From IMG/VR virus record IMGVR_UViG_2740892028_000003: a DNA stretch of 8,398 nucleotides. One strand, written 5' to 3'. Under the pieces are notes generated by a model. That model was not told the DNA's origin. It made no database searches and saw only the letters and a list, made by a program, of their open reading frames with translations. Origin of the DNA: a virus. Taxonomy: Duplodnaviria; Heunggongvirae; Uroviricota; Caudoviricetes. Positions 1 to 8,398 of this stretch are shown one piece after another. Both the position numbers and the translations under genes were made by a program. The first letter of the stretch is position 1. The number at the start of each line of letters is the position of its first letter.

Positions 1-289
1 TCTGCAGGTCTTCCGCCATCCCGGTGACCATGCCGTGCAGGTTAGAGACCGTCAGTGTCGGACGGGTAGCACTACCCTTACCGTTCAGTTCAAATCCCGT
101 CCCCTGAATAGGGTATACCTGATACTGCCGCCCCTGCCAGGTGACCGGCTCACCTTTTTCGTTCTGCTCATTACAGAAAAAATAACGTTCACCACCGACC
201 TCTGTCAGATCGATTTCCCAGAGCACCACCTGGGCTGACTGAGTAAGGCGTGTCGTCTCATGATGTGTTTCCTGTCGTATGTCCTGCAT
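1..289 (-). CDS. L: Minor tail protein L (lambda gpL-like), 5' part only; the gene continues beyond the left edge of the window
   Basis: Minus-strand frame is open from ATG at 289-287 to position 2 (96 codons: [96 protein letters not shown]). It is absent from the ORF track because it has no stop inside the window. It is nearly identical to the N-terminus of phage lambda gpL as I recall it (about a dozen substitutions in 96 residues). Its start overlaps the upstream gene's stop as TGATG. Confidence 0.9.
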   Translation of the reverse strand, partial: MQDIRQETHHETTRLTQSAQVVLWEIDLTEVGGERYFFCNEQNEKGEPVTWQGRQYQVYPIQGTGFELNGKGSATRPTLTVSNLHGMVTGMAEDLQ

Positions 290-627
290 CAGATCACCAC
301 TTCGTCAAACTGACACGAAAAATCGGTATAGGTGATATGTTCTGTCGCTGACCACGTTCGACACACCACTCTGATTTTTCTGTTAATACCCGGCGGGCGC
401 CAAAAAAAAGATTTATAGCCTCCATGCCGAGCCAGAAACAGTTCAAATGAATTACGTTCATTCGCCTCAACCCTGAAATCACAGGTAAAAACACGCAGAG
501 AATGATTAAGTCCGTTTGGGCTTCGTTGTTCATAACCATCGCCAAATCTTACAGTTTTTATCGATGGCTTATTTTCTGTTTTCATTCCATCCTCTGGTAA
601 CCAGTAAAATTCTTCCGTATTAGCCAC
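289..627 (-). CDS. M: Minor tail protein M (lambda gpM-like), 112 aa, GTG start
   Basis: ORF-track frame 289..627. The start codon at 627-625 is GTG, preceded by GGAGGAA with ~6 nt spacing. The protein aligns colinearly with lambda gpM as I recall it (shared VRFGDGY.QR, GLN, HGG.KSF.W.PP, V.C..WS and a C-terminal F.EVV motif). It overlaps the tape measure stop by 8 nt and the L start by 1 nt. Confidence 0.88.
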
Positions 628-3600
628 TTAACATTCCTCCATCACGTCGCATATTTAACAGAGCGCCCTGCACCCGCTGATCAACCATCCCCATAAGTGC
701 TTTTATTGCCTGAGGACCAATCTCTCCATTCTGGCCGTCATTTTGAATAGTGATTTGGTATACAGGGGCATAAGTAATATCTCTGCCTCCATTACCACTT
801 TTACTATTAATAGCTCTGACACCAAGAGAACCATCGGAAGTTCGCGTTAATGGCATAATAGCTTCCGGTCCAGCCTCACCAAAAACACCAGCTCCTTTTG
901 CAAAAGCAAAAAATTGCGGGGAGTCATAAATACCGTTCGAATATGTACTCAATGACGGAGACTCATAAACACCGCCCTTTGCATTCGGAATAAATTTACT
1001 AATAGCACTCCCGATAGTTCCTAAAATACCCCCAGAAGAACTGTTACTAATGCTGTCGAAAATCCCAGTAATTGAAGCCTTTAATGCAATTCGGCTAAGA
1101 TCTGAAATCACGGAAGTAGCGAAAGAACGAAAATTTGCCTTGCCTGTCGTGACAAAATCACCTAGCGCATCGGTCATCCCATCAAACATCTGAGTCGTGG
1201 TTGATTTTATTTGCGCACCGATATCCTTAGTGTCATCCAGCCAGTTATTGAATCCCTGGGAGGCACCACTAATCCAGTCTCCTGCCTGAATATCGAGCTG
1301 CTCGTTTTTCTGGCTGACAATTTCTTTTTCTCGCTCCAGAGCATCATTCAGAGCCTGCATTTTCTCCTGAAAAACATGATTTGACATTCCACGGGATTTA
1401 TCTGCATAGTCACGTTCAAGTTGCAGACGCTGATTGTTATATTCACGTTCAATCCGCAGTAATTCCTGCTGGCGTTGCTGATTTTTATCGCCAACCCCAT
1501 AACCAGCAATCTGAATATCATACCCCTGCTGACGATTATCAATCGAAGCCTGCAATGAATCACGCCATGCGGCTATTTCGGCGGATTCTTTGATTAGCCT
1601 GTTATTTTTTTCAATCGCAACATTTTTCTCCATCAACGCGGTTATTTCTTCCCGGTGTAAGAGAAGCGATTTCTGATCCTGGGTTAATTTCGATGACGGT
1701 CGTGACTCCAGGTCGGCAATCTGCTGACGCCACTTAACCAGTTCCTGTTCAGAGGAACTTAATTTAACGGTCAATTCAGCTTGTGAACTTAGTAACGCAT
1801 TCTGTTGATTCAGATGATCAATCATTCGTTGGGCAGCATCATCCGAATAACCTTTCGCCTTTGGTTGCTTTGGATCTTTATAACGCTCATTTATTTGAGC
1901 GATAAGATTATTATATTCTTCCTTTGAATACTGATTCTTTAGCTTTTCCAGTTTTGCAAGTTCACTAGCTCTCTGCTGCTCCCGGGTCTGATATTGTTTT
2001 GAAAAAGCATCTGCTCTCTGTCTGAGTTCAATTCCTTCCTGTTGTCGCTTGTTGTAATCGTTTATTGATGAATTTAGTACGTCCTGAGCAATTTTTTCTG
2101 CTTGAAGTACGCCCAATTGCTGCTTTAATCGTGCCAGCTTTTTATTTTGAGCTCCGCCATCTCCAATGCCACCTAACCCGAAAACTCCGGGTCGGGTATT
2201 TTTTTCTATTTCATCAATTTGACGGAGAACATCTGAGATTTTTTGATCAAGGGAGGCCTCACGGCCAATATCCAGCATGGAATCCCATGCCCATTTTGCG
2301 GAGTCTGCGACAGCTTTCCATGCAGTCTCAAGATAACCAAGATTTTCTTTAATCTGGTTGGTGCGCTGGATCATTGAGGATGAGTATGCTTCTGTCGCAA
2401 TGCGGGCGGCCTCCTGCTGGTTCCCTTCATCCTGTAGCGCCTTAATCTGGTTATAAGTCGCAAGTGTCAGAAAATGGTACTGATCATTAAGTTTTGATAT
2501 AGCACTGACAGGATCCTTTGCAATTTCATTGAAGTCATTAACCAGTTGTTCGGTTGATATTCCTGTTACTTCGCTCGTTTTTACTATCGCTGTCGTCACT
2601 TGCTCCAGCGAACTGCTCGCTACCTTTCCCGAACGCACAAGCTGGTTTAATACTGCCGCCGCAGCGCCAGTTGTCGAATCAGCCGCATTCCCGGCACGTT
2701 GAGCTATATCGGCCAATTGCCCGCTGGTTGTCCCCAACTGATTTCCGGTAAGAATAAGAGATTTATTAAATTCGTCCTGCTCCTGAGAGCCTTTATAGTA
2801 AGCCAGCCCTAAGACGCCAACGGCTGCTGCGGCCAGGGTAAAAGGATTAATTAATCCCAGCACATAAGAACCTACACCTTTGATCGCCGGGCCAATCCCA
2901 CCGAACATATCTTTTAGCTGGCCGCCCTGCTGCATTAACACCATAAATGGCGACTGACCAGTGGACAACCCAACAACAATATCCGTCATTTGTGCAGGCA
3001 ACATGCGCATAGCAAAAGCCGTTTGTTTTGCCGACATTCCGGTTTTGCTTAATTGCGATTGAGTAACCTCAAGCTCACTCCGCATAGCACGAAGTTTTCC
3101 AGAAAGCTCCTCATACATTTCAGGAGAAAGCATCCCCTTAGCTTTTGCTTCATTGAGCTGTTTCTGTTGTTCTACCAGACGATTAAAAGCAGTTCCGACA
3201 GGATCAAGTTGAGCAATCAGACGTTGCAAAGCAGCAACCTGTTCATCATGTGCTTTTGCTGCTTCTCGCTCTGCCTGAGCCTCTCCGGTAAGCTCTCGCC
3301 GTGTTTCCTGTATTTTTCGGCTATAATTCTCAAACTGAGAACCATTTATTTTCCCGGATGCAAACGCAGCATTAAGTTCATCCTGCTGTTGTTCAAGATT
3401 TCTTAGCGCCGCAGCCAGAGGGTCGATCTTGTCCAGCATTCTTTGAAAGACCTGAGCCTGCGCTTCCTGCTGGGCGGCAGCAAGTTTTCCGGCCTTCTCG
3501 GCTTCTCTCTGCGCTTGCGCAACCCCGCTCAATTCCTCTGTGGTTTCATTAAGTTTACGGACAAGAAATTCATATTCTTCTTTATCAATAAGCCCTTTAT

Positions 3601-3853
3601 CGAAAAATTTCTTTAATTCAGAATAGCGTCGACCGACAGTATCAATTGCGGCACCAACTGGATCAATAGCTGCTTTTAATTTTGCGAGCGCGTTCTTCTC
3701 ATCTTCTGTTGCCTTAGTCACTTTCCCTGCGCTATTTGCAGCAGTTTCCCCAGCCTGCGTCATTTTGACTAATGAGGAGGCCAGATTGTCAGCATTATTT
3801 TTCGCTCCAGTGCTATCAATAATTATTGCGAGACGCGAGGTTTGCTCTGCCAT
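620..3853 (-). CDS. H: Tail tape measure protein (lambda gpH-like), 1077 aa
   Basis: Largest ORF in the window, ATG at 3853-3851 preceded by an in-frame TGA and by AGGAG ~9 nt upstream. It sits between the chaperone and gpM homologues. It shares with lambda gpH, as I recall it, the MAE N-terminus, the [10 protein letters not shown]...GQSP...LQQGGQ.KD.FGG block and the C-terminal NDG.NG.IGP.A.KA....MRDGG block. The N-terminal third is Ala/Glu/Gln/Lys-rich coiled-coil-like sequence, typical of tape measure proteins. Confidence 0.95.
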
Positions 3854-3870
3854 TCATTAAAACTCCTGAC

Positions 3871-3896
3871 AACAAAAAACCCACCGAAGTGGGTTT
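3871..3896 (-). terminator. Rho-independent terminator-like hairpin just upstream of the tape measure RBS
   Basis: On the minus (mRNA-sense) strand: 5'-AAACCCAC-UUCG-GUGGGUUU-3' (3896..3877), a perfect 8-bp stem with a C(UUCG)G tetraloop, running straight into a U-rich tract (UUUGUUGU, 3876..3869). The tape measure SD (AGGAG) and ATG follow within ~20 nt. Confidence 0.55.
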
Positions 3897-4016
3897 CAGG
3901 CGACATAATAGTAGATATAGCGATTACGAGGCCACGCAATGCTTTTCTCCAGGAGCATCATCGATTTAATTAAAGACACCATCACATCTCTGTAACAGAG
4001 TGTACGTAATTAACAA

Positions 4017-4786
4017 CTACACACACTGCTCCTGAAAATACTGGTCATCCAGTGCAAAGATCACTGCTTCAAATTCATCGCGCTCAATCAATACCGGATG
4101 AGTGGCTAAATATTCATTTATCTCTGTCAGAGATAAAGGCAAAGGCACCCCAGTCATTCCAGCATAACGTCGGGCACGGGATATTACCGAATAGGCGTAC
4201 AACAATTCCTTAAGCACCGGGTCTATTTCTGGTTCCGGTATCGGTGGCAACCTGAGTTTTTCTCGCTTCCATCTTGCCTTTTCACCCTTTTCTCCCCCGA
4301 ACTCCGATAACCACCGCTGGGCGGCTATGGCTTTTTTATCGTATCCTGCTTCTGCTGCTCTTTACCCTGGGCGATGCTGGCTGCTTCTGCAAGGATCTGC
4401 CAGTACAACTCCGGATTCTGCTTAAGCAGCGCGATCCCTCGTTCTGGCGTATATTCCAGTGCAACCTCAACACCATCAACCAGTTCACCAACCCCTTTCC
4501 AGTCTTTCAGCAGATAACGAGCAGCATTATCAATGAGTAAATCATCAACAGAATCCACCTCGGAAACCTTTGCAATATCAAACTCCTTCGTTCCGACGTG
4601 CAAACTGGCATCCATTTTCTCAATGTGGCGACGGATTAATGCATTACGGGAGCGATACTGATCGTTATCGCTGCTTGCCACCAACAGTTTTAACCCGTCT
4701 ACAGGTTTTAAGTCCTTCATTGGGGTAAACCAGCGTTCACCACCGATGATAATTTTCTGATTAAGAATAAACATCCATAACCTCAT
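4017..4786 (-). CDS. Tail assembly chaperone GT fusion, predicted product of a programmed -1 frameshift at 4337..4331 (G frame 4786..4331, then -1 frame to the stop at 4019..4017)
   Basis: The -1 frame is open with no stop from the slippery heptamer through to the stop at 4019-4017, reading ...DTIKK/AIAAQRWLSEFGGEKGEKARWKREKLRLPPIPEPEIDPVLKELLYAYSV...QEQCV. The track's 4017..4250 ORF is the tail of this frame, reported from an internal TTG. A G/GT pair immediately upstream of the tape measure gene is the conserved siphovirus arrangement. Confidence 0.7.
4325..4786 (-). CDS. Tail assembly chaperone (lambda gpG analogue), 153 aa; a second ATG at 4774 with a better-spaced GAGG may be the true start (149 aa)
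   Basis: ORF-track frame 4325..4786, assigned by position between the major tail protein and tape measure genes. It is acidic and ends two codons after an A_AAA_AAG slippery heptamer. ATG 4774-4772 is preceded by GAGG with 6-7 nt spacing; ATG 4786 is preceded by GGGGGG at ~8 nt. Confidence 0.78.
   Translation of the reverse strand: MRLWMFILNQKIIIGGERWFTPMKDLKPVDGLKLLVASSDNDQYRSRNALIRRHIEKMDASLHVGTKEFDIAKVSEVDSVDDLLIDNAARYLLKDWKGVGELVDGVEVALEYTPERGIALLKQNPELYWQILAEAASIAQGKEQQKQDTIKKP
4331..4337 (-). other. -1 ribosomal frameshift slippery heptamer A_AAA_AAG (recoding signal)
   Basis: Minus-strand codons ATA AAA AAG CCA TAG: the heptamer A-AAA-AAG sits in the zero frame (X_XXY_YYZ) two codons before the G stop. 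The + strand shows it as CTTTTTT at 4331..4337. Confidence 0.7.
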
Positions 4787-4795
4787 TCAATGCGC

Positions 4796-4822
4796 CCCCC
4801 TGTAGTGCAGTACCACAGGGGG
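4796..4822 (-). promoter_or_regulatory. Intercistronic stem-loop between the major tail protein and chaperone genes
   Basis: Minus strand 5'-CCCCCUGU-(11-nt loop GGUACUGCACU)-ACAGGGGG-3': a perfect 8-bp stem with 6 G-C pairs, no U-tract after it. The 3' arm G-run lies 8-9 nt upstream of ATG 4786. Confidence 0.4.
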
Positions 4823-4834
4823 AATAACGGAAAA

Positions 4835-5797
4835 TCAACTAATCGCCTCAGCACTGGCTTTTGCGATCACGGCAGCCGGGGAGGCTTTTTTTCTGGTTAT
4901 CGTAGGTGCTTCATCTGCTGCGGTAATGCTCAATTGAACCTGGATAATGTCGGTATTACCCCCATCAGGCCATTCACCTGACATCTGAACCTTCGGGAAA
5001 CTGAAAGTGTATGCCCCCTCTCCATTCGAAAGCGTGAAGCTGAACGGAACTGTTTCTCCAGTCAGTGTTTTACTCCAGATTTCCCACGCGGCTTTAGACC
5101 ATGAAAGCGTCACCGTACCGGACGGTGTAAAAGTAGTCGGAATATTTGCTCCTGCATAAGGCGAGCCAGTCCCGATACAACGCTGTGTCTGGAGTTTGTT
5201 ATCGAACTGAATATCAAAACTGTCGATACAAAAACCGTTACCTCCGGCAACACCATTCAGGCTTACTGCTGAAACCTCCTTAAACGAATAACGTAGCTTT
5301 CCTGCACTATCCACAGGTTCGCCTTTGATAAAATTCGTATCATCGGCCTTTGATTCCCAGTCCAGCCCGGCAAAGGTTACGGTCGCCGTAATATCGCCGT
5401 CGTTAGGGATCTGCATTTTCCATGAGCCAACCTGCGCTCCTCTGACAACAGAGGCAATTCCGACATCGGACGCATAGGTCGCCAGAGAAAATGTTATTCG
5501 CTCATTCCCCATTGTCAGAGAATCACCTGACCATTCCGCGCCGAAACAGGATGCAAGAAAATCATCATGTTGACCCCAGCGAAATTTGGTACCAACATCA
5601 CCGCCAACATCCACAGTGCCAGGCGTCGCCCCCTGAGCCATCCGGGAGCCACCAATCTCATTATTTTCGCCTTTATTCTGGGTGGGTTTTACTCCCCAGC
5701 TTGTGCGTTTTAATAAACTCCAGTCACCACTTGCTGGTGTGGTGCCTGCAACTGTCTCCCGGATAAATGCCGAGATAACCTTTGCACCTGAACTCAC
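4835..5797 (-). CDS. Major tail (tube) protein, 320 aa, GTG start
   Basis: ORF-track frame 4835..5797. The start at 5797-5795 is GTG with a strong AGGAGG 5 nt upstream. Gly/Thr/Ser-rich, beta-type composition. Assigned by conserved position immediately upstream of the G/GT chaperone pair; it does not obviously resemble lambda gpV. Confidence 0.7.
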   Translation of the reverse strand: MSSGAKVISAFIRETVAGTTPASGDWSLLKRTSWGVKPTQNKGENNEIGGSRMAQGATPGTVDVGGDVGTKFRWGQHDDFLASCFGAEWSGDSLTMGNERITFSLATYASDVGIASVVRGAQVGSWKMQIPNDGDITATVTFAGLDWESKADDTNFIKGEPVDSAGKLRYSFKEVSAVSLNGVAGGNGFCIDSFDIQFDNKLQTQRCIGTGSPYAGANIPTTFTPSGTVTLSWSKAAWEIWSKTLTGETVPFSFTLSNGEGAYTFSFPKVQMSGEWPDGGNTDIIQVQLSITAADEAPTITRKKASPAAVIAKASAEAIS

Positions 5798-5823
5798 AGG
5801 AGCCTCCTATGTCATTAATTGCG

Positions 5824-6216
5824 CTAGAGCGCGCGATATGGAATTTGAAGATTAAGCTGGAACCAGCCATTCTTTTCGCCAACGGTTATTGAGGAAACAG
5901 CCTGGTAACTGAGACGGTCGTCATCCTGAAACTCAAACAGTTCCCGCAATTTATCGGCTGTCTCAGTAATGAGTTTTGAACCAGAACCTGCGGGGACAAA
6001 TAACTGAATAATGATTATTCCCGTGCGATAAACAACCGGCCCCGCACCAATTTCATTAACTCCAGCCTGCCCGGGAATATTACTTAACCGCGCCCAGATT
6101 AACTTACCGGAAGGATCGAACGTTGGCCCGTTCGGATACAATACGTCTTTTCCATTAATAACCGTCTGTGCCGTCATTCTGGAAATGACCGTATTTCTGA
6201 TTTCAGTAAACGTCAT
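5824..6216 (-). CDS. Tail terminator / tail completion protein (lambda gpU-like position), 130 aa
   Basis: ORF-track frame 5824..6216. The size and position match the gene immediately upstream of the major tail protein gene. Weak resemblance to lambda gpU as I recall it (IIQLFVPAG versus IEVFLPAQ). The ATG overlaps the upstream stop as ATGA. Confidence 0.55.
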   Translation of the reverse strand: MTFTEIRNTVISRMTAQTVINGKDVLYPNGPTFDPSGKLIWARLSNIPGQAGVNEIGAGPVVYRTGIIIIQLFVPAGSGSKLITETADKLRELFEFQDDDRLSYQAVSSITVGEKNGWFQLNLQIPYRAL

Positions 6217-6593
6217 TTGTAAGCCTGTAAAACACCATGAAAAGCGTTGGCATACACGCCAGTTGGCGCTTGTTGTGAATGACCGTTTTCAAGAGCCTCT
6301 GCATAAGGAAGGTTATTCTGGATATAAATAATTCCGTAATTTGCAGCTTTCGAAATAACCCCGATCCCACGCTGAACCGCAATCGTACCGTTCGGATCCA
6401 CGTTATCAGATATACCAAAATCGGGATGCTGTAACGACACCATGTTGTTATTTCTGAAACGCCCGGTATCAACCGGAGCAGCAATATCGATAGCAGTAAG
6501 AATCTGAATAGCGATGTAGCGAATTTTCAGCCCCACATCTTCCTCAATCATCCCGGCAAATATTGACGGTTCGATATCCCATGCCTTTGCCAT
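6213..6593 (-). CDS. Tail-component / neck protein, 126 aa (possibly HK97 gp10-family-like)
   Basis: ORF-track frame 6213..6593, with AAGGAG 7 nt upstream of the ATG. It contains an AP.DTGR.RN motif that I associate with the HK97 gp10-like tail-component family. Its position is within the head-tail joining block. Confidence 0.5.
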   Translation of the reverse strand: MAKAWDIEPSIFAGMIEEDVGLKIRYIAIQILTAIDIAAPVDTGRFRNNNMVSLQHPDFGISDNVDPNGTIAVQRGIGVISKAANYGIIYIQNNLPYAEALENGHSQQAPTGVYANAFHGVLQAYK

Positions 6594-6980
6594 TTACGCT
6601 CTCCTTAACTGGATTGAGTAAACTGATGCGGAAGGATCTACACTCGCTGTAATTACCTCGTATCGTTGCAACTGCCTTGATACAGGATCATAAATCTCAA
6701 TAATATGGCCGACAGCGGGTTTATCCGTAACCTCGCATACCAGAGCTGTTAATTTAAGGTCACCATGCAAAATATTAATCCCATCAATTCTGCCCAGCTT
6801 ATAACGCGTCAACACGCCTCGCCCGGTATAGGTTGCTGTGGATTCGCCGCCAGTTTCCGTCACTGGATTCCAGTTCCGGTGCGCAACGTAAGAACCAGAA
6901 AAATCACTCACGGCGTCTGCTAAATCCTCATCAAAAGCAGCGGCAACCTCTGACTGAATCTCTTCACGAAGCCCCATCAT
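6594..6980 (-). CDS. Head-tail joining / head completion protein, 128 aa
   Basis: ORF-track frame 6594..6980, with a GAGGGGGG SD just upstream. The size and position fit a head-tail joining protein; the stop/start arrangement (TAAATG and ATGA) indicates translational coupling to its neighbours. Confidence 0.5.
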   Translation of the reverse strand: MMGLREEIQSEVAAAFDEDLADAVSDFSGSYVAHRNWNPVTETGGESTATYTGRGVLTRYKLGRIDGINILHGDLKLTALVCEVTDKPAVGHIIEIYDPVSRQLQRYEVITASVDPSASVYSIQLRRA

Positions 6981-7372
6981 CCCCCCCTCACAACCCTGAC
7001 TTGTGAGCGACTAAGTCCGTACGGTTTCAGCAGTGCTATCGCAAGCTGTAAATCGGGTTCAAGCAATGCAGTGCTGTTTGCTGGCAATTCAGCAAATGAT
7101 TTCGATACACTGACCCCGTCAGCCGACACGGCTTTACTGATAACAACGCCAGAATCATTTTTCTGCTGAAACAACTTACCGACAGAGGCAATTCTGGCTG
7201 CATATGCTCCCGCAAGTTTTACCTCTTCCGGAATACGGGATGGGTTAATTTTCAGGCCGAAGCCATTAAGCCAGGCATTAGCCATTAAAACAGCTTTATT
7301 TTTAGCGTTCTCACTCGTCCAGGCGTTCCCAAACGCATTATCAACGTCATCACAGGTCACGTAAGTGATCAT
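6977..7372 (-). CDS. Head-tail connector (adaptor) protein, 131 aa
   Basis: ORF-track frame 6977..7372, with AGGAG 7 nt upstream of the ATG. The N-terminal region (MITYVTCDDVDNAFG...KAVLMANAWLNG) resembles the gp6-like head-tail connector family in general character. It is the first gene of the connector block after the head genes. Confidence 0.5.
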   Translation of the reverse strand: MITYVTCDDVDNAFGNAWTSENAKNKAVLMANAWLNGFGLKINPSRIPEEVKLAGAYAARIASVGKLFQQKNDSGVVISKAVSADGVSVSKSFAELPANSTALLEPDLQLAIALLKPYGLSRSQVRVVRGG

Positions 7373-7375
7373 GTG

Positions 7376-7600
7376 TTACTCCTGAGTTTTCCAGCCCAGA
7401 GCCTTCCAGTTGTCAACTTCATCAGGATGAACATTAGCGATAGTTGGTGCGCCGGGAAACATCTGATAATCGGTCACCATAACCACTAACTCAATTTGCG
7501 TTTTTTGTGGCTCCTGAATTTGCTCCACATTTTGCTCCACCACTGCATTTTTTTGCGCGGCTTCACGCTGTGCTCTTTGCTCTTTAGTTAATCCGGCCAT
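7376..7600 (-). CDS. Small hypothetical protein, 74 aa, function unknown
   Basis: ORF-track frame 7376..7600. The ATG at 7600 is preceded by GGAGGG 3 nt upstream and lies directly downstream of the hairpin terminator. Gln/Glu-rich N-terminal half. No family recognised. Confidence 0.55.
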   Translation of the reverse strand: MAGLTKEQRAQREAAQKNAVVEQNVEQIQEPQKTQIELVVMVTDYQMFPGAPTIANVHPDEVDNWKALGWKTQE

Positions 7601-7612
7601 ATACCCTCCATT

Positions 7613-7632
7613 AAAAATGGGGCCGAAGCCCC
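7613..7632 (-). terminator. Rho-independent terminator-like hairpin between the 206-aa gene and the 74-aa gene
   Basis: Minus strand 5'-GGGGC-UUCG-GCCCC-3' (7632..7619): a perfect 5-bp G/C stem with a C(UUCG)G tetraloop, followed by A then UUUUU (7617..7613). It lies 10 nt after the TAA stop of the 206-aa gene and just before the SD of the 74-aa gene. Confidence 0.5.
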
Positions 7633-7642
7633 GTTTGGATGT

Positions 7643-8263
7643 TTAACCAAGAATCAGACAACCATGTGCCGGTTTCACTGACGAAACACCCCATGCCAGT
7701 CCAACTTCATAGCGCACCTGGCGATACTGACGATACAGTGCAATCTGGAACGTAATCCCTGAAATCGGGTCCGTAACATTCATTACATCATCAGCATTAT
7801 CGCCACCTTCCGGCATTGCCGGAGTACGGGATGCCAGCAGAAACGCGTTGCGATCAAACGCCATATTTGCAGTAAAGGAGCCAACAACTGTGATTGCAGT
7901 ATCATCGGCCAGATCCTGACGCAGTCCCGGTGCTGCAAGAGTAATCAGATTGCTGGTCGCTGCTGCCACAACATACTGATTAGGATCGCCAGCGAACGTA
8001 ACAATCTGACCTGCAGAAATACTCCCCGAACCAGTATCAATGGAAATAAGAACATCGCCTTCTTTTTTCTCGCCATTCACGAGATAACCAGTTGCAGCAA
8101 CCTTTGGCGCTCGTTTTACACCTGCCGAACTGTGAATATTGAATCCCTCCAGACGCCCCAACACGCCCTCACGCAGTAGCTGTTCAGTGCCGGATTCATT
8201 CACTTTAAACAATACAGACTGTTTTCCGCGCAAATTAGCAATGGCAGTGGAACCAAGCACCAT
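7643..8263 (-). CDS. Phage structural protein of uncertain identity, 206 aa, in the position normally occupied by the major capsid gene
   Basis: ORF-track frame 7643..8263. Gly/Ser/Thr/Val/Ala-rich, beta-type composition. It is followed by a hairpin terminator, as is common after highly expressed capsid genes. No clear SD precedes the ATG at 8263, and at 206 aa it is smaller than typical HK97-fold capsid proteins. Confidence 0.6.
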   Translation of the reverse strand: MVLGSTAIANLRGKQSVLFKVNESGTEQLLREGVLGRLEGFNIHSSAGVKRAPKVAATGYLVNGEKKEGDVLISIDTGSGSISAGQIVTFAGDPNQYVVAAATSNLITLAAPGLRQDLADDTAITVVGSFTANMAFDRNAFLLASRTPAMPEGGDNADDVMNVTDPISGITFQIALYRQYRQVRYEVGLAWGVSSVKPAHGCLILG

Positions 8264-8398
8264 CTGCAGATCTGTTGTCGGTGCGCCGTTATCCTCCAGA
8301 ACCTGACGAGCCAGAGCAGCATCAGAAAGATCATTGAACCGCCCCGGAAATCCTGGAGACTAAACTCCCTGAGAAAGAGGTAAACAGGATGACTAAAA

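Follow-up and report, generated by a model that had tools for sequence, protein, structure and literature searches.

What occupies the 163 nt that separate the tail assembly chaperone gene from the tape measure gene in this phage DNA, and how did the segment come to lie there? The window, meaning the whole 8,398-nt stretch that was analyzed, carries all of its long ORFs on the minus strand, and together they make up a lambdoid head-tail module with genes for a tail terminator, a tail tube (Phage_tube_2), a 153-aa ORF, a 1077-aa tape measure protein and a gpM-like minor tail protein. It is the tail module of a Rac-type lambdoid E. coli prophage, with 100% identity to E. coli 2009C-3133 and 98-99% identity to Rac-type phages and prophages. 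The first-pass annotation took the interval between the two genes for a moron or the remnant of one, and offered transcript attenuation or 3′ message stabilization by its hairpin as the alternative.

Gene layout and contents of the gap

The 153-aa ORF (4325-4786, minus strand) lies between the Phage_tube_2 gene and the tape measure gene. It is labelled YdaY in related phage records and is the full-length form of K-12 ydaY. This G part has no Pfam match. The codons at its 3′ end read ...ACG AUA AAA AAG CCA UAG and contain the −1 slippery heptamer A_AAA_AAG (4331-4337) of a G/GT programmed frameshift. The −1 reading frame, open over 4361-4017, begins upstream of the G stop (4327-4325), and this T frame (4017-4361, minus strand) supplies the C-terminal part of the GT fusion, including the stop TAG at 4019-4017. 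The T part matches Phage_TAC_18 weakly (E = 7.5e-4; 20 bits, under the 27-bit gathering cut-off) and has 319 relatives in IMG/VR. Overlapping ORFs in the tube-to-tape-measure interval that are joined by a −1 slippery heptamer are the layout of G and GT, and the ORF at 4325-4786 together with the T frame is a lambda-type G/GT chaperone pair. Public records enter the G and T parts as separate hypothetical proteins or leave them without annotation; in K-12 the T frame is not annotated and ydaY is named 'putative uncharacterized'.

Recognition of the G/GT pair means that the gene assignments of the first-pass annotation were correct. The gap is flanked on one side by a GT chaperone gene whose frameshift site can be read, and on the other by the tape measure gene (620-3853, minus strand), whose 1077-aa product matches TMP_2 (E = 5e-82), Tape_meas_lam_C (2e-25) and TMP_4 (2e-24). 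This gene is the intact form of K-12 ynaA/tmpR. Its Shine-Dalgarno sequence, CAGGAG (3863-3868), lies 9 nt ahead of the ATG, and the GGAG is invariant across the family alignment.

The interval from the GT stop to the tape measure ATG at 3853 measures exactly 163 nt (3854-4016, minus strand), and the elements that had been described in it are all present: two palindromes, TTTAATTAAA at 3965-3974 and CTCTGT-N-ACAGAG at 3988-4000, a 28-codon ORF without a Shine-Dalgarno sequence, and a hairpin with a U-tract on the strand of the late genes. The gap had also been called AT-rich, which holds in direction but is mild in degree. Its GC content is 0.399 compared with 0.445 and 0.46 in the flanks and 0.466 in the window, which places it at the 6.5th percentile of 163-nt windows. 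The joint occurrence of both palindromes within 163 nt has p ~0.04, and the number of 10-nt palindromes in the window equals expectation. A reading of CTGT-N-ACAG as a LexA box was rejected because the spacing is wrong, as judged against what we take to be the LexA-box requirement. A repeat search detected an imperfect inverted repeat of 48 nt (3966-4013) that encloses both palindromes; its 14-nt arms are 79% complementary, its RNA has a folding energy of −11.7 kcal/mol (z = −2.0), and 8 of 200 shuffled sequences fold at least as stably. The repeat is marginal. The middle segment of the gap is unstructured (z = 0.1), and the RNA fold of the whole gap has z = −3.2. A scan of 3500-4400 against Rfam 15 returned chance-level matches only. 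The best of these, isrB (18.9 bits against a cut-off of 35; E = 0.87) and rsmX (17 bits against a cut-off of 56), are both anchored on the terminator. Among the features of the gap, the terminator alone is clearly above chance.

The definition of a moron calls for a protein-coding gene, and the sole ORF in the gap is the 28-codon frame (3896-3982, minus strand; ATG at 3982, TGA at 3898-3896) that encodes MVSLIKSMMLLEKSIAWPRNRYIYYYVA. It is intact in most loci, K-12 included, and the HK97 moron at the same site likewise encodes a small protein (62 aa). We nevertheless regard it as very unlikely that this ORF, or a 21-codon version internal to it, makes a small protein from the prophage. Neither ATG is preceded by a Shine-Dalgarno sequence, and in 8 of 65 sampled loci the ATG of the 28-codon frame is lost through two different substitutions that leave ATA or ATT. 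The peptide is not hydrophobic, a Pfam search returned no match for it, and the K-12 reference NC_000913.3, which is curated with many small proteins, has nothing annotated between ydaY and ynaA. A scan for sigma-70-like promoters called none on the sense strand of the gap. The same scan misses one upstream of the Ail/Lom-like gene in relative L070 and is thus insensitive, so its blank in the gap carries little weight. The ORF is unsupported as a gene.

The terminator at the chaperone/tape measure junction

The hairpin GAAACCCAC-UUCG-GUGGGUUUU occupies 3897-3876 on the minus strand and is followed by UUGUUGU. Its 9-bp stem contains four G-C pairs, and the first four U of the U-rich tract UUUUUUGUUGU (3869-3879) also close the stem. 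Stem, UUCG loop and the tract after it are those of a Rho-independent terminator, and the hairpin was called as such by a terminator scan. It folds at −12.5 kcal/mol, and none of 200 shuffled sequences folded as well. The stem ends 22 nt ahead of the tape measure ATG, and the Shine-Dalgarno sequence follows directly after the terminator.

Relatives of the junction were collected by scanning IMG/VR with the T protein and its 70%-identical homologue. This yielded 160 loci, and the T stop and the tape measure ATG were placed in 153 of them (85 unique junctions). The junction ranges in length from 38 nt to 2.4 kb and falls into three classes: 14 loci are cargo-free at 38-39 nt, 64 measure 163-165 nt, and cargo is present in the other 75.

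A hairpin followed by a T-tract directly before the Shine-Dalgarno sequence was found in all 58 distinct junction ends, with a mean folding energy of −13.5 kcal/mol. A junction end is defined here as the last 62 nt ahead of the tape measure ATG, and the cargo-free junctions of 38-39 nt are included in the 58. The order of elements at these ends is hairpin, T-tract, (G/A)CCCGGAG or CAGGAG, and ATG, and the T-tract is invariant across the family alignment. Under a strict search for perfect stems, 45 ends pass, and the stem ends 20-27 nt before the ATG. These contain 34 distinct perfect stems with two to four pair types per position; pairing is 100%, compared with 66% when arms are swapped between hairpins. 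Pairs were counted on loop-anchored hairpins, and a MAFFT alignment of the junction ends was set aside because it misaligned the stems. What the counts establish is that every junction end retains a hairpin, not that one element co-varies, and the hairpins may have several ancestors.

The particular C(UUCG)G form named by the first-pass annotation is present in the window, but the tetraloop is not conserved across loci. UUCGCG takes its place in 34 of the 65 sampled loci, K-12 among them, and refolds as a 10-bp stem with a UCGC loop. Variants that weaken the hairpin (GTGGT, GGGC) occur in about 14 of the 65 window-type loci, and constraint on the window-type copy may be relaxed.

The cargo-free junction of 38-39 nt consists of little beyond the terminator, GCCCGG-CAUGU-CCGGGU plus AUUUUUAU. 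In 17 unique cargo junctions (L104, L106, L107, L109, L111, L112, L114, L123, L125, L126, L129, L131-L134, L136 and L139) there is one terminator directly after the T stop and a second before the tape measure gene, and the first of the two is homologous to the terminator of the cargo-free junction. A further locus, L127, has two tandem terminators ahead of the tape measure gene (3437-3458 and 3480-3501). Cargo seems to have been added beside a pre-existing terminator, bringing or duplicating another.

AT-rich DNA with a terminator on the late-gene strand, inserted between two conserved genes, had been read as the signature of a moron or its remnant. The terminator part of that argument fails because the cargo-free junctions have a terminator at the same position: the gap does contain a terminator, but it cannot be assigned to a moron, since every class of junction has one. 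In the phage family as a whole, the terminator is part of the backbone and is not moron-borne.

The window holds a second terminator-like hairpin on the minus strand, GGGGC-UUCG-GCCCC plus AUUUUU at 7632-7619, directly 3′ of the major capsid gene (stop near 7643) and ahead of the next ORF (start at 7600). This placement, behind the structural gene with the most abundant product, is consistent with a late operon under antitermination read-through. The K-12 Term-seq tables consulted list no 3′ end at 1,4262xx-1,4265xx, which is uninformative because the Rac late genes are silent there.

The cargo slot and the 119-nt filler

The chaperone/tape measure junction is a site of gene cargo in the relatives of the window. 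Cargo junctions measure 450-2400 nt and hold one to three genes. Clustering of their ORFs of 90 aa or more gave 32 groups, of which a few probably represent spurious antisense ORFs, and more than 25 unrelated gene families are found at the junction. The cargo that could be named includes an Ail/Lom beta-barrel porin (E = 2e-26), a Zn-ribbon membrane protein, KilA-N, FtsK-gamma and VasI-like proteins, and many other clusters have lipoprotein-like signal sequences as read from their translations. Three unrelated cargos (L083/L092 at 3453-3822, L094 and L099) encode proteins of about 120 aa that by eye share a weak lamin-tail-domain-like pattern (EYV.I.V....W....GD.I.L); the L083 protein, the only one of these that was scanned, matches Pfam LTD weakly and below the cut-off (E = 1.7e-4).

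Within L103-L163, a leader TCATATCATTGTC...GTGCAAATGTTAATGATGGGGATAGGGAT-GTG of about 68 nt after the T stop (for example at 2843-2910 in L127) is common to 31 unique cargo junctions, and the sequences diverge right at its GTG start codon into at least nine cargo layouts. The leader and the downstream terminator look like a fixed expression slot with exchangeable ORFs. The shared leader on one side of the cargo slot, and the shared terminator and ribosome-binding site on the other, would make the junction well suited to the insertion of genes into phages of this type, with tail assembly left intact. With more than 25 cargo families between conserved flanks, the junction is also a convenient place to mine prophages for accessory genes, among them surface proteins, lipoproteins and possible exclusion factors.

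Measured against relatives at 38-39 nt, the overlapping genes of lambda and the 19 nt of HK022, the gap is extra DNA between otherwise adjacent genes. The same gap is retained in the Rac prophage of K-12 between ydaY and ynaA. A literature search on ydaY, ynaA and tmpR found nothing that concerns this unannotated interval, which can now be described as a gene-less occupant of an archetypal moron slot. The first-pass reading as a moron or its remnant is thus borne out as to place, a moron slot that carries cargo in relatives, but not as to content, in which no gene or promoter is detectable and nothing points to a link with cargo.

Comparison of the junction across relatives, which the first-pass annotation had proposed, shows that the gap behaves as a discrete mosaic cassette. 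The window and the Ail/Lom-bearing relatives (L070-L074) cease to be homologous at 4035, six codons before the T stop, and are homologous again from 3882, which lies in the 3′ arm of the hairpin. These breakpoints delimit a cassette-specific segment (3883-4034, minus strand) that consists of the last six T codons, a 119-nt filler (3898-4016, minus strand) and the 5′ arm of the hairpin, and relatives have different cargo at this position. The filler thus belongs to a discrete cassette. The same annotation had held that a spacer conserved throughout in close relatives would speak against the moron reading. The outcome is split: close relatives do keep the spacer, with high conservation, but more distant relatives replace it.

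The filler is read as non-coding, without a credible gene or a detectable promoter. Of 5426 complete E. coli genomes, 1046 carry the gap at 95% identity or more, in every case at the chaperone/tape measure junction. Distant blastn found it in only ten of 50,697 phage records, all of Rac type, and in no other context in either the phage records or the E. coli genomes. A gap-specific 24-mer was detected in genome contigs of Escherichia (including E. ruysiae) and Shigella, plus one metagenome-assembled genome (MAG). The MAG match is exact over 24 nt (CTCCTGGAGAAAAGCATTGCGTGG) at 5923-5946 of L165, a contig labelled 'uncultured delta proteobacterium', and lies inside an ORF that is queG-like by eye; both copies encode LLEKSIAW and their flanks are unrelated. 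By our own estimate about 0.004 such matches are expected by chance in 596 Gb. The match is treated as a coincidence, though an odd one.

Could the filler be what is left of a moron after its gene was deleted? Under this reading, the 119 nt would combine part of a leader and part of a trailer with the element's own terminator, following loss of the ORF from a promoter-gene-terminator cassette. The site is a proven moron slot, and sharp breaks in homology set the segment off as a discrete cassette. It is also mildly AT-rich like cargo (GC 0.40, with cargo at 0.38-0.51), and its AT-rich palindromes are of the type found in the leader regions of cargo. Against this origin, blastn and tblastx of the filler with all other junction cargos matched the terminator and U-tract only. 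In 68 IMG/VR contigs, the spacing between the filler halves is invariably 79 nt, and a longer version is absent from the 5426 E. coli genomes, the 50,697 phage records and IMG/VR, so that no undeleted ancestor is on record. The terminator, for its part, can be explained without a moron, since cargo-free junctions have one. We consider this origin doubtful and the term 'remnant' unproven.

Nucleotide diversity in the filler is ~0.005, about tenfold lower than at synonymous sites, with values of 0.05-0.07 at flanking third codon positions, and on this count the filler could be functional. Among 43 window-type haplotypes, however, the region of low diversity is a valley that runs from 4126 to 3887 (π = 0.002-0.007, compared with 0.03-0.10 on either side) and spans the last ~110 nt of T as well as the filler, ending within the terminator. 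Low diversity was rejected as proof of filler function because the valley reaches into the T coding sequence. On the sequence comparisons, the valley is read as the recent common ancestry of a shared recombination module rather than as constraint.

The filler and terminator might also act as RNA, either as a small RNA derived from the 3′-UTR or as a cis element that throttles translation of the tape measure gene. Such a role would account for a near-invariant filler in about a fifth of E. coli genomes. CUCCUG at 3955-3950 is predicted to pair with the tape measure Shine-Dalgarno CAGGAG (3868-3863) across the terminator, and both the MFE and the centroid fold of the gap pair GCUCCUGG with UCAGGAGU and enclose the terminator. 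Three of the five variable sites of the filler map by our own placement to predicted loops of this fold, and an A/U-rich stretch precedes the terminator, an arrangement that we take to resemble an Hfq-binding module. However, the sub-fold that contains the anti-Shine-Dalgarno pairing is no better than shuffles (z = −1.4), and the middle segment is structureless. The Shine-Dalgarno variants CUGGAG and AAGGAG occur without a compensating change in the anti-Shine-Dalgarno sequence, substitutions are too few for covariation, and the Rfam matches, with E ~1, rest on the terminator. A low-diversity valley that enters the T coding sequence is what recent common ancestry predicts. We judge a small RNA or throttling element of this kind to be improbable, and we hold out equally little hope for a conserved phage regulatory RNA, be it an sRNA from the chaperone message or a cis anti-Shine-Dalgarno that sets tape measure dosage.

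A third possible origin is a transposon-like insertion of a 166-nt element into an abutting T/tape measure junction, with duplication of TT(T/G)TCAGGAG (4038-4029 and 3872-3863). The cassette is bracketed by this 10-nt direct repeat, whose copies on the minus strand are TTTTCAGGAG at 4029-4038 and TTGTCAGGAG at 3863-3872 (9 of 10 identical); the right copy contains the tape measure Shine-Dalgarno sequence. Removal of the insert and one copy in silico leaves a lambda-like junction, ...TTTCAGGAGTTTTAATGAATG, with the T stop 4 nt before the tape measure ATG. By our own estimate, however, about one such repeat is expected by chance per 300 nt. IMG/VR contains no exact match to the predicted empty site, and the best 25 of 1069 matching E. 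coli records all align in two pieces that span 366 nt, with no single-piece empty site. Terminal inverted repeats are not apparent by eye, and there are no other copies in the phage records or E. coli genomes. A mobile-element origin is very improbable, and the transposon-like and small-protein readings are both weak.

Proposed function and comparison with known systems

The account that we consider probable is that the gap represents the classic moron slot in its Rac-type form, in which a gene-less 119-nt cassette filler is followed by the family-wide terminator, and the terminator insulates tape measure transcription or attenuates it. As a slot without a recognizable gene, the gap is an unremarkable example of a feature type that is already known. 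On this account, the filler and the last six T codons were acquired as one cassette, either newly or by exchange.

In a lysogen, the terminator would halt RNA polymerase that starts at constitutive promoters upstream, such as those of slot cargo in relatives or of trkG in the late operon, so that polymerase would not enter the tape measure or tail-tip genes. In the lytic cycle, Q-modified polymerase would be expected, by analogy with lambda, to read through the hairpin, which would then at most attenuate transcription or protect the 3′ end of the head-tube-chaperone message. Either effect would favor the abundant tube and chaperone proteins over the tape measure protein, of which there are few copies per tail. 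Attenuation or 3′ stabilization, the alternative raised by the first-pass annotation, fits the family-wide conservation of the hairpin, and we infer the effect itself, as we do termination in vivo, Q read-through and any influence on stoichiometry.

In lambda, Q-modified late transcription passes intrinsic terminators, whereas unmodified polymerase stops at them. In vB_EcoS-666R9, an intact relative, a gene annotated as antitermination protein Q precedes the lysis genes, trkG and the head-tail genes. Taken together with the second terminator at 7632-7619, the lambda analogy and the Q gene of this relative lead us to favor insulation in the lysogen as the role of the terminator. In L169 (ON470614.1), an intact Rac-type phage, trkG, which encodes a potassium transporter, is located within the late operon at 19290-20765, with lysis genes on one side and a ParB-like gene and the terminase on the other. 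trkG is further cargo, whose read-through in the lysogen downstream terminators would block. A counterpoint to the need for a terminator is that HK022 and lambda do without one at this junction.

Lambda T/H and HK022 gp14/gp16 share the gene order of the window and a chaperone made by −1 frameshifting. Lambda had been cited as a case in which the two genes abut; there is indeed no gap, but T and H overlap by 8 nt, and the junction has no terminator. HK022 differs from the window in having a 19-nt gap without a hairpin or terminator. The terminators of Q-antiterminated lambdoid late operons resemble that of the window in their GC-rich stem, tetraloop and U-tract on the late-gene strand, and the expectation that Q would read through the window terminator comes from lambda biology only. 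The Rac-type tail modules L070-L163 have homologous T and tape measure genes and the same order of hairpin, T-tract, Shine-Dalgarno sequence and ATG. They differ in what precedes the hairpin, since their junctions are either terminator-only at 38-39 nt or gene-bearing at 450-2400 nt, whereas the window has its unique 119-nt filler.

HK97 is a precedent for the slot. [quoted passage not shown] The literature assigns superinfection exclusion to the gene 15 product and describes the gene as having a promoter of its own. In the HK97 record, gp15 occupies 8203-8391 (62 aa), an annotated terminator lies at 8398-8422, and the tape measure gene starts at 8435. Juhala/Hendrix 2000 and Cumby et al. 2012 are reportedly the sources on this moron. 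A 62-aa gene with a described promoter sets HK97 apart from the window, which has no credible gene and no detectable promoter. The two share a slot between the chaperone frameshift pair and the tape measure gene, with a same-strand terminator just before the latter. The HK97 terminator, ACCCGCT-ATCA-AGCGGGT plus U8, is located 12 nt ahead of the tape measure ATG, and its stem falls in the AACCCGC/GCGGGTT group that is also present in the Rac-type junction family.

Follow-up and report, generated by a model that had tools for sequence, protein, structure and literature searches.

Between the tail tube and tape measure genes of an Escherichia coli prophage, two overlapping open reading frames (ORFs) are very probably joined by a programmed -1 ribosomal frameshift of the G/GT type, in which tandem tRNA-Lys slippage on the heptamer A_AAA_AAG would yield both a tail assembly chaperone, G, and its extended fusion form, GT. 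The DNA analyzed, referred to here as the window, is a single stretch of 8,398 nucleotides (8.4 kb), and all positions are those of the window. Taken together, the analyses support the site as a genuine and strongly conserved G/GT -1 frameshift which is unannotated in RefSeq and ordinary in kind, -1 frameshifting of G and GT being textbook knowledge for long-tailed phages.

In the window lies the head-tail module of a lambdoid E. coli prophage of the Rac type. Every gene of this head-to-tail morphogenesis module lies on the minus strand, and the gene order around the site is tube, G, T, and tape measure, with G and T overlapping one another between the tube and tape measure genes (Table 1). 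The region tested, positions 3800..4900, is 100% identical to the corresponding sequence of E. coli 042 and APEC O1. Of 5426 complete E. coli genomes, 1075 contain related sequence, as do ten deposited Escherichia/Salmonella siphophage records.

Table 1. Genes and sequence elements of the head-to-tail module, with their positions in the window.
Feature	Position	Strand	Remarks
P22-coat-like major capsid protein		-	Truncated by the window edge
Adaptor Ad1, head closure Hc1, Neck1, tail terminator		-	Listed between capsid and tube in the module
Tail tube (major tail) protein	4835..5797	-	Pfam Phage_tube_2, 1.6e-31; PGAP "phage tail tube protein"; directly upstream of G
G, tail assembly chaperone	4325..4774	-	PHROG 313, E 5e-47
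Slippery heptamer A_AAA_AAG	4337..4331	-	Zero frame of G: last base of ATA, then AAA and AAG
T segment, -1 frame after predicted slip	4017..4331	-	PHROG 1189, 1.8e-36
Local hairpin just after heptamer	4304..4330	-	Core stem AUAGCCGCC / GGUGGUUAU, loop CAGC
Tape measure protein	620..3853	-	Pfam TMP_2, 5.4e-82, and Tape_meas_lam_C, 1.9e-25; PHROG 24; downstream of T
M-like tail protein		-	Listed after tape measure in the module

G closes on the minus strand with GAT ACG ATA AAA AAG CCA TAG. A single codon (CCA) separates the heptamer from the stop codon of G (TAG 4327..4325), and the zero-frame product ends in ...QKQDTIKKP. Following a -1 slip, the next codon would be GCC (4331..4329), and reading would continue for 104 codons to TAG 4019..4017. 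The -1 frame is itself open from position 4361, immediately after TAA 4364..4362, for 114 open codons in total. The translation of the T segment begins AIAAQRW and ends QEQCV (in fuller form AIAAQRWLSEFGG...DDQYFQEQCV), such that the predicted GT fusion, with the junction ...DTIKK|AIAAQRW..., would comprise 148 + 104 = 252 aa. The predicted junction region spans DTIKKAIAAQRW, and trypsin cuts at the K-K junction, giving the peptide AIAAQR.

A prior reading of this DNA from its letters alone (the sequence-only reading) had placed A_AAA_AAG in the zero frame just before the G stop, which the sequence matches to the base, and had counted about 104 codons in the -1 frame up to the TAG at 4019-4017, where we find exactly 104. 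Its junction, DTIKK|AIAAQRW, agrees with the translation of the slipped frame, and the frame read-out bears out its explanation of an apparent 77-aa ORF (4017..4250) as the distal part of the -1 frame read from an internal TTG.

The heptamer alone is not significant, as AAAAAAG occurs 4 times in the window versus 3.25 +/- 1.7 expected. In-frame heptamers of the general form X_XXY_YYZ number 12 in the 2467 codons of the window genes. Among the heptamers that were followed, the one in G is the only one that leads into a long -1 frame other than that of the next gene; those in the tube gene (4892), the tape measure gene (2630, 2204, and 1610), and orf74 (7553) are open in the -1 frame for 0-28 codons. 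An in-frame heptamer at 6986 was likewise set aside, its long -1 frame being merely the overlap of the Ad1 and Hc1 genes. The G heptamer nevertheless stands out from chance because it is conserved at the homologous position across genera.

A tblastn search with the GT fusion against 50,697 phage records retrieved homologues in phages of Klebsiella, Erwinia, Pseudomonas, and Acinetobacter, the majority split into two pieces that lie in different frames. A scan of IMG/VR yielded 80 loci, and a scan with one genome per GTDB species yielded 38 loci, located in Escherichia, Shigella, Dryocola, Scandinavium, Pantoea, Citrobacter, Mixta, Providencia, Siccibacter, Pseudomonas, and Acinetobacter. In every one of the 80 IMG/VR loci and the 38 species-level genomes, the frame of T is -1 with respect to that of G. 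Collapsed to distinct loci, the homologues number about 43, span Enterobacterales, Pseudomonas, and Acinetobacter, and extend down to about 25% protein identity. About 42 of these 43 share an X_XXA_AAG-type site at a single alignment column (A_AAA_AAG in 17, G_GGA_AAG in about 18, and G_GAA_AAG in 7), the exception being Erwinia phage Gungnir39, which has GCA_AAG_TAA only, without a full heptamer. Right after the slip-type site, T opens in the homologues with the pattern K-[AV]-[ILVT]-x4-[WY]. The slip site is fixed, whereas the stop codon of G varies in position from 1 to 35 codons past the AAG codon, and the TAG that ends G in the window is changed to TTG in seven IMG/VR loci.

The variability of individual codon positions, calculated as the mean pairwise variability among 16 Enterobacterales sequences, follows the same boundary. 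Upstream of the heptamer, position 3 of the G frame is the most variable (0.63 versus 0.35 and 0.28 for the other two positions), and downstream of it, position 3 of the T frame is the most variable (0.50 versus 0.25 and 0.21), i.e., the heptamer marks the exact point at which the wobble phase passes from G to T. Judged from these substitution patterns, both frames are under purifying selection. Within the heptamer, bases 1-3 in the same 16 sequences are AAA in 12 and GGG in 4 and are never mixed, and the remaining AAAG is invariant. The accompanying codon change from AAA to GGA replaces Lys with Gly in G, yet the site stays slippery, and selection therefore acts on the nucleotide pattern. We regard this comparative evidence as the decisive part of the case for the frameshift site.

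Profile searches provide support for the identity of the products. G alone matches PHROG 313, annotated as "tail assembly chaperone", with an E-value of 5.1e-47 (161.6 bits, profile positions 13-149 of 258). The fused GT matches the same family at 1.4e-51 (176.6 bits, residues 5-253 onto positions 13-246 of 258), and does so in one collinear stretch running through the junction. A second chaperone family, PHROG 8233, also aligns with the fused GT across the junction (81-235), and PHROG 1189, the family matched by the T segment, is one of unknown function. Against Pfam, the T segment retrieved PF23812 (Phage_TAC_18) with 20.4 bits and an E-value of 6e-4 over residues 32-100, below the gathering threshold of 27; this family was matched weakly by three of five diverse T segments (best E 2.5e-4), and we consider the match suggestive only. 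No lambda-type chaperone domain of Pfam was matched on G, NCBIfam held no model matching G, T, or GT, and a search of PDB sequences with a 15-sequence GT profile returned a spurious designed-repeat match alone (E 6.5). The G proteins of G/GT systems are described as sharing a conserved spiral chaperone fold (Pell et al. 2013, as cited in PMC5313236). The structures predicted here with AlphaFold2 are of low confidence because the alignments are shallow (mean pLDDT of 53.2 for G from 33 sequences and 63.7 for T from 18 sequences), and a Foldseek search of these models against BFVD returned no match with E < 0.8.

The start codon of G is likely ATG 4774 rather than ATG 4786, an alternative in-frame ATG which adds 4 residues to G (149-153-aa ORF, 4325..4786). 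A Shine-Dalgarno sequence, GAGG (4784..4781), lies 6 nt upstream of ATG 4774, and homologues begin with MFILNQ, MLII, or MLIL at the position of this codon. With the start at ATG 4774, G is 149 aa long (MFILNQ...DTIKKP) and GT is predicted to be 252 aa long.

A different account of the locus would make T a separate small gene with its own initiation, at TTG 4250 (77 aa) or GTG 4217 (66 aa), and the heptamer incidental. This is how the locus appears in public annotation: PGAP calls G as a 119-aa TTG-start piece (4325..4684, "protein YdaY") and T as a 66-aa piece starting at GTG 4217 ("hypothetical protein"), no ribosomal slippage is annotated here in PGAP/RefSeq, and PGAP and the submitters of phage records keep G and T separate. 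Public gene callers likewise yield stand-alone T ORFs, with T present in a collection of 5.8 billion proteins only as 25 clusters of 60-138-aa "hypothetical proteins", and AAAAAAG, as noted, is not rare in the window. Several features of the T frame nevertheless argue against separate initiation. In the window, this frame contains no ATG, GTG, or TTG between TAA 4364..4362 and TTG 4250, and the 27 start-less codons that precede TTG 4250, which in the window fall outside the G ORF, show protein-level conservation between genera, with W, E, and K among the invariant residues, and have their wobble at the third position of the T-frame codons. In homologues, the earliest codon at which T could start lies mostly 28-77 codons after the site and in one case 3 codons after it, a scatter which means that the start is not positionally conserved; in a few GC-rich Pseudomonas loci there is a TTG upstream, inside G. 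No Shine-Dalgarno sequence is present at TTG 4250, which has only an abutting AGG, or at GTG 4217. The T ORFs that have been called cover 57-89% of the conserved segment and have inconsistent N-termini, the usual signature of an ORF that gene callers fail to start properly, and the heptamer is maintained by block covariation. We consider a separately initiated T gene very improbable.

Two other alternatives were considered. If RNA polymerase were to slip on the six consecutive A's at the site, an extra A in some transcripts would fuse G to T with the ribosome unslipped, and such slippage is documented for long runs of A or T (PMC1088944; PMC3711429). Productive slippage, however, has been placed at runs exceeding 7 A or 8 T (PMC3711429); in roughly half of the homologues the site is G_GGA_AAG or G_GAA_AAG, with runs of 3-4 bases, which suit ribosomal but not polymerase slippage, and X_XXA_AAG is conserved in the zero-frame phase, which is relevant to the ribosome only. 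With six A's only at this site and half of the family lacking the homopolymer, transcriptional slippage is very improbable. The last alternative supposes a defective prophage whose single GT gene was split by a homopolymer indel, through decay or mis-sequencing, so that programmed recoding plays no part. It would be in keeping with the frequent defectiveness of Rac-type prophages, the truncation of the K-12 copy, and the existence of deletion-fused variants such as P0001 and P0123. It is hard to reconcile with a two-frame arrangement found in 1075 complete E. coli genomes, in isolated phages, and in three bacterial orders, or with purifying selection in both frames that switches exactly at the heptamer. 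No natural in-frame GT orthologue was found either, save one deletion mutant: the search of the protein collection with G returned no annotated slippage product, and the sole full-length fusion, P0001, is a deletion mutant on one contig. We judge decay or sequencing error to be the least probable of the explanations considered.

Returning to the ribosomal frameshift, we searched the surroundings of the site for elements that might stimulate it. The hairpin that follows the heptamer (Table 1) begins 2 nt after it, has 9 bp, and has a predicted energy of -14.7 kcal/mol. Shuffled sequences fold equally well (z = -0.35), and no equivalent was found in the Klebsiella, Providencia, or Citrobacter homologues; the shuffle score and this absence rule it out as a conserved stimulator, and a stimulatory role for it in the window is possible but unsupported. 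An AGGA located 6 nt upstream of the heptamer was considered as a Shine-Dalgarno-like stimulator and rejected, as it is not conserved and is absent in the Providencia homologues. Rfam returned no match at E <= 1 on 3800..4900.

In E. coli dnaX (tau/gamma), a Shine-Dalgarno-like element about 10 nt upstream and a downstream hairpin raise the efficiency of frameshifting to about 50%, and the -1 frame terminates at once. In contrast, no conserved stimulators were found at the window site, where neither the AGGA nor the hairpin is a conserved counterpart of the dnaX elements, and reading on in -1 would append a domain of 104 aa. The heptamer itself is shared, with dnaX having an identical A_AAA_AAG and the same E. 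coli tRNA-Lys (PMC3711429).

The system of reference for the locus is phage lambda, whose G/G-T -1 frameshift was described by Levin, Hendrix & Casjens 1993 and Xu, Hendrix & Duda 2004, 2013, 2014 (as cited in PMC5009743). As described by Xu et al. 2004 (cited in PMC10885494 and PMC5009743), the G/GT frameshift keeps its position although the protein sequences are dissimilar. For comparison, we rebuilt lambda GT from NC_001416, with the slip at G_GGA_AAG giving ...PVSAGK|VFDGEL.... The two loci are alike in having overlapping ORFs between the major tail and tape measure genes, a -1 slip site of the form X_XXA_AAG near the end of G, a T without a start codon, and no conserved downstream stimulator, and they are similar in size (G 140 and GT 279 aa in lambda, 149 and 252 aa here). 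They differ in the heptamer, which is G_GGA_AAG in lambda and A_AAA_AAG in the window, though the lambda form is common among the homologues of this locus; in the G stop, six codons past the site in lambda and one here; and in the tube protein, which belongs to the Phage_tube_2 family rather than being a lambda gpV. The sequence-only reading had held that the locus reproduces the G/GT recoding of lambda. This stands for the mechanism and the gene position but not for sequence similarity, since a 15-sequence GT alignment compared with lambda GT by hhalign scored a probability of 0.4% (E 0.14), i.e., no detectable similarity. The same reading's assignment of the genes as G and T is borne out by synteny and by the PHROG 313 match that is collinear across the junction. 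As such, the locus appears to work like lambda G/GT with no detectable sequence homology, the same mechanism operating in a different protein family.

A distant relative within the protein family of the window locus is found in Acinetobacter phage vB_AbaS_TRS1 (NC_031098), in which the chaperone CDS, gp18/gp19, is already annotated as joined (frameshifted). The T domain of TRS1 is a distant homologue with 39% identity over the T core, the gene order is the same, and the slip site, GTG GGA AAG TCA, falls at the homologous column. Its differences from the window locus are the G_GGA_AAG heptamer, a G that runs about 27 codons past the site, and a protein which is very divergent from that of E. 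coli.

On the frameshift reading, expression of the locus would proceed as follows. Most ribosomes would stop at TAG 4327..4325 and release the 149-aa G. In a minority, the tRNA-Lys pair occupying the P and A sites on A_AAA_AAG (4337..4331) would slip back one base and re-pair on AAA AAA, after which reading would go on for 104 codons in the -1 frame and end at TAG 4019..4017 with the 252-aa GT fusion. Slipping by the ribosome at the heptamer itself is what we infer from the sequence comparisons, and its efficiency is probably a few percent. As in lambda (PMC5009743), the G part shared by both products may bind the tape measure protein and the T extension may recruit the tube protein; these binding partners are proposed on the lambda model. 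A fixed, low slip frequency would then set the G:GT ratio for tail assembly, and neither G nor GT would end up in the virion. The ratio of G to GT in lambda is 30:1 (review PMC5009743), and a low-efficiency site without a stimulator would give a similarly low GT:G ratio.

The name "protein YdaY" given by PGAP to the window gene derives from ydaY (b1366) of the Rac cryptic prophage of E. coli K-12, the product of which is near-identical to the C-terminal 119 residues of G. Preserved at the K-12 gene are the sequence ATA AAA AAG CCA TAG and, after it, a T frame of 104 codons that is intact but unannotated. It differs from the window in that the first ~30 codons of G are deleted, next to ynaK, and the K-12 Rac prophage is without most of its morphogenesis genes, whereas the module in the window is intact. 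With the heptamer and the complete T frame both kept, laboratory E. coli might make a YdaY-T frameshift protein. The broader proposition, that the recoding site of K-12 ydaY is also live and that the chaperone family tolerates progressively degenerate slip sites, seems to us doubtful. The degenerate sites meant are G_GAA_AAG in Pseudomonas and GCA_AAG_TAA in the Erwinia phage; if the proposition were true, they would imply that slippage of a single tRNA-Lys on A_AAG suffices for setting the G/GT ratio. A search of the accessible literature retrieved no paper tying ydaY or the Rac prophage to frameshifting. Outside that search lies the survey of Gurvich et al. 2003 (EMBO J 22:5941), which reportedly covers E. 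coli K-12 genes with an in-frame A_AAA_AAG and may list ydaY.

The understanding of the frameshift mechanism is unchanged by this locus, and a specialist would not be surprised by it. Its main value lies in annotation: the G/GT frameshift assigns a function to both ORFs, and the start codon of G is corrected. The family is well sampled, and with A_AAA_AAG, G_GGA_AAG, and G_GAA_AAG replacing one another at the homologous position it could also serve to train frameshift predictors. For E. coli K-12, the frameshift locus accounts for the orphan gene ydaY as a tail assembly chaperone remnant.

The annotated start of G, the tail assembly chaperone gene, needs revision. PGAP begins the gene at TTG 4684 on the minus strand, which yields a 119-aa product named "protein YdaY", a start that is copied from the truncated model of the gene in E. 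coli K-12. Since the homologues and the PHROG profile instead begin at ATG 4774 on the same strand, preceded by a GAGG Shine-Dalgarno sequence at 4784..4781 (with an alternative ATG at 4786), we consider the RefSeq start to be about 30 codons too short. No domain match was retrieved for G from a Pfam set lacking PF27119, the precomputed Pfam domain assigned to its homologues.

In the K-12 copy itself, ydaY, the heptamer context ATA AAA AAG CCA TAG is intact, as is the following T frame (the -1 frame segment), with all 104 codons present. Both remain unannotated in the gap of 473 nt that separates ydaY from ynaA. The heptamer also persists in relatives that have lost the G stop: in seven IMG/VR loci (L063, L065-L069 and L072) the TAG has become TTG, and G continues in its own frame for approximately 34 extra codons that overlap the T frame. 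In three further loci (L082, L085 and L086) the sequence reads CCx TCG, and G is extended by 24 codons.

The sole homologue without the full heptamer is that of Erwinia phage Gungnir39 (positions 1984..1995), where G ends in GTC GCA AAG TAA and T resumes as K|VIEAQEW. If this phage frameshifts, it must do so by slippage of a single tRNA-Lys on A_AAG beside the stop codon. In the window, the tube gene contains an in-frame A_AAA_AAA_G run, which is probably incidental, as its -1 frame stays open for only 12 codons.

Additional features of the chaperone region and its K-12 counterpart
Feature	Location	Strand	Remark
In-frame A_AAA_AAA_G run, tube gene	window 4885..4892	minus	17 codons ahead of the tube stop
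Chaperone gene copy ydaY (b1366), locus L128	E. coli K-12 MG1655, NC_000913 1425621..1426290		truncated N-terminus
Intrinsic-terminator-like hairpin	window 3876..3897	minus	textbook form: AAACCCAC-UUCG-GUGGGUUU, then a U-run

A terminator-like hairpin of -15.8 kcal/mol (z = -2.35) lies in the 163 nt that separate the tape measure ATG (3853) from the T stop (4017), within what should be a single late operon. Transcription of the tape measure gene might be attenuated at this point, or the hairpin might be read through under antitermination.

A natural in-frame fusion of G and T, 240 aa long, was found in E. coli (NB16F79_39920, protein cluster P0001), having arisen through a deletion directly upstream of the heptamer (...QILAEAGYDKKAIAAQRW...). 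In further clusters (P0122-P0125), the ...LPEPEIDPV of T is joined directly to unrelated or G N-terminal sequence. These junctions suggest recurrent deletions in decaying prophages.

Follow-up and report, generated by a model that had tools for sequence, protein, structure and literature searches.

The right end of the window, by which we mean the whole 8398-bp stretch of DNA analysed here (the entire contig LRWH01000115.1 of the draft assembly GCA_001561435.1), carries a minus-strand open reading frame (7643-8263) that encodes 206 amino acids from an ATG start codon (SPGFPGRFNDLSDAALARQVLEDNGAPTTDLQ). A preliminary description placed it at the position of a capsid gene and proposed that it is (i) a genuine small decoration or capsid-associated protein with a weak start, (ii) the C-terminal portion of a longer head gene interrupted by an amber codon, either a pseudogene or dependent on suppression, or (iii) a mis-set frame. 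The observations underlying these proposals were all reproduced. When the minus strand was read from the end of the window, in-frame TAG codons were found at 8395-8393 and 8362-8360, the 32 in-frame codons located between the latter and the start codon (8359-8264) included no ATG, GTG or TTG, and no Shine-Dalgarno-like motif was found upstream of the ATG at 8263. Scanning both strands of the 7300-8398 region likewise returned no promoter-like site. The terminator noted after the gene was recovered as a GGGGC-TTCG-GCCCC hairpin followed by a T-run, 3' of the stop codon, and the window does end too soon to display the remainder of the gene.

To which gene the ORF belongs was established by comparison with intact prophages. 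Positions 1-8334 of the window are 100.0% identical to prophages of complete E. coli genomes (NZ_OZ040973.1, 042, APEC O1 and others), and in every genome the identity ends exactly at 8334. In these prophages, the gene is 1140 nt long and encodes a 379-aa protein annotated as 'P22 phage major capsid protein family protein'. Alignment with the E. coli 042 gene for WP_000918489.1 showed that base 8334 of the window is nt 449 of the intact gene, the second base of codon D150, and that the ATG at 8263 is the codon of an internal methionine, Met174. From 8334 to the stop codon, 692 of 692 nt match in the same frame, which disposes of the mis-set frame. The two alleles show no nucleotide difference over codons 150-379, nor in the surrounding 8.3 kb; however, WP_000918489.1, which is present in E. 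coli 042 and many other strains, also holds codons 1-149 and its own start, ~98 nt downstream of the DUF6651 gene, whereas the window copy has neither. The features of this region are as follows.

7612-7632, minus strand: terminator-like hairpin GGGGC-TTCG-GCCCC (7632-7619) followed by ATTTTT, 11 nt after the capsid stop codon, recognised by consensus scan only
7643-8263, minus strand: 206-aa ORF as called by gene finders, whose start is the internal Met174 and has no SD-like motif
7643-8334, minus strand: 3' fragment of a P22-type major capsid gene, nt 449-1140, D150-G379 and TAA (692/692 nt; PF11651, PHROG 283 and AF2 model)
8335-8398, plus strand: left end of IS629 (IS3 family), first 64 of 1310 bp, running rightward off the contig (64/64 nt)
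8335-8359, plus strand: left terminal inverted repeat of IS629, 25 bp, beginning TGAACCGCCCCGG (AP000422.1 feature)
8360-8362, minus strand: in-frame TAG that closes the 32-codon extension, IS629 sequence read on the opposite strand and not an amber mutation of the capsid gene
8389-8398, plus strand: start of IS629 orfA (ATGACTAAAA...), ATG at 8389, first 10 nt, cut by the contig end (AP000422.1 CDS H0117)

The sequence that takes over beyond base 8334 belongs to an insertion sequence. When the 8398-7400 segment was compared to phage records by megablast, it was split into two blocks: the 8334-7400 block matched phage genes annotated 'coat protein', and the block from 8398 to ~8334 matched only IS629/IS1203 ends, in ~170 records of Stx-converting phages that annotate the matched stretch as IS629, IS1203v or transposase. 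On the plus strand, the 64 bases at 8335-8398 are identical (64/64 nt) to the left end of the IS629 copy of phage VT2-Sakai. We mapped the IS629 features onto the window from the annotation of this phage (AP000422.1), which at the match reads 'insertion sequence:IS629' and 'inverted repeat from left end of IS629' and places there the start of the 12-kDa orfA. The characteristic terminal inverted repeat beginning with TG is found at 8335-8359. The assignment to IS629 is to be read at the level of the element type, as IS1203-type isoforms match the 64-base stretch equally well and near-identical isoforms are indistinguishable on 64 bases. IS629 is a 1310-bp element of the IS3 family that is very common in E. 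coli O157:H7 and whose orfA/orfB transposase involves a programmed -1 frameshift.

The 32-codon extension upstream of the ATG can now be read codon by codon. It consists of 8 codons of IS629 read on the wrong strand, which translate as SPGFPGRF, one hybrid codon at the IS/coat boundary, in which N replaces D150, and 23 genuine coat codons before Met174 (DLSDAALARQVLEDNGAPTTDLQ, residues 151-173 of the intact protein). The TAG at 8362-8360 corresponds to IS629 bases 26-28, adjoining the 25-bp inverted repeat. The frame is thus open but devoid of a start codon because the reverse-complemented tip of the IS reads as sense codons up to this TAG, and a 206-aa gene is called because gene finders take the first in-frame start, the internal Met174. 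The 206-aa ORF does not constitute a separate gene, and the ATG at 8263 is not a genuine start. As this downstream fragment has neither a promoter-like site nor a ribosome-binding site, the 206-aa product is most likely not made and, if made, it would be unable to assemble.

Taken together, these results indicate that the 206-aa ORF is almost certainly the distal part of a 379-codon P22-type capsid gene that was cut by IS629 inside codon 150. The proposal of a C-terminal fragment, or pseudogene, of a larger head gene holds as far as the identity of the fragment is concerned, but the cause is IS629 and not an amber codon. An IS629 copy would have entered the gene within codon 150, the IS meeting the host DNA at 8335/8334, with its left end facing the capsid fragment and its transposase genes reading away from it on the plus strand. 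This insertion would divide the coat protein, cutting off its N-terminal part from the remainder. The IS copy, of which 64 bp are visible, is presumably complete and the insertion presumably a simple one, with the 5' 449 nt of the capsid gene located on the far side of the IS. IS629 insertion duplicates 3-4 bp of its target (Rump et al. 2011, PMC3271280). A simple insertion would thus leave capsid nt 1-451 or 1-452 abutting the right end of IS629 (which on the capsid sense strand would be TGAACCGCCCCGGTTTTCC), with ATG/ATGA as the 3-4-bp direct repeat, and the far junction would read ...GGTGTTAAAGATG(A) followed by TGAACCGCCCCGGTTTTCCTGGAGAG.

The alternative that survives best, and that we nevertheless regard as unlikely, is an IS-mediated deletion or rearrangement, by which the 5' 449 nt of the capsid gene would have been lost or moved, possibly along with the remainder of the head module, the window then being the remnant of a tail module. 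It departs from a simple insertion only as regards the sequence past the contig end. What speaks for it is that the other junction was absent from the searches of complete E. coli genomes, GTDB, JGI metagenomes and IMG/VR: the scan for the predicted N-terminal-side junction gave zero matches, and no exact match was obtained with the predicted N-terminal coat/IS fusion proteins (3- and 4-bp duplications and several truncations), although the latter negative says little, as the length of a partial gene at a contig end is unpredictable. In addition, matching duplicated bases were found on both sides at only 21 of 47 IS629 sites, and IS-mediated deletions are named as a source of diversity in O157 (PMC3271280). 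However, a simple insertion is the default outcome of transposition, and the missing far side is explained by the absence of the strain from the searchable DNA collections. Moreover, the 100% identity of 8334 bases to intact prophages suggests a very recent event that was not followed by further decay. This lack of decay likewise makes the IS629 insertion, as judged from the sequence, a probably recent one.

A second alternative, which we consider very improbable, is that the organism has an undisrupted capsid gene and that the 64 bases of IS629 were wrongly appended to the contig end during assembly. The junction is indeed found right at one extremity of a short-read draft contig, and other contigs with the same ORF have artefactual ends. 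A contig that ends shortly inside a multicopy IS is, however, the usual signature of a short-read assembler failing at a repeat, and the contig stops 64 bases into IS629 because this multicopy repeat was not crossed by the short-read assembly. Furthermore, the same IS/capsid junction, GGCGGTTCA|ATGATC, is present in the independent assemblies of two other public read sets, SRR12779484 and SRR12779533, the former having 0 mismatches over 2256 nt; it is therefore not a one-off assembly error. Finally, the break coincides precisely with the canonical TG...CA tip of the IS, as expected of a real insertion and not of a random chimera.

The occurrence of this junction was surveyed more broadly. It was absent from the 5,426 complete E. 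coli genomes of RefSeq, and exact junction scans of the GTDB species representative genomes, the JGI metagenomes and IMG/VR gave zero matches. Insertion at codon 150 of the P22-type coat gene in this prophage type thus appears rare (0 of 5,426 complete E. coli genomes). Two complete E. coli genomes with seemingly full coverage (H31 and H63) were discarded, as their IS3-family elements occupy other sites, upstream of an intact coat gene or in gpJ. Two further contigs with the same called ORF (L006 and L008) have no bearing on the junction, since they begin with sequencing adapters that continue into intact coat sequence. These contigs, from ERZ652109 and ERR2683186, start with untrimmed adapters of the Nextera type (ATGTGTATAAGAGACAG) and TruSeq type (AGACGTGTGCTCTTCCGATCT) (L006 positions 1-17 and L008 positions 1-~35). 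The fusion of the adapters to intact coat sequence yields the same spurious 206-aa gene call.

The identity of the fragment was further supported by profile and fold comparisons. Its 229 genuine residues match PHROG 283, 'major head protein', with an E-value of 6.9e-84, over positions 146-383 of the 385-position profile only. The Pfam P22 coat protein family (PF11651, cutoff 24) scored 37.2 bits with the 238-aa reading and 24.2 bits with the 206-aa reading, and the intact allele is also above the gathering score. HMMER, run exhaustively against 1.84 billion cluster representatives, identified 1426 relatives. Among the best 150 of these, 122 are 345-431 aa long, and the fragment aligns to their residues ~150-385. 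As the fragment covers only this part of the profile, it is a member of the family by descent and a truncated pseudogene: it retains residues 150-379 only, whereas a full-length member comprises ~380-430 aa with the N-arm, the E-loop and the spine helix. These three elements of the HK97 fold are presumably held by the part of the coat protein N-terminal of codon 150.

An AlphaFold2 model of the fragment was computed from an alignment of 44 of the HMMER relatives (mean pLDDT 88.1, pTM 0.73). It comprises 16 predicted strands and 3 predicted helices, in agreement with the earlier characterisation of the protein as beta-rich, and in this predicted model an HK97-type fold with an inserted beta-rich domain is recognised. 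When the PDB was searched with Foldseek, each of the 17 best matches was a coat protein of CUS-3, P22 or Sf6 (E-values from 5.6e-10 to 3e-7), with TM-scores of ~0.6-0.67 for the query and ~0.38 for the target, as expected for a partial protein. The coat proteins of P22 (gp5; 5UU5, 8I1V), Sf6 (gp5; 5L35) and CUS-3 (8SKG) share PF11651 with the fragment, and the predicted fragment superposes on their C-terminal 55-60%, beta-rich inserted domain included. However, the structure-based identity is only 12-16%, the intact allele is 379 aa long compared to ~420-430 aa for these coats, and the window copy is, in contrast to them, a truncated pseudogene. A PDB sequence search with the intact protein returned no coat protein, but only a chance-level match (E-value 0.38) to a phage stopper protein; establishing the relationship to the P22 coat therefore required profiles and fold comparison.

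These comparisons also bear on whether a genuine capsid-associated or decoration protein of ~206 aa starts at the ATG at 8263, an explanation that we consider exceedingly improbable. In the library of representatives at 50% identity, a few sequences of 202-211 aa do start nearby (P0051, P0109, P0148 and P0152). However, the short entries (202-231 aa) begin at differing alignment positions, some of them with V or L, as do fragments cut by contig ends, and a complete family of ~200 aa starting at the methionine, which had been named as the test of this proposal, was looked for by HMMER with the opposite result, the family being mostly 345-431 aa long. Moreover, the residues upstream of Met174 are conserved coat sequence, the ATG is preceded by no SD-like motif or promoter, and the exact 379-aa protein is found on 741 contigs versus 5 for the 206-aa ORF. 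Lastly, an amber (TAG) nonsense mutation, or a head gene dependent on suppression or recoding, as the in-frame TAGs had suggested, can be dismissed for all practical purposes, as the alignment to the intact gene is colinear only as far as 8334, which is 26 nt downstream of the nearer TAG, the 64/64 IS629 match includes both TAGs and, at the equivalent position, the intact gene is free of stop codons.

The genetic context is that of a head module. Downstream of the capsid fragment, PHROG matches identified the head-tail adaptor Ad1, the head closure protein Hc1 and a Neck1/tail completion protein, and Pfam matches identified, further downstream, the tail terminator and the tail tube; the capsid-gene position assigned in the preliminary description was confirmed by these matches. 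In intact relatives, the order is portal (DUF4055), minor head, DUF6651, capsid and head-tail connector genes, and the downstream half of this order is present in the window. The host element of the gene is a lambdoid, Rac-related E. coli prophage. The 153-aa protein of the PF27119 family (Phage_YdaY) encoded in the window is the counterpart of the gene labelled ydaY in the intact relatives, and ydaY is a gene of the Rac cryptic prophage of E. coli K-12. Rac and the window element are thus of the same prophage type and are both cases of prophage decay in E. coli; however, K-12 Rac lost most structural genes, whereas the window retains intact tail and connector modules that do not differ from those found in apparently complete prophages. 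In contrast to the podovirus context of P22-type coats, the coat gene is located here in a siphovirus-type prophage, with tape measure, tail tube and a putative G/GT chaperone.

Without an intact coat protein, the prophage would be unable to form heads and is expected to be defective in producing particles; we thus consider it probably non-productive. It represents one more case of inactivation of an E. coli prophage by IS629. Both IS629 and P22-type capsids are well known, and the disruption of prophage genes by IS629 is already well documented. In O157:H7 genomes, 62% of the IS629 copies are located within prophages or prophage-like elements, and the insertions described in prophages of O157:H7 and other STEC are comparable to the present one: the element is shared (64/64 nt at the left end), and so is the outcome, gene disruption (PMC3271280). 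In draft assemblies of O157:H7 and other STEC, IS629 insertions likewise appear as contig ends. For annotation, the 206-aa 'protein' is better described as a capsid pseudogene fragment beside an IS629 end than as a small structural protein or an amber mutant. This locus also illustrates a general trap: when a gene at the end of a draft contig has a frame that is open upstream but lacks a start, this frame may be reading into an IS terminal repeat. One might further speculate that a headless prophage with an undecayed tail module is an early step towards a tailocin-like, tail-only producer, or that the coat fragment is expressed and interferes with the capsid assembly of related superinfecting phages; the one observation behind these ideas, which we hold to be very doubtful, is that the tail genes are intact and 100% identical to those of functional-looking prophages.

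Several additional observations were made on the window and its relatives. The 74-aa gene located right after the capsid gene (7376-7600, minus strand) belongs to PHROG 1514, of unknown function, and many related prophages carry an allele of it that is 58 aa (177 nt) long; BLAST matches are therefore split into two pieces by this 48-nt in-frame difference in length. On the same strand, a slippery heptamer, A_AAA_AAG, is found at 4331-4337, correctly phased and two codons ahead of the TAG that ends the YdaY-family gene. A -1 shift at this site would join the 153-aa YdaY-family ORF (4325-4786; PF27119) to the downstream 77-aa ORF (4017-4250) with no intervening stop, yielding a 256-aa fusion. 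Judged from their sequence, these two ORFs look like the classic G/GT arrangement of tail assembly chaperones; in RefSeq, the relatives are annotated with 'protein YdaY' and a hypothetical protein as separate genes. At the other extremity, the left contig end cuts the gene of the minor tail protein L (1-289, minus strand; PF05100), of which 96 aa are visible. Lambdoid tail genes are often repeated among the prophages of one genome, and this end may also be a repeat-induced assembly break.

The annotation of the relatives is itself heterogeneous. In phage vB_EcoS-606R9, the coat CDS (L001 2460-3692) is 1233 nt long, 31 codons longer than the 1140-nt RefSeq call, the choice of the start codon thus differing between the two annotations, and the DUF6651 gene (L001 1618-2454), which possibly encodes a scaffolding protein, is also labelled 'coat protein'. 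The minor head protein of the same phage is labelled 'NAD+--asparagine ADP-ribosyltransferase', and the E. coli AH19B041 homologue of the head-closure gene (PHROG 161, Hc1; L011 12831-13214), the counterpart of window positions 6594-6980, is labelled 'glutamate 5-kinase'; these two labels are probably annotation errors.
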